From an uncultured Nitrososphaerales archaeon (lineage in GTDB: Archaea > Thermoproteota > Nitrososphaeria > Nitrososphaerales > Nitrososphaeraceae): a stretch of 64,000 nucleotides of DNA. Of this stretch, positions 1-64,000 are shown piece after piece. A program made the position numbers and the translations under genes. The stretch spans positions 480,001 through 544,000 of the forward strand of contig CAVOHZ010000008.1 in the NCBI GenBank assembly GCA_963695855.1, given 5' to 3'. Position 1 is the first letter of the stretch. Every line of letters begins with the position of its first letter. A model generated the notes under the pieces. That model was not told the origin of the DNA. It did no database searches and worked only from the letters and a program-made list of their open reading frames with translations.

Positions 1-1109
1 TCTTCAGTCCAATAATCTCTTCTCAAATTTTGTAACCATTCAAAATAAGATACTATTACTCCTCCAGCACTCGCAAGAGTATCTGGTATTACAAGAATTC
101 CATTCTTGAATAGTATTTCATCAGCCTCTGGGGTTGTTGGACCGTTTGCAGCTTCAGCAACTATTTTTGCCTTTATTTTTTCTGCATTATTCTTTGTTAT
201 CTGGCTTTCTAAAGCTGCAGGTATTAATATAGTACATTCTGTTTCCAATAGTTCTTCATTTGAAATTGATCTCGATCCATCAAATCCTACTACTGAACCA
301 GTTTCATTTTTATGTTTCGTCAATGCGTCTACGCTGATTCCTTCACTGTTGGCAATAGCTCCCCGAGAATCTGATGCAGCAATCACTTTTCCACCTTGAT
401 CATGTACTAATTTTGAAGAATACTGTCCCGCATTGCCAAAACCTTGGACAACTATTGTAGATTCCTTCATGTTTATACCAAGTTCTTTAGCAGCCTCTCT
501 TACGGTATAAGCAATTCCCCTTCCAGTGGCTTCAGTTCTTCCCAAAGAACCGCCGATAGGAATAGGTTTGCCTGTTATTAGTTCTGGTTGTACAAAATTA
601 CCTTTAAGTGCAGAGTACGTATCCATCATCCATGACATTTCTTTACCTCCAGTATAGACATCAGGCGCCGGAATATCTGTATAAGGACCAATTATATCAG
701 CTATCATGTATGCATATCTTCTTGTCATTCTCTCTAGTTCATTTTCTGACATTTCTTTCGGATTGCAATTTATTCCCCCTTTGCCACCACCATAAGGAAT
801 ATCAGCAATCGCACATTTCCAGGTCATCCACATTGATAAAGCCATAACTTCATCTATTGTAACATCTGGATGGTATCTCATTCCTCCCTTATATGGACCC
901 CTTGCATCGTTATGTTGAGATCTATATCCTGTAAATACTTTCATGGATCCGTCATCCATCTTTACAGGGATGGATACAGTAAGTACTCTTTTAGGATGAG
1001 CTAATACATCAAACATTCCCTTATCAAGATTAAGAATTTTCGCGGCTTCTTCCAGTTGTTTTAACGCAACTTGAAATATATTAATTTTTTCACTAACATT
1101 TGAAGACAT
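1..1109 (-). CDS. gdhA: Glu/Leu/Phe/Val-family (glutamate) dehydrogenase, 3' end runs off the window
   Basis: Hand translation from ATG at 1109: MSSNVSEKINIFQVALKQLEEAA...GYRSQHNDARGPYKGGMRYHP...GGGKGG...QGFGNAG. Absent from the ORF track because no stop lies in the window. Confidence 0.93.
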   Translation of the reverse strand, partial: MSSNVSEKINIFQVALKQLEEAAKILNLDKGMFDVLAHPKRVLTVSIPVKMDDGSMKVFTGYRSQHNDARGPYKGGMRYHPDVTIDEVMALSMWMTWKCAIADIPYGGGKGGINCNPKEMSENELERMTRRYAYMIADIIGPYTDIPAPDVYTGGKEMSWMMDTYSALKGNFVQPELITGKPIPIGGSLGRTEATGRGIAYTVREAAKELGINMKESTIVVQGFGNAGQYSSKLVHDQGGKVIAASDSRGAIANSEGISVDALTKHKNETGSVVGFDGSRSISNEELLETECTILIPAALESQITKNNAEKIKAKIVAEAANGPTTPEADEILFKNGILVIPDTLASAGGVIVSYFEWLQNLRRDYWTE

Positions 1110-1151
1110 ATTTCTGTACGTTCTATTTAAATATTGAATAATAAATATATT

Positions 1152-2182
1152 CGCTCATATCTCTAAATGTTTCATCTACTAACGACAAAGAATCTCCATG
1201 AATCTTTGATTTCTTGTCTTCGTTCTGTTATTATCAATAAACTGGAATACCTTGGAATATACCTCTAAATTGTATTTTGTTTACACCCATGAACTTGCTT
1301 ATCATATCTGGTAGAGATTACTTCTTTTGCATTCACAGTTATTTACATGGACTGGACCATTTGCATACTTTTTCTTTCTGTGAATGGCTTATTTGTGTAT
1401 GGAACCATGTTCCTCGAGCTGGTCATATGTTCTATATTTATCTGTAAATATAGTTGAACCATATTCCACTCTGCTGCAGATAATTTCAAGAAGTGACTGT
1501 AGTACAGGAACATCGAAATATGTTATCCCGTTCCTTTGATGAATACAGGTTATCATTGGATGAGATGATCTTTGTAAAATGTTCCTCTTGCCTCAAAGGT
1601 TTTAGCCCTCTTTTCCTGGGTTTTCTTCCTGCTGATTTTACTATCTCATAATTTTACTATCTCATCATGATATGATCTACCTTTCAATCCTGCCTTGATA
1701 TAGAATTCATCACCTTCAACATTACCACCGAGTTTAGTCGAGGAAGAGAAAGAAGGTGATGATGATATTTTTTCCATAACTGTTCTGATGAATCTATAGC
1801 ACTTATGATATGGTACAACTGATTCAAGTGATACATCTCTTATAGAACATTCAGGCCAGAGTACAAAGTATAGATATATTGCCAAAAACGACACCTTCAA
1901 TGGTGTATGTGTGTGAATAATGAAATACGGTACCTTTTTTTGTCATTGAACCGTCTTTCACATTGCTTGCAAAAGTACTTTTGGTACGACTTGTAGAAAC
2001 CGTCTTTCTTTATGTTATAGGACTGACAACATGGACATACTACATTATTCTTCTTCCACCTAACCTCTCGCAGTACGCTTGTACACCAACTTTCATCAGA
2101 AAGACATGTGGTTAAAGTAAACACATCTTTAATGTGTGTTATATAGCTTTAAGCTTGGCTGAAACATTTGTCAATACGAGCG
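1152..2182 (-). mobile_element. IS1595-family element, copy 1 (1031 bp, transposase frameshifted)
   Basis: Imperfect TIRs cgctcatatctctaaatgtttca / cgctcgtattgacaaatgtttca. Fragments encode a zinc ribbon (CPCC...CKQC) and the VEGDEFYI DDE motif. Same sequence as 5448-6478 in inverted orientation. Confidence 0.88.
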
Positions 2183-2239
2183 GTTATAATAATAAAATAT
2201 CATTAGAAAATATATGCTAATTGGTACCTAAATAGATAT

Positions 2240-2692
2240 CTATAGTATCCTAAAATCTTCCTTTACTATTATAAATACAATATGTGTATTTGTGCGTTCT
2301 ACATATGGCAATGATAAATCTTTTTTTACAAAATTACTGAGTTCATCTCTATTTCTAAACTTTGCGACAATTAACATGTCGGTCAAACCAGTAATATCAT
2401 AGATTGCACATACGTTTTGGTATTTCGATATGATCCTTTCTACTTCAACCACCTTATTTTTAACTGCGGTAACTTCAATTATTGCTGTTAAATCATACCC
2501 TAATTTTTCGTGATCGAGTATTGCTGAATATGATTTGATAATGCTATTTTTTTCTAACTTTTCTACTCTAGAGAGTACAGTAGGAGGAGAAACTCCAATT
2601 TGGTAAGCAATCGCACGATATGATAATCTGGCATCAGAGATCAATTTTTTAAGTATCTTTATGTCTAAATCATCAAAAGAAATAGTGGTCAT
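2240..2692 (-). CDS. Lrp/AsnC family transcriptional regulator
   Basis: LDDLDIKIL-type N-terminus (FDDLDIKIL), HTH (ARLSYRAIA...GVSPPTVLSRVEKLE) and RAM domain (YDITGLTD). Confidence 0.92.
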   Translation of the reverse strand: MTTISFDDLDIKILKKLISDARLSYRAIAYQIGVSPPTVLSRVEKLEKNSIIKSYSAILDHEKLGYDLTAIIEVTAVKNKVVEVERIISKYQNVCAIYDITGLTDMLIVAKFRNRDELSNFVKKDLSLPYVERTNTHIVFIIVKEDFRIL

Positions 2693-2907
2693 TATTATTC
2701 ATTCCTCTTTTGTGCTTTTAATACTTTACAAATATAAAGTATTTAAATACTTTTGGTTGTCATCCGTTATTAAAACATGTAAATTTACTTTTGTACTTAA
2801 AATTTTTCCCTGATTAAGTTATCTACATAAGAACTGCTTATACGAAAGAAATCTTTTACTGTATTTTATAAATAAGTCAAACAGAAAAAATTACAAAAGC
2901 TGTTAGA

Positions 2908-3261
2908 CTATGTTAAATATATATGCTTTTTATACGATTTGTCCTTGTATATATCATCTATAAATTTGGAAAATACTGATTGAATAACAAAATTCTTTTG
3001 TAATTCTACATAGTTATCAGAGATTGATTGGATTGTGTTAATATTTTGTTGTTGATATTTGTTTGCTAAATCTATACTTTTTTCAAGACTGTAATTATTT
3101 TTCTTTTGATATTCATTGATAGTATTAGTAATACTATTTGTTGTATCTACAATATTTGACATGATATTTTCTATCAGTTGTCTTTGATTGTCTATAAAAT
3201 TCACTTTACCTTCTTTTATAAAATCACTTTGATTTTTATTTTCGTCTTTCAGGTTTGTCAT
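2908..3261 (-). CDS. Hypothetical helical Gln/Asn-rich protein (possibly phasin-like, possibly truncated)
   Basis: 117-aa ORF with amphipathic helical pattern (YQQQNINTIQSISDNYVELQK). Function is inferred only. Confidence 0.5.
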   Translation of the reverse strand: MTNLKDENKNQSDFIKEGKVNFIDNQRQLIENIMSNIVDTTNSITNTINEYQKKNNYSLEKSIDLANKYQQQNINTIQSISDNYVELQKNFVIQSVFSKFIDDIYKDKSYKKHIYLT

Positions 3262-3473
3262 ATAATAAACAATTTTATCTTAGATTTCTATATCTTATAA
3301 CCTATAATAAAAAGTAAAAATTAGATAAAATTATACTAAAATATGTATAAAATAGATATTTTTTATCAAGTATCATATTATTAGCAATTTACTTGTTTCT
3401 TTTATCAAAAAAAATCGAAATCATCATTATTATCTTCGATTCATGATAAGAGAGACGTTTTTATGTCACATCC

Positions 3474-4545
3474 TATACTGACTAACTAAATATCGTAGAT
3501 ACATTTTTTAGCTAACTATCGTTTGTTACATATTACATTTGCATTCTCAATTAGATAAGGCATACAGGCGAGAATCCAATCCAGATGTAAGAGAAAGAAT
3601 ACTTCTTGTCAGACGCGTATTAGAAGATAAACAACATATCGTAAATGTAGCAAAAGAATTGCATAGATGTAGAGCATGTGCTTACAAATGGTACAAGAGA
3701 TATACTGAGGAGGGATTAAAAGGATTAAAAGACAAAACAAAAACTCGCAGACCTCCATCAGTACCAAAGGATGTAATGGTAAGGATTAGAAAAGAACTAG
3801 CAGAAAGCAATACAGGATGAGATTTTAGACAGGTAATGGATCTGATATACAGAAAGACAGGAGTAAGATATCATGAGGTACATATCTACTGTCTATTACA
3901 CAAATGGGGTTTCAAGTCAAAGGTACCACAGAAAAGATTTGTAAATAATGCTTCTACAAAGGAAAAGAAGAAATTTAAAAAAGAGTAAAACAGATTCTTG
4001 ACAATTTAAAATCAGACTGGACTGTACTTGTACAGGATGAATCCATATTTGTATACGATTATCCGATAAAAAGAAAAAAATGGATATCTGCAGGTAAAAG
4101 ACCTGTAGTAACAGTTACTGGTTCTCGTAAAAAGAATATTGTATTTGGCTCTCTATCTTTAGATAGTAAACAGTTATTCAAACAATATGATAAATTTAAC
4201 AGCAATACATTTGTTGACTACTTAAAACATGTACAGAAAAGATTTGGTAAATGATAGTATTTGTTGATAGAGCAACACCACATTGTTCAAAGATTACAAG
4301 AAGATTTCTTAATTCTAATACCGATAACATCAGACTGGAATATCTTCCTGTTGGTTCACCAGAGTTTAATGCAGTAGAAGAATGCTGGAGACAGGGTAAG
4401 TATCATATACTTTCTACCTATTATCCATTGTTTGATAATCTAAAAGATACAATTTCATATTATTACAGAACTACAAGATTCAAACTGGATATTGTAATGT
4501 ACCTAATGAGAACAATAGATTAGCGAAATTATGTTAGGCAGTATA
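3474..4545 (+). mobile_element. IS630-family element, degenerate
   Basis: TIRs tatactgactaactaaatatcg / tatactgcctaacataatttcg (18/22) with TA ends. HTH ORF A has a premature TGA (3818-3820), an A6G slippery site lies at 3977-3983, and the DDE part (VQDES, VDRATPH, SPEFNAVEECW) is further frameshifted near 4250. Confidence 0.88.
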
Positions 4546-4566
4546 ATTTGTGAATTATAAACTATA

Positions 4567-5333
4567 CTAAGATATTATACAAATTTTTGGCAATGTTATT
4601 TTATGTTTATTCTTAGATGAGAGATGTTTTACAAATAGTATATCATTTTTATCAATTCCTTTTTTTAGTAGATCCTTATTTGCATCTTCTGAAATGTTTT
4701 CAGCTAAATTTTTCAAAATAGTATCAATCTTTTCATATTCCATTCCAATTTCATCTTCTGCAGTTTGGTCTTTCCATAAAGAAGGACTGCTTTTTTTAGC
4801 AATATTTTTTTTGCAAGATTTAGATATTTAGCTAATTCTCTTACTTCGGTTTTGTAAAGGTCTGCTAATGGAAGAATATCCGCTGCACCATCTCCAAATT
4901 TAGTAAAATATCCAATCATCAATTCAGTTTTATCCGACGTACCTAAAACTAATTTATGGTCAATATTTGCATAGTAATAAATAAAATTCATGCGAATTCT
5001 GGCAGTAAGATTAGCTATGGATATTTTTTCTAGAGGCAATATATCTATATACTTTTGTTTTATTTCAGTAATGTCTATGATATGGTAGTTTATACCTACT
5101 TTTTGAGATAATTCAATAGCATCATCTATATCACTCTGCTGTGAGACTTTTTTATCTGGAAGAATTAAGCCTAATACTTTATTATTGCCCAATGCTTTAG
5201 TAGCTAAATATAAGGCAACAGAGGAGTCAATTCCACCACTTAATCCCAATACGGCTCCTTGAGAATTGGATGTTGTAACTTCATTTCGAATAAATTCAAT
5301 AATACAATTTTCAATATATAATAGGTCCAACAT
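4567..5333 (-). CDS. nadE: NH3-dependent NAD+ synthetase with a 1-nt frameshift in a poly-A run near 4791-4812
   Basis: Motifs GLSGGIDS, NLTARIRM, GYFTKFGDG, LYKTEV. Adding one A restores ...KKSSPSLWKDQTAEDEIGMEYEKID... to a TAG at 4567-4569. Confidence 0.88.
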
Positions 5334-5447
5334 TTGCCATTCTTATTAATTAAATATTACTATTAAATCGATCTTTTATTTTTTTTGGATTGATGACTAT
5401 ACAACTATAATAACATTAACAAAAGTAATCAATGAGTAAAATCTATT

Positions 5448-6478
5448 CGCTCGTATTGACAAATGTTTCAGCCAAGCTTAAAGCTATATAACACACATTA
5501 AAGATGTGTTTACTTTAACCACATGTCTTTCTGATGAAAGTTGGTGTACAAGCGTACTGCGAGAGGTTAGGTGGAAGAAGAATAATGTAGTATGTCCATG
5601 TTGTCAGTCCTATAACATAAAGAAAGACGGTTTCTACAAGTCGTACCAAAAGTACTTTTGCAAGCAATGTGAAAGACGGTTCAATGACAAAAAAAGGTAC
5701 CGTATTTCATTATTCACACACATACACCATTGAAGGTGTCGTTTTTGGCAATATATCTATACTTTGTACTCTGGCCTGAATGTTCTATAAGAGATGTATC
5801 ACTTGAATCAGTTGTACCATATCATAAGTGCTATAGATTCATCAGAACAGTTATGGAAAAAATATCATCATCACCTTCTTTCTCTTCCTCGACTAAACTC
5901 GGTGGTAATGTTGAAGGTGATGAATTCTATATCAAGGCAGGATTGAAAGGTAGATCATATCATGATGAGATAGTAAAATTATGAGATAGTAAAATCAGCA
6001 GGAAGAAAACCCAGGAAAAGAGGGCTAAAACCTTTGAGGCAAGAGGAACATTTTACAAAGATCATCTCATCCAATGATAACCTGTATTCATCAAAGGAAC
6101 GGGATAACATATTTCGATGTTCCTGTACTACAGTCACTTCTTGAAATTATCTGCAGCAGAGTGGAATATGGTTCAACTATATTTACAGATAAATATAGAA
6201 CATATGACCAGCTCGAGGAACATGGTTCCATACACAAATAAGCCATTCACAGAAAGAAAAAGTATGCAAATGGTCCAGTCCATGTAAATAACTGTGAATG
6301 CAAAAGAAGTAATCTCTACCAGATATGATAAGCAAGTTCATGGGTGTAAACAAAATACAATTTAGAGGTATATTCCAAGGTATTCCAGTTTATTGATAAT
6401 AACAGAACGAAGACAAGAAATCAAAGATTCATGGAGATTCTTTGTCGTTAGTAGATGAAACATTTAGAGATATGAGCG
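5448..6478 (+). mobile_element. IS1595-family element, copy 2 (inverted copy of 1152-2182)
   Basis: Same 1031-bp length, TIRs and ORF fragments. Same lesions, including the tandem duplication atgagatagtaaaat near 5965-5995. Confidence 0.88.
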
Positions 6479-6939
6479 ATTCTTTTTAACTAAATAATAA
6501 CGAAAACAGTAGTTGAGCAACAAATCACCATCAAATAAAGAAAATTTTCTAATCTAATTTAATATACTGAAAAAATTTACCTCTATCAAAAAAATTCTTT
6601 CCTTTCCACCCGATAATAGTAAGAATTGTTCTAATTAGTAAACTTGCTATTTTGTTATATTCATAAGTGAGCAATTGTAAATCTCTCAACCCAGAATATA
6701 CAATCCCTTTTGTATTCGGAATAGGTTCAAAGTTAACAGTCTTGCAATTAACTTGGTAGTATATAATGTAAAGTAAAAGTGATTATTTTAGATTGTTGCT
6801 TCTGAATCAAGTTGTTCATAAATAATAAAACAAAGTAATTAGTTTTAGTTTACATAAATAACTTATGAATATCTTTACAAAACTGTTAACAATATCGATT
6901 TTGCTATAATGACTATTACCAAAAAATTATAATTTAGGT

Positions 6940-7968
6940 TTATAGTTTGTCATCATTCGAGATAGAGATTGATATACTTTCATTAACAACTTTAATCAAT
7001 TTATATATCGATATAGGCTTCTTTAGAATGTTAAATTTATAATTACATTCTAGGTCATCAGAAGTGCTCATTATAATTACATTCATTTTAGGATTTATTT
7101 CTAACAGTCTAGTAGCCAAAAATAATCCATTCATTCGTGACATTCTATCGTTGGTAATTAGTAATGAGTATTTACTCAAATTTTTCTTGATGTGCTTATA
7201 TGCTAATAGTGGATCAGTAAAAGAACAAACATCATAGCCATTCATTTTTAATGTCTCACTGAATAAGTTTACTAGATAGGCATCATCGTCAACTATAGCT
7301 ATAGATTTGTTAAATTTTTGCAATTTGCTGTGAACTTTTAATTGGTTGTTTGCTTCTTTAAGTTGCTCATACAATTCTGCTTGTATCCAAAGACTTTCAA
7401 ATATAGAAGCATATGATGAAGCAATACACTTGCTATTAGAGTAGGCAGCCAATCCTGATGCATCATAAGAACTATCCTTTGTATCATCTTTTGTTTCTAT
7501 AATTAGAGATTCGTTTTTATCAACTACTACAATTCCAATCCTAGTATCCAAGCTCATCTCAATAGCCCTAATATCTATCTCAGGAAATACCAACATTACT
7601 TCATTTACTATCTGTCTAATTTGCTTCTCATCAGCATGGATTAATACTCTAACTTTTATATCATTTTCTAGTACTTCCTTAAATAGATGCATTATACCCA
7701 TACGTGTTTGACGTCGAAACGCATGAATTGAGGGAAATATTCTTAGTACTTCTTGTTCTGCTGATTTTATTAGGTCATAAGCTAGCTTTATTGATTCCCT
7801 AGGATTTTGAATAATCTCTATGTTAGATGATCTAATTCCTCCTTCCTCTCCTCCTTCTTCTATTCTTCTTTTAGTGACCAATTTATTCAGTTTGGAGTAT
7901 AATTCTTTTAGTAGCTCTCTTCTGGATAACTCCGTCATTTTTCTTTTTATTTTTATACTGAAAATCAT
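6940..7968 (-). CDS. TrmB/PLD-like sensor domain fused directly to an atypical receiver domain
   Basis: SAEQEVLRIFPS...IVVVDKNESLIIETKDD...YSNS...YASIFESLW sensor-type module, then a REC domain (IAIVDDD, LLITNDRMSRMNG, KKP). Confidence 0.75.
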   Translation of the reverse strand: MIFSIKIKRKMTELSRRELLKELYSKLNKLVTKRRIEEGGEEGGIRSSNIEIIQNPRESIKLAYDLIKSAEQEVLRIFPSIHAFRRQTRMGIMHLFKEVLENDIKVRVLIHADEKQIRQIVNEVMLVFPEIDIRAIEMSLDTRIGIVVVDKNESLIIETKDDTKDSSYDASGLAAYSNSKCIASSYASIFESLWIQAELYEQLKEANNQLKVHSKLQKFNKSIAIVDDDAYLVNLFSETLKMNGYDVCSFTDPLLAYKHIKKNLSKYSLLITNDRMSRMNGLFLATRLLEINPKMNVIIMSTSDDLECNYKFNILKKPISIYKLIKVVNESISISISNDDKL

Positions 7969-9250
7969 ATATTATTGCAGAAACATCATTTTTTTCTCTA
8001 TCTCTAAAAGCTTGTTGTTTACAATTATTATTTTTATCTGCTTGAACACATATACATGGCTTTATTGGGATACCATCATCAAGTCTCCATACTTTAAAGC
8101 CCAATGCTGATCCAAGAGAAATGTAGCTACTAATTGTAAATCCAAGAATTGAGTATATGATTTGTTTTAGATTTTCTAATATCACTGACAATAGTATTAT
8201 ATATTGATGAATATAAAGCTCTCCTTCAAAAAACTAATCAATTGAAAAGTAATAGCTTCTAAAACCTTACACATTTTAATTACTATATATAGAATAAGAA
8301 ATAGGCTTGTCAAATGTTAAGCAAGTCTTTCAGACTCCTATAATAATATAGATTGTAATAAGTGTTTGGTTAATGTCTCTATCTATACCAAAGAGAATAT
8401 TTATTATCATATCAGTTAATTCAGTAATATCATACATTAGAAAATTTGGTGCTGTTAAGTTAATTTCTCTTTCTTTAATAAAATGAATTTTATTTCTGAA
8501 TTATAGAAATATAAAATAATCTATTCCAATTGTATACATGTCATAGATCACAATTTTATTTATTGTTATTGTTAATACCTGGATAATAATCATCAAAACA
8601 TTCGGTATTTTTTAGGAAAAATACAGGCTTGAGGATGATGTTATGTTCTACCATCTCTATACATAGTACATGTTTTCCATATTTGTCAGCTAATGATCTA
8701 ATGAATTTTTCAGCAATAGGCATGTTTCTCTCCTCTGATATATAGATTCCAAGCACAGAACTATACTGGTCCTATACAAAACTATAACCAGAAATGCTAG
8801 GTACCAATTTGAATAATGGTTTCATCTATTATTAAATGCTTATACTTTTTTTCTTTTGTGAATATGACATGAACCAAATCTCTGGATCCAATTCCAAACA
8901 GAAACATAACTTCTTTTCTTATCTCTAAAGATAACGAATGTTTTAGACGTATTTCTAAAACTTAAACCAAGAAAATACAAATACAAAGAATACGTAACAG
9001 GAAAAGTAGACGTTCTATTTCTTTCAAATTTAATTTTCATATAATAGATAGGATATTCTTAGCTATAGCGTTGACTGGTAAACTTAACATCCATGAAAAT
9101 ATACCTGTATGCTGATTATCTTTTCTATCCTGTTTAGCCTCATTTTGTTATATCTTTCTATCTATCAAACATTGTCGACAATAGCCTCCGCTATATGTGG
9201 CATCGTTGTTCTCTCAAGTCATCGTATTGTTATTGTCTAACGAATTATCT

Positions 9251-10333
9251 TTATTGAGATCCAATCTTCTTCAGATTTTCCAGTTTCTGTTCATATCTAC
9301 TCCTGTTTATGTTTCTATATAATTGGTGTCTTGTTAGCATGTACCATATTATAACAAGCATCTCCTTTGCTGTTGCAACTATTGCTTTGCCGTGTCCTTT
9401 TCTTTGTTTTATTCTTTCATAGAATATTCTCATGTGATGGTCATGTCTTATTGCAGATAATGAACACTGTACTAGCATTCATCTCAGCAAAGGAGAACCT
9501 TGTTTTGTTATTCTACCTGTTTTTATTTTTCCGGATGATTCTCTTGTTGATGGTGATAATCCTGCATAACGAACAAGTTTACATGGTGTAGAGAATCTAT
9601 TGATATCCCTATTTCTGTTGATATCAGCATGGCAGAAAAAATGTCTATTCCTGTTATACTGACAAGTATCTTTATATCTTGACTGTCTTGCCAGGCATAT
9701 GTTGCTATCTCTTTTAATACTATTTCTATCTGGTTATCTATTGATTCTATTGATTCTATTGATGCTAGTGTTGTATTCAGTATTATTTTGTCTATCGGTG
9801 AAACTGAGAGTGATTTTAGCCAGTTAACTCCAGATTTTCCAAATATGTCTGTCAGTTCTGTTCTGTATTCATACTTGTCCAAAATAGCATGAATCTTGTT
9901 TGCTAATTTTGTTTATGTTCTAGACAAGACTATTCTATGTCTGACCAGACTCCTTTTTTCCCTAAATTCCTTTACAGGTACATATTACTCGCATACCAAT
10001 CAATCCAGTTCTCAGCAGATCAGATAATATACGTGCATCAAGTTTATCTGATTTTATCTTTGCTTGTGCTATTATCTTTGTCTTGTATGGATTTGCTAGT
10101 ACTGTATCTATTCCATTATCTTCTAACGTATCATGTATTCTCATCCACATGTTTCCTGTAGATTCCAGTACTGCATTACATTTTTTTGTTCTATGATTAT
10201 GTATCCTTTTAATCAATTCTAATATTCCCTGATAACCGTTACCAAAGAAGAATTCATTCAGTATCCTTCCCCTATCATCTTTTAGAGCTGCCATGCACTT
10301 TCTCTTTCCAACATCTATTCCAAGATGATTCAA
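9251..10333 (-). pseudogene. IS110 DEDD recombinase, split by frameshifts into three fragments
   Basis: GIDVGK, VLESTG and KSDKLDARILS (RuvC-like DEDD). C-terminal Tnp domain GIDIFSAMLISTEIG ... ESSGK ... KAIVATAKEML. Confidence 0.9.
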
Positions 10334-10360
10334 TTTTTTTCATTCACGATTTTTTTTATT

Positions 10361-10490
10361 TGTTGGCTAACAACAGGCGGCAAACATCCATACACTCTCT
10401 AAGAGTACTATGATAGCCACTTTAGATAAATAAGGTTCAGTCAGAGCCTCACTCTCCTCCGCAGTATGTTAAGTTTGAACCTAGCCAACA
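10361..10490 (-). ncRNA. Putative IS110 bridge RNA (target-binding and donor-binding loops)
   Basis: Outer stem UGUUGGCUA/UAGCCAACA. Loop 1 is closed by AGGUUCA/UGAACCU and carries AACUUAACA and AGGCUCUG(AC). Loop 2 is closed by GUGGC/GCCGC and carries AUGGAUG(UU). These segments match the element's target and donor junctions. True 5'/3' ends unknown. Confidence 0.8.
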
Positions 10491-10779
10491 TACAACAATG
10501 GTATAACCCAGAAGATTTTCATATCGTCAGAGCCTAGGAAAGAGTAAGAATACTTATATTAATTGGTATAAAAGTAATAATCGGCACGATAATAAATGAT
10601 TTAACATTTCTATTTGGAAGGGGACATCTAACACGTTTTTTAGTGAACCAAAATTAAAGATTTATTTTAATTCTGAAACCGATATAATTTCAAAAGAAGA
10701 TAAAAAATGTAGTTTACAGTTTGATAGTAAAACTACTGATAGTAATGGAAAATAAAATAATTAAAATCTATGTCTAGAT

Positions 10780-10983
10780 TTGATTCCTGATGGTTTTATT
10801 TCATTTTTTATTTTTTGGATTATGGCAATACTACTTTTCTCTATCAAATCAATTTCAAAAAAAGAAGATAAAATTAAGTGTATAAAAAATACAAAATGTA
10901 ATTTTTGTAGTAGCAAGATGGATGTTAAATTACATTGTAACAATGCTGATTGTAGGGCTTTTTCTCATAAACCTCCTTCTTAA
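10780..10983 (+). CDS. Small membrane-anchored Cys-rich protein
   Basis: Hydrophobic N-terminal helix followed by CNFC and CNNADC. TTG start uncertain. Confidence 0.4.
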   Translation: MIPDGFISFFIFWIMAILLFSIKSISKKEDKIKCIKNTKCNFCSSKMDVKLHCNNADCRAFSHKPPS

Positions 10984-11083
10984 CTTATCCGACGACTTTT
11001 GACAGCGTTAGAAAACTGATTAAGAGTTTACAGAAGTAAGTATAATATGCTTTATATTTTAGTATGTCGACAGTACTTAGTAT

Positions 11084-12601
11084 ATGCAATTAGCTCAAAC
11101 AGATTTAGATCTAAGCAAGAAATGCATGGAGATAGTGAATGAAATAGAACAATCGAATATAAAATGGGTTCGATTGAATTTTTGCGATCCTTTTGGTTTT
11201 TTACAACAAATAAGTGTCCAAAGTGAAGAGATAACAGAAGATGCGTTTAAAAACGGTATTCCTAGGCTAGATGGAAGTTCGATAAGAGGGTTCAGAGAGA
11301 TTCAGGAATCTGATATGCTGCTAAAGCCAGATCCAACTACTTTTGCTGTTTTACCAAATTATTTTGATAAAGATCATCACAATTATAATAACACTTACAG
11401 ATCAACAGCTGCCCGTATGTTTGTGGATATATATGAGGGCTTTAAGGGTACCCGTTACACTCGAGATCCTAGATTTATTGCACAGAAAGCTGCTCAAGTT
11501 GCAAAGGATAAAGGTTTTGAAAACAGCTATTGGGGTCCAGAATTGGAATTTTTTGTATTCAACAATATAAGACTGTTGCCAAATGCCATGTCAGCAGTTA
11601 ATTGCTCAGGAGGTACTGGATATTCTATTGAATCTACTGAGGCTCCGTGGGGGAATGGTAATGAAGGTGCAGCAGGATACACAATTCCTTTCAGAAGTGG
11701 GTATTTTCCAGCGCCACCTGCAGATAGTTTGACGGACTTTAGGGATGAAGTATCCGACATGCTACGCCAATATTTTGGAATCACGGTTGAAGCCCATCAT
11801 CATGAGGTAGCTACGGCGGGACAATGTGAAATACAAATGTCGTTTGCTAGTCTTGTTTCTATGGCTGATCAGGTAGTCACATACAAGAAAACAGTAAAGG
11901 AAACTGCTGCAAAACGTGGAATGGTAGCAAATTTTATGCCAAAACCGGTTGCACTAGATAACGGATCTGGAATGCATGTTAGCCAGAGTCTGTGGGGAAA
12001 GAAAAAAAATGATGAAGTAAATTTGTTTTATGATCCTGCTGATGAATATGCAGAGTTGAGTCAAACTGCATTTTACTATATAGGAGGGCTGATAGAACAT
12101 GCTGAGGCACTATGTGCCATTACTAATCCGACAACGAATTCTTATAGAAGGTTAGTGCCAGGATTCGAGGCTCCAATAAATGTTGCATGGAGCAAGATGA
12201 ACAGGTCAGCAAGTATAAGGATTCCTGCTCACTTTAGAAAAATGGAAAAAAGAAAGAGGATAGAGTTAAGAACACCAGATCCTAGTTCCAATATCTATCT
12301 TGTTGAGGCTGCATTGTTACTTGCAGGTCTGGATGGAATCAACAAAAAATCTTCAGTTCCAGAACCAGTAGATGCAGATATCTACAAGCTATCCGAAGAG
12401 AAAAAAACAGAATATGGAATTAAAAAATTGCCAACATCTTTGCAGGATGCCATAGAATCGTTAGAGAGTGATATGGAATTTCTAAAGCCGGCATTTACAA
12501 GTGATTTTCTAGAAATGTATTGTGATATTAAAAAAGATGAACATGTACAAGTTGCATCGATTCCATCGCCAAGAGAATTCTATATGTATGGTAACGTCTG
12601 A
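11084..12601 (+). CDS. glnA: Glutamine synthetase type I
   Basis: DGSSI, GPELEFF, HHEVATAGQCEI, PKPVALDNGSGMH, SYRRLVPGFEAP, NRSASIRIP, IELRTPDP. Confidence 0.96.
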   Translation: MQLAQTDLDLSKKCMEIVNEIEQSNIKWVRLNFCDPFGFLQQISVQSEEITEDAFKNGIPRLDGSSIRGFREIQESDMLLKPDPTTFAVLPNYFDKDHHNYNNTYRSTAARMFVDIYEGFKGTRYTRDPRFIAQKAAQVAKDKGFENSYWGPELEFFVFNNIRLLPNAMSAVNCSGGTGYSIESTEAPWGNGNEGAAGYTIPFRSGYFPAPPADSLTDFRDEVSDMLRQYFGITVEAHHHEVATAGQCEIQMSFASLVSMADQVVTYKKTVKETAAKRGMVANFMPKPVALDNGSGMHVSQSLWGKKKNDEVNLFYDPADEYAELSQTAFYYIGGLIEHAEALCAITNPTTNSYRRLVPGFEAPINVAWSKMNRSASIRIPAHFRKMEKRKRIELRTPDPSSNIYLVEAALLLAGLDGINKKSSVPEPVDADIYKLSEEKKTEYGIKKLPTSLQDAIESLESDMEFLKPAFTSDFLEMYCDIKKDEHVQVASIPSPREFYMYGNV

Positions 12602-12644
12602 TGGTCAGTTGCTATTATATTTCATTTAGAGTTGGATAATTATC

Positions 12645-14144
12645 ATGCCATATTCAAAAGATGTTCTAGATTTAAAAAGACATATTTTAAAAGCAGCTGA
12701 ATCATCCTCTGGCTATTTTGATCTAAATAGACTTATCGTTGACGTAAGAAAAGTAGATAATTCAGAAATTCCATATTCTGGCCTAGGAGCTCGTCCTCCG
12801 AACGATTATTTTCATTCTATCAAGATAATTGGGGCAGAGATAAGACCCGAAGAAGATGATGTCAGATACAATGACATCGATACTACCTTCACATTGGGAG
12901 GAAGATATTCTAGCAATGTTATAACTACTAATGTGCCATTTTTTGTTTCTGGGATGAGCTATGGCTCATTAAAACTTCCTGCTAAAATAGCACTGCATCT
13001 TGCGTTAAACAGGCTTGCTAAAGAAGGGATAAACATGATAATGAATACTGGAGAGGGTGGAGCGTTACCGTGGGAACTGTACGGCTCGGAAGAATCTTGG
13101 TCAAACGTTTCCAAAAAAAGACGTGAGATTATCCTAGACTATGCTGAACGATTATTGAAAGAGCACAATCTAGAGTCAATAGACAGGGATCTCCTTTTTT
13201 CTCGTTTCTATCCATTGGTTACTCAGTATGCTTCGGGAAGATTCTGGAAAGATCCTAGTTATCTATTGAGCGCTGACGCCATAGAAATAAAGATTGGTCA
13301 GGGTGCAAAGATAGGTCATGGTGGATTATTACCGGGTCCAAAGGTAACAGATCTGGTTGCAGAGAATAGGGGAATTCCACCTTACAAGGCAGCACATTCA
13401 CCATCAAGACACCTTGATATTTTGGGACCTGAAGACTTGGTGGCAAAGGTTCTGGAGCTGCGAGAAATTACGGATTGGCGGACTCCTATAATTGTAAAGG
13501 TTGGATGTTCTCGCGTATATGATGATATTGAAATCATTCTCAAATCATATGCAGATGCAGCTTCCATTGATGGTTTTGTAGGCGGAACTGGTGCCGCTCC
13601 GTGGGAACTACGAGATACCGTTGGAATAAATATAATACCATCTCTTATTCCTTCGAGAGAAGCGATTGAAGATTATTATTTACCTGATGAAAGGGATGAA
13701 TTTAGATTACTCGTTCATGGTGGTGTATGGGATTCAGAAAGAATTGCTAAATGTATTGCATTAGGTGCTGATGGTGTAGGTATAGGAACAGGTTTTATGC
13801 TTGCAATGGGATGTACTCTTGTGCAAGATTGTTATACAAATTCATGCCCAGCAGGCATAACGGGATCATATGAAAAATTGGACATAGAGACAAGTGTAAC
13901 TGGAATAGTAAATTATGTTAAAGGAACATTATTTGAACTAAAGAATATTGCTGGTTCGCTAGGAAGAAAAAGTATTCATGATCTTAGGAAAGAGGACCTT
14001 GTTGGAACAGACGAGTTGTCCAGCATGATTAGCGGATTGCCATTAGCGGGCGGCGAAACTTTTAAAGATTTGGTAAAGGCAAGGGTAAAAACTGTTATTG
14101 ATAGTAGAAGGAAGGAAGGAGAGAGAGTAATTGAGAGGTTTTGA
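12645..14144 (+). CDS. Glutamate synthase FMN/Fe-S subunit (archaeal GltB2-like)
   Basis: SGMSYGSL, NTGEGG, QYASGRF, EIKIGQGAKIGHGGLLPGPKV, GGTGAAP, ALGADG, CX5CX4CP (CTLVQDCYTNSCP). Confidence 0.9.
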   Translation: MPYSKDVLDLKRHILKAAESSSGYFDLNRLIVDVRKVDNSEIPYSGLGARPPNDYFHSIKIIGAEIRPEEDDVRYNDIDTTFTLGGRYSSNVITTNVPFFVSGMSYGSLKLPAKIALHLALNRLAKEGINMIMNTGEGGALPWELYGSEESWSNVSKKRREIILDYAERLLKEHNLESIDRDLLFSRFYPLVTQYASGRFWKDPSYLLSADAIEIKIGQGAKIGHGGLLPGPKVTDLVAENRGIPPYKAAHSPSRHLDILGPEDLVAKVLELREITDWRTPIIVKVGCSRVYDDIEIILKSYADAASIDGFVGGTGAAPWELRDTVGINIIPSLIPSREAIEDYYLPDERDEFRLLVHGGVWDSERIAKCIALGADGVGIGTGFMLAMGCTLVQDCYTNSCPAGITGSYEKLDIETSVTGIVNYVKGTLFELKNIAGSLGRKSIHDLRKEDLVGTDELSSMISGLPLAGGETFKDLVKARVKTVIDSRRKEGERVIERF

Positions 14145-14176
14145 AGACTACGGTGAATGTTGGATGATAAGTCGTC

Positions 14177-15364
14177 TTGAATGATGCAGATAAATTTATC
14201 ATTAGAAAAGCTGTGTTGCAGCTTGCAAAGACAGGTAAACCACGTTCTACTTCGATAGATGATGATATAAGAAAACTTCATGATGTCAATTCCAAGGGAA
14301 CAAATCTATGGAATTATGTGACAGCATTAGGAGCACAACTTTCAAGACCGCCATATGATCCTTACAGAGAAACTGTAAACCTAGACATATCTATAGGAAG
14401 AGGCAAGTCTAGAAAAGTTGTTTTGAACATACCTTTGATAATTTATGGAAACATTACTATGGATTCTCATTCCCTCGAATCTGTACATCTTGCCTTAAAC
14501 CGGCTAGCTGAAGAAGGAAATGTATTGGGGTTAATTTTAGAAACAGAAATAAATACAGAGCAAGATAAAAGAAAATATCCCTTATTCAAAAAAATATCGT
14601 TCTATCCAGAATCTTCTTTGCAAGATAGTTTAGAGGATTATAAACAAATCTCCTCTGCAGAAGGACTGGTGTTAGAATATAAAGATGAATCTTCTTTGAA
14701 CATACTCCAGAGTCTACGAGAGGAATTTGACGGTCCTATATTGGTAGATGTCAGTGATGTTTTTCCATTGTCTTTTAATTCAATATTGGATTCAAAAGCG
14801 GATGGAATTATAGTGGATACAGAAAAGGTAACGAAAAATATTGAAAGATACAAGGGAAAACATGCAATAGCAGTAATTTGTGATGCAAGGAATGCTATAA
14901 ATCATTATTATAAAGGGAAAGAGGAAAGTGGTGATAATGCAATATTAGTGATTGCAGGTGATGTAAACAGTGTCGGCAAGATCGTGAAGGCAGCAGCACT
15001 TGGTGCAGATGTTGTAGGATATTCTACAAGCATGTTGATAGCAAATTCTCACATTTACTCGGAAAAGCCTTTGGACGTAATATCGACTGCAGAAAATGTT
15101 TACCGTCATATGATAGGAACAAAGGGAGAAATTAGGGGAATCCCTGCTGCCTTGGGATATAGTGATTTTCATAATCTATCTCCATCCGATTTGCGTACAT
15201 CCAGTATAGATGCAAGTTTGCAAGGAAATATACTGCTTGAGGGAATCGACAGAACTTATATGGAGATTATAGAGGAAATAGTTAATGAGTATGTTAGTGA
15301 GAACGGAATACACATGAATTCGTCAGAAACTCAAGAGGTTATAAAGTCGATGGTAGGAGAATAA
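14177..15364 (+). CDS. Degenerate glutamate-synthase FMN-barrel paralog
   Basis: Keeps AQLSRPPYDPYRE and IAGDV...IVKAAALGADVVG. Lacks NTGEGG, EIKxxQGAK, GGTGA and the Cys cluster. Confidence 0.7.
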   Translation: MNDADKFIIRKAVLQLAKTGKPRSTSIDDDIRKLHDVNSKGTNLWNYVTALGAQLSRPPYDPYRETVNLDISIGRGKSRKVVLNIPLIIYGNITMDSHSLESVHLALNRLAEEGNVLGLILETEINTEQDKRKYPLFKKISFYPESSLQDSLEDYKQISSAEGLVLEYKDESSLNILQSLREEFDGPILVDVSDVFPLSFNSILDSKADGIIVDTEKVTKNIERYKGKHAIAVICDARNAINHYYKGKEESGDNAILVIAGDVNSVGKIVKAAALGADVVGYSTSMLIANSHIYSEKPLDVISTAENVYRHMIGTKGEIRGIPAALGYSDFHNLSPSDLRTSSIDASLQGNILLEGIDRTYMEIIEEIVNEYVSENGIHMNSSETQEVIKSMVGE

Positions 15365-15367
15365 AAT

Positions 15368-16276
15368 ATGTGTGGAATATGTGCCATTATGTTGGAAAAT
15401 TGCAAAAAGGATTTTCCTATTGGTTCTCTACTATATAAAATGATGGAGAGCCAGCAGATAAGAGCTCAGGATAGTACAGGTGTGGCCATCTTCAATAAAG
15501 AAACAAACAAAGAGTTTTACAGAATAGATTACTATAGAAAAATTACAGGGACAAAATTACCTGTGAGACATAATGACAGTATATGCAATATCTTTACACA
15601 AAAAGTACCTAGCGAGAGATTAGCTGAAACTTTGTATGAAATAAATCAAGATCCCAAAGCCGTAATAGCAAGTTTTGCAAAAGAAATGATCCTTATAAAA
15701 GATTTAGGACTTGTAAGGGACCTTGATGCAAAATATAACATCAAGTCAATTCAGGGAACACATGGGATAGGTCACTTGAGGATAGCCACAAGCAGTAGAG
15801 TCACTCCAGACCATTCACATCCATTCAGTACTACAGCGATTCCAGATATTGCTGTGGTACATAATGGCGAAATAACAAACTATTCCAAGTTAAGGTCTTC
15901 ACTTGAGCTTAAAGGATATCGTTTCTTTACTAGATGTGACTCAGAGGTCATTGCTGTATTCATTGCAGATCAAATTTTGAGACATGGCGATATAGAAAAG
16001 GCAAATTATGAATTTATAAATAAAGCAGATGGCCCTTTTACATATATAGTTGCTACACCCGACTCTCTCGCCTTGGTTAGAGACAAATTTGGAGCAAGAA
16101 AAGCTATTTTCGGATATAATCCAGGCAGTAAAGACTATCCATCTTTCTGGGCGATAGCTACTGATTTATCTGCTTTGGATTCTGTGGGAGCAACATATTA
16201 CGTAGAAACTCCGCAACCTGGAAAACCAAAAATATTTTACAACCAGATGAAAATCAGACAATCTATTGCTAATTAA
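15368..16276 (+). CDS. Class II (Ntn) glutamine amidotransferase, GltB1-like
   Basis: MCGI start, RAQDSTG, GHLRIAT, HPF, HNGEITNY, CDSEV, RDKFGAR. Confidence 0.9.
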   Translation: MCGICAIMLENCKKDFPIGSLLYKMMESQQIRAQDSTGVAIFNKETNKEFYRIDYYRKITGTKLPVRHNDSICNIFTQKVPSERLAETLYEINQDPKAVIASFAKEMILIKDLGLVRDLDAKYNIKSIQGTHGIGHLRIATSSRVTPDHSHPFSTTAIPDIAVVHNGEITNYSKLRSSLELKGYRFFTRCDSEVIAVFIADQILRHGDIEKANYEFINKADGPFTYIVATPDSLALVRDKFGARKAIFGYNPGSKDYPSFWAIATDLSALDSVGATYYVETPQPGKPKIFYNQMKIRQSIAN

Positions 16277-16769
16277 ATAATCAATCAATCAATAAAATAA
16301 TTTATTTTTGAAATTTTTAATTATATGAAATTTTTAATTAAATTATTAATAAACTACTACTTGTCTTGTGCTCTTTTAAAATCTGTCCGTTTTGATTTAT
16401 TTAATTATCTGTTTTGATTTATTTATTATGGTGAATAAAAAATATATATCATATCAATTTTCTACACTTTTTAAAAATGTGTGCATATACGACTTTATCA
16501 ATTTGTGTTAATAGAATAAAAGATATATCAGTAAGTAACCTTGCTAAATATTCGAGATAAAATAAATTGTATATTCTAGATATTGATGAAATAAGATCCA
16601 TTGCGGACTCTAAGGTCCAAGACATCAAATCCAGATGAACAATTTAAACGACTCAATTTTATGTTATATGAAAAATATAGAATAGATCTCCCTAAAGGGC
16701 TAAAGAAGGCGTCTTTAGAAAAGTTTAAGGATCTTATAAGTTCGCCATTGGTATACGAAAGAGCAGTAG

Positions 16770-17327
16770 TATCAGATCATCAGGATTGTCCAATTCAAAA
16801 AAACTGGTATTCTCTTCTGACCTGTCTTCTCTCAGCGTCAACAAGTTGATGTCTTGTCAATATGTTGTAGGCTATAGTCTTGCTAATGTATTGCTCTTCT
16901 CCTCTACCTTCTACATTCAGACTCTCGTTTACAATATTTACCAGCTGTTCTGAACCAAAACCGGTAGCATTTCTTACCTCAAGTATCATTTTCTCTATAT
17001 ATATCGTTAGGAGTTGTTTGGACTGTTATGTGGTCTTTTTGATCTGAAGCTCAGGTGTGTAATACCTTCTTCTCTGAACCTTTTTACCACTTGCTGCAGC
17101 TGACGTTTCTCCTGCTAATCATGTCTGGGGCTTCTTGTCTTGTTATCGTGATCAGGTCACTAACGAGTGTTCTGACTCCTGCATGACAACGCTTTCTAAC
17201 TATTTCTGACTCTTTCTTTAATATGTTGATATGCCATTTCTCTAGATACACCTCTCGTTGTACAATGATCATTGATTTTCACTTTGTTTATTGTCAAGGA
17301 GGGGTCACGCATGTCTCTTAGCTTACA
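16770..17327 (-). mobile_element. IS481-family remnant (left end plus HTH region, integrase core lost)
   Basis: Frameshifted translation VKRFREEG...RSKRPHNSPN...MILEVRNATGFGSEQL. Minus-strand end begins TGT at 17327. Confidence 0.6.
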
Positions 17328-17361
17328 ACTATATCTAGTGATTATCGTAGAAAAATACCTA

Positions 17362-17715
17362 TTAATTATCTTTTTTCATTCGTTCATTAATTACCAAACG
17401 AAGTTCTTCGTCAGTTTTGTCCGCGAATTCAATATTCAATGATTTGGCTATCCTTTCCAATTTTTCTCTTTCAGAAGAGACTGGGCCTTCAATAATTTTA
17501 CCGATTGTAAAATTCTTAGAGTTATCTAGCTTAATCTTCTGTGAATCAACGTTTGAAAATTCCCTAATCTCTTTCGATAACGTTTCTCTAGTTCTATTAT
17601 ATTCGCCTATTGCCTTGCCCATCTGTCTAGATATTTCTGGTAATTTTTTGGAACCGAAGATCAAAAAAATGCTGATCAAAATAATAATAATCCATTCTGA
17701 TCCCCCAATAGCCAT
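17362..17715 (-). CDS. tatA: Twin-arginine translocase TatA/TatE subunit
   Basis: IGGSEWIIII...IFGSKKLPEISRQMGKAIGEY. Confidence 0.9.
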   Translation of the reverse strand: MAIGGSEWIIIILISIFLIFGSKKLPEISRQMGKAIGEYNRTRETLSKEIREFSNVDSQKIKLDNSKNFTIGKIIEGPVSSEREKLERIAKSLNIEFADKTDEELRLVINERMKKDN

Positions 17716-17944
17716 ATATTTAAATTATATTCGTTAATTACCTAAAAATACCTTTATTTCGTTCGTCTTGTATTTATGTACGTAAAAAATGTATAATTAA
17801 TAATATTTCTTATTGTCTAATTCTTTTTTTAATAAAAAAATTAAAATTTATTATAATTATTTAAAATTTATTTAGAAATATTAGTCAAAGCACTTATATT
17901 CGTGCCTGTCAACCTTATTTTTACTTTATAATAAACATGAGGTT

Positions 17945-19213
17945 ATGGAATTGCCTAGTACCGGTATAGTAAAATATCACGTTAAATTAAGTTTCGAGGT
18001 TGATGGACTCGTAGAAAAAGCAGACATTATTGGAGCTATTTTTGGTCAGACCGAGGGTTTGCTTGGTCCAGAAATGAACCTGAATGAATTACAAAAGGTC
18101 TCTAAAGTTGGTAGAATAGAAGTAAATGTAGATACAAAGTCAAACATTGCAAATGGAGATGCATTAATCCCAATGAGTACGGACATTTCTACCGCAGCTC
18201 TCATCGCAGCAGCGATTGAAAGTATCGATAAAGTTGGTCCTTTTCAAGCTCATTTTATTTTGTCAGGGATCGATGATATTCGAGCGATAAAGAAAAAAGT
18301 TATTGTCGATCGTGCAAAAAAAATTGTACAAGAGTGGGCTACTAAGACTATCAGCGAGGGCGAAGAAATGTTAAAAGATGTTTATGACGCCAGCAAGCCT
18401 GGAAAACTTACTGCCTTTGGTAAGGCTCAACTTGCATGCGGTACTGGAGTTTTTAATTCCGAATGGATTATACTTGTAGAAGGAAGGGCAGATGTGATTA
18501 ACCTTCTTCGTGCGGGATTTGATAATGCTATTGCAATTGAAGGGGCAAAAATTGATGAAACTATAACCCATCTTACTGAAGGTAAAAAAGTAATTGCATT
18601 CCTTGATGGAGACCGGGCCGGTGATCTAATATTGAAGGAGTTACAGGGATTGGTTAGTGTCGATAAAGTTTACAGAGCTCCACAAGGAAGAGAAGTAGAA
18701 GAATGTACGCCTCTAGAGATATCAGAAATATTGGGTAATATCTTTGAAGAATCAAAAGAAGATACTTTCCCACATAAACAAACACCTTTTCCCCAAAAGA
18801 AATATCACAAAACCGAGAAAGAGAAACCTGTATTTCAACAATCTCCACAAAAAATCCCACAAAGCAATAACGTTGAATCTATATTGGTCCAAAGTAATAA
18901 TGCTATTAAATCTGATACAGGTCCAAATTCCATAATACGTGACATTTACTCGCAAATTAACGAAACACTTGAGGCCATTGTTCTTGATGGAACGATGAAC
19001 ACAATAATCAAAGTTCCTGTTTCTGAAATTGTAAAAAAACTAGATGACATTTCGGGAGGGAAGATCCTAATTCTTGATGGAATAGTGACTCAGAGATTGA
19101 TTGATGCCTCTGACAAAGCTGGAATAGAACAAATAGTAGGTCACAGATTGGCAGATATAAAACGGAACTCATCACTCAAAATTAACACATTCAGTGAAAT
19201 AGGATTACCATAA
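17945..19213 (+). CDS. dnaG: Archaeal DnaG (Toprim, exosome-associated)
   Basis: GAIFGQTEGLLG, LVEGRADV, FLDGDRAG, DGIVTQRL. Confidence 0.95.
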   Translation: MELPSTGIVKYHVKLSFEVDGLVEKADIIGAIFGQTEGLLGPEMNLNELQKVSKVGRIEVNVDTKSNIANGDALIPMSTDISTAALIAAAIESIDKVGPFQAHFILSGIDDIRAIKKKVIVDRAKKIVQEWATKTISEGEEMLKDVYDASKPGKLTAFGKAQLACGTGVFNSEWIILVEGRADVINLLRAGFDNAIAIEGAKIDETITHLTEGKKVIAFLDGDRAGDLILKELQGLVSVDKVYRAPQGREVEECTPLEISEILGNIFEESKEDTFPHKQTPFPQKKYHKTEKEKPVFQQSPQKIPQSNNVESILVQSNNAIKSDTGPNSIIRDIYSQINETLEAIVLDGTMNTIIKVPVSEIVKKLDDISGGKILILDGIVTQRLIDASDKAGIEQIVGHRLADIKRNSSLKINTFSEIGLP

Positions 19214-19221
19214 ACCTATTT

Positions 19222-19917
19222 ATGAAAGATACTAAGCTACAACATGTTGTAATACTTTCACAGCTCCTATTATGTGGGGCTAAGAATAATTTTGTGGAAA
19301 TTACTACAAATGAATTAGCAAAAAAAATTAATCGTTCTCAACAGTTAGCCTCAAAAGAGTTACTTTGTCTTGAATTGATGGGATTATTAGAAAGAAATCA
19401 ACATGGGAAAAAATTTAGTGTGAAGATAACTGAAAAAGGATTTCAAGAAGTTTATGAGCTATTTCTTTTTTTGAAGACAGCGGTTGAAACTTTTAAAAAT
19501 ACTCTCAATTTTGAAGGAGAAGTGGTTTCAGGAATGGGTGAAGGATCGTATTACATGTCATTATCTGGTTATAAACAAAGATTTAAAGAAAAACTAGGTT
19601 ACGAACCGTATCCTGGTACACTTAACATAAAGTTGAATTCAAAATTTTATGTTGATAGAAAAAAAGAGATATTGAAATTTCCATCTGTAGCTGTAGATGG
19701 ATTTAGTGATGAAACTCGAACGTATGGATGGGTAAAATGTTACCCAGCTTATCTAAATGAGAGCGAAAAACCAAATTGTGCAGTACTAATTTTGGAAAGA
19801 ACTCACTATGATGATACTATTATAGAAATAATAGCTCCATTTTCAATCAAAGAAGAATTTAATTTAAAAAACGGTGATCTAATTAAATTTAAAGTAAAAA
19901 CTGATAATTTATCTTGA
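19222..19917 (+). CDS. ribK: CTP-dependent riboflavin kinase with N-terminal wHTH (RbkR-type)
   Basis: HTH (TTNELAKKINRSQQLASKEL), then GEVVSGMGEG, PYPGTLN, ERTHY, EIIAP. Confidence 0.92.
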   Translation: MKDTKLQHVVILSQLLLCGAKNNFVEITTNELAKKINRSQQLASKELLCLELMGLLERNQHGKKFSVKITEKGFQEVYELFLFLKTAVETFKNTLNFEGEVVSGMGEGSYYMSLSGYKQRFKEKLGYEPYPGTLNIKLNSKFYVDRKKEILKFPSVAVDGFSDETRTYGWVKCYPAYLNESEKPNCAVLILERTHYDDTIIEIIAPFSIKEEFNLKNGDLIKFKVKTDNLS

Positions 19918-19931
19918 TATCTTAATTCTCA

Positions 19932-20564
19932 TCATAGATCATAAACTGCATCCCCTAGCTCTTTTTTTATTTCGGAACTCTTAGTTTTTGGGATTGGTGT
20001 ATTCAATCTTATGACTCTTGCGTCAATATTTCTTTTTTTGCAATTTTCAGAAATATATTTTTCTGTATGTGTCTGATCATAACCTAAAGCAATAATATCG
20101 GGTCTTACATATTCAACACTATCAAATAAAGTGCCTTTCCTTCCTATCAATGCTAGATCTACAAAACTTAAGGCTGAGACCATTTCTTTTCTTAATTCCT
20201 CATTATGGTATATTACACGATTTTTTTTTATTTTAGTTGCAGTAGATGTTGTTGCAATTATTACTACCAGGACATCTCCATATGATTTAGCTGACTTCAG
20301 TGTCGATATGTGACCAGGATGTAATATGTCAAATACCCCTCCTACTAGCACTACCGTTAAGGTTTCTCTTCCTAACGTGCTCAATCTAAAATTATTGTCT
20401 TTATATTTTTCAATTAATCCAATTTTAGTCAACTCCAATATTCGTGGATAAAAAAATTTTTTATCTAATTGATATCTATCTTGCAGACGCTGTAAAAATT
20501 CCATCCCCTTGTCTAAATTGCTTACGTATAGAGAACCAAGTATTATTTTGTCTAGCGACTTCAA
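19932..20564 (-). CDS. ribL: FAD synthetase (RibL-type cytidylyltransferase fold) with N-terminal extension
   Basis: GGVFDILHPGH, RPDIIALGYDQ, SSEIK. Confidence 0.85.
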   Translation of the reverse strand: MKSLDKIILGSLYVSNLDKGMEFLQRLQDRYQLDKKFFYPRILELTKIGLIEKYKDNNFRLSTLGRETLTVVLVGGVFDILHPGHISTLKSAKSYGDVLVVIIATTSTATKIKKNRVIYHNEELRKEMVSALSFVDLALIGRKGTLFDSVEYVRPDIIALGYDQTHTEKYISENCKKRNIDARVIRLNTPIPKTKSSEIKKELGDAVYDL

Positions 20565-20811
20565 TTCGATCCCAAAATATTTTTTATTGTAGTGTCTCTA
20601 ATGTTATATATTTGTTTGATCCATACAAATTTTTGAAAATTCCTTTTACAATAATATATTTGAAAATTCAACTATGATGATATTTCCTTTTCAGAAGCAA
20701 TTCAATAAAGATACTAAATTAGATAATCATATTTTTAATTTTTAGCATTTGAGTCATACCTCATACCTTCCTCATAATCCTTTTATTAGGTTATGAGTAA
20801 ATATTGTTCGA

Positions 20812-21027
20812 TTGACGAAATTTTGTCCTGAGTGTGGTGGAGAATTGAAATTGGAACCATCTACAAAGAATTTTATTTGTAGAAGTTGTGGACTCTATGC
20901 CTCTCGTGAAAAAATGGATGAATTACGAGACAAATCTGAAATCAACTATCAAGACCCTAAAAAAAGAATCCATGATGATTATCTTGATTGGTGGCAATCT
21001 TCAAAAAAAGAAAAGCAAAAAAATTAA
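20812..21027 (+). CDS. Small zinc-ribbon protein
   Basis: CPECGG...CRSCG, C-terminal DYLDWW. Confidence 0.75.
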   Translation: MTKFCPECGGELKLEPSTKNFICRSCGLYASREKMDELRDKSEINYQDPKKRIHDDYLDWWQSSKKEKQKN

Positions 21028-21035
21028 TATTTTTT

Positions 21036-21536
21036 TCAAAAAAAATCTTTGGATTTTTCAGATATTTCAGTTCGTAAGGAGACCATTTGTTCTTCCTTTC
21101 TGGTTCTCAAGACTGTCATTAATTCAATTTCTTTAACTTCCGTTATCGATAAAATTTTATTCACTATAATATCTCTCATATTCTCTAAACTTTTTGAACG
21201 AATTTTTACTAGTAAGTCGAATTTATCATAAATCTCATGTATTTCTAAAATCTGTTCGATTTCTTCTAATATTGCAACGGCTTGATCAGTTTTTCCATTT
21301 TCCAATTTTACCATTATAAAAGCCAAATGATCATATCCTATCAAATTATTGTCGATGATGACAGAAAATTTCTTTATTATTCCAGTAGATATCATCTTTT
21401 TAACCCTCGTATGTACGGTCGCATCAGAAATCCCGATCTGTTTTGCCAATTCGACGAATGGCAGCGAAGAATTATTACTTAGTACGTCTATTATTTTATA
21501 ATTAATATAATCTAGAATATTTTGTTTAAAACTCAT
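21036..21536 (-). CDS. Lrp/AsnC family regulator
   Basis: PFVELAKQIGISDATVHTRVKKM HTH plus RAM domain. Confidence 0.9.
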   Translation of the reverse strand: MSFKQNILDYINYKIIDVLSNNSSLPFVELAKQIGISDATVHTRVKKMISTGIIKKFSVIIDNNLIGYDHLAFIMVKLENGKTDQAVAILEEIEQILEIHEIYDKFDLLVKIRSKSLENMRDIIVNKILSITEVKEIELMTVLRTRKEEQMVSLRTEISEKSKDFF

Positions 21537-22147
21537 AAGCTAGATCTAATCTTATATTATATTAGTTTTAATATGTCTAATATTTCTAATTTATAGGAAC
21601 TTAATTATTTTTTTTGCATATTTCGATACTACATACAATTAATTACTTTCATATTTTTCAGAAAATATCAAATTTCTTGCTAAAAATGATTATTCTTTGA
21701 ATATTCAAAGGACTTTATCTGCTTCTTTCATAAATATGTGGATACAACCTTAAAAAAATTGATTAATATTATTTATATGATAAATTACATTTTCCCTAGT
21801 TTCTTTCAAAGGTTTTGAAATGATGAAATGTTATCATCTCATCTCCACTCATCTCATATTATTTCCTTTTATTCTTCTCTCCTTTTTATTTTTATTAACA
21901 TAATCAATGAACAATTCTATCAATAAATGGGAGATAATACTGCAAACATATCCATAGCAACTATAAGGAAATGAGACTGATATGGCATGCTGCTTATTAT
22001 ACACCGGTTCAGTAAAGATTTTAGTAGAGCCGAAATCCCTAGCATATGCTGGTCTGTTATTGGGATGATAATAGATGAGGAGAAGACATGTATTAAGCAG
22101 TTACATAACAATAATAATGACTATTATTCACTAATTTCAGTGATATA

Positions 22148-23080
22148 ATGTCACAGCCTGTTTGTTCAAAATGTTATAATAAAAATAGTATCTACTTTAG
22201 ACCATATTCTGGTGAATATTTATGCAAGTCATGTTTTATTTTCTCAATAGAAGAAAAAACATCGAGAACAATATCGAAATTTTCTATGATGCGGTATGGT
22301 GATAGAATTGCCGTTGGTGTTTCGGGTGGAAAAGATAGTCTATCTCTTTTATCTATAATGAAAAAGATCACTGAAAGAAAAAACATCAAGGACTTGGTTG
22401 CTATAACAATAGACGAAGGAATATCCGGATACAGGGAGGAATCTTTAACCTTGGTCAAGGATTTTTGTGCAAAGTTAAATATAAAAAATGAAATTTTTGG
22501 TTATAAGGATTTATTTGGCATGAATATGGATAATGCTATCTCATCACGTCCTTCTGAAAAGATGACCTCTTGTTCTATTTGTGGTACCTTTAGACGAAGA
22601 GCTATTGATATTGCAGCTCAAAATTTAGGGATGAATGTTATAGCTACGGGACATAATTTAGACGATCAACTTCAATCGTTCTTAATTAATATTATTTCAG
22701 GAGATGTGAATAGAATAGGATGGATATATCCTGAACCAATTCAGTATGGATTTCATCATCTCAAGAAAATAAAACCATTCATAGAAATCTATGAAAGAGA
22801 AATCGTTTTCTATGCACTTCAACAAAACATTCCATTCCAATCTGAGCAATGTCCATACATGAACGAAAGTATTAGAAGTGATATGAGAAATTTCTTTAAT
22901 TCACTTGAAGAACAAAGACCTGGCATCAAATATAATACCTATAAATCTCTCCTGAAAATATCCAAGACGTTAAATTCCTCTAACGATTCTCTTAGTAATA
23001 AATGTAGTACTTGTGGACATGAATCTACAAATGGTATTTGCTCTGTTTGTAAGAATCTTATGATTTTGAGATCTGATTAA
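22148..23080 (+). CDS. tRNA 2-thiolation protein (TtuA/Ncs6 family)
   Basis: N- and C-terminal CxxC fingers, SGGKDS PP-loop, CSICGTFRR, TGHNLDD, CPY. Confidence 0.9.
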   Translation: MSQPVCSKCYNKNSIYFRPYSGEYLCKSCFIFSIEEKTSRTISKFSMMRYGDRIAVGVSGGKDSLSLLSIMKKITERKNIKDLVAITIDEGISGYREESLTLVKDFCAKLNIKNEIFGYKDLFGMNMDNAISSRPSEKMTSCSICGTFRRRAIDIAAQNLGMNVIATGHNLDDQLQSFLINIISGDVNRIGWIYPEPIQYGFHHLKKIKPFIEIYEREIVFYALQQNIPFQSEQCPYMNESIRSDMRNFFNSLEEQRPGIKYNTYKSLLKISKTLNSSNDSLSNKCSTCGHESTNGICSVCKNLMILRSD

Positions 23081-23113
23081 TAAACAAATATAATATAATA
23101 TCTTCAAATAGAT

Positions 23114-23436
23114 GGTGCGGAGGCAGGGAGGACTAGGGTGTTAGCCGTACCCTTCTCTGGAAATCGGCTTTATGCTAGGGTCAGTAACTGTTGGGTAAAT
23201 CCTTGGGGAGTAGTTTCCTGCATATCGGGTTGAAATGAAATTACGCCGAATCGGATGGGTATGAGCAGCAAGCTATACGAAGGCATGGCTTTGACTGTTA
23301 ATCCTCGAAATGGGTGAGGTCCGGGAGGGAGCAACCCTAAGGTGACGTATCCGTGCTGGTTCGTCTACGTGGTAGATCATACAAGGTGTGAGATTGGGAT
23401 TATTTCCTAAGGTGGTACCAATGGGCTGCCTTCGCA
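23114..23436 (+). ncRNA. Archaeal SRP (7S) RNA
   Basis: GC-rich ~320-nt island. 5' TGCGGAGGCAG pairs with 3' CTGCCTTCGCA. Helix-8 motif AGGTCCGGGAGGGAGCAACC near 23317-23336. Confidence 0.88.
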
Positions 23437-23467
23437 AATAACTTCGCAAATAACTTCGCAAATAACT
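23430..23467 (+). repeat. 12-bp tandem repeat (CTTCGCAAATAA)x3 overlapping the SRP RNA 3' end
   Basis: Three perfect copies at 23430, 23442 and 23454. Confidence 0.95.
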
Positions 23468-23488
23468 ATGTGTTTATTTTAGGACTAT

Positions 23489-24493
23489 TCATAACCAGTG
23501 ACGAATTTGCAAAAAATCATCCATTGGTTCATGTTTTAAAATTTTTATCAAAGCCTCTGCTTGAGGAACTGAAAGTACAGGTTTGCTGAAATGGTTATCA
23601 GTAGCGATTCTAGGACATGCTACTTGAATATATGCATCTATACCTTTGAAATTTCTTAATCTTTCTTCAGTTATTTCAGTAATAGCAATGAGGTGGATTT
23701 CTTTCCCGAGATCTTCAAAAACTTTTTTTAGTTTCAATGCTTTGATTTTTGCAAATTGTCCCTCTTTCAAACCAATGATTATTCCTATTTTCTCCGCATC
23801 CTGTGCTTTGTATACCGACAATATTGCTTTTTTTTCTAATTTTCTTGCATAATCATTGACCTCTTTATATTCATTAAAATAGGGATCTAGCATTATTGTT
23901 GGTTTTTCAGTTGACATCGCTATACTTGCAGCATGAAACATACTTTGACCTAGAAATACATACGCATCTATCTGGTTTTTTACATCATATGCCGGATAAA
24001 ATTCACATCCAAAAACTTGCGCATTATTAAGCTGCCCTTTTCCTTGACCAATAATCACGTTCAAGCCAGATTGTTCCAATATCTTCCTAACAGATTCGAT
24101 TTGCTCTAGGTGTTGACTATCAGTAACCAATCCTATCGATCTAATCTTTTGATTATCGACTTCACTAGCAAATTTTTTCGCAACCGCGTCGAATTCTATA
24201 TCGTCGAACGCATTAATCATTATTACCTTGTTACCAAACATTTCGAGCGAAACAGTGTGTCCAATGTTAAATAATAAATCTGCTCCCAGCATATCTGCCG
24301 CATGAGTGTTTAGATCACAAGATCCCCAACACGCATCGCCTATTACGTATGCGGGGATTGAATAAATTTCCATAATTTTTTTTGCTGTTTCTTGAATTTT
24401 CGGGAAAAGAGCTTCAGGACCATTTAGAGCTACTGAAGAAGGTTTCCTTTTGCTAATTACCTCTAAAATCTTGTCTTCGTCTATTAGAATCAT
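23489..24493 (-). CDS. dph2: Diphthamide biosynthesis enzyme Dph2
   Basis: CWGSCD, QVFGC, SMFHA, GLKEGQ, VACPRI. Confidence 0.93.
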   Translation of the reverse strand: MILIDEDKILEVISKRKPSSVALNGPEALFPKIQETAKKIMEIYSIPAYVIGDACWGSCDLNTHAADMLGADLLFNIGHTVSLEMFGNKVIMINAFDDIEFDAVAKKFASEVDNQKIRSIGLVTDSQHLEQIESVRKILEQSGLNVIIGQGKGQLNNAQVFGCEFYPAYDVKNQIDAYVFLGQSMFHAASIAMSTEKPTIMLDPYFNEYKEVNDYARKLEKKAILSVYKAQDAEKIGIIIGLKEGQFAKIKALKLKKVFEDLGKEIHLIAITEITEERLRNFKGIDAYIQVACPRIATDNHFSKPVLSVPQAEALIKILKHEPMDDFLQIRHWL

Positions 24494-24637
24494 CTTGTTT
24501 ATTCAATTAAACTTGGATATTGCCTCAAATATTACTTTTCATCTCTGGATCGGAAGAATTAGTTCTGAAATGTTGTTATATTTTAATGTAGATTTAAAGA
24601 ATAATATTGTATATCGTTATGTAATTGCTATTGTTGT

Positions 24638-25483
24638 TTGGGAATTAAAGAAGAAAAGAAAGTGAAAATCATGGGAATAATAAATTCCAGTCCAGAGTCA
24701 TTTTATAAAGCTTCAATCAGGACTAAAAGCATTGATGTCTCCTCCTTTGCAAAAAAAATAGAAGCAGAAGGGGCAGATTTGCTAGATGTAGGAGGGATGT
24801 CTACTGCTCCTTATCTAGATACATTCATTTCTCCAGAAAAGGAAATCCAGAGATTAAGAATAGCTATCAAAGCTATAAAAAGAGCAACCAGTATTCCAGT
24901 CTCAGTTGATACACCAAGGGCAGACGTAGCAGAAGAGGCAATTCATTTTGGAGCTGATATGGTAAACGATGTTTGCGGTCTAAAATATGATGATAAGATG
25001 GGTGAAACTGTTGCAAAATATGGCGTCAAGATAATTTTGGGAGCTTATGAGAAAAACCACCGTAGAATTTCTCAAAATGGGGGTATTTCTTACACGAAGC
25101 GATTGTTATATGACAGTATCAGGACAGCCAAAGAATCAGGGGTAAACAACGAAAATATTATAATAGATCCTTCTATCGGTTTTTTCCGCCAACAAGGCAA
25201 TAATCCTTTTTTTACCAAAATCAAAATTCCATGGTACCTGAGAGATCTTAATATCATTTCTAATTTACACAATTTAACTAAAATAGGCAATCCTCTGTGC
25301 ATCTCTATATCTAGGAAGTCATTCTTAGGTGAATTGTTGAAATTGAAATCTGGAGAAAGGCTTGCTCCTTCTTTGATTCTAGAAGCGATTAGCGTTTTGA
25401 AGGGTGCAAGTATTATTAGAACTCATAATGTCAGGGATACATTTCAGATGCTTTTGACTCTAAACCGTTTTGATCGAATCTGA
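24638..25483 (+). CDS. folP: Dihydropteroate synthase
   Basis: MGIINSSPESF, DVGGMST, SVDT, IIDPSIGF, SRKSF, IRTHNV. Confidence 0.92.
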   Translation: MGIKEEKKVKIMGIINSSPESFYKASIRTKSIDVSSFAKKIEAEGADLLDVGGMSTAPYLDTFISPEKEIQRLRIAIKAIKRATSIPVSVDTPRADVAEEAIHFGADMVNDVCGLKYDDKMGETVAKYGVKIILGAYEKNHRRISQNGGISYTKRLLYDSIRTAKESGVNNENIIIDPSIGFFRQQGNNPFFTKIKIPWYLRDLNIISNLHNLTKIGNPLCISISRKSFLGELLKLKSGERLAPSLILEAISVLKGASIIRTHNVRDTFQMLLTLNRFDRI

Positions 25484-25614
25484 ATTTAAGGTTTTTAATC
25501 GTCAGCTATCAGTATGTGAATAACACTTTTATACTCATCAATTATAGATTGTCAAAGATTTTCGAAGTTCAAAACGCTTATAATCCTTCTTTGAATTTAT
25601 AATATAAAGAAGTA

Positions 25615-27048
25615 TTGAATATCAAAGAAGGACTTACTTTTGATGACGTATTATTAGTACCCAAACATTCTTCAATTGTGTCACGATCCCAAACCAGCTT
25701 GAAAACTCGGTTATCGAGAAATATTAAGTTGAATATTCCAATCATTAGTGCAAATATGGATACAGTAACTGAATCATCTATGGCTATAGCCCTTGCAAGA
25801 GAAGGTGGAATAGGTATAATTCACAGATTTATGACCATTCAAGATCAGGTGGACGAGGTATTACGGGTTAAAAGATCGGAATCAGTGATGATAGAACAAC
25901 CTTATACAATCCCGATAGATTCAACTATAAAACAAGCAAAAAAAATGATGCAGGGTTACGGTGTATCGGGTTTACTGGTAGAAAAAGATAAAAAACTCGT
26001 TGGAATTGTTACAGAGAGAGATATTTTATTTGAAAAGAATTTTGAAAATAACGTATCTGAGGTAATGAGCAAAGATGTGGTTTTTGCGGAGTCGGGTACT
26101 ACCATCGATGAGGCAAAAGAAATACTCCATAAAAATAAGATTGAAAAATTACCTATTATAGACAAAGATAAACAGATAGTTGGACTGATTACAAGTAAGG
26201 ATATCCTAAAAATGGAACAATATCCAAATGCATCTAAAGATAAAAAAGGTCACTTAATGGCTGGTGCCGCGGTTGGTGTAAAGGGTGATTATCTAGAAAG
26301 AACTGAAGCATTATTGGAAGCAGGTGCAGACGTTATTGTTGTTGATATAGCTCATGGTCATAGTGAGAACGCCATTAACTGTGTTCGTCAAATAAAAAAG
26401 GCCTTTAAAAATTGTGAATTGATAGCAGGGAATGTTGCTACTGGTAATGGAGCAGAAGATCTGATAAAGGCTGGAGTTGATGCAGTTAAAGTTGGAGTGG
26501 GGTCAGGGTCCATATGTATAACTAGGGTAATAACAGGTTCAGGTGTTCCACAATTGACGGCAATTGTTGATAGTGTTCAAACCGCCAACAATTATGATGT
26601 CCCTGTAATTTCTGATGGCGGAATAAGAAATTCTGGAGATGTAACCAAGGCTCTTGCTGCGGGTTCATCGTCAATAATGATTGGCAGTCTACTGGGAGGA
26701 ACAGATGAAAGCCCAGGAAAAACTCTCGTTAAAAATGGGAAAAAATATAAAATTTATAGAGGTATGGCTTCCTTTTACGCCTCATTAGGTAGGAGATACA
26801 GAGAGGAAGGAGCACAAGTGGTCGATTCTGATGATCTAAACGATTATGTTCCAGAAGGAGTAGAAGCCATGGTTCCATACAAAGGCAGTGTGGTTGAAAT
26901 AGTACGTCAATTGGTCGGAGGATTGAGATCTGGATTAAGCTATTGTGGTGCAAAGAACATATCTGAAATGCAGAAAAATGCTGAATTTATTAGAATTACA
27001 TCAGCGGGATATATTGAGAGTCAACCCCACGATGTTTCTTTAATGTAA
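25615..27048 (+). CDS. guaB: IMP dehydrogenase with CBS pair
   Basis: [44 protein letters not shown]. Confidence 0.96.
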
Positions 27049-27269
27049 TTTTTAACTTTCTTTGTGTTAGTTTAAGGACATAAAAGAGACTTGGCCAGTT
27101 TTAAAAAAATCGTTTTAATACTTTCTGTTTATTATTGTGTTATCTGTTAGAATTATTAAAGCAAATAAGATTATTAGAATATATTTCAATCTTCTAAAGG
27201 TATTTGGAATAAGTTCATTCTTGAAAAGAATCTATTAAATTATATACTGTTTTTATTTTATACAGGTCA

Positions 27270-27494
27270 TTGTCAATTGATGTAACCATCCAAGTTTTGA
27301 AGGAAAATGTTGGAAAAAGAATAATGATCAAATTAAAAGGAGATAAAATTGTTAAGGGTGTATTGGAAAAATTTGATCAGCATATGAATCTAATTTTGAG
27401 TGATGCAACAGAATATAAAAATAATCAAGCAACAACTCTCGGAAACATGTTGTTAAAGGGAGATAATATAATAATAATTTCTCCTCAAGAATAA
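27270..27494 (+). CDS. Sm-like (LSm) RNA-binding protein
   Basis: KGVLEKFDQHMNLIL (Sm1) and LLKGDNII (Sm2). Confidence 0.9.
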   Translation: MSIDVTIQVLKENVGKRIMIKLKGDKIVKGVLEKFDQHMNLILSDATEYKNNQATTLGNMLLKGDNIIIISPQE

Positions 27495-28805
27495 AACCTT
27501 TTATTTTTTGTTCAAGTTATTTTAAAAGTATCATCTTGAAAAAATTGTTCTATAAACTAATCATACAAGATAAATCAAGACACGATAGTTCTTTAATATC
27601 TTTTTAAATAATTTGCTAAGTTGGATTCACTCCATGAATGATTTTGTTAATATCTCTGTACAAATATATATACTATATTTTTACAGATTTGTTTTTTTCT
27701 TGTCATGGAGATGAAATAATAATAGTCATGATTTTTAATTAATTCTGCTTTGCTTTATTCTAGTATCTTTTCTTATTTTCTTTTATTTAATTCTCGCCAC
27801 TATACCACCAAGATTCATACTGTAGAAATACTGAAATATTTTTCAAGAACTGTGTTTGTGCATTAATGTATTATTGATAATAAAAAATTTAACTTTTTAG
27901 AACAAAAAAGATTTTGTCTTCATATGAGAAATTGCTTGTTGGAAGGTGTCGCCTGACACGCTAAGCTGTATAGGAAGTTACTTGTATTATTTTATTTATA
28001 TTGTTGATATGATTTTTCAGAATTGTTTTAGGAAATTAATTCATCTTTATTATTAATATAATTATTTAGATTATAATTAATGACTATCGTTTTATAAGCT
28101 ATATGTGTACGTTTTATACAATATAATTGAATAATACAATTCGACTATGAATAAAAATCGAAAAATGATAAATACGATTCTACTGTTTATTGGAATTGCA
28201 AGGGCAACAGTCACTTATTTGAATGTAAGTGTATGAGTCAAGTTCTCGTCCAAACTTCGGAAGTCCATTACCTGGATCGATACCTTAATTGCAAATTATG
28301 TATTAATACATGCTTAAAATAGAATCCGATCATAAATCTCTTTTATATTCCTTCTTTCATAAGAGATTAAATTACTCGAAATCAAGTCGACGTATAGGAA
28401 TGTGTTGTAAGTCCATTACGCAAAACATCCAAATATTAAAGATATATTATTTTTAATATCTCGAAACATAATTTCTAACTTTTTAGGTGAACATTGAATT
28501 ATTCTATATTAATAGGTACTTAGACACTTTACACAAGTCGAATCAACAAATTAAATAATCATAAGAAATTCTATAAATTTAATCTCGTTCAATGTTTTTA
28601 TATATAATATACTCTAAGATTATGTCTTATTCTGATTTTGACTTAAATATTGAAATGAACTTGATATTTTAGCACTTAAATACTTCCAATTTTTATTAAA
28701 AAACTTTAAAGCTATACTACTAATTTATAAAGCAATCTGAAATCCTATATGTCTTATCTTTTTTAAATTTCCTATAAAATAAATAATCCGAATATTCTAT
28801 TAATT

Positions 28806-29030
28806 TTGTTGTTTAATACTTTACCAAGGCCGGCAAAGATCGGCGTTATAATCCTCCTAGGTGGTGTTGGAGTTTTGGCAGTCGGGACAACAATGATGAG
28901 TGAGTCTTTTTCATATTATGGATTACTTATTATTATTACTGGACTTTTCATTTATCTTGCATATAGTTATAGCTTTATGGGAAGATCAAGATATCAGATG
29001 GATGAAGGAAAGAAGAAAAGAAAAAGGTAA
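28806..29030 (+). CDS. Small two-TM membrane protein
   Basis: Two hydrophobic helices, basic tail, followed by a T-rich tract. Confidence 0.6.
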   Translation: MLFNTLPRPAKIGVIILLGGVGVLAVGTTMMSESFSYYGLLIIITGLFIYLAYSYSFMGRSRYQMDEGKKKRKR

Positions 29031-29596
29031 CCAGGATTTAATACTCTTAATTAATAGCTTGGTATTATATTTGTCAGAGACTGAAACACTTTTTTAGGCC
29101 CTTTTTTTTTGTCTTCCATAGTTTCTAAAATTCTTACAAATTGCATTTAATTCAATTCTTTTTAGAGCTATGGATAAAGATATTTCTATTCATCATATTC
29201 TACGATTATATTATTTATCAAATCAAATACCGGTTCAGTTATAGTTTTGCAGATACTCAGGATATTGAGTTCGATTGCACGTTGACCATAGTAGATATTA
29301 TTTTAATATACAAGTCGAATTCATTCAATTACCAATTTTTGATTGATTAACAAAGAAATCTTTTAGCTATAACTTGTACAAATTTCGATTTGTTTAATTA
29401 GTCATCTATAAATGAAGTTTTTACAATATATTTCTAATTGTTAAACTAGATTTATTTTATTAGTAAATTAGTAAATTGATTACATAATTACTCTAGAATT
29501 TAATATAATTATATTATGTGATCTTTTTCTGAAAAAAGCTGTAAAATTCTTTTAAAACGCAGTTATTTTATGTTATAAAAGAAGGCAATAGAAAAA

Positions 29597-30250
29597 TTGA
29601 ATAAAAATAATTATAGTATGATTTTGGGTTTTTTATTCTTGATAATACTGACAATCCAATTTTCTAGTCGACAACAAAATATACTAGCACAAATGGGAAA
29701 TTCAAATTCTGCGGAATGAATTCCAAATCGTACAACGGTAAAGCCAAATGTGGATGTGTCTATTGAAGGTACTGAAAATGATGACAAGATTAAAGGTGGA
29801 GAAAGTAATGATAAAATTTCTGGGAAAGATGGAGGTGATAAATTAAACGGTGTCTTAGGAAATGATGTTCTGAAAGGCTATGCTGGAGCTGATAAGATAA
29901 ATGGAGATTTTGGAAATGATAAATTAGCTGGAGGTGCGGGAAATGATCTCTTACAAGGAAAAGGAGGTAACGACAAGATCAAAGGTGGATCAGGTAATGA
30001 CAAGATAAAGGGAAGTGCAGGAGCTGATAAAATACAAGGTGGAGAACGTATGTATACTGTTGACGGAGTAAAGGGTAAAGATAAACTGGAGGGAGGCAAA
30101 GGTGCAGACGCATTTATGTGTAATACTGAAGACACATTTAAGGATTTTAATTCACAAGAAGGAGATTCAATTACCGGTGTGTGCTCGCCTGTCGATGAAC
30201 GAATTCCTAATTTAAACAAACTCGCATCAGAAAATAATAGCCAATTTTAA
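29597..30250 (+). pseudogene. Secreted RTX/hemolysin-type Ca-binding repeat protein with an in-frame TGA at 29717-29719
   Basis: Signal-peptide-like frame from TTG 29597 is in frame with nonapeptide GGxGND repeats (29750-30250). Confidence 0.7.
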
Positions 30251-30591
30251 GAATTTTTCTTTTCACCCATTATTATTTATATTTTATATCTAGGTGGTTT
30301 TTGAGTAGATCTTCTGTAGTTGAATATATTACCTACCAAAATCAATGAAATATATCCCTTGAATTAAATATAATTAAAACTTCATATAATTTTAATCAAA
30401 CATTTATAGGTAATATTTATAGAGAATTGAATTGTAGATCCTATATATAGTTAAATATAAAAATAGATTATAATGTCTATCTGTGATGATACAATGTTAT
30501 TGTCATATTTATCATTTAAATTTCATCACATTTTCATCTTAGATTCTATCAAACTTACGATCTCTTTAACTCTCCTGAATCTAGCAAGGTA

Positions 30592-31242
30592 TTGATTCAT
30601 ATGTTAGTAAAACTAAATTTAAAATATTCTATTTTCATCCTGGTTTTTATCGGATTTTTAGTATTCTCCAATCTGATCTTCGATGAAATAGACGCTAAGA
30701 AGTCAAATGATAAATCAAAGAAAAAAATATCCATTTGCTGTACATGGGGACATACATTGGAAGATGGAACGCTCACTTATGTTATTAAAAATGGTGACAA
30801 TGCTCTCCATAAAATCGTAAAATCATCTTTAAATGACTGGGAAAATGCGGTATCAGTTTTACACTTCCAAGAGGTAGATGATAGTGTAAATCATGATATT
30901 TCCATAGATTTTAAGAAAGGAAAAGGAAAAAAAGTAGGTAAAACAGTTACATATTTTGATAACAAAGGGTTTATTGATCATGTGGAAATATCACTATCAA
31001 AAAAATCCTACGGAGTCAAATTAGATAAAACTATTTTAGAACATATTACTAAACATGAGATCGGTCATTCTCTGGGATTAGGACATGCTAATTTCAAAAA
31101 TACTCTGATGTCTCCTGTTGTTAATGAGGTTACTACAAAAATATCAAAGTGTGAAATTGATGCTGTAAAGAATGCCAATGAATGGAAATTCGAAAATAAT
31201 AATTCTCATTCCTCCGCTGAGAAATCCTTCAAATGTAAATAA
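30592..31242 (+). CDS. Matrixin (M10) family secreted metalloprotease
   Basis: N-terminal TM/signal, HEIGHSLGLGH, Met-turn LMSP. Confidence 0.88.
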   Translation: MIHMLVKLNLKYSIFILVFIGFLVFSNLIFDEIDAKKSNDKSKKKISICCTWGHTLEDGTLTYVIKNGDNALHKIVKSSLNDWENAVSVLHFQEVDDSVNHDISIDFKKGKGKKVGKTVTYFDNKGFIDHVEISLSKKSYGVKLDKTILEHITKHEIGHSLGLGHANFKNTLMSPVVNEVTTKISKCEIDAVKNANEWKFENNNSHSSAEKSFKCK

Positions 31243-32210
31243 TGCTCTATTCATTGGTAACTGTCAATTGACTGCAAGTAAACATTCGATTTCTAGAACA
31301 ATACTTTTTGATTTTAGAATTTTTTTATTATATCATAGCTTGTACACGTATAATTGTTTTGTTTTGTCTATCATTGGTCACATAGGAAATTATTCATAAA
31401 GATCGAACCTCCACCGATCATGATAATTGCCTAATCCCGTTATACTTTTCTTCAATGCTGGAATTAGATAATTTTTCAATCTGATTAAATTAAATAACTT
31501 AATTCAATATCCGATTTCATCGTATGAATATAATATCGACGTTTCTTTTTAACCAGTAATATGACATATTTTTGAACTAAAAATAAATGTTTCTAAAAAT
31601 TGGAATTCAAAATTATTTATTGGATGGTTCTCCATAACTTTTACTCGTGATGTGAGTTTTAGATCACGAATTTTGGATGTTATAATGTTGCAAATCTATT
31701 TGGCTCTTAAAATCTACTAATAATTTTTGTGTTTGATTCGAGTTTATTCAATCTTATGACGACATATAATAATATAATAAAATTTATTTACTATGAAGCT
31801 ATATTTCTACAATCTACCAATAAAAACTAGATATAATTCGTGTGTTTCAGTACTTTGAGATATTGTATTTCTCGGTCGTAATTAGTAATAACGTTGGAGA
31901 AAAGATTACTACTTAAGCTTCATTATTAAATTGATGAAAAAACTATTTTGCTATATCACATTGATTAGCTAATATATTTTCGCATTTCCTGCTAATCTAT
32001 TGGATATTTACATTTTCAACCTGATACTGTTTGATCATGTCATTTTCTAGTAACACTTAATTCGTGTATATGATAGGGCTAATATATAATACATTAGTTT
32101 ATAGTATTATCAATCACATCTTTATATTATAGATAGTTTGTTGTGAAAATACGACCTATTCTTAACATCGAATAAAATCATTAAAAATTATAAATTAAAA
32201 CAATATTTAT

Positions 32211-32591
32211 ATGATTAACCTATCTATTAATGATCAAATGGATTTTAATTCGCTTACCAAGGATATTTTGAATCTGGATTCAAAGGTTCGGTTTGCTGCC
32301 GTTTGCGATGATTCTGGTGACATAAAATATGGTGGTCAAAGAGAAGGGGTGATTAATCTGCTATCCACTGAAGAGACAAAAAGATCAAATCTACAAGCAC
32401 TCGCTAGGTGGTCATTACGTAATTCGTTGAGCGGAAAAATTGGAAAAGGACAATATGCCATGGCAGTTTATGAAAAGATTAAGCGTATAACGATCCCATT
32501 AGAGAACGATCATCTTCTCCTGGTAACAATGGAAACAGACTCTAATCATGATAAGGTAATAAATGACATATTATCTTTAATCAAAAAATAA
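32211..32591 (+). CDS. Roadblock/longin-like small protein
   Basis: ILNLDSKVRFAAVCD...G...YEKIKRITIPL pattern. Family assignment from memory. Confidence 0.65.
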   Translation: MINLSINDQMDFNSLTKDILNLDSKVRFAAVCDDSGDIKYGGQREGVINLLSTEETKRSNLQALARWSLRNSLSGKIGKGQYAMAVYEKIKRITIPLENDHLLLVTMETDSNHDKVINDILSLIKK

Positions 32592-32636
32592 TAAAATCTA
32601 TCTTAAATATTTTTTTTAGTTTTTTTTAGGTATTAG

Positions 32637-33065
32637 TTAATACTTCCCATAAGGCCCTGTTAACCTCCCATAAACTTCACTATCTTTTTCTTTTGAAGAT
32701 GTTGATCCAATTCCACCCATACCACCACTATAATTACCGATAATTTCTAAAACATCTTCTGGTTCAGACAACTCGGCAAGCAACTCTAGGGTTAGACGGT
32801 GGTTTGTCACATAATGTGTTCCCCTATCTTGTATTGATGGAGCCATCCCTGTCTTTCTTATTATATATTCTCTTTTAGCATCTTCATCAATTCCAGATTT
32901 TGTAAATATCTCTACCATGTAAAAAGGTGCATATTCTTGCCCTTTTTGTTCTCTATGTAACAAATCGTTAATTAGTCTTGGATCAACTTTAGGTAAATAG
33001 GTCTCGAACAATGTTTGTAATCCTAGATAAGCTCTCCTTATCTCTTGTGTACCTGTCATAGGCAT
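32637..33065 (-). CDS. Hypothetical protein
   Basis: 142-aa ORF with normal composition and an upstream TATA-like site. Confidence 0.7.
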   Translation of the reverse strand: MPMTGTQEIRRAYLGLQTLFETYLPKVDPRLINDLLHREQKGQEYAPFYMVEIFTKSGIDEDAKREYIIRKTGMAPSIQDRGTHYVTNHRLTLELLAELSEPEDVLEIIGNYSGGMGGIGSTSSKEKDSEVYGRLTGPYGKY

Positions 33066-33218
33066 GATATGCTATAAATAGTATATGAGCATTTCTAATT
33101 TTTATAATTCTACAATTTTAGCTAGTAAAATTTTCTCTGACACAATTATAGATTAAAAGTATTTTATAATTCAAATTTTATCATTTTATATATTCAATTC
33201 TGAATATATGAATTACCT

Positions 33219-33821
33219 ATGCGAATAAAATGGATTATAGGATTGATCGTAATTGTTGGTATAGCTATTGGCTTTTACACGTTATCTCCACTTTTTATAA
33301 ACAAGGAAGTTGAAGAACAGATACCAGATAACCTTGCGATTGATGCTTATTATAAATTTCAATCACTAGATGATGTTGAACGTAGTAATATCGCTTCGGA
33401 GATGACAGACAGAGAAAAAAATATTCTTATGATTGGAGCTAAGGAAACCAACAAAGAAATCAATGAAGAAATGTCTAAATTTATGGACAATTTATCGTTT
33501 ACCAGAAATCTAGAAGGAACCTTTAGTGGGGTTGGTGATGGTATTCATAATGTGGATGGGATAGCAAAAATTCTTACACTTGTTGATGGATCAAAAGTAT
33601 TAAGGTTGGAAAATTTCAAATCAACTAACGGTCCTGATCTACACGTATATTTGTCAACTGATAAGATGGCTTCCAATTTTATGGATTTAGGTAGACTAAA
33701 AGGAAATATTGGCAAACAAAATTATCAAGTTCCTGATGACACTGATCTGTCAAAATATAATAATGTTCTAATTTGGTGCAAGGCATTTTCTGTTCTATTT
33801 GGTAATGCACAACTAGTTTAG
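33219..33821 (+). CDS. Membrane-anchored DM13 domain protein
   Basis: LRLENFKSTNGPDLHVYLS, LGRLKGNIGKQNY, VLIWCKAFSVLFG. Confidence 0.92.
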   Translation: MRIKWIIGLIVIVGIAIGFYTLSPLFINKEVEEQIPDNLAIDAYYKFQSLDDVERSNIASEMTDREKNILMIGAKETNKEINEEMSKFMDNLSFTRNLEGTFSGVGDGIHNVDGIAKILTLVDGSKVLRLENFKSTNGPDLHVYLSTDKMASNFMDLGRLKGNIGKQNYQVPDDTDLSKYNNVLIWCKAFSVLFGNAQLV

Positions 33822-33987
33822 ATGCTGAATCATTAAATTGACTGCTTTATCTTAAAAATATGTCTTGTTACACAGCTAGCTATTCCCCACACCTTTAGCT
33901 AACGTATTATAGACATAAATCGAGATTTACTGCAGAAATCTCTTCTAAAGAAGGAGAGATTATTTCATATTGGCCTTATAGATAACT

Positions 33988-35171
33988 GAGAGTGGGTCAT
34001 AATTCATTAAACGAATATTGTAATGTTAACAATAGTATATACTCAATCCTTATGTTCCTAACATGTATTTGATTGCTCTGGGATTATCCTTGTTGGTTTT
34101 ACAGTTGTAGTATACAAGAATCTGGTATAGCAAAACAGATAGTAGTACTATAACACAGCCCTTGGTGTATCCTCGTACAGGTAATGGATCTATCCTGAAC
34201 GCGGATTTGATATGTTGTATCAACGGCTCAATTGATATACTTCTCAAGGAATAGATAGCCTGTCCAATATTCGATTCATAAAATTCAACTAATTTTATCC
34301 GGTCAGCAGATGTATTTTCATATCTTTTTACTGGACACACCAATTGAAATCCCATATCTGTACTGAGATCATATAATTTATGATCATCGTATCCAGGATC
34401 TGCAGACATGAATAATGTTCTTTTTATAATCCTAAAAGGAATACTTGCTGTCAACATACTGTATATTTGATTGTCAGGTATGTTGGCAGTTGTAAAATCT
34501 GCTGCCAAAGGTACAATGATAGAACCAGTACTAGAAGATATCATATGTAATTTGTATCCAAATATCCAACCTTTTGTATGACTGAATCCCCACACTGCAT
34601 CAGTATCAATACCGGAACGTGGTACTACTTTTTTCTTTATAGATGATTTATGCCAGACATGACCTTTAGCCTTTACAAGTGTACTGTCTGTTGAAAGAAC
34701 AGATGGATCGATTATTTTATCGTGAACAAAAATATCACTCATTATAGTTATTCTGTTTTTAATATCATTGGATATTGTGACAAGGCGTCTATCAAATGTT
34801 CTTCTGCTAGGTACTCTGTATAGCCCACATACTTTCATTACCTTTTTGTTATACGATAGATCCATTGCAAGGTATTCATGCAATGCTCTGTTAGAATCCA
34901 ATCTAAACCAAATACGTACTATAAAACATCTCAAGATAACAGTAGGAGAATAGACATATGGTCTACCACGTCCCCCTCCTCCTCCTCCTCCTCTATTATT
35001 TTTATGTGGCCAACGAATCAAACCAATCAAATACAAAATACTAATTAGAATAGATGTTGATCTTTTCTGCTGTGCTAGTTTGTTGGTTTGGATGATAGTT
35101 ACACCAAAACATCATACACCAATAAACTAGCTTTATTCGTTATGAAAATGGAATAATTATGACCCAGCCTC
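33988..35171 (-). mobile_element. Apparently intact IS (DDE_Tnp_1-type, IS5/IS982-like) with 8-bp TSD
   Basis: TIRs gagagtgggtcataatt / gaggctgggtcataatt (15/17). TSD AGATAACT at 33980-33987 and 35172-35179. Confidence 0.9.
34050..35036 (-). CDS. DDE transposase
   Basis: STDST, DAVWG...GWIFGYKLH, ADPGYD, YSLRSISIEP (YREK-like). Uninterrupted frame. Confidence 0.88.
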   Translation of the reverse strand: MYLIGLIRWPHKNNRGGGGGGGRGRPYVYSPTVILRCFIVRIWFRLDSNRALHEYLAMDLSYNKKVMKVCGLYRVPSRRTFDRRLVTISNDIKNRITIMSDIFVHDKIIDPSVLSTDSTLVKAKGHVWHKSSIKKKVVPRSGIDTDAVWGFSHTKGWIFGYKLHMISSSTGSIIVPLAADFTTANIPDNQIYSMLTASIPFRIIKRTLFMSADPGYDDHKLYDLSTDMGFQLVCPVKRYENTSADRIKLVEFYESNIGQAIYSLRSISIEPLIQHIKSAFRIDPLPVRGYTKGCVIVLLSVLLYQILVYYNCKTNKDNPRAIKYMLGT

Positions 35172-35560
35172 AGATAACTAGAATATTGAATTACAAAAAA
35201 TAAAGAAGTACTTTTTTTGCATTAAATACTTAAATTGTAGTATATAAAAAAAGAAATGCTCTGAACAAAACTAGAAATTTAAAGAACGAAATTAAAGATA
35301 CTTTATTCCAAAAACGGATAGGCCATCAAAAGGAAATTGAAAAATAATCGAAAAACCATATTGTTGAATTAGAAATTTTTCTAAATCTTTACATAAAATC
35401 ATACAACAACTATATATTCAATTATTCAGAGATTTTTTAAGAATCATTGGTATATCTTATACATGTTCTATATTTTTGTTATATAACTAAATCTGCGTTA
35501 TTAATCTAAATCACTAAGAATTAATAATCTTAATATAACATATTTTAACATTACACAAAA

Positions 35561-36154
35561 ATGACTAAAAAAGCCTCCTCCATTTCTAATCAAGTTTCCA
35601 ATCCATTTAATTACCTTCCAAAAGCAATGTTCTTCACAAAAGGAAAGGGAATTCATAAAGATCAATTAACCAGTTTCGAGCTCGCATTACGTGATGCAAA
35701 AATTTCTGATCTTAATCTTGTTACAGTTTCAAGTATTAAACCTCCTAAATGTAAGATTCTTAGTATTCAGGAAGGAAGAAAATATCTTTTGTCAGGACAA
35801 ATTACTTTTGCTGTCATGGCTCGATCTTCTACTAACGAACCAAACAGACTTATCGCAGCTTCAGTTGCCCTTGCAAATCCAAAAGACGAGGGAAAATACG
35901 GATATTTATCAGAACACCATTCTACAGGAGAAACAGGTCAAAAAGCTAGTGATTATGCAGAAGATATGGCAATGGAAATGTTAGCTACAACTATGGGTCT
36001 TCCAAATGATGAATCTCTAAAATGGGATGAAAAAGAAGAACAGTGGCGGTTGTCCGGAAGAATTTACAAGACACAAAATTATACCCAATCTGCAGAAGGT
36101 CATAAGGATGGACTATGGACTACAGTATTAAGTGCTGCAGTTTTTATTCTTTAA
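35561..36154 (+). CDS. pdaD: Pyruvoyl-dependent arginine decarboxylase
   Basis: SFELALRDA, NLVTVSSIKPP (Ser-Ser cleavage), GYLSEH, WTTVLSAAV. Confidence 0.9.
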   Translation: MTKKASSISNQVSNPFNYLPKAMFFTKGKGIHKDQLTSFELALRDAKISDLNLVTVSSIKPPKCKILSIQEGRKYLLSGQITFAVMARSSTNEPNRLIAASVALANPKDEGKYGYLSEHHSTGETGQKASDYAEDMAMEMLATTMGLPNDESLKWDEKEEQWRLSGRIYKTQNYTQSAEGHKDGLWTTVLSAAVFIL

Positions 36155-36372
36155 TTATGTTATTTCAATGAAACTTCCATGATTTATTTTTTAAATTCAT
36201 GTTATCACAATATTTTTATATAACAAAATAATAAGGATCAACCTATTTTTTTTAAAATAGATTAACCGTAAAAATTTGGAACAAAAACTTCAAATTTTGT
36301 TTACACGGTAATTGCTAACTATTATTATAAATATTATCTGACTTTCATAAATAATGTGGGAACCATCATGAT

Positions 36373-37983
36373 GTGAGAAAAAGAGTTCCATCATTTAAAT
36401 ATTTGATTTATCACTCTACAATATTGGAAGATGATAACCCTGATAATTATGGTATATCAAATTTTAAAAAAAATAGCTCTAATAACGTGATTCCAAGGTC
36501 AGCTTGGATAACCTTATTCATTCTAGGTTCAATTGATTTAATCTCTACAGCTAGTGAAACTATGATTATACCTGCAATCCCTGATATTATCGAGGATTTC
36601 GGTTTAACCTATTCAAATTCTTCATGGATATTGAGCTCCTTTCTAATATCTGGTGCTGTAATGATTCCTATCGCAGCAAAATTATCAATTATTTATGGAA
36701 GGAAAAAAGTTCTCTTGTTACTTATTATGTTATACATTATTGGAACACTTTCTGCTGGATCTTCACCAAATATGGTATTCCTGATAATTTCAAGAATTAT
36801 TCAAGGATTGAGTCTGGCGATATTTCCCATAGCCTTTAGCATCATTCAAAACGTCTTTCCTAAAGATAAACTTGCTATTGGTCAAGGAATAATCATTGCT
36901 CTTTTTTCATCAGGATCAGTGATAGGTTTAGTCATTGGAGGGTATATCATAGAGATTTTTGGCTGGCAGACAATATTCTTTACGATTCTACCTTTTGTTG
37001 TTTTTATCGTTCTTTTTATTTACAAAAAAATAGATGTAAAAGACACGCTACCCAAACCAATATTAATAGTAGACCAAAATGATGCCATTAATAATAATGA
37101 CAAAACGAAAAATGAATTTAATCGTATTCGTAAGATTAAAGATTCATATCTACAACTTTTAGACTTGAGGGGAACTATTTCACTTGCTATTTTGATTTCC
37201 TCGTTTTTGATTATTTTAACAAGTCTGGAAAAAGCAAGTTTCAGTTCTGACTCTTTTATTGTACCTACATTTATCTTGCTAGCAATTTCCTGTTTTATTT
37301 TATTTATTTGGTTTGAAAGGAAGACGAATTATCCTACTATCCCATTAAAAATTTTTAAAGACAAGACACTTGTCTATACTAATATTTTTTTGATGATCTC
37401 TGGATTGACAACATTTATGATCTATCAAATGTTACCAATTCTAGTTCAGAATCCAGACCCAGTTGGCTTTCACGGTAATGCAATTACAGTCGTGCAGATA
37501 CAACTTCCTTTTATGATTTCTCTTTTTATTATATCCACTTTATCTGGATTTATAGTTTCTAGATGGGGAAACATAAAATCTTCTATTCTAGGTAGTATTA
37601 TTGGATTTATAGGATTCTTAGCTATTTTGCTATTTCATGATTCAGAAATATCGATAGGGTCAAGTTTAGTTATTGTAGGGGTTGGAATCTCTTTGATGCA
37701 GGTGGGTGGATTTAATATAATTACTACATATACTCCAAAGAAATTCTCTGATATTTCTGTTGGAGTGACTTCATTGCTTTTTATTGTAGGTATGTCAATA
37801 GGTCCAGCAATCTCTGCATCTTTTCTACAAAATTTTTTGGTTCAGATAGGAGAAATTGGGATATATCCATCTTTACAAGCATATGATCTAATATTTTTTA
37901 CAGCTGTTATGCTGTCTTTGATACCACTAATGTTAATATTTTTGATTAAAAAGAGAATTATTAAACATGTCAAATCTATTTAA
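36373..37983 (+). CDS. MFS transporter (14-TM DHA2-like)
   Basis: ETMIIPAIP, KLSIIYGRKK, RIIQG, GWQTIF. Start likely somewhat downstream. Confidence 0.9.
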   Translation: MRKRVPSFKYLIYHSTILEDDNPDNYGISNFKKNSSNNVIPRSAWITLFILGSIDLISTASETMIIPAIPDIIEDFGLTYSNSSWILSSFLISGAVMIPIAAKLSIIYGRKKVLLLLIMLYIIGTLSAGSSPNMVFLIISRIIQGLSLAIFPIAFSIIQNVFPKDKLAIGQGIIIALFSSGSVIGLVIGGYIIEIFGWQTIFFTILPFVVFIVLFIYKKIDVKDTLPKPILIVDQNDAINNNDKTKNEFNRIRKIKDSYLQLLDLRGTISLAILISSFLIILTSLEKASFSSDSFIVPTFILLAISCFILFIWFERKTNYPTIPLKIFKDKTLVYTNIFLMISGLTTFMIYQMLPILVQNPDPVGFHGNAITVVQIQLPFMISLFIISTLSGFIVSRWGNIKSSILGSIIGFIGFLAILLFHDSEISIGSSLVIVGVGISLMQVGGFNIITTYTPKKFSDISVGVTSLLFIVGMSIGPAISASFLQNFLVQIGEIGIYPSLQAYDLIFFTAVMLSLIPLMLIFLIKKRIIKHVKSI

Positions 37984-38118
37984 TTTTACCTCAGATCGTC
38001 CATTACAATGAATATAAATTCTTTGGTGTATCTTTTAATTATTAAAATCCTTTTTCAAAATTCTATACCAAAATTAATTGGAAAAACTTTGATACATTTA
38101 CATGATACTTTGTTATTA

Positions 38119-38472
38119 ATGAGTCAGAAACTATTGGAATTTGATTTTCCATCTTCAGCCGAATTAGGAGATATGGGTAGGAAAAATAGAATTGATGTTT
38201 TTCGTAGATATTTTGCGACTAGTCGCTATAATAGATTACTAATTCAGATCGCATTAGTTCGATCAGCGCTAGATAAATCCTCTATACAATCTGTTTCAGA
38301 CTTGGAATGTCAACATAATCAAGATTTTATAAGAATATCGCAGATGATGGGTCAACTTGATTATCATAATGAGTTTCTAGAAGCAGTAAGAGAGGAAGAA
38401 ACTGCATTAGAAAAAATAATAGAAGCATATGATAGAAAAATTAATCAAACTACGTCACGAAAATACAGATGA
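38119..38472 (+). CDS. Hypothetical protein
   Basis: Likely start at MSQKLLEF inside the 38008 ORF. RIDVFRRYFATSRYNRLLIQ core. Confidence 0.65.
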   Translation: MSQKLLEFDFPSSAELGDMGRKNRIDVFRRYFATSRYNRLLIQIALVRSALDKSSIQSVSDLECQHNQDFIRISQMMGQLDYHNEFLEAVREEETALEKIIEAYDRKINQTTSRKYR

Positions 38473-39029
38473 TCTATGTTGTTCCTCATAGTTATATCTA
38501 TTTTTTTGTTACCATAAATGCATTATCATGATTCTCTGATGATTTCAGTATTTTTTTAAATTACTTTTGCAATAAAAAAAAGTAGAATAAAAACAATATA
38601 TCAAAAATAAGAGAACTGGTTCTAAAATCAAAGAGATTGGGGTATATATCATGTATGTGTATTACAATAGTTAGCTGCATCATTAGCATTTTCTTGATAG
38701 AAACAGAAAAAATCTTTAAAAAAATAACGAAATAATATTTTTGAGGATATAAGTTATATCCAACTTGACACAATTTTTATGTGTTCTAACTAAAAAACTA
38801 AAGTGGATAATGTAGTGTAAACAAAATTTATTATATCTGTTATAAGGAATTTGTCCACCTTGCAAAAAAGTTCTCTGTAATCTATATTTGACGGGTTTCA
38901 CTTTTTTATTCTATTTATTACTAATTTAAAGACGTATTTGACTATCTTTTTAAATCTCTTATTTTACTAAACTGGAAGTTTCTTTCCTTTCAGACCAACG
39001 AAATAATTATACAGGATACTTTCAATTCT

Positions 39030-39350
39030 TCATTGTAGAGGGTTGTTTGTATGACCAATAATTCTGTCATTTTTCATAATAATACAACAAGCACATTTAT
39101 TGTGTAGACAGATTTCGGAGTCATTATGGGCACAAATTGGACATACACATTCAGAACCTTTTTTTTTTGTTGAAGTATATTTATTTTTATTGTAGAAATA
39201 ATACCATGATAACATGAGAGATGAACCAAGTAAAAGAAAGAGTACAGATACCAATATTCCCGATTTTAGTATAACTAGTATGGCACTAGTTGCTAAAGTA
39301 GCTACGCCAGTTAGTAAAGGCCACAATGGAGTTTGGGAGTTGTTACTCAT
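39030..39350 (-). CDS. Two-TM protein with Cys/His-rich tail
   Basis: CVCPICAH...CLHNKCACC...GH after two TM helices. Confidence 0.7.
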   Translation of the reverse strand: MSNNSQTPLWPLLTGVATLATSAILVILKSGILVSVLFLLLGSSLMLSWYYFYNKNKYTSTKKKGSECVCPICAHNDSEICLHNKCACCIIMKNDRIIGHTNNPLQ

Positions 39351-39378
39351 TGTTATAGTATTGATGTATTTTTATATC

Positions 39379-39645
39379 TTATTTATATGTAGTAACTTCC
39401 TGGTATGTTCCAGTTTCTATCTCTTCAGTATCTTTAGATTGCTTTCTCTTCATGCGTTTTTTTCTAACTTCTTTGAGGATTTCCTCAATTTCCTCTTTAG
39501 ATAGTTTACTGATCCTTGAATCACATTCTAGTCCTTTAGAATCTAAAACCTCTTCAGTTAAATTTAATATTTCTTCTTTGTTTTCTTTTTCTTCCTGTGT
39601 CAGCAAGTTATAACTCATAAATCTAAAAAATGCAAAATCACTCAT
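39379..39645 (-). CDS. Hypothetical charged protein
   Basis: 88-aa ORF directly upstream of 39350 on the same strand. Confidence 0.55.
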   Translation of the reverse strand: MSDFAFFRFMSYNLLTQEEKENKEEILNLTEEVLDSKGLECDSRISKLSKEEIEEILKEVRKKRMKRKQSKDTEEIETGTYQEVTTYK

Positions 39646-40626
39646 TTCAGATATTTATTATACGTATATCTTGTAGTTAACTCTTTATCCTTTTTTATCA
39701 GTATAAAATAATTTTTTGTTCTATACGTTGTCAAAGAACAAAAACGGTCTTGACAAGGATCGAAACGTAAATGTAATATTCATATCAAGTAATGAAGGTG
39801 TCTAATATTTTGCGTTTGATATTTTTTTAAAAGCATTTCAAAAATTAATTAGTACTTCATTAAAACCAAGTGATATAGAAATATCATGCGGCACCTTACT
39901 AATGTCGTTAGCATTTCCAAACCCTTCTAACTTATCGTTAATCAAATCAAAACGATTTTCTGAGATTGGAGATAATTTAAAACACTGGCAAGAACAGAAA
40001 ACACCGCCAAGAACTGATGCTCTATTTGATTGAGAACCGTACCAAAAAAAAATTTTTGATTATTGGTACTGTGGAGCTAACACATATAATTTGTCACATA
40101 ATAGATTCGCATATCTATATCATCTTCAATTGGTCCCAATGAACTCTTAAATGTTGAATTTAGGTTTAGATTTGTTTTCTCTGGAAAGGCAGATTTTTTT
40201 TGATATGGAAGCTGATTAATATTATCTGAACATTTGTGTTGAAATTGTATTATTTTAAAATTTTCATTATTGGCTAAATACTCTCTGAATAAAATAACTT
40301 AACCTAAAGTCTCATAGTGTGTTTATTATTGCATTGTCAATTGACAGTATTGTGCCAGTAGCTGTATGAAATCTCATAGAAAGAGAATCTATTCTTAAAG
40401 CCGACATATCCGTGTTATCAAAGGTGTCACTGCAACAATAAATACCCTACAAAGGTTAATTCATAAAATTCTCCATCTCTCATTTCAATAGTGATACTTT
40501 AATATCTTTGGATAGGACACACTAACTAATTGAAATATTGTTCTGAATTTTCACTAAATTTATGCATTTCAGATCTCATAATTTATCTTATAATTAAATA
40601 TCTCTATTCTTAAAGAATATAATAGA

Positions 40627-41766
40627 ATGGAATTAATTAAAACCAAGATCCTTTTTGACGGTGTAAGCGAACAAAAAGATTGTTTTGTTGGAATAGAAAA
40701 GAATAACATAAAGTACGTTGGTAAAGAAAAGCCCCCTGGAAGACATGAAACCAGCTATGAATGTGGAGCTGTTACTCCTTCATTTATAGATGCACATAGT
40801 CATATTGGAATGGTCAGATCCGGAGAGCCAGCGGATGAGGAAGAATCTAATGAACATTTGGATTCCGTATTTCCGCTTGTCAATGCTTTAAATAGTGTGT
40901 ATATGGATGATCCATCCTTCAAAGAATCAGTTGAATCCGGAATCCTTTATTCAGTAGTTTTACCTGGAAGTGGAAATATAATAGGAGGAAAAGCAGTCCT
41001 CCTAAAAAATTATGTATCCAATATTAAAGACGCATTTATTTCTGACGTTGGAGTGAAAACCGCCTTAGGGTATAATCCAAGGAGTACCGAAAAATGGAAA
41101 GGCAACAGACCATCAACTAGGATGGGTTCTATAGCATTACTTAGAGATTACCTGTTAAAAGCCCAAAAAGCTACCAAACTTGTAAAGATGAAAAAAAAGG
41201 TTCCAGAAGAGTTAGAGCCATCAACAGAAATTTTCATAGATATTCTTTCTGGTAAAAATAAGTTGATGGTACATGTACATAAAGAGGATGATATCATGAT
41301 CTTGTTGAATTTAGTTAATGAGTTTAAAATAAAAGCGATTGCAAATCATTTATGTGATGTATATAATGAAAGCGTATTTTCAATGCTTCGATCCTTTTCA
41401 ATCCCAATAATTTATGGACCATTAGATTCTTTTCCTTATAAAGTAGAACTGAAACACGAAAGTTGGAGGAATGTTGAGAAGTTAATCAAGTCTAAAGCAA
41501 AATTCGCTTTAATGAGCGATCATCCTGTAATATTACAAAGAAATCTGTTCTATGGCTTGAGACATTTACTTCGCTTTGGTTTATCCAGGTCAGAGGCTAT
41601 TTCAAAGATCACTAAAGAACCAGCGGAAATAATTGAAGCAAGAAAATTAGGTCATATCTCACCCGGTTATACTGCATCTCTAACTTTATGGAACGGCGAT
41701 CCATTTTTAATGTCTAGTTACCCTAAAACTGTAATTGCAGAAGGAAAAATAGTATATAATGAATAA
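40627..41766 (+). CDS. Metal-dependent amidohydrolase
   Basis: PSFIDAHSH, KTALGYNP, PSTRMG, VHVH, SDHP, ITKEPAE, WNGDP. Confidence 0.88.
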   Translation: MELIKTKILFDGVSEQKDCFVGIEKNNIKYVGKEKPPGRHETSYECGAVTPSFIDAHSHIGMVRSGEPADEEESNEHLDSVFPLVNALNSVYMDDPSFKESVESGILYSVVLPGSGNIIGGKAVLLKNYVSNIKDAFISDVGVKTALGYNPRSTEKWKGNRPSTRMGSIALLRDYLLKAQKATKLVKMKKKVPEELEPSTEIFIDILSGKNKLMVHVHKEDDIMILLNLVNEFKIKAIANHLCDVYNESVFSMLRSFSIPIIYGPLDSFPYKVELKHESWRNVEKLIKSKAKFALMSDHPVILQRNLFYGLRHLLRFGLSRSEAISKITKEPAEIIEARKLGHISPGYTASLTLWNGDPFLMSSYPKTVIAEGKIVYNE

Positions 41767-42359
41767 AATATATTCAACATGTAATAGCCGTAGAGGCTCT
41801 GTTATTTTAGGAATGAAACAATAGATAACAAATATTTTAAATATGTTCTACATTTCATTTTAGCCAAATTCGATTTTTGCTTAAAAAATTGGTAAGTTTA
41901 CATCCATGAAAATCCCCATCTATATAGACATATTCTTACGTTCGTGTCAAAATTATATACCATATTGTCAATTTTCATACCTGCAAAACAAAACATAAAG
42001 AATAATCAAATCGTTTTTAGGCCATAACAGAGTTATGACATTTTGTATATTCTTATTTATTTTGATAAAAATGTTGATCTTGATATTTTTCCATAAATTT
42101 GAATTTTTTAAAATTTTTTTGATACTCTTATTTTATTTATGGATTTGTTACTATGTGTAGGTCAAATCGTTTCTAAATTTCTGATAGTAATTATCGATCG
42201 TACTATTTATACAATTGAGAAGTTATTTATCTTTAAATATCATAACACAATTATAAATTAAATTCGGTTTATTTATCGAGGTGGTTTCTCATTCGATTAA
42301 CATGATCTATTTTATTAGAAACATCGTTACTTATAATCATTAGATAATTTAGATACGTT

Positions 42360-43019
42360 CTATTTTATTGTTGACTTGATCATTATCCGTGTCGCAAATA
42401 TCTGTCTCAATTCGTCAATACTCATAATCATACCATAATATTCCTTGACATGTTCAATTGTTGTTTTGTAATGTTGAACGTTCGATGAGGCTGTAGCATC
42501 CGAAATTAGTATAACATCATATCCTCTGTTGAATCCATCTCTTAAGGATGTCTCAACACATATTGAGGTATCTATTCCGCAAAAAATCAATGTGTCGATG
42601 CCAATACTCCTTAGCCATACTTCAGTTTCAGTATCCTGAAATGCTGAGTCTCTCCTCTTAATTATTATATGATCTTTTGCGCTGGGTTTTATTTCTTCCA
42701 ATATCTTTGAATCCCATGTACCGCGTACGCATATAGGCCTTTTTTTGATTCTTTCTTCCCTGGATACTGGTAAAATACGATGAGTTTTTGTCAAAAGATC
42801 TATCCCTGAAGCTTCTCTAACAGCTTGAGTATAAAAAATTGGAATTTTAAATTGTCGACACAAGTCAATCAACTCTTTTATCTTCGGTACTACTTTTTGG
42901 TAATTAGATACATTCATACCAAGTAAATCATAAGAACCGCCCTCGCTAACAAATCCATTTTGAACATCTATTACTAGCAATGCTATATTTGCACCGGGGT
43001 AGAGATCCATTTGAGACAT
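42360..43019 (-). CDS. Isochorismatase-family cysteine hydrolase (RutB-like)
   Basis: LLVIDVQNGF, KRRDSAF, GIDTSICVETS (D-K-C triad). Confidence 0.9.
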   Translation of the reverse strand: MSQMDLYPGANIALLVIDVQNGFVSEGGSYDLLGMNVSNYQKVVPKIKELIDLCRQFKIPIFYTQAVREASGIDLLTKTHRILPVSREERIKKRPICVRGTWDSKILEEIKPSAKDHIIIKRRDSAFQDTETEVWLRSIGIDTLIFCGIDTSICVETSLRDGFNRGYDVILISDATASSNVQHYKTTIEHVKEYYGMIMSIDELRQIFATRIMIKSTIK

Positions 43020-43125
43020 TATTTTTTATCTTGTATCAACGTACGGTATTGATATTTAATTGTAATTTAAAAATTATAAATATGATAGATTTATTGCTAG
43101 GACATCATTTATTCACTATTTCAAA

Positions 43126-44814
43126 TCATTTTTTTTTGTTATAACTACAAATAATCTGGTTTAGATATTTTTTGTTATAACTACAAATAATATTGTCTAG
43201 ATACATCTGAACTGTCGGGTCTGTTTTCCATAATTCTTGACTACCATATAAATAACCATATCTGTCAGAACTTCCAAGTTTTTCTCTTAATTCCAGTTTA
43301 TCTATATAGGTTTTGGTAACCATATCTTTGGTATAAAAATTTTTATTCGCGATTTTTTTCAAGAAATCGTGAATCCCAGATCCATGTTGTGCAGCTAGTT
43401 TTTCTCTGTAGGCAATATGGTGTGGTATTCCTAGTCTTAATGCCAATTCTCTATGAACACGTTTTCCAAAAATGTCGTTATCATCGTTAATATTTAGTTT
43501 CATATCTATTGAAGTAGATGCTCTTACAACCTTTGGATCTAGAAAAGGTACTCGGCTCTCAATGCTAAACGCCATCGAAATTTTATCTTCTCTCTCTAAG
43601 GTTTCTTTGTAAAGTAAAAGTAGGTCTTGAGTCATATGTTCTCGCAATCTATCGTAACCTTCTTTAGCAACGACATTTCTATACCATGGATAGCCACCAA
43701 ATAGTTCATCTGCTCCTTGACCTGAAAATAATATTCGTTGATTATCACCAGCTGCCATCTGCACTGCAGCAAAAATAGGTATTGCGGTTTCTACCTGTGT
43801 AGGATTATTTGTTTCTATGATGTTGATTATATCTGGAAGATGTTTTTCAACATAATCGTAATCTAATTCTCTTGTACGCAAATTCAGGTCTAATTCTTTT
43901 CCGATTGATTTGACAAATTCAAGGTCTAAAGATCCTTTTACTCCAGTAGTATAACATGTAACATCTGGAACAAAATCTCTTATTATGTGTGCTATTAAAA
44001 CACTATCAATTCCTCCAGAGAAAATAACACCAATCTTTTTCTGGTCCTGCGTTCTTTTTTTAATGGAATTTAATAAAACTTTTTTGTAAATGTCAATCGA
44101 GTCCTCCATTGTATTGTATAACTGGCTCTTACTGACAGGAGGATCGAGCATTTTGAATGGCTTTGATATGTTTTTGGAAATGATAATACAATGGCCTGGC
44201 AATAACGAGTAGGTAGGTTCTTTTATTCCTATCTCCCATAACGCCTTTCTTTCAGAAGCAAATCCTATGATCTCTTTGCTCTCTCCATAGTAAATCTGTC
44301 TTATTCCAAGTCTATCTCTGACCAAATATACATTACCAGTATGCTGATCCTTAATCGCAAAGACATATACTCCATCTAGCTGCTCCATCGTATCTTTTAT
44401 TGCCTTTAAAAGATCTGTACAATTATTTTTATTATAATTTTCTTCCAGCAAATGTATTACTACTTCACTGTCAGTCGCTGAGGAAAATTTATGGCGCTTT
44501 ATTAATTCTTGTCTAAGTTCTTTGTAGTTATATATTTCACCATTGTGTTCCAACAATAATTTATTGTCACAGCTTTTAAAAGGCTGTGAACCACAAGTAC
44601 CACCGACTATAGCTAGCCTGACATGACCTAAAACCATGTTTGATGATGTATTATCAAAAGATAATTTTTCGAGTGAGTTTGACTGGTAAATTTCTTTATC
44701 TATAGAGAGACCCGCTCCATCTGGACCTCTATTTTTCATACACATCATCATAGATTTCATAAAAGGAACCACATCCGCTGATTCCTTGCTTATTACACCT
44801 GCAATTCCACACAT
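43126..44814 (-). CDS. asnB: Asparagine synthase (glutamine-hydrolysing)
   Basis: MCGIAG, RGPD, HNGEIYNY, RDRLG, SGGIDS, SGQGADELFGGY, ESRVPFLD. Confidence 0.93.
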   Translation of the reverse strand: MCGIAGVISKESADVVPFMKSMMMCMKNRGPDGAGLSIDKEIYQSNSLEKLSFDNTSSNMVLGHVRLAIVGGTCGSQPFKSCDNKLLLEHNGEIYNYKELRQELIKRHKFSSATDSEVVIHLLEENYNKNNCTDLLKAIKDTMEQLDGVYVFAIKDQHTGNVYLVRDRLGIRQIYYGESKEIIGFASERKALWEIGIKEPTYSLLPGHCIIISKNISKPFKMLDPPVSKSQLYNTMEDSIDIYKKVLLNSIKKRTQDQKKIGVIFSGGIDSVLIAHIIRDFVPDVTCYTTGVKGSLDLEFVKSIGKELDLNLRTRELDYDYVEKHLPDIINIIETNNPTQVETAIPIFAAVQMAAGDNQRILFSGQGADELFGGYPWYRNVVAKEGYDRLREHMTQDLLLLYKETLEREDKISMAFSIESRVPFLDPKVVRASTSIDMKLNINDDNDIFGKRVHRELALRLGIPHHIAYREKLAAQHGSGIHDFLKKIANKNFYTKDMVTKTYIDKLELREKLGSSDRYGYLYGSQELWKTDPTVQMYLDNIICSYNKKYLNQIICSYNKKK

Positions 44815-45416
44815 AATAAATTATATACTTCACTATAGTAAATAACTCTTTTTAAATCTTACTAAGGAATGTTTATATTACGTGATTTTTTTCTACTTAA
44901 AACTATTAAAGTTTAAGGAAATTACAACAAATCTAAATATGTATCACTCGATTTACAATATAAAAATTAATTGAAGTTAGAAATTTGATATTAAATCTCC
45001 CTAATTAAATTTTCTTAAATAAAATAATGGGTTTAATAATATTTCATATTTACATTTAAACGCAAATCACCAAAATCAGGTGACAATCATGAAAAAATCA
45101 CTTATTCTAAATATAAAGTACTTTTTATTCTCAGGATGATCGATTCCATATCCACCAAAGTATCATTTCCAATCCACGGAGGTCCATGAACAAGAGAATC
45201 ATGTGCGAAACTAGTCATATCTTTAACAAAAATTGAAAACTATGATTGTATAGTCAGTCATTTGGGAATAATCTTACACCAAATTCGATAAACCATCCAT
45301 TGTCTATAAATTTTTCATCATGTGTAGTTAAGACCGAGCAGTAAGTGCCTAAGAATAAAATTCAATATGAAAAATGAGGAATATAACTATAATTATAGGT
45401 TGAGATAAATCTAAAA

Positions 45417-46484
45417 GTGTTATCAATTATAATATTCATAGTCTCTTTTCTTTCTGTTTTTTTAAATCCGATAATTGTCACTACCGCTTCGAATAACCTT
45501 AATAAAATGATACTTATCGGCTATTCGTTATGTCCTTTTTCTAACTTTTCTTGTGTGCATGATATTTCAACACTGATAAAAAAAAATCAAATTAATGACG
45601 AAAAGTTAATAAATGCAACTTTAGAGAAAGTTGATTCTGGCAAACTTAAAAATTGGCTATATTTTTTATCGTCTTTTCATAATCGACATACGAAAACGGA
45701 GTATATTGACCAGGCTGCATATTGGATAAAAAATGAACTCCAACAGACATGTAATGGTAAAGTCTATTTTTATAATTTCAATCAACTGGATCAAGAAAAA
45801 AATTATCAATTAAAAAACATAATTTGTGATATTTCGAGTTCGAAATCAACTGTTAAAAATGGTACTATTATAATTTCGGCACATTATGACGATAGAATGG
45901 AGGCACTAAACAATACTAAGGCTAGAGCTCCTGGTGCTGATGATAATGCTAGCGGTGTCTCTGCCCTGCTAGAAGTAGCTCGAATACTTTCTAATATTAA
46001 TTTACAAAACAACATTCAAATTGTATTTTTCTCAGGTGAAGAACAAGGACAATGGGGATCAAAAAACTATGTAAAGGCTCTCCATAACAATAATACAAAG
46101 ATTGATCTACTAGTCAACTTAGATATGGTTGGATACCCACCTCCAAGTGAACTAAATAAAGAATATGTGATAATTGAATATGACGAGTGGAACAAAGTTC
46201 CTACGAATAATATAGATTCTAAAAGAACAGCAGAGTTTATGCAACAAATAGCTTTACATTACACAAATCTTATCCCCAGATTACAAAATCTTAGTAATAG
46301 TGATTTTAATCCATTTGAAGCACTTGGATATACAGTAATAGGTTTACATGATGGAGGTGAAAAATACAACCCACATTACCATAAATCATCTGATAGTCCA
46401 GATACTCTTGATATTGAATATTTAACGGCCATTACGAAGCTGACACTAGCCACAATATTGAAACTCAATACAAACTTTAAATAA
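45417..46484 (+). CDS. Secreted M28 family metallopeptidase
   Basis: SAHYD, PGADDNASG, SGEEQG, NLDMVG, YHKSSD. Confidence 0.92.
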   Translation: MLSIIIFIVSFLSVFLNPIIVTTASNNLNKMILIGYSLCPFSNFSCVHDISTLIKKNQINDEKLINATLEKVDSGKLKNWLYFLSSFHNRHTKTEYIDQAAYWIKNELQQTCNGKVYFYNFNQLDQEKNYQLKNIICDISSSKSTVKNGTIIISAHYDDRMEALNNTKARAPGADDNASGVSALLEVARILSNINLQNNIQIVFFSGEEQGQWGSKNYVKALHNNNTKIDLLVNLDMVGYPPPSELNKEYVIIEYDEWNKVPTNNIDSKRTAEFMQQIALHYTNLIPRLQNLSNSDFNPFEALGYTVIGLHDGGEKYNPHYHKSSDSPDTLDIEYLTAITKLTLATILKLNTNFK

Positions 46485-46506
46485 TTAATCAAAACATTCG
46501 GGGATT

Positions 46507-46842
46507 CTACAACTTTATTTCATAATATGTTCTTAATTCTAGAGGTTTTTCTAGCATTGGATTAATTCTTTCTTCTAAATTATGCATATGAGGTTGTTTG
46601 AAATGTTCTTCAATAGCATTTTGGTCTTCCCAAATTTCGTCAAACATAAAAAATTCCGGATTGTCTATAGACCTGTGTGGTACATAAGCTATATTTCCAG
46701 GTTCTTTAATTGTTGGTTCTATTAATCCATATAAAATTTTCCATAATTCATCTCCTTTTCCCTTTTTTGCTTCAAGAAATGCTAGTAACCTTATTGTATT
46801 TTCTTTTCTATTTTCAAATTTCTGCAAATTAGTTGTCTCCAT
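46507..46842 (-). CDS. ABM-domain putative quinol monooxygenase
   Basis: EPGNIAY, FMFDEIW, HFKQPH. Confidence 0.85.
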   Translation of the reverse strand: METTNLQKFENRKENTIRLLAFLEAKKGKGDELWKILYGLIEPTIKEPGNIAYVPHRSIDNPEFFMFDEIWEDQNAIEEHFKQPHMHNLEERINPMLEKPLELRTYYEIKL

Positions 46843-47015
46843 ATAATAATATATTGTCTAATATACTAAATAAATAAATAACTAATATTCTTAAACACGT
46901 AATATATTCAACTCATAATTTATTCTTCTTTATCATTTCAGTTCGTTAACTATTATTGCAGTTACCAAAAGTATTTAATAGCAATAGATAGATCATTTAT
47001 ATCAATATTATTATT

Positions 47016-47765
47016 ATGAAGTGTTCTATTTGTGGAGTTGATAATGAAATTTCATTTACATGCAATTATTGTAAAGAAACATTTTGTGCGGATCATCGAC
47101 TCCCAATGAATCATACCTGTCGATTTCTTAAACAATACATCGAAAAAAGGAAACAGATGAATTATAATGAACAACAAGGTTATAATCATTCAAACTTTCT
47201 AAGAAAGATGCTGAACTTCAGATCTTCAAGAACAGAATTGTATCATTTGGGCATAGCAACTATACTAGTGCTATTAGTAGGTTTATCTCTAACGGGTTAT
47301 AGACACATATCGTACGAATTTATTCTTATTTTTATAAGTGCATTTCTCATACACGAATTGGCACATAAATTACTAGCGCAATTGTATGGAAGCTGGGCAG
47401 AATTTAGGGCTGAAATTTCTGGTTTGTTGATAACTGCACTCTCTGCGATTCCTTTTTTCCCATTCAAGTTCATTGCACCAGGCGCTGTTGTTATTGGTGA
47501 TTTAACACGAAATAAGTTTGGAAGAGTTGCATTAATAGGTCCTTTAACAAATTTGATTATGGGTTTTTCCTTTCTAATGTTATCCTATTTATTTCCATCT
47601 CATCCATATTTTAGTGTAGGAGCCAGTTTTAATGCTTGGATTTCTATTTTTAATTTAATTCCCTTTGGTGTTCTAGATGGACAAAAGATTTTTAATTGGA
47701 ATAAAATTGTCTGGATATGTGCAATAATTTCTGCGTCAATTCTCTTTATAATTTCATATGGTTAG
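47016..47765 (+). CDS. AN1 zinc finger plus site-2 protease (M50)
   Basis: CxxC/CxxC/HRLPxxH finger, HELAH, GPLTN, FNLIPFGVLDG. Confidence 0.9.
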   Translation: MKCSICGVDNEISFTCNYCKETFCADHRLPMNHTCRFLKQYIEKRKQMNYNEQQGYNHSNFLRKMLNFRSSRTELYHLGIATILVLLVGLSLTGYRHISYEFILIFISAFLIHELAHKLLAQLYGSWAEFRAEISGLLITALSAIPFFPFKFIAPGAVVIGDLTRNKFGRVALIGPLTNLIMGFSFLMLSYLFPSHPYFSVGASFNAWISIFNLIPFGVLDGQKIFNWNKIVWICAIISASILFIISYG

Positions 47766-48092
47766 CATCGAGATTTATTTTCTGTTAATTATACAGTAAA
47801 TTTTAGGGTTTAATTTATCTTATTAGATCTGCTGTTTTTGGTTATTGCATTTTTAGATTTTATTCTTTCATCTTAATATGAAATTGTTCTAAAAGTGTAT
47901 TTCTCTTAGTATAGTGTTTTGAGAACTTGTTTCATCCAAGCTTGTAATACCAAGAAGGAGAAATTTAATCATCTATTCTGCAGAATCCATCTTCTTTTGA
48001 TAGATAATCGATTTGCATGGCTCTATTAATATAGTCTTTTATACCTTATGATTTACCAAAAATAATATTAACATGTTTGAATAAATCAAGAA

Positions 48093-48440
48093 ATGTTGAT
48101 CAAGGCTTTTCCAATCTCTTACGATAGAAAAAGAGCTGAATCTGCTTTCAAACTATTATTGCGTCATAGAGAAAGTGAGCTAAAGCAAATTGCAGGAGAT
48201 ATAGGCTATCCTACTTCAGGAAATCATTGGCAGGAGAAGATTTTATTATTCTGTCTTGATATAGACAAATGTTTTCTTGACTTATCAAAAGAAGACGTTG
48301 GAGATGATGAAGTATTTAAATGTAGGAATCTGATGAGAGTGATGGCCAAAAATAAAACAAATATAGAAATTCAAAAAGTTCAGAATCTTGCATACACTAT
48401 TTCAGCAGATTTCAAGTCGTTTTATGAAAAACAATCCTAG
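48093..48440 (+). CDS. Hypothetical protein
   Basis: 115-aa ORF with normal composition. Confidence 0.65.
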   Translation: MLIKAFPISYDRKRAESAFKLLLRHRESELKQIAGDIGYPTSGNHWQEKILLFCLDIDKCFLDLSKEDVGDDEVFKCRNLMRVMAKNKTNIEIQKVQNLAYTISADFKSFYEKQS

Positions 48441-48521
48441 ACATTTTATTTCTAGTTTTAATAAAAGGAAATTTTTTTACGAAGAAAAAAGTTTATGGCA
48501 TTAAAATACCGTTCATTTTTC

Positions 48522-48662
48522 CTAATTGTCAAGTACTGGAATCAATTCGGTAGAACATTTCGAACATCTGAAGTATTCAGATCTCGTTTCATCGGTCTCT
48601 ACAACTACATATTCATCGCATTTCGTACAATACATGATTGCCTGCGTAGTTTTAAAGTCCAT
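48522..48662 (-). CDS. 46-aa zinc-finger microprotein (below the ORF-track cutoff)
   Basis: MDFKTTQAIMYCTKCDEYVVVETDETRSEYFRCSKCSTELIPVLDN*, two CxxC pairs. Confidence 0.65.
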   Translation of the reverse strand: MDFKTTQAIMYCTKCDEYVVVETDETRSEYFRCSKCSTELIPVLDN

Positions 48663-49479
48663 ATATACAATACTCATTAGTTTCTTTTAAATTTGTCTAT
48701 AAATATTTACAAAATATACTGAGAAGGTCATAAAAAAAAGAAAGTTTAAAAGATGAACATAAAAAAGATTTCCTCCCCACAATTTTCTCCAGAAAACTTG
48801 AAAATATAAAATATAGATCTATGTCTCCTATTTGTGAACAATAACTTTACTACTTTTAATGAGGATGGTGAGAATTAATAAATATAAAATAAATATTTTT
48901 GTTCTGAACTATGCTGTTTTGATATTTTCTGACATTTTTTTATTAGAACATGTATAGCATATAAAATGAACAAGAAAAGTTCATCATACAATGGAGATTT
49001 TTTCATCAATTGTCGATTATGCAACATATTTACTTATCATTTGGAAATATGAAAACGTAAAGATTGTAATCAGATTATTTATAATGTAAATGAAATGACA
49101 CAATCTAAAGTTAAAAATGAAATATGATGTGAAGGATGCTCCAACAACTCTAATAGATGGAATATAAAGGTAGTTGGTATACAATTGATTTTTCCATGGA
49201 TATGTGGAGATGATCTTTATATGCAATTAAAAGATAAGCATTACAGTCATCATAGTCATAGTTATATCCAACTCCATAATTAATGTAGTTCTTAATAGAG
49301 AATTTCGTGCAGATGGTTATAATAATTGCTGACATTAATTAAATAAAGATATAAACATTAGAATATCCTATAATTTATGAAACAGAATTTGAGTTTCAAA
49401 TTTCAACTATTAACCCTCTCGGGAATATTTCTTTTGGGATTGGTAAATAAATTGACTTATTACTAAAAAAAGTAAGGAA

Positions 49480-50139
49480 TTATTCTGGACCTCCTAAGCC
49501 ATCATTGTTAGGATCGTCATCATTCAAGTTGAAGACTTCATTATTGCCCGTTAAATCACCTGGTAATTGTTGAGCATTATTATCGTCATAATAATTAGCT
49601 ATGCTTCCTAATGATCTCTGAACGTTTATGTCTACTACGTCTCCTGGATTAAATTCTACTAGACCTTGACTGCCATAGTTTACCAAGTCAATATCTGTGA
49701 TTCTTGGTGACCCGCCATTAAGAGGATCCGGAATATGTGAATGCCATACACAACTGCGAGGGTTATCACTCGTGGCAGGTGTAGAAGCGTCGTCTATGAC
49801 ATATAACGGAACAAAGTCAACGTGTGTATTTGGATTATGTTCATCGATATGTCCTGCAATTACTGAAACAAATGGTTCTCCAGCATCATTACATGGTCCT
49901 CTGAATAAAAAGTGTCCTGAAACAAAGTTTGGGCTTGAATCATATACGGGAAGAACACCCCCAGGCGGTAGTCTTACACCATTTAAATTTACATGGGTAT
50001 TGTCTGGAATACTATCCCCTTGGACTCCTGCTTCGAAACTATGACTGGCGAATACATCTAATGGCGTCGAGGATAATGATCCTAGACTTAGAAATGTTGC
50101 CATAATAACTACTAATATTTTAGTTTTTTGTATAAACAT
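49480..50139 (-). CDS. Secreted His/Cys-containing protein (paralog of 59804-60379)
   Basis: Start reassigned to ATG 50139 by promoter spacing. Signal peptide ends VFA-SH. Motifs YDSSP, SGH, PC, CVWH, ITDI. Confidence 0.8.
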   Translation of the reverse strand: MFIQKTKILVVIMATFLSLGSLSSTPLDVFASHSFEAGVQGDSIPDNTHVNLNGVRLPPGGVLPVYDSSPNFVSGHFLFRGPCNDAGEPFVSVIAGHIDEHNPNTHVDFVPLYVIDDASTPATSDNPRSCVWHSHIPDPLNGGSPRITDIDLVNYGSQGLVEFNPGDVVDINVQRSLGSIANYYDDNNAQQLPGDLTGNNEVFNLNDDDPNNDGLGGPE

Positions 50140-50173
50140 TGATTTCAAAATGTCAATACAGTATAAAAAATAT

Positions 50174-50371
50174 TTGGTACATTCGTCGAATAATGTGAAG
50201 TTTTTCATTATAGTATTTTGTAATGAATTTTGTTATAAAATAATATCTATAATAATTATATTTCCATATTATTGAGATACATATAGTATAATTATGTTAT
50301 AAAATAATATCTATAATAATTATATTTCCATATTATTGATTTATATTAGATTTATTCGACGAATGTACCAA
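50174..50371. promoter_or_regulatory. Mirror-image divergent promoter: 20-bp perfect inverted repeat around a 45-bp direct repeat
   Basis: ttggtacattcgtcgaataa (50174-50193) / ttattcgacgaatgtaccaa (50352-50371). The 45-mer is repeated at 50231-50275 and 50295-50339. Confidence 0.85.
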
Positions 50372-50405
50372 TGTATTTTTATTTCTGTATTGAATTGTTT
50401 TTTCT

Positions 50406-51197
50406 ATGAAGAAAATATTTATATCTTCAGTGAATATATTGGTAATACTTGCAGGGATAGCCATAATCTCCCCAAGTTCTTTTTCCATAAATGAAGCCTT
50501 AGCAAAACCACATGCAAGTCTTACATTAGAGTCCACACAAGATGACGTAAATCTTATTAGAGTAGTGTTGGGTCATACTAACGAGCCATCATTTGGCAAG
50601 TTACCTGGTCTACATGATGGAAAACATTTTCTCGAAGTTGAGGTATCTGACAGTGCAACTACTCTCCCAATTAGTACTGCTACACTCTTTGCAGATAAAT
50701 ACTATTTTAAAGATATAAAGAGTTTTGAAAACGCGCAAAGTCTACAGGATGCAGATGATATTGAATTAAATGTACCAATTAGCTCTGTATTTGGTTCCCC
50801 TGGACTTTTTTATAATAGACAAGTTCAGGATCCGGGAATATATGGATACACTCTAAGAGGTTCTATTGATTATTATGGGGTTGGTAGAGTGAATATACCT
50901 AATGACCCAGAACCAACCATATTTTGTAATATAGAAGGTAAGGACACATCCAAATTTAATAAAGGGGCTTGGTCTGGAAGCTTCGGTTGTACACAGAATC
51001 TGAAAAGTATCTTCTTCCCAGAAGCTGCAAAATATTCTGATCAATATCCTCCTAAATACCCTAAATCTGACTACCCTGAACCTGAATATCCTAAACCTGG
51101 TGAATACGGTGATTACAAAGGGGGATATAATTACGGATCTGGATACGGTAACGAAAACGAATATCAAACGTATAACAGTGGATATAGAACTGAATAA
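50406..51197 (+). CDS. Secreted protein with Tyr/Pro-rich tail (distantly like 55835-56503)
   Basis: Signal peptide ends ALA-KPH. VVLGHTNEP, GIYGYTLRG, YPPKYPK repeats. Confidence 0.82.
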   Translation: MKKIFISSVNILVILAGIAIISPSSFSINEALAKPHASLTLESTQDDVNLIRVVLGHTNEPSFGKLPGLHDGKHFLEVEVSDSATTLPISTATLFADKYYFKDIKSFENAQSLQDADDIELNVPISSVFGSPGLFYNRQVQDPGIYGYTLRGSIDYYGVGRVNIPNDPEPTIFCNIEGKDTSKFNKGAWSGSFGCTQNLKSIFFPEAAKYSDQYPPKYPKSDYPEPEYPKPGEYGDYKGGYNYGSGYGNENEYQTYNSGYRTE

Positions 51198-51530
51198 ACA
51201 ACAATCTTCTTTAATTTTTCTATTTTTTTTGATGGGCAATCAATCAAAGATTAATAGTTTTTTAGCCCCAGTTGCGAAGTAAATGTTTAGATTTGGTTAT
51301 TTTATTTCCTATGTGAAGTAATAATTAGATTTGAAAAAATAGAACATCCACGAATATAGACTGCAAGAGGTCACTTAATATAAGCTAAGCGGTATGTATC
51401 TTAATAAATCTGTTTTAAAATTTCTGTATATTGAATTATTAAGTTAATGCAGAGCTATATCAAATGTGAAAATATAGTAAAATAATTGAATCTTATTGAA
51501 AAATAAAGAAACGGTAGTATGAATAAACAG

Positions 51531-51546
51531 TTCGAATGATGTACCA
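51531..51546 (+). promoter_or_regulatory. Island operator-like motif upstream of BRE/TATA
   Basis: ttcgaatgatgtacca, 13/16 to the 50355 copy, 36 nt before ATG 51583. Confidence 0.65.
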
Positions 51547-51582
51547 TAAAGTATTATATTCAGCATTAAGAATATACTTTGG

Positions 51583-52537
51583 ATGTATATGAAACCAATA
51601 TCTCTTATTTTGCTTGTTTCGATCAGTGTAGTGATTTCTTTAATGATATTTTCTGGTTCAAAAAATATTGCTTACGCTCATACTTTTTCTGGAGACGAGA
51701 GTGCCTCATTTTTGACAATGGTCGAAGAAATCAGTACTGGATCACAACTTATAGAAAAGTTGCTGCCAAATAATTCAACATTAGCACAAGAAATTGCAGT
51801 ACATATTTCCCATCTTGTCCCTCCTGAAACTTTCCAAGAGATTTCTGAGAAAAATAAGTTAGTATCCAATTCACTTAACGAGTCATTATCTGATCTTGAA
51901 AATTCATTTAATTTTAGCCAACAAGGTAGTACCCTCTGATATAAAAGACAAGCTAAACAATCTTGACGATATTTTAGGGGAGGTAGTAAGTGTAAGAATT
52001 CAGAACGAACAATTAGCAAATAATACTGTGAAGGCGCTTGTACTTAATGATTTAGTAGGAAAAGGTCTTGAAAGTTATGGCGAAGCGTTAGGTATTAAAG
52101 AAGAGGAACATTCTGAGGAACACGAAGCTGAACATGCAGAAGAAAAAGCTGGACAAAAAACAGACGATCACGGCCAAGTGAGCATCTCTTCATTTTCAAA
52201 CTCTATTGTCAATATTGCATTAACAGATTCACCGAAAAGTGAAGATGCATCTAATAAAAATATAAGCAATGCTGAGATAGTAGACCAGGTTGAATATCAA
52301 ATTGCACAGTCATTATTTAAAAAATCCATTGAAAAATTTAATGAACTAAAACCATCTATTAGCTCTAATATGTCGGACTTGTCCAGTAGCTTGGAATCAT
52401 CACTGGTTAAACTAAATAATGCAGTAGATAATAAAGAACCATTTGATACAATAGATGGCATTGTAGATGATGAAGTAACACCACAATTACAGTCTATTTT
52501 TAAGATAAAACTAGCAGAAGAAGAAGAAGAAAAATAA
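51583..52537 (+). pseudogene. Secreted His-1 helical protein split by one frameshift near 51900-51935
   Basis: AYA-HTFSGDE start. Overlapping ORFs 51583-51939 and 51896-52537 read as one protein with an EEHSEEHEAEH insert. Confidence 0.7.
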
Positions 52538-52555
52538 TTTTCTATAACAAATATT

Positions 52556-55500
52556 TTGATAATACAATATCTTAAATTATCATCGATTGCCTTCGTAATC
52601 CTTTATTGTTTTCTTAGTTTAAACGCCATACATTATTTTAAGGATGCATATGCACATCCTATAATTATAGATTCTTCTCCAAAACAATTTCAATCTTTAG
52701 AGGAATCACCAGATAAAGTGATTCTTTTTTTCAGCGAAGCAATAGAATTACAATATAGTCAAATATCTGTAATTGACTCTGAAGGAAATCGAGTAGATGA
52801 TGGCAAAGCGGAATTCTATAAGGGTGATACCTCTACAATTTCTACTAATATTAAGAAAGATCTTCCTGAAGGTACATACACTGCTAATACAAAAGTCTTA
52901 TCTGCTGTCGATGGTCATGTAGTTGATGGCTCGATAGTTTTTAGTGTAGGAGAAGGTCTTACCGGTATAGGTGAAGAAACAATCAAGCCCAAGGGTATAT
53001 TTGAACTTATCTCTCTTGATGATTCATTAAGCAGGGTACCAGGATATGTGGGTCAGATCATGATTATAGGTGCACCATTGATATTTTTATGGATACAAAA
53101 ACCTCTATCACAATTTAATCATATTAGGACACAAATGAATAAAGTTTTTGTTGGCGTAAGAAAAAACTTGATGAAATTAATCATAATTTCTGATTTACTT
53201 GTTATATCTTCAGTTTTTATTATGGCATTACTTCAAGCCTCATCTATAGGTGGAAATATAATAGATGTGTTTAGTACTGAATTTGGACAAATATTAGTAA
53301 TCAGATTGACCATTTCTATTATACTTCTAATTGTAACTCTCATATTTTACAATAAATACAAAAGATCATACGATATCTTAAATACCAAAGCACTATTACT
53401 GATAATAATATTAGGCTTAGCAATACTGTTTACTAACAGTTTAATTTCTCATTCTGCAGCTCTGAAAAATAGTTTGCCAATTTTCTTGGATTATTTTCAC
53501 GGAATAGCAGCATCTATATGGATAGGAGGTTTAGTATTTCTTGCTTTTATTTTAATACCAAAAATACTACAAGTAAAAGAAAACGAACTGAAATTTAGAA
53601 TTATTTCTATAGTAGTACCTAGATTTTCTATTATAGTTTTACCTATTTTGGGCAGTATAATTTTTACTGGCCCTACCTTATTATGGTTTATAGAAAATAA
53701 TCTTTTTACAACATTTTCTTCATTGTATGGTAAAATACTAATTTTAAAATTAAGTTTAGCAGTCGTAATGATAATATTTGGTGGATATCATGAATTTATT
53801 ACCAGCAGCAAAGTTAGAAACATATTGATAAAAAAAATTGGAGGCGAGGAGGAATTAATGACTACTGTTAGTTTATCCTCTAGTCTAAGAAGATTTTACA
53901 TACTATTAAGAATTGAATCATTGGTAGGGATTGCCTTATTATTTGTAGTATCTTTAATGACTAATATGGTATTACCATCAGGACAATTTCAAAGTTCAGG
54001 TAATAATTTCGCTACTTCTCAAGAAACAAATCTTATCGGCAATCAAGTCAACTCAATTTCTGCAAATAATGAATATTTAACAGACATCTATTCAAACAAT
54101 CAAAAGATTCAAGTAAAATTAGAGCCAGCATCCCTAGGTGAAAACACAATAACAGTATCATTCATAGATTTAAGCAGTGGTCAAAATGATGTTGATATTC
54201 AAAATACCACATTAAAACTCAACCAGATAGAAAAAAAAATTGGTCCAATCCAATTGGAAATGAAACACATCTCAAATGGGGTATTTTCAACTACATTACC
54301 TATCAGTACTTTAGGTGTGTGGAGTTTTGAAATTCAAGGAAAGACTTTGAAGCCAAATACTCCTAACACTATTGGAACTTTCAATCTAGACATAAAGCCT
54401 TCCCTGTCAGATCTAGAAATAAATCTGACGGAATATCCAACGCCCGATAAAAGCTTATTATTATACCCTATCTATCATCAAGCAACTAATTCTATCTGGG
54501 CAGGAGATACTTCTCCTGGAAGCGGAAGAGTCCTAGAATTTAGCATTAGTGATAAAACCTATAAGATCCATAAGATAGAGGGTACAAACCTTATTACCTT
54601 CTCTGTATTTGATCCGATAGAAAGTAACATATTATGGTATGTTGATCCAACTAAAGATATAATAGGACGATATGATGTGACAACAAACAATACTGATGAA
54701 CAGCACGAATTACCAGATATAGGAATTATTTCTGGATTGGCTATAGACGGTGAACAAAATTTATGGCTAAGTACTATGCAAGACAATTCTATTACAGAAT
54801 TTGATTCCAAGACGAAAAAGTTTACTAAGTATGAAGTACCTACTGAAAATTCAAAACCAACAGGTCTGATATTTGATAAAAAAAATAATTATATATGGTT
54901 CGCCGAGGCATTAGGAAAACTAGCAAAAATTGATGTAAAGACAGGCTATATTACTGAATATCCTAAGAATACAACTTTAATTTCAGAAGATTTTTCACTT
55001 TCTGAACCTACCGCATTGCTACTGGATCCAAAGACCTCCAATATTTACATAAGTGACCATGAAGATAACTCTATAGTACTTTTCAATCCTATTATTGAAT
55101 CATTTAAAAGATATCCGTTGCCGCATAACGATGGACTTGCCTTTGGAATGGTTTTTGATATTTATGGAAATATTTGGGTTGCAGAACATGTGTCTGACGT
55201 TTTAGCTATACTTGATCCTGATTCAGGAAAAACTACAAATATAAAAATACCAAAAGAAGGATCCTTTGTACAACACCTTACAACTGATTCACAGGGCGAT
55301 ATATGGTTTGCAGAACAAAGGGGAGGAGGTTTGGGTAAGGCTACAATTAAATTTATTCCATCAAATATTCAACCATCAAGGACCGAGTATCCTCCTACAA
55401 GCAACAATACAACAAACCAAAGTGATAACAATATATTACCAATAAATATTAAAAAATTAGAGTTTTATAAAATAATTGGACCATTAATGATAGTGGTGGT

Positions 55501-55615
55501 CATTGCCTCTACTTTGCTATATATAAATAGCTATGAGAAATTATATTCAAACTTGAATAATCTAGGATTATTTCAAATCAAATCTAAGGACCAAACTAAA
55601 AACAAGAAAAGGTAA
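52556..55615 (+). CDS. CopC-CopD-(YtkA-like)-beta-propeller fusion, putative copper uptake protein
   Basis: AYA-HPIIIDSSP...VLSAVDGHV (CopC). SHSAA, HGIAASIWIGGL, PRFS, YGKILILK (CopD). Vgb-like repeats (IWFAE, IWVAE) and a C-terminal TM. Confidence 0.88.
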   Translation: MIIQYLKLSSIAFVILYCFLSLNAIHYFKDAYAHPIIIDSSPKQFQSLEESPDKVILFFSEAIELQYSQISVIDSEGNRVDDGKAEFYKGDTSTISTNIKKDLPEGTYTANTKVLSAVDGHVVDGSIVFSVGEGLTGIGEETIKPKGIFELISLDDSLSRVPGYVGQIMIIGAPLIFLWIQKPLSQFNHIRTQMNKVFVGVRKNLMKLIIISDLLVISSVFIMALLQASSIGGNIIDVFSTEFGQILVIRLTISIILLIVTLIFYNKYKRSYDILNTKALLLIIILGLAILFTNSLISHSAALKNSLPIFLDYFHGIAASIWIGGLVFLAFILIPKILQVKENELKFRIISIVVPRFSIIVLPILGSIIFTGPTLLWFIENNLFTTFSSLYGKILILKLSLAVVMIIFGGYHEFITSSKVRNILIKKIGGEEELMTTVSLSSSLRRFYILLRIESLVGIALLFVVSLMTNMVLPSGQFQSSGNNFATSQETNLIGNQVNSISANNEYLTDIYSNNQKIQVKLEPASLGENTITVSFIDLSSGQNDVDIQNTTLKLNQIEKKIGPIQLEMKHISNGVFSTTLPISTLGVWSFEIQGKTLKPNTPNTIGTFNLDIKPSLSDLEINLTEYPTPDKSLLLYPIYHQATNSIWAGDTSPGSGRVLEFSISDKTYKIHKIEGTNLITFSVFDPIESNILWYVDPTKDIIGRYDVTTNNTDEQHELPDIGIISGLAIDGEQNLWLSTMQDNSITEFDSKTKKFTKYEVPTENSKPTGLIFDKKNNYIWFAEALGKLAKIDVKTGYITEYPKNTTLISEDFSLSEPTALLLDPKTSNIYISDHEDNSIVLFNPIIESFKRYPLPHNDGLAFGMVFDIYGNIWVAEHVSDVLAILDPDSGKTTNIKIPKEGSFVQHLTTDSQGDIWFAEQRGGGLGKATIKFIPSNIQPSRTEYPPTSNNTTNQSDNNILPINIKKLEFYKIIGPLMIVVVIASTLLYINSYEKLYSNLNNLGLFQIKSKDQTKNKKR

Positions 55616-55834
55616 AAAATATACAGTTAGATCCAAGTATTGATCAATCATTATTATGACGTCGTTATAGTAGTAGTGGATGTATCAGGTAAATAATTTT
55701 ATCAAAAACATACCAGACTAATAAGATTAAACTATAAGAGAATAATATTTAAATTAAATTAGCATTAATATTAATAATTAATTTTATTAGATAATAAATG
55801 TAAGATTATAACAGGGATCTAATAGAATATCTAT

Positions 55835-56503
55835 ATGAAATTTCCTTTAGTTATTTTGACAATACTGGTATTTGGTATATTATTCAACCTTCAAACTAGT
55901 TTTGCACATACGGATGTTCATGTTGGCAATATAACTATAACTGCAGGTTGGGATGTTGAGCCACCATTACTCAACAACTTGGACAGTTTATTATTAATGT
56001 TTCATGATAATGATATTCCAGTAAGAAATGCTATGAAAGACTTAACTGTTAATGTACATTTTGGAGGAGTTACAAAAGAGGTTAATTTCTTACCTTCACA
56101 GGAAGCTGTAGGAACATATTTGTCACAAATAATTCCCACACAATTGGGTATTTATGAACTATCTATAGAAGGAAAAATAAAGGACCAGAATATTAAAACT
56201 AAAATTAACGTAGAGGATGTAGAAGATACAGGAAAATTGTCTTTCCCACCAGTAGAAAGTGCTGATATATCTCAAAATATAGGCAGTCAAATTAAACCTA
56301 TAATTACCGACATAAACAGACAGGTAGAAGCAAATAAAAATTCTAACAATGAGACTCGTCAATTGATTGGAGAATTGACAAATACAGTTAATGAAATGAA
56401 GATTGATTTAAATAAAATAGGATTGTTCTCCTTTGTTGGGGTTGCGATAGGATCAGCTGCTATTATATTATCATCTTGGAAAAAATTGAGAAGAAATAAT
56501 TGA
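55835..56503 (+). CDS. Secreted His-1 protein with C-terminal TM anchor
   Basis: SFA-HTDVHVG, AGWDVEPP, IIPTQLGIY, coiled coil, TM. Confidence 0.85.
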   Translation: MKFPLVILTILVFGILFNLQTSFAHTDVHVGNITITAGWDVEPPLLNNLDSLLLMFHDNDIPVRNAMKDLTVNVHFGGVTKEVNFLPSQEAVGTYLSQIIPTQLGIYELSIEGKIKDQNIKTKINVEDVEDTGKLSFPPVESADISQNIGSQIKPIITDINRQVEANKNSNNETRQLIGELTNTVNEMKIDLNKIGLFSFVGVAIGSAAIILSSWKKLRRNN

Positions 56504-56520
56504 TAATTTTTGAATCTATT

Positions 56521-56940
56521 CGCTCTTATTCCTAAATGTTTCATCTACTTCCAACAAATAATCTCCGTAATTCTTTCTTTTTCTCTCTTTGTTTTCTTGG
56601 TATGAATAAACTGGAATGCCTTTGAAATAGTTGTAAATTGTATTTGCTTATTACGCTGTATTCTCTTATCCAGATTTGATACAAATTACTTGACCATTTA
56701 CAGTTATTTACACGAATGGTGCCGTTTACATACTCTTTCCTTTTATGAATGAGTTACGCATCTTTATATGAAATCATGTCCCTCAAGCTCATACTATTCT
56801 GCCTATTCGTGGTCAAAAACAGTAAAACATATTTTAGGTTATGACAGATAATATCAAAAAATCGCTGTCACGCTGGAACACCAAATTGTCTGAGTACTTT
56901 GGGTCTTATGCATACATGTAATCATTGTTGGATGATCCGT
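56521..56940 (-). mobile_element. IS1595-family remnant (one end plus decayed 3' transposase)
   Basis: cgctcttattcctaaatgtttcatctact resembles the 1152 end. PTMITCMH resembles PMITCIHQ of copies 1 and 2. Confidence 0.7.
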
Positions 56941-57108
56941 GAAAAATATCGCTCTAACTCTCACGGGTTTTATTTCTTATTCCTAGATTTTTTTTTCTGA
57001 TTTTTGTCAGTATAATATCTATTACTATCCAAAATGTATTACCTGATAGTAAAATAAAGTTAGTATATTTATGCTAATTATTATAATTTTATAAAATTCA
57101 TAAAGTTA

Positions 57109-57729
57109 CTAAGTTTTATTCAATTTAGTAATTTTAATAGAGTCCAGTATTTTTTCTGCTATGGGTAAAGAAGGAATATATGAATTTGCCTCAAAATTAT
57201 ACTTATATATTAATACAAGATCATTTGTCTTATCGATTGCGTACAAGTTTAACATACCTGTAGTATTCCCCAATGAATGTGAATGTCTAGACAAAATTCC
57301 TGATGCTTGATGTCCGTCTATCAAATATTTGTCGGAATGTTTTTCTACGAGTTGAAAAGTTGGATCGTTCTTTTGCATTTCAACCTCCAAGTGATCTATC
57401 AAGGCATCAGCATAAGAAGAATAAGACTTGAATAATGGAAAACCATACTTGCCATTAATATCATCAAGCGGTATAACGTTAAACGATATTCGTACATTTT
57501 CAGAAACATTTAGGTGCGATATCAAGACTTCATTATAGAAAGGAGGGTTTTTATTTTCCAACTTTTCAATTTTCCAGTCAGTTTCATTAGGAAATTCTAA
57601 GGTAAATAGACCATCAGGATCGTTATAATCAAGCCATTTGATACTTTCAAGATCTATGAAATGAATTGGGACTAAAGGAGACAAAAAAAATAATGGGAAA
57701 AATAAAGATACTAATTGTATTTTTACCAT
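57109..57729 (-). CDS. Secreted PsbP/Mog1-like protein
   Basis: Signal peptide, WLDYNDPDGLFTLEFP, IDGHQA, AEKILDSIKI. Confidence 0.65.
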   Translation of the reverse strand: MVKIQLVSLFFPLFFLSPLVPIHFIDLESIKWLDYNDPDGLFTLEFPNETDWKIEKLENKNPPFYNEVLISHLNVSENVRISFNVIPLDDINGKYGFPLFKSYSSYADALIDHLEVEMQKNDPTFQLVEKHSDKYLIDGHQASGILSRHSHSLGNTTGMLNLYAIDKTNDLVLIYKYNFEANSYIPSLPIAEKILDSIKITKLNKT

Positions 57730-57886
57730 TTAAAATATTATTATTACTTCTCAATTTATCTGTATTTTTAAATATTATTGGTACTGATAGATATTGGTAT
57801 TGAGGCTACACTGTAGGTCAAAGATAGAATATTCATAGCTAAATGTATTTATTTAAATTTATACACGCGAAGATTAATCTATTGAA

Positions 57887-57907
57887 GTACATTCATCGAA
57901 TGTACCA
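57887..57907. promoter_or_regulatory. Palindromic version of the island motif
   Basis: gtacattc-atc-gaatgtac. Plus-strand ttcatcgaatgtacca is 14/16 to the 50355 copy. Confidence 0.6.
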
Positions 57908-58672
57908 CAACGTTATTAACACTTATCCCTGTCTATTAATTGAATACCTTTAACAAGGTTTCGAGTAGTTTCAATTCAGGTGACCGGTTTTGGTCACCTG
58001 TATCTTCATTTTGTTTGTTAAAACACACATATTGAGATAAACTTGAATTGGAATTTATCTGAAATCCTATTCTTATTTGTTGGTTATATACACTAATAAA
58101 AAATTTATCCAATTCTACAAATGACAGACCATGTTTCATGTTCTTTTTCTTGGCAGGAAAATTATCATCAAAACTACATTTGGATCAGATTCTTTAAGAT
58201 AGGTAATATATTGTGTCTTTTGGATTCAGAAGGTATACTATTGGCGTAACAATACAAATTCGAGATTGTAAATAAATATCTTCAATATTTGAGGTCAAGT
58301 TCAGATAACATTCTCTCTTACAGGCATATTTCTTCTTAAATATTTATTTATACCAAGAATGGATTTATGAGCGAGATCTACAGCAATCAATAACCATCAA
58401 AATGATCTCCAATCTGAACCTCACTTGCATGGTTAATTAACAGAATGGATGTAAGGTTCTCCCCAGTTTTTCTATTTGTGATCTATTTGGTTTCCTTTTT
58501 TGAGAATATCTATATAAAAAGTGTTTTTTCAGAAAAATCTTAATTATATATAGAGTCAATACCGGAAAAAAAGGTTGATTAGTAAAAAACTTAACCCATT
58601 CAGTAGAAAATCACAATCATGGATAAAACTGTTTGGTTGACTCTAGATAGTAGATAGTAAATTCATGAAAAA

Positions 58673-59212
58673 TTAAAATTCTTCCATCATCTCAACATAA
58701 TCTTCTACAATGTCCGAATTGAAACTGTAATTGTATTTTTGTAAAGTATCCAGTAAAAAAGATTTATCAATCGAGAGTTCATAAATATTGTAATCTTTTT
58801 GTCTTCGTATCCTTATCATATTAGATTCTTTTAGTCTCATCAAATGCCATGAGACGGTTGAGGGAACCTTATTAGTGTAATCTACTATTTCATTGAAGCT
58901 ACACTGATCATGATCCGATATAAATAGCAGCACGCTTCTTGTACTTTTCTGTCTCAATATTGCTAAAATTTTGGACTCCTCATCAGATATGTCAATAGAA
59001 TAATATCTAGTTACTCTATTGTTAATTCTGTCAATTTTAACTTTGCCAGAATGATCCAATTTATTTAAATGATAAGTTAGAACACCGTTAGAAAGTCCAG
59101 TCAGTCTCATTAATTCCCTATATCTGACGCCTGGAAATTTAATAATATAATGAAATATCTTATGTTGAACTGAATTTTTTTCTTTCTTTGTTAGAGTAGA
59201 TTCTATAATCAT
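58673..59212 (-). CDS. Tandem winged-helix (ArsR-like) transcription factor
   Basis: PGVRYRELMRLTGLSNGVLTYHL and FNEIV...PSTVSWHLMRL. Confidence 0.88.
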   Translation of the reverse strand: MIIESTLTKKEKNSVQHKIFHYIIKFPGVRYRELMRLTGLSNGVLTYHLNKLDHSGKVKIDRINNRVTRYYSIDISDEESKILAILRQKSTRSVLLFISDHDQCSFNEIVDYTNKVPSTVSWHLMRLKESNMIRIRRQKDYNIYELSIDKSFLLDTLQKYNYSFNSDIVEDYVEMMEEF

Positions 59213-59619
59213 TTATTAGCACCTTTCATAAAACTTACCCCAAAAAAGATGACCATAATCAAGAGGATAACGTGAGAAAGCTCTATATTAACAGTCGGTA
59301 TAAACATTCCATAAATATTTTCAGTGGAACTCAGTAGGTACAAATATTCAACTGCTACTAGAGTTACAAATCCCAGAGTCATAAATAAGATCTTGATACT
59401 TTTGGTTCTAGCATATGCGAGGATAGAAACTATAGCGAGAAATTGTGATATTATCAATGATGCCAAGTGCATAGTGATGTGGTAGATCATATGTGTGTGG
59501 TAGAGGTGTGGTAAGATAGCTGGGACAGTTAAAATTGACAATACAACACTTGCGATCAATGCAAGTAGTTTAGGCTTATTATAAAATTTATCTGGATCAT
59601 TAAAATTCCTTAGCAACAT
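59209..59619 (-). CDS. Four-TM His-rich membrane protein, translationally coupled to the regulator
   Basis: PHLYHTHMIYHITMH segment, ELSH. Overlaps the 59212 start by 4 nt. Confidence 0.8.
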   Translation of the reverse strand: MLLRNFNDPDKFYNKPKLLALIASVVLSILTVPAILPHLYHTHMIYHITMHLASLIISQFLAIVSILAYARTKSIKILFMTLGFVTLVAVEYLYLLSSTENIYGMFIPTVNIELSHVILLIMVIFFGVSFMKGANK

Positions 59620-59803
59620 TATAAATAATCATCAAGAATTTAAATATATTATGGTACAAACTTGAAAAGAGTAGATTGTATTTATCTATCTAATAAAATG
59701 TGTCAAGATCTTACTATAAGAAAAGGTAAAGGTAAATTTAACGATATTAATCTTCGAATGTTTTAGTATAAAGTTTAAAAGCATTAATTGTCAAGAAGAT
59801 TTA

Positions 59804-60379
59804 ATGGGAAAATATTTCACAAATAATATTTTAATATTTGTCATGGTAGCATTTGCGATAGGACTTTTAAATACAGTACCTATCTTTGCACAAGGAGGCA
59901 ATGGTACTATGACCAACACAACTACTACTACGGAAGAGCATGGTGAAGAGTACACTGAAGGAATTTCAGTCAGGGATACCGTTACTGTTTTGCTGCAGGA
60001 CCTAACATTACCAGCTCAAGATTTTATCCATCTCTATGATAGTACGCCTGATACGATATTAAAAGGTCATGTTGCAGTTAAAATACCATGTGAAGACAAC
60101 TCTGTTTCTCCAATTCAAGTCTTGATAGGATCTGCACCACAATTTGCTCCAGCTGAATTAGAAAATATAGCAAATCTATCTAAACCGGGAGATTTATGTT
60201 TATATCATGTTGATTTGATGCCCGGTGGAAATGTTTCTAAGATAACAGATATTGCCTTGAAGAATCCAACTGACGAGGACATAGAATTTCCACCTACATC
60301 AACAGTCGTAATCGGCGTTAATGAAATAGCCAAGGGAGAACATGAATCTGATGAAGCTACAGAAGCAGGACATACCTAG
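59804..60379 (+). CDS. Secreted His/Cys-containing protein (paralog of 49480-50139)
   Basis: Signal peptide, HLYDSTP, KGH, PC, CLYH, ITDI. Confidence 0.82.
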   Translation: MGKYFTNNILIFVMVAFAIGLLNTVPIFAQGGNGTMTNTTTTTEEHGEEYTEGISVRDTVTVLLQDLTLPAQDFIHLYDSTPDTILKGHVAVKIPCEDNSVSPIQVLIGSAPQFAPAELENIANLSKPGDLCLYHVDLMPGGNVSKITDIALKNPTDEDIEFPPTSTVVIGVNEIAKGEHESDEATEAGHT

Positions 60380-60645
60380 CCTATAAAAGACACATAACAC
60401 AATAAAAATCTAAGTTGAAGACATCTATTTTCTTTTTTTGAATTTGAAAAAGTGAACTAATATCAATATAACCAATAAATACCAAAGATGGAATAGACCT
60501 AAGAATTTGTAACAATAAAACAATTCATTTCCAGAGATTGGATTGATTTGATTTTTGCATCGCCAATATTAGAACTATAATAAGGAGAAAGTTGTTTGAG
60601 ACAACTGATACCTTGGAAGATCATATAGATGATTATGTTAACTTA

Positions 60646-61577
60646 GAACCTATCCCAAAATTATCCTCCTGTAGATAATAATGCTACTTGCCAATTTTAC
60701 AAGACCCAGATAGTTCTCCTCTTCCTTCTTTTCATATCTTGTAAATAACTTCCTGAATCTATTATGCCATGAATTTGTTCTCTCTACAACCCATCTTCTT
60801 ACTGCTGGATGTTTTCTATGAAATACCCTTTCTTCTCCTCTTCTGTGTCGCATATGTGGAATAGAATATATCCTCTCTCTCTTGATGATTTCTTGTTCTA
60901 TTTCTTTGGAATGATATGCTTTATCAACGCACAGGTTCTGTTTCTGTTTATTGCTTTGGTTTGGATGATGATGATCTTTTGATAACCATGCTGTCAACTG
61001 TTTCAATTGCAACAGTGACATCATTGTGAGTATTTGCAGATGTTATAATAGCAGATAGTGGAATACCATCTTTCTTTATCTGTAAAAATGTGTCTTTTAC
61101 TACCTAATTTACTTCTATTAGCAGTGGGATTATGACCAGCAGTCATCGCCCCCCTAAAGGTGATTTTACTGATATCCTATCAAGAAGTGATTGCCATGAC
61201 CATTTGATTCCTCTTTTTTTATGATCGTATATTTTTAACAAATCTGGTCCATAGTTAGTCTATCAAAAATACCAGACTGCCTCCGTTCATGAAATCTTCT
61301 ATGGCATGTTGAACCAGAACCATATTCTCCTGGTAACATTTTCCACTGAGATTCAGTGCTCAGGATAAACATTATACCATCAAATACTTTTCTGTATGGA
61401 ACAATTGGACGACCTATAGTGTTCTCCGGTTTCTCATCTGGTAAAATATCTTCAATTTCATTCCAAAGATCATCTGGAATGCGTATGATTGTTCGAACAT
61501 ACTTTTTATTCTTAAGCATTATCAGATATGATAAGAAACCAATGAGCTATATTCCTATCTATTTTTGGGATAGACTC
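60646..61577 (-). mobile_element. IS5-family element (two-ORF type), degenerate
   Basis: TIRs gaacctatcccaaaa / gagtctatcccaaaa with TSD TTA. Fragments IPDDLW...QWKMLP..YGSGSTCHRRF and VDKAY...RWVVERTNSW. Confidence 0.88.
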
Positions 61578-62036
61578 TTAATTACATATTGATATTGAGG
61601 GTCATAGTTTTGTGTCACATATGTATTAATTACAAAAGTAGATTTCTTTTGAAAATATACTTAATTTAATAGGGTTCATCTCGGCTTGGTGCTATTTATT
61701 AAATAGCTTCAATATTTTTCAAATAATATTAATAAATATGTTACTAATTCTATTGTGTAATAAGGAATAAATGGGGCAGGCAAAAGTTACAAGGATTCAG
61801 TACTCTTTATAACTAAATTGTGTGGGATTTGAACTCTAAAAGGAATTAATTACTTTTATAACATCCAAAAGAAGATATTTTAGTAAATCCTATGATAAAG
61901 AAGTCTTAAAAAATGTACATTCCATCAATTATCTCTGTTGTCAATAGATAATTATTTCAAATTAAATTTATAAACATGTTAAATAAATTTATAATATTTT
62001 TCATCTCTGTATGATCAAAATATTTATTAATATTAT

Positions 62037-62564
62037 ATGGAAATCGGATTTATGAAATTAAGTTTTACAATCATAACAATTTTTACTATGGCCATTTTAC
62101 TAAATACTGTTATTCCATCATCATTGTCAGATGCTCAGAATTTTACTAATATAGATAACAAATTAACTATGAAAGAGATAGAATGTCAGAGCAAAGAACA
62201 TTTTGACTTTCACATACATACAAAACTTACTATAATGATTGATAATCAACTTTATCCTATACCTGCTAATATAGGAATTATTCCAGAAAAATGTATTTAT
62301 TGGATACATACACATGATAATAGCGGGTTAATACATATAGAATCTCCTATCGAAAGAAACTTTACTTTGGGACAATTCTTACAGATATGGAAGTTATTTG
62401 ATAAATCAGATATTGTTCATGATATTGCTGATAATAAAATTAATGGAATTATTAGGATATATTTTAACTATAATCATAGTAATACTTCAGTTGTAAATGA
62501 TTATAGAAATTTAGTTTTAAAAGATCAGGATAAAATTTTAATGAATATAACTACTACTTACTAA
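62037..62564 (+). CDS. Secreted His-rich putative metal-binding protein
   Basis: Signal/TM, HFDFHIH, CIYWIHTHD, IHIES, FTLGQF. Confidence 0.8.
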   Translation: MEIGFMKLSFTIITIFTMAILLNTVIPSSLSDAQNFTNIDNKLTMKEIECQSKEHFDFHIHTKLTIMIDNQLYPIPANIGIIPEKCIYWIHTHDNSGLIHIESPIERNFTLGQFLQIWKLFDKSDIVHDIADNKINGIIRIYFNYNHSNTSVVNDYRNLVLKDQDKILMNITTTY

Positions 62565-62910
62565 TTTAGGAAAGATCATCAATATTTTTGAAATTTAAAT
62601 ATGTTAAAAGCTTATTCTTTATAATGGTTAAATTGGTGTGAAAAAGAAATTAAGTTTAACAACATTTTTGTATTCTTCTCAGTATGATGTGAAACAAATT
62701 TGATCTAGAGAGAGGATTTAGCAACTCATGCAAGTAAATTTATTTGAATATCTCTAAATTTTTTATGGAAATACTATTTTTAGAAAAAATTTACTTCTGT
62801 TTTAAAAAATTTCTTAGATGTTATTGATATAAGTTTTTAGTATTGATTGTATTGCAGTATCTTTTTTTCCTTCTTATGATCTACAAAAAATTGATAAAAA
62901 GTTATTTTAA

Positions 62911-63371
62911 TTATTTTACAGTAAATTCAAATTTAACATATTCTGGATTTATAGGAATAAAGTTTATTCCAAGCACAGGTATATTGATTGAATATTATCC
63001 TGGTGAGGAAAAGGTAAATGGATAGTAACAGAACCTTCAGCTGTATGAAGAAGTGGTTGGCTAATTTGTTTTGCAGCAGAAAATATTTCTTCTCCATTAT
63101 TTAATATTTGAAAATCATAATCAACATGAACTTGAATATTATCTGTACCTGGTTCAAGATAATTAATCTTAAATTTAACTTCATTGATATCAATAGCTTG
63201 AGAAGGAGAAATATTCACATCTAAGGATCCACCATTAGTAGATTGAAACGATTTCGGATCTGTAATTGCAAAAGAATCTACAAAAGATGTACCTCCTATG
63301 AAGGTAATTGTTAAAAATAATTCCAATATTACAAAACATTTTGAATATTTTTGTGTCATAGTATAGTACAA
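62911..63371 (-). pseudogene. Secreted protein pseudogene (frameshift plus stop near the 3' end)
   Basis: QVHVDYDF...LHTAEGSVTI continues in another frame as PFTFSSPG*YSINIPVLGINFIPINPE. Confidence 0.6.
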
Positions 63372-63685
63372 TAGAATATATATGTATTTATTTATCTTGC
63401 TATTAATAAAAATAATAAGATAATCGTTGATACATTGATATCCATCAAATTGATACCTAAAATTATCTTCTTAGTTTAAAATTTACAAATTTTAATCCTG
63501 AATAGGTGAGAGGTCTCAAGCGATAAACTTAATTTTCCATATTTGAAAATATTAATGTTTCTAACATATAGAATTATAAACTTATCAAGCTATATCACAT
63601 CTTCACAATCATCTAATTATTTTTAAAGATGGCATTAGATTTAGTTATATTTCTATCTGTCTATTCTAATATTAGCATTTGCTAT

Positions 63686-64000
63686 TTAACTACATGCATA
63701 ATTTGCTCTAAAGTGAACATTTCCGCTATCACTTATGTAAATATTACCATTTGGATCAATTGTTATATCATGAGGTATCAGAAATTGATCATCCTTACAT
63801 CCAAGCGAGCCCCACATTGTTATAAAATTACCATTACTGTCAAATTTCTGTATCCTTACATTTCTTGTATCAACGACGTAAACCTTTCCCTGTTTATCCA
63901 CTGCAATACCATGATCTTCAATAAATTGCCCTTTGTCACTCCCTCTAGAACCCCACATTGTTATAAAATTACCATTACTATCAAATTTTTCTACTCTTGA
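63686..64000 (-). CDS. NHL-repeat beta-propeller protein, 5' end outside the window
   Basis: Repeats of QKFDSNGNFITMWGS.G...QF...H.I.VD..G.VYV.D. Confidence 0.88.
   Translation of the reverse strand, partial: SRVEKFDSNGNFITMWGSRGSDKGQFIEDHGIAVDKQGKVYVVDTRNVRIQKFDSNGNFITMWGSLGCKDDQFLIPHDITIDPNGNIYISDSGNVHFRANYACS

Follow-up and report, generated by a model that had tools for sequence, protein, structure and literature searches.

An archaeal IS110/IS1111-family element with a putative guide RNA that matches the terminal inverted repeat of IS6-type elements

Why is the terminal inverted repeat (TIR) of an IS6 copy from a Nitrososphaeraceae archaeon split by a second mobile element, and what selects such a site? 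We studied this question for one stretch of 64,000 nucleotides (the window, to which all positions refer). For the organism, the SSU model RF01959 scores 1490.8 bits, although it responds to bacterial controls as well. Its minus strand carries at 9090-10529 a dead 1.44-kb element of the IS110/IS1111 family (copy A1 in the following), which is inserted at GGCTC|TG|TTAAGTT within the TIR of a decayed IS6 copy. Respective features are listed in Table 1. The evidence below very probably identifies A1 as a dead copy of an insertion sequence with an RNA-guided DEDD recombinase, i.e., one that has its guide RNA upstream of the recombinase gene and uses an IS6-type repeat as landing pad.

Table 1. Positions of the element, its putative bridge RNA and its IS6 host within the window.
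Feature	Position	Strand	Remarks
Decayed IS6 body	8448..9089	-	transposase fragments 8556-8756, 8840-9040
Host IS6 remnant, left TIR GGTGCTGTTAAGTT	8448..8461	+	12/14 identical to restored right TIR
IS6 right TIR, inner part and one core copy, AACTTAA-CA (element orientation TG-TTAAGTT, right target)	9081..9089	+	
Element copy A1, 1440 bp including one core copy, degenerate	9090..10529	-	86-87% identity to three further full-length genomic copies
Right-end subterminal inverted repeat, AUAUUUUCAU in A1, AGATTTTCAT in other copies	9093..9102	-	pairs with ATGAAAATCT of left end
Recombinase pseudogene	9251..10333	-	N-terminal fragment 9962-10333 retains DEDD domain; rest over two frames with stops
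Bridge RNA core (putative)	10365..10486	-	
Donor loop, 3' side guide AUGGAUG (10385-10391), then UU (10383-10384)	10383..10391	-	7/7 identical to right end and core
Donor loop, 5' side CUAUCAUAG	10408..10416	-	UAUC (10412-10415) complementary to GATA, element nt 5-8
Target loop, 3' side guide AGGCUCUG (10442-10449), then AC (10440-10441)	10440..10449	-	8/8 identical to left flank and core
Target loop, 5' side guide AACUUAACA	10467..10475	-	9/9 complementary to TG-TTAAGTT, element-sense strand
Left-end subterminal inverted repeat ATGAAAATCT	10513..10522	-	
IS6 right TIR, outer 5 bp, GAGCC (element orientation GGCTC, left target)	10530..10534	+	

On the plus strand, the junctions read AACTTAA-CA|TCCATG (9081-9095) and ATATCGT-CA|GAGCC (10521-10534). 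Excising 9090-10529 yields AACTTAACAGAGCC (reverse complement GGCTCTGTTAAGTT), that is, the 14-bp right TIR of the surrounding IS6. A first-pass annotation of this DNA had proposed the same restored repeat, its similarity to the left TIR and a CA core, and all its coordinates hold; the CA equals TG in element orientation and is present at both junctions. The decayed IS6 copy minus the insert measures 647 bp, while fuller paralogs of 726-733 bp show GGCTCTGTTAAGTT-like ends and inverted repeats starting with GG, as expected for the IS6 family. The 219-aa ORF of an intact host-type paralog scores 32.1 bits for Pfam DDE_Tnp_IS240 (PF13610; cut-off 27) and 97.7 bits, i.e., under the cut-off of 125, for NCBIfam transpos_IS6 (NF033587). 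Searched against the genome with tblastn, this intact transposase matches C8:488514-489040, which corresponds to 8514-9040 of the window.

The recombinase of A1 had been called dead, which agrees with its pieces in two frames and their in-frame stops. Its N-terminal fragment is the sole one that scores in the window copy (PF01548, 65.7 bits); a Pfam search of two recombinase fragments and of the window's own IS6 fragments returned no matches. Intact paralogs therefore stood in for the broken fragments in domain assignment. The suggested search for intact copies was successful, since two of the five full-length copies in the genome (A3 and A4) encode an intact 356-aa DEDD/Ser recombinase. The A3 protein reaches 77.3 bits for PF01548 (DEDD_Tnp_IS110), 79.3 bits for PF02371 (Transposase_20) and 223.3 bits for NCBIfam NF033542 'IS110 family RNA-guided transposase' (cut-off 140). 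Its PDB matches are IS621 (E 4e-9) and ISCro4, both near E 1e-9. The best plasmid matches are haloarchaeal 'IS110 family transposase' entries of ~40% identity, where all plasmid matches are labelled just 'IS110 family'. Neither set of matches tells the IS1111 and IS110 subgroups apart. In A3, residues D7, E57, D96, D99 and S262 are aligned to the presumed catalytic Asp/Glu/Asp/Asp and Ser241 of IS621 (phmmer, 8wt6), the latter being located in the alignment by counting with a 2-residue offset. Besides D102 and S241, we take D11, E60 and D105 to be the catalytic residues of IS621. D102 and S241 themselves are described as catalytic (PMC11208160, PMC11208158).

In addition to the five full-length copies, the genome contains seven recombinase-less minis of about 320-357 bp, which retain the bridge RNA and both ends. 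The fifth full-length copy is interrupted by an insert such that it is matched in two pieces (86% and 90% identity to A1). Genome-wide, GGCTC-like|TG and TG|TTAAKTT-like flanks are found for 5/5 full-length and 7/7 mini copies. That is, the search for further copies, proposed along with the first annotation, returned the same target in every case and none at unrelated sites. All 12 copies sit in an IS6-type repeat, i.e., in IS6 copies or in MITEs of about 115 bp. TG is present at both junctions in 12/12 complete copies in the genome and only once at uninterrupted paralogous sites. Since these empty sites read GGCTCTGTTAAGTT with downstream sequence as in the A3 flank, insertion is precise.

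Among 13 surveyed sites, 3/13 adjoin IS6 coding sequence and 5/13 lie in the about 115-bp MITEs, while a partner TIR within 1.5 kb was not found at 5/13. The landing pad is thus the shared TIR rather than IS6 itself. This refines the earlier view of multi-copy IS6 ends as landing pads: all copies are indeed located in an IS6-type TIR, but the pad includes MITEs and is not IS6 per se. The insert may also disable the IS6 it enters, as had been suggested; the host IS6 of A1 has decayed in its own right.

What distinguishes this repeat for the element may be read from the element's non-coding end. We place the putative RNA within the 208 nt upstream of the recombinase gene on the same strand, with an encoding region of roughly 165 nt; the about 165 nt downstream of the gene are without similarity to this RNA. 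The upstream end forms two internal-loop hairpins inside one outer stem, where the target loop is closed by GGUUCA (10476-10481) and UGAACC (10434-10439) of the minus-strand RNA. Both target guides (9/9 and 8/8), the donor guide (7/7) and the partial left donor guide (CUAUCAUAG vs. donor, 5/9 as scored by eye) are recovered as annotated before. Each 3' side guide is followed by a candidate handshake, namely AC in the target loop (10440-10441), identical to element nt 3-4, and UU in the donor loop (10383-10384), identical to nt 1-2 of the right target. Shuffling the 196-nt non-coding end 200,000 times returned the 9-mer at a frequency of 0.0013, the 8-mer at 0.0014 and the two together in no case. 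The fold is conserved as well: across 26 distinct sequences, 93.7% of the cells are paired compared to 28-42% when partners are slid, 7/27 pairs show compensatory changes on both sides, and the covariation score is reached by 0/500 shuffles. A scan of 8000-11200 with Rfam 15 (E<=1) gave 0 matches.

We further compared guides and flanks for 35 copies, drawn from genomes of Nitrososphaeraceae and from a single Bathyarchaeia MAG. Here, the underlying alignment excludes B7 and C1x, G010c and L084 were dropped before guide counts (mutated 5' ends), and for L076 and L067 the right end was set aside since it was not confidently located. For the left-target guide, 167/175 cells match within the 5 nt before the core (29/35 copies perfect; shuffled mean 116.8), and 28 copies give 167/196 matching cells for the right-target guide (shuffled mean 143.3); both observed values are reached in 0/20,000 shuffles, which overstate independence due to the kinship among copies. 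At least one mismatch is found to the left of the core (5 nt) in 6/35 copies and to its right (7 nt) in 14/28, and the right-target guide of the Bathyarchaeia copy matches at 1/9 only. In total, nine left-guide pentamers occur, each with its matching flank (GGCTC, GGTCC, GGTGC, GGCTG, GGCCC, AGTTG, AGTTC, GTTAA, GGGTT).

The donor loop behaves likewise. Its 3' guide follows the right end (CATAGA|TG with AUAGAUG, CATGGA|TG with AUGGAUG, CACGGG|TG with ACGGGUG) and its 5' side follows nt 5-8 of the left end (GATA/UAUC, GACA/UGUC, TATA/UAUA, AGGA/UCCU), where pairing is just 4-5 nt long. Among the 29 copies with flank, the donor-loop handshake is UU with TT in 21 and UA with TA in 6, while 2 are discordant. 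Since the UA group forms one clade, it amounts to roughly a single event. The target-loop AC shows no informative variation. Covariation of guides with their targets among homologs, which the first-pass annotation had made a test of its reading, is thus observed for the left-target, right-target and donor guides.

These observations also bear on the idea that the matches are captured pieces of the IS6 repeat, i.e., recombination debris within the non-coding end, while the protein alone picks the site. One repeat family hosts all copies, such that a repeat-reading protein would distribute them alike and the guides might merely hitch-hike. We nevertheless consider such an origin extremely improbable: the two halves are split and inverted and face each other across a conserved internal loop, the stems carry compensatory changes, and the second loop follows the element's own ends. 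Furthermore, the nine variants shift in step with the flank, with GTTAA|TG and AGTTG|TG differing at 4/5 positions and GGGTT|TG at 2/5.

Agreement of guide and flank could also reflect mere descent of old insertions within a fossil family that does not move at present. A1, A2 and A5 are broken, and no circle junction was found among the contigs examined, i.e., those of three RNA-library runs and one DNA run. Still, present immobility seems improbable to us, because the 356-aa frames of A3 and A4 are open and 99% identical at different loci, the minis B1-B4 are 98-100% identical across four loci, and related genomes hold copies at further loci with other guide variants.

As to transcription of the element, we take the same libraries neither as support nor as evidence to the contrary; nor does the lack of a circle junction in them speak against circles. 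Six RNA-library runs contained 12-29% of the query words, and contigs from three studies overlap the RNA region as well as parts of the intact copy's gene; these contigs are strandless and without ends, and DNA carry-over is possible. In one 166-letter contig, adapter-like letters flank a 135-nt stretch of the element (nt 84-218). The joints present in the contigs screened for circles are a mini-like 1332-nt skip (DNA run) and an odd 445-nt back-joint.

The RNA-guided reading suggests the following mechanism. The upstream region would encode a bridge (seek) RNA whose outer stem encloses the target hairpin followed by the donor hairpin. In the target loop, the 5' side would pair with TG-TTAAGTT and the 3' side would carry GGCTC-TG; together, the two halves would represent the 14-bp outer end of the IS6-type TIR, split at its TG core (CA on the window's plus strand). 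In the donor loop, the right end and core would be represented on the 3' side, while the 5' side would pair with left-end nt 5-8. A complex of recombinase and RNA may then insert the circular form of the element into the target at the core. The predicted circle junction (right end to left end) reads CATGGA-TG-ACGATATG, and CATAGA-TG-ACTATATG for minis. The shared core would be the sole duplication on insertion, and the multi-copy repeat within IS6 copies and their MITEs would serve as landing pad.

The minis, of roughly 316-357 bp, fit this scheme in their own way. For many of them, the donor loop fits their own ends (CATAGA|TG with AUAGAUG), unlike the ends of the autonomous element. We slightly favor the view that minis are RNA-bearing satellites that come with a guide of their own and borrow just the protein, in trans. 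This would amount to a three-tier parasitism, i.e., a mini on an IS110-family element on IS6/MITE, in which target guides drift among IS6-repeat variants as in an arms race. Least expected among our results are these RNA-carrying minis, for which we found no published description as satellites in the literature searched. They suggest that the RNA plus the ends is enough for a mobile unit to persist and, if true satellites, they would be natural minimal cassettes of donor plus guide.

Targeting of another transposon is already known in bacteria (IS1383/IS1384, IS4321/IS5075, ISEc21). Since bridge/seek RNAs as well as IS110-family insertion into the repeats of other transposons have been published, the archaeal element joins a known kind and does so with good support; its clade may already figure in the supplementary IS110 orthologue lists of PMC11208160 and PMC11187229. 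Bridge/seek-RNA transposition was worked out in bacteria; our results extend it to soil ammonia-oxidising archaea with clean comparative evidence, namely nine target variants that are each guide-matched, and provide a natural series of re-programmed guides on one scaffold. For annotation, they account for split IS6 ends and for many short 'orphan' structured RNAs in Nitrososphaeraceae.

Among the known systems, IS4321/IS5075 in Tn21-family repeats and IS1383 in IS1384 repeats (references of PMC11208160) share the aim of an IS110-family element at the TIR of another transposable element; as compared by reference titles, their hosts are bacterial and the target families differ. ISEc21 inserts in IS3-family transposase genes, and its relative ISMch6 is described as a natural redirection (PMC11187229). 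Here, another IS is the target, too, and changed guide bases match a changed flank, but the target is located inside a gene instead of a repeat end, and one case of redirection compares to nine guide variants in our data. IS1111 in QMITE2 of Coxiella burnetii (PMC5896051) likewise uses a multi-copy MITE as landing site. In contrast to our element, its target is a GTAG palindrome inside the MITE rather than a repeat end, and the part of PMC5896051 drawn on here gives no RNA analysis. The minis resemble the ssr9 modules of ISPpu9, which are short, recombinase-less, flanked by end boxes, solitary in the genome and able to circularise (PMC12288879). Both lack the recombinase and are bounded by element ends; however, Ssr9 is described as distinct from a bridge RNA and dispensable for transposition (PMC12288879), while minis retain the bridge RNA.

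The mechanism is published for the bridge recombinase and bridge RNA of IS621 (PMC11208160, PMC11208158), with which the archaeal element shares DEDD and Ser recombinase domains, an RNA upstream of the gene with target and donor internal loops, 14-nt sites whose 2-nt core forms part of the guides, a right-donor guide that is both weak and split, and a handshake-fitting dinucleotide after the 3' guides. It differs in its archaeal host, a distant protein (E 4e-9), one outer stem around both hairpins, and 10-bp subterminal repeats (ATGAAAATCT at element nt 8-17, AGATTTTCAT ahead of the last 5 nt). Furthermore, the guide order is reversed relative to the RNA/gene direction and the core is TG/CA instead of CT, which does not fit the IS621-like subgroup.

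One might still argue for a plain IS110-group (IS621-like) member whose reversed order merely results from the choice of the 'top' strand. RNA and recombinase gene share a strand, with the RNA upstream as it is in IS110-group elements (PMC11208160), and taking the window's plus strand as top gives the IS621 layout, i.e., the 5' side equals the left half plus core and the 3' side complements core plus right half, followed by two handshake-like nucleotides. We regard this as unlikely, since, taken in RNA/gene direction, it is the sense strand to which the 5' side pairs, and this is the IS1111-type and not the IS110-type order (PMC11187229), the subterminal repeats are within the 7-17 bp given for IS1111 (PMC11208160), and the core is not a CT with its near-invariant T at the second place.

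With IS1111 seekRNA elements (ISEc11 etc.), the archaeal element has in common subterminal repeats of suitable length, site-specific insertion without duplication, and a top-strand match 5' of the bottom-strand match (PMC11187229), where its own 5' guide is complementary and its 3' guide identical to the sense strand. In the IS1111 group, however, the non-coding region is usually long and downstream, with rare upstream cases on record, namely ISMtsp17 and ISHvo10, of which the latter has a long region at either side (PMC11187229), whereas the RNA is upstream here and a long downstream counterpart is missing. The 'IS110' label of the first-pass annotation therefore stands at family level, while guide order and subterminal repeats are IS1111-like. 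As far as the subgroup can be read from layout, the element appears mixed, combining an IS1111-like guide order and subterminal repeats with an IS110-like upstream RNA, a combination that bears on the RNA's move between element ends.

The 1440-bp insert that forms the window copy (A1) carries the three A1 parts listed in the table on the minus strand. Its left junction reads AACTTAA-CA/TCCATG on the plus strand (9081-9095; the slash marks the insert boundary) and its right junction ATATCGT-CA/GAGCC (10521-10534). In silico excision yields GGCTCTGTTAAGTT (minus-strand reading), which is identical to GGTGCTGTTAAGTT at 8448-8461 in 12/14 positions. This is the figure given by the first-pass annotation when it identified the restored site as the terminal inverted repeat of a surrounding IS6 element. 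Its assignment to IS6 was also borne out, i.e., transposase fragments of this type sit between both repeats, and tblastn with an intact 219-aa IS6 paralog covers window positions 8514-9040. The paralog itself is above cut-off for PF13610 and under it for NCBIfam transpos_IS6 (97.7 bits, cut-off 125). The host copy is decayed (647 bp vs. 726-733 bp in fuller copies). Loss of this IS6 end by the insertion is plausible since just 5 bp of the repeat are left outside. A1's two target-loop guides, a 9-mer and an 8-mer, co-occur in none of 200,000 shuffles of its non-coding end. All previously listed coordinates of RNA motifs were correct, and the recombinase of A1 is dead as claimed (see table). The initial observation is confirmed.

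Locations of the described features (A1 in window positions; G000 is the source genome, and C3, C6, C8 and C10 are contigs of it; the seven recombinase-less minis are loci L020-L026)
Feature	Location	Strand	Details
A1 (window copy)	9090-10529	minus	dead
A1 non-coding end	within 9090-10529	minus	196 nt
A1 N-terminal ORF fragment		minus	Pfam DEDD_Tnp_IS110, 65.7 bits
A1 remaining recombinase pieces		minus	two frames, in-frame stops
A2			single frameshift
A3			open 356-aa frame; 99% identical to A4, different locus
A4			open 356-aa frame
A5	G000 C10:166436-168913		split by ~1.04-kb insert with other ORFs
Mini	G000 C10:1746112-1746451
Mini	G000 C8:113675-114014
Mini	G000 C10:1354506-1354844
Mini	G000 C10:1407616-1407950
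Mini	G000 C8:187904-188223
Mini	G000 C3:37349-37671
Mini	G000 C3:465563-465919
MITE-like pair (example)	G000 C6:171917-172035
MITE-like pair (example)	G000 C10:899666-899784
MITE-like pair (example)	G000 C10:1227642-1227760
RNA-region remnant	G000 C8:431303-431500		guide GGUUCUG still beside flank GGTTC, adjoining IS6 coding locus
RNA-region remnant	G000 C10:1007353-1007810
RNA-region remnant	G000 C10:489060-489150
RNA-region remnant	G000 C10:497588-497673
Other IS110-family gene	G000 C10:287645-288700
Other IS110-family gene	G000 C10:289954-291009
Other IS110-family gene	G000 C10:140732-141742
Other IS110-family gene	G000 C10:267178-268188
Other IS110-family gene	G000 C10:1598725-1599735
Other IS110-family gene	G000 C8:370371-371102
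Copy in MAG titled Bathyarchaeia	L069:1319-2730		59% aa identity
RNA-library contig match	L003:1584-1718		in A3, element nt 84-218

Other copies do not sit at unrelated targets. The flanks of all 5/5 full-length copies in the source genome (A1-A5) read GGCTC-like/TG on the RNA side and TG/TTAAKTT-like on the other, where TG is the core, and the seven minis (B1-B7) are inserted at sites of this type. Genome-wide, there are 74 IS6-like coding loci, and 97 sites differ from the 14-mer at the outer end of the IS6-type repeat by at most 2 mismatches, many of these sites being paired ~115-118 bp apart, i.e., MITEs. Such a repeat load is very high for one family in a 3.5-Mb archaeal genome. A partner repeat lies 98-116 bp away at 5/13 insertion sites, none is found within 1.5 kb at 5/13, and just 3/13 adjoin IS6 coding sequence. 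Because the 13 sites spread over IS6 edges, MITE pairs and partnerless repeats, the target is the repeat itself, wherever present. That is, the idea of IS6 ends as landing pads holds for the repeat rather than for the IS6 element.

Next, guides and flanks were compared for copies pooled from the source genome, same-genus genomes and named records, with guide columns taken from the alignment. In RNA direction, the 5' side of loop 1 is complementary to TG plus right flank, and its 3' side has the same sequence as left flank plus TG. In loop 2, the 3' side equals the element's right end plus TG, and 4 nt of the 5' side are complementary to left-end nt 5-8. The left-target guide (5 nt before the core) is perfect in 29/35 copies and matches in 167/175 cells (shuffled mean 116.8; 0/20,000 shuffles as high). 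Nine different pentamers occur, each paired with a matching flank; with identical pairs collapsed, 63/70 cells match vs. a shuffled mean of 40.0. For the right-target guide, perfect in 14 of 28 copies, we find 167/196 matching cells vs. 143.3 when shuffled (0/20,000 as high). Left-side mismatches are seen in G012 (guide GGCUG, flank GGCTC), G017 (GGCUG, GGTGC), B1 (GGCUC, GGCCC), L075 (GGCGC, GGCAC) as well as A4 and L071 (flank AGCTC). Right-side mismatches affect B2, B4, G022, G010c, A5, L065, L072, L063, L071, L070, L077, L062, L078, L079 and L069 (1/9 matching).

Donor guides vary along with the element ends. In minis, right end CATAGA/TG occurs with AUAGAUG and CATGGA/TG mostly with AUGGAUG, such that 13/16 complete minis agree at this position by eye. 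The left ends GATA, GACA, TATA and AGGA pair with UAUC, UGUC, UAUA and UCCU, respectively. Candidate handshake nucleotides are AC after the loop-1 3' guide (element nt 3-4) and UU or UA after the loop-2 3' guide (right-target nt 1-2). They fit the handshake idea, the one informative change being confined to a single clade. Given copies sharing one target and guide-target covariation among homologs, the first-pass interpretation is supported, and we consider a bridge-RNA mechanism highly probable for this element.

A sister clade with 62-75% aa identity (L062, L070, L077, L078, L079, L067; Nitrososphaeraceae MAG records) carries guides AGUUGUG or AGUUCUG plus UGUAAAC. Its site reads ..GTTAACAGTT[G/C]/TG/TAAA.., and in L079 and L067 it is shifted inwards by 12 nt within a GGCTCTGTTAAC-like end. 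Judged by these sequences, the clade may have been retargeted, either to a different register or to a different IS6 subfamily. The Bathyarchaeia copy has matched guides (GGGTT/TG with GGGUUUG, donor CACGGG/TG with ACGGGUG) and a right-target guide unlike its own flank; it could reflect either inter-phylum transfer or mis-binning.

The RNA consensus fold was built on 16, later 26 distinct sequences. It shows an outer stem (GGCUA with UAGCC) and two hairpins (GGUUCA with UGAACC; G[U/C]GGC with GCC[A/G]C), each with an inner stem. Paired cells amount to 93.7% vs. 28-42% after shifting the partners by 1-3 columns, and 7/27 stem pairs are changed on both sides. The covariation score is reached by 0/500 shuffles, although related sequences can outscore shuffles through kinship alone. 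More weight is carried by the shifted-partner controls and the seven compensatory pairs. One RNA-library contig holds a short insert of 135 nt that matches A3 with 0 mismatches and has adapter-like letters on both sides; neither the strand nor a discrete small RNA is established by it.

Searching with a profile built from the non-coding end detected the minis and several decayed remnants. The seven complete minis of the source genome (320-357 bp) have the ends of the full-length element and the whole RNA region without recombinase; their 3' half is unlike the full-length element save at the very end. Four of them at separate loci, B1-B4, share 98-100% identity. Using B1 as query, we found complete minis of 316-340 bp in the same-genus genomes G010, G012, G017, G018, G022 and G023 and more divergent ones in G014 and G019, i.e., similar minis in at least 8 same-genus genomes. 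B1 matches occur in 15/25 genus genomes (E<=1e-10), where full-length copies match too via the RNA region. No recombinase ORF was found downstream of mini left ends at any of the 7 loci in the source genome or of mini-type left ends at any of 13 loci in relatives. A compensatory change in the donor hairpin's inner stem (CUACCUC/GAAGGUG vs. CUGCCUC/GAAGGCG) argues that the RNA in minis is still under selection.

The source genome spans 3.55 Mb on 11 contigs (~31% G+C). Recombinase matches are titled Nitrososphaeraceae/Nitrososphaerales archaeon within the genus and Candidatus Nitrosocosmicus further away, and therefore the label 'archaeal' holds. Intact copies exist with A3 and A4. The A3 protein has both family domains (NCBIfam 'IS110 family RNA-guided transposase', 223.3 bits), and its D7, E57, D96, D99 and S262 align with IS621 (8wt6) residues read as catalytic, where numbering other than that of D102 and S241 is our presumption. 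The A5 insert holds two ORFs of ~170 aa each that resemble another transposase. Six further IS110-family genes of the source genome show 36-44% aa identity; since the RNA profile of the A1 clade was not found next to them, their RNAs and targets are presumably different ones.

Finally, we compared the element with published systems. D102 and S241 are catalytic in IS621, which has a CT core and two handshake nucleotides after the 3' guides (PMC11208160, PMC11208158). For the present element, the RNA layout of IS621 results only if the strand opposite RNA and gene is taken as top. IS1111 and IS110 types have their top- and bottom-strand matches in opposite order, and IS1111 types have subterminal repeats and a non-coding region usually downstream, rarely upstream (PMC11187229). 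By feature comparison only, the A1 clade resembles the IS1111 type in guide order and 10-bp subterminal repeats; unlike the usual IS1111 type, its RNA is upstream. In the searched literature on bridge RNA and IS110 together with non-autonomous elements or MITEs, we found no description of RNA-carrying minis; the words 'orphan' and 'standalone' are absent from a 2026 preprint on non-coding clusters, and the RNA of the ISPpu9 ssr9 modules differs from that in minis. Bridge/seek RNAs have been known since 2024 (PMC11208160, PMC11208158, PMC11187229). Insertion into other transposons' repeats (IS1383/IS1384, IS4321/IS5075; cited in PMC11208160), IS3 transposase genes (ISEc21; PMC11187229) and the MITE QMITE2 (IS1111; PMC5896051) is published, as is natural guide redirection (ISMch6; PMC11187229). 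The element is therefore of a known kind, to which it adds an archaeal host, a new target family and an unusually full documentation.
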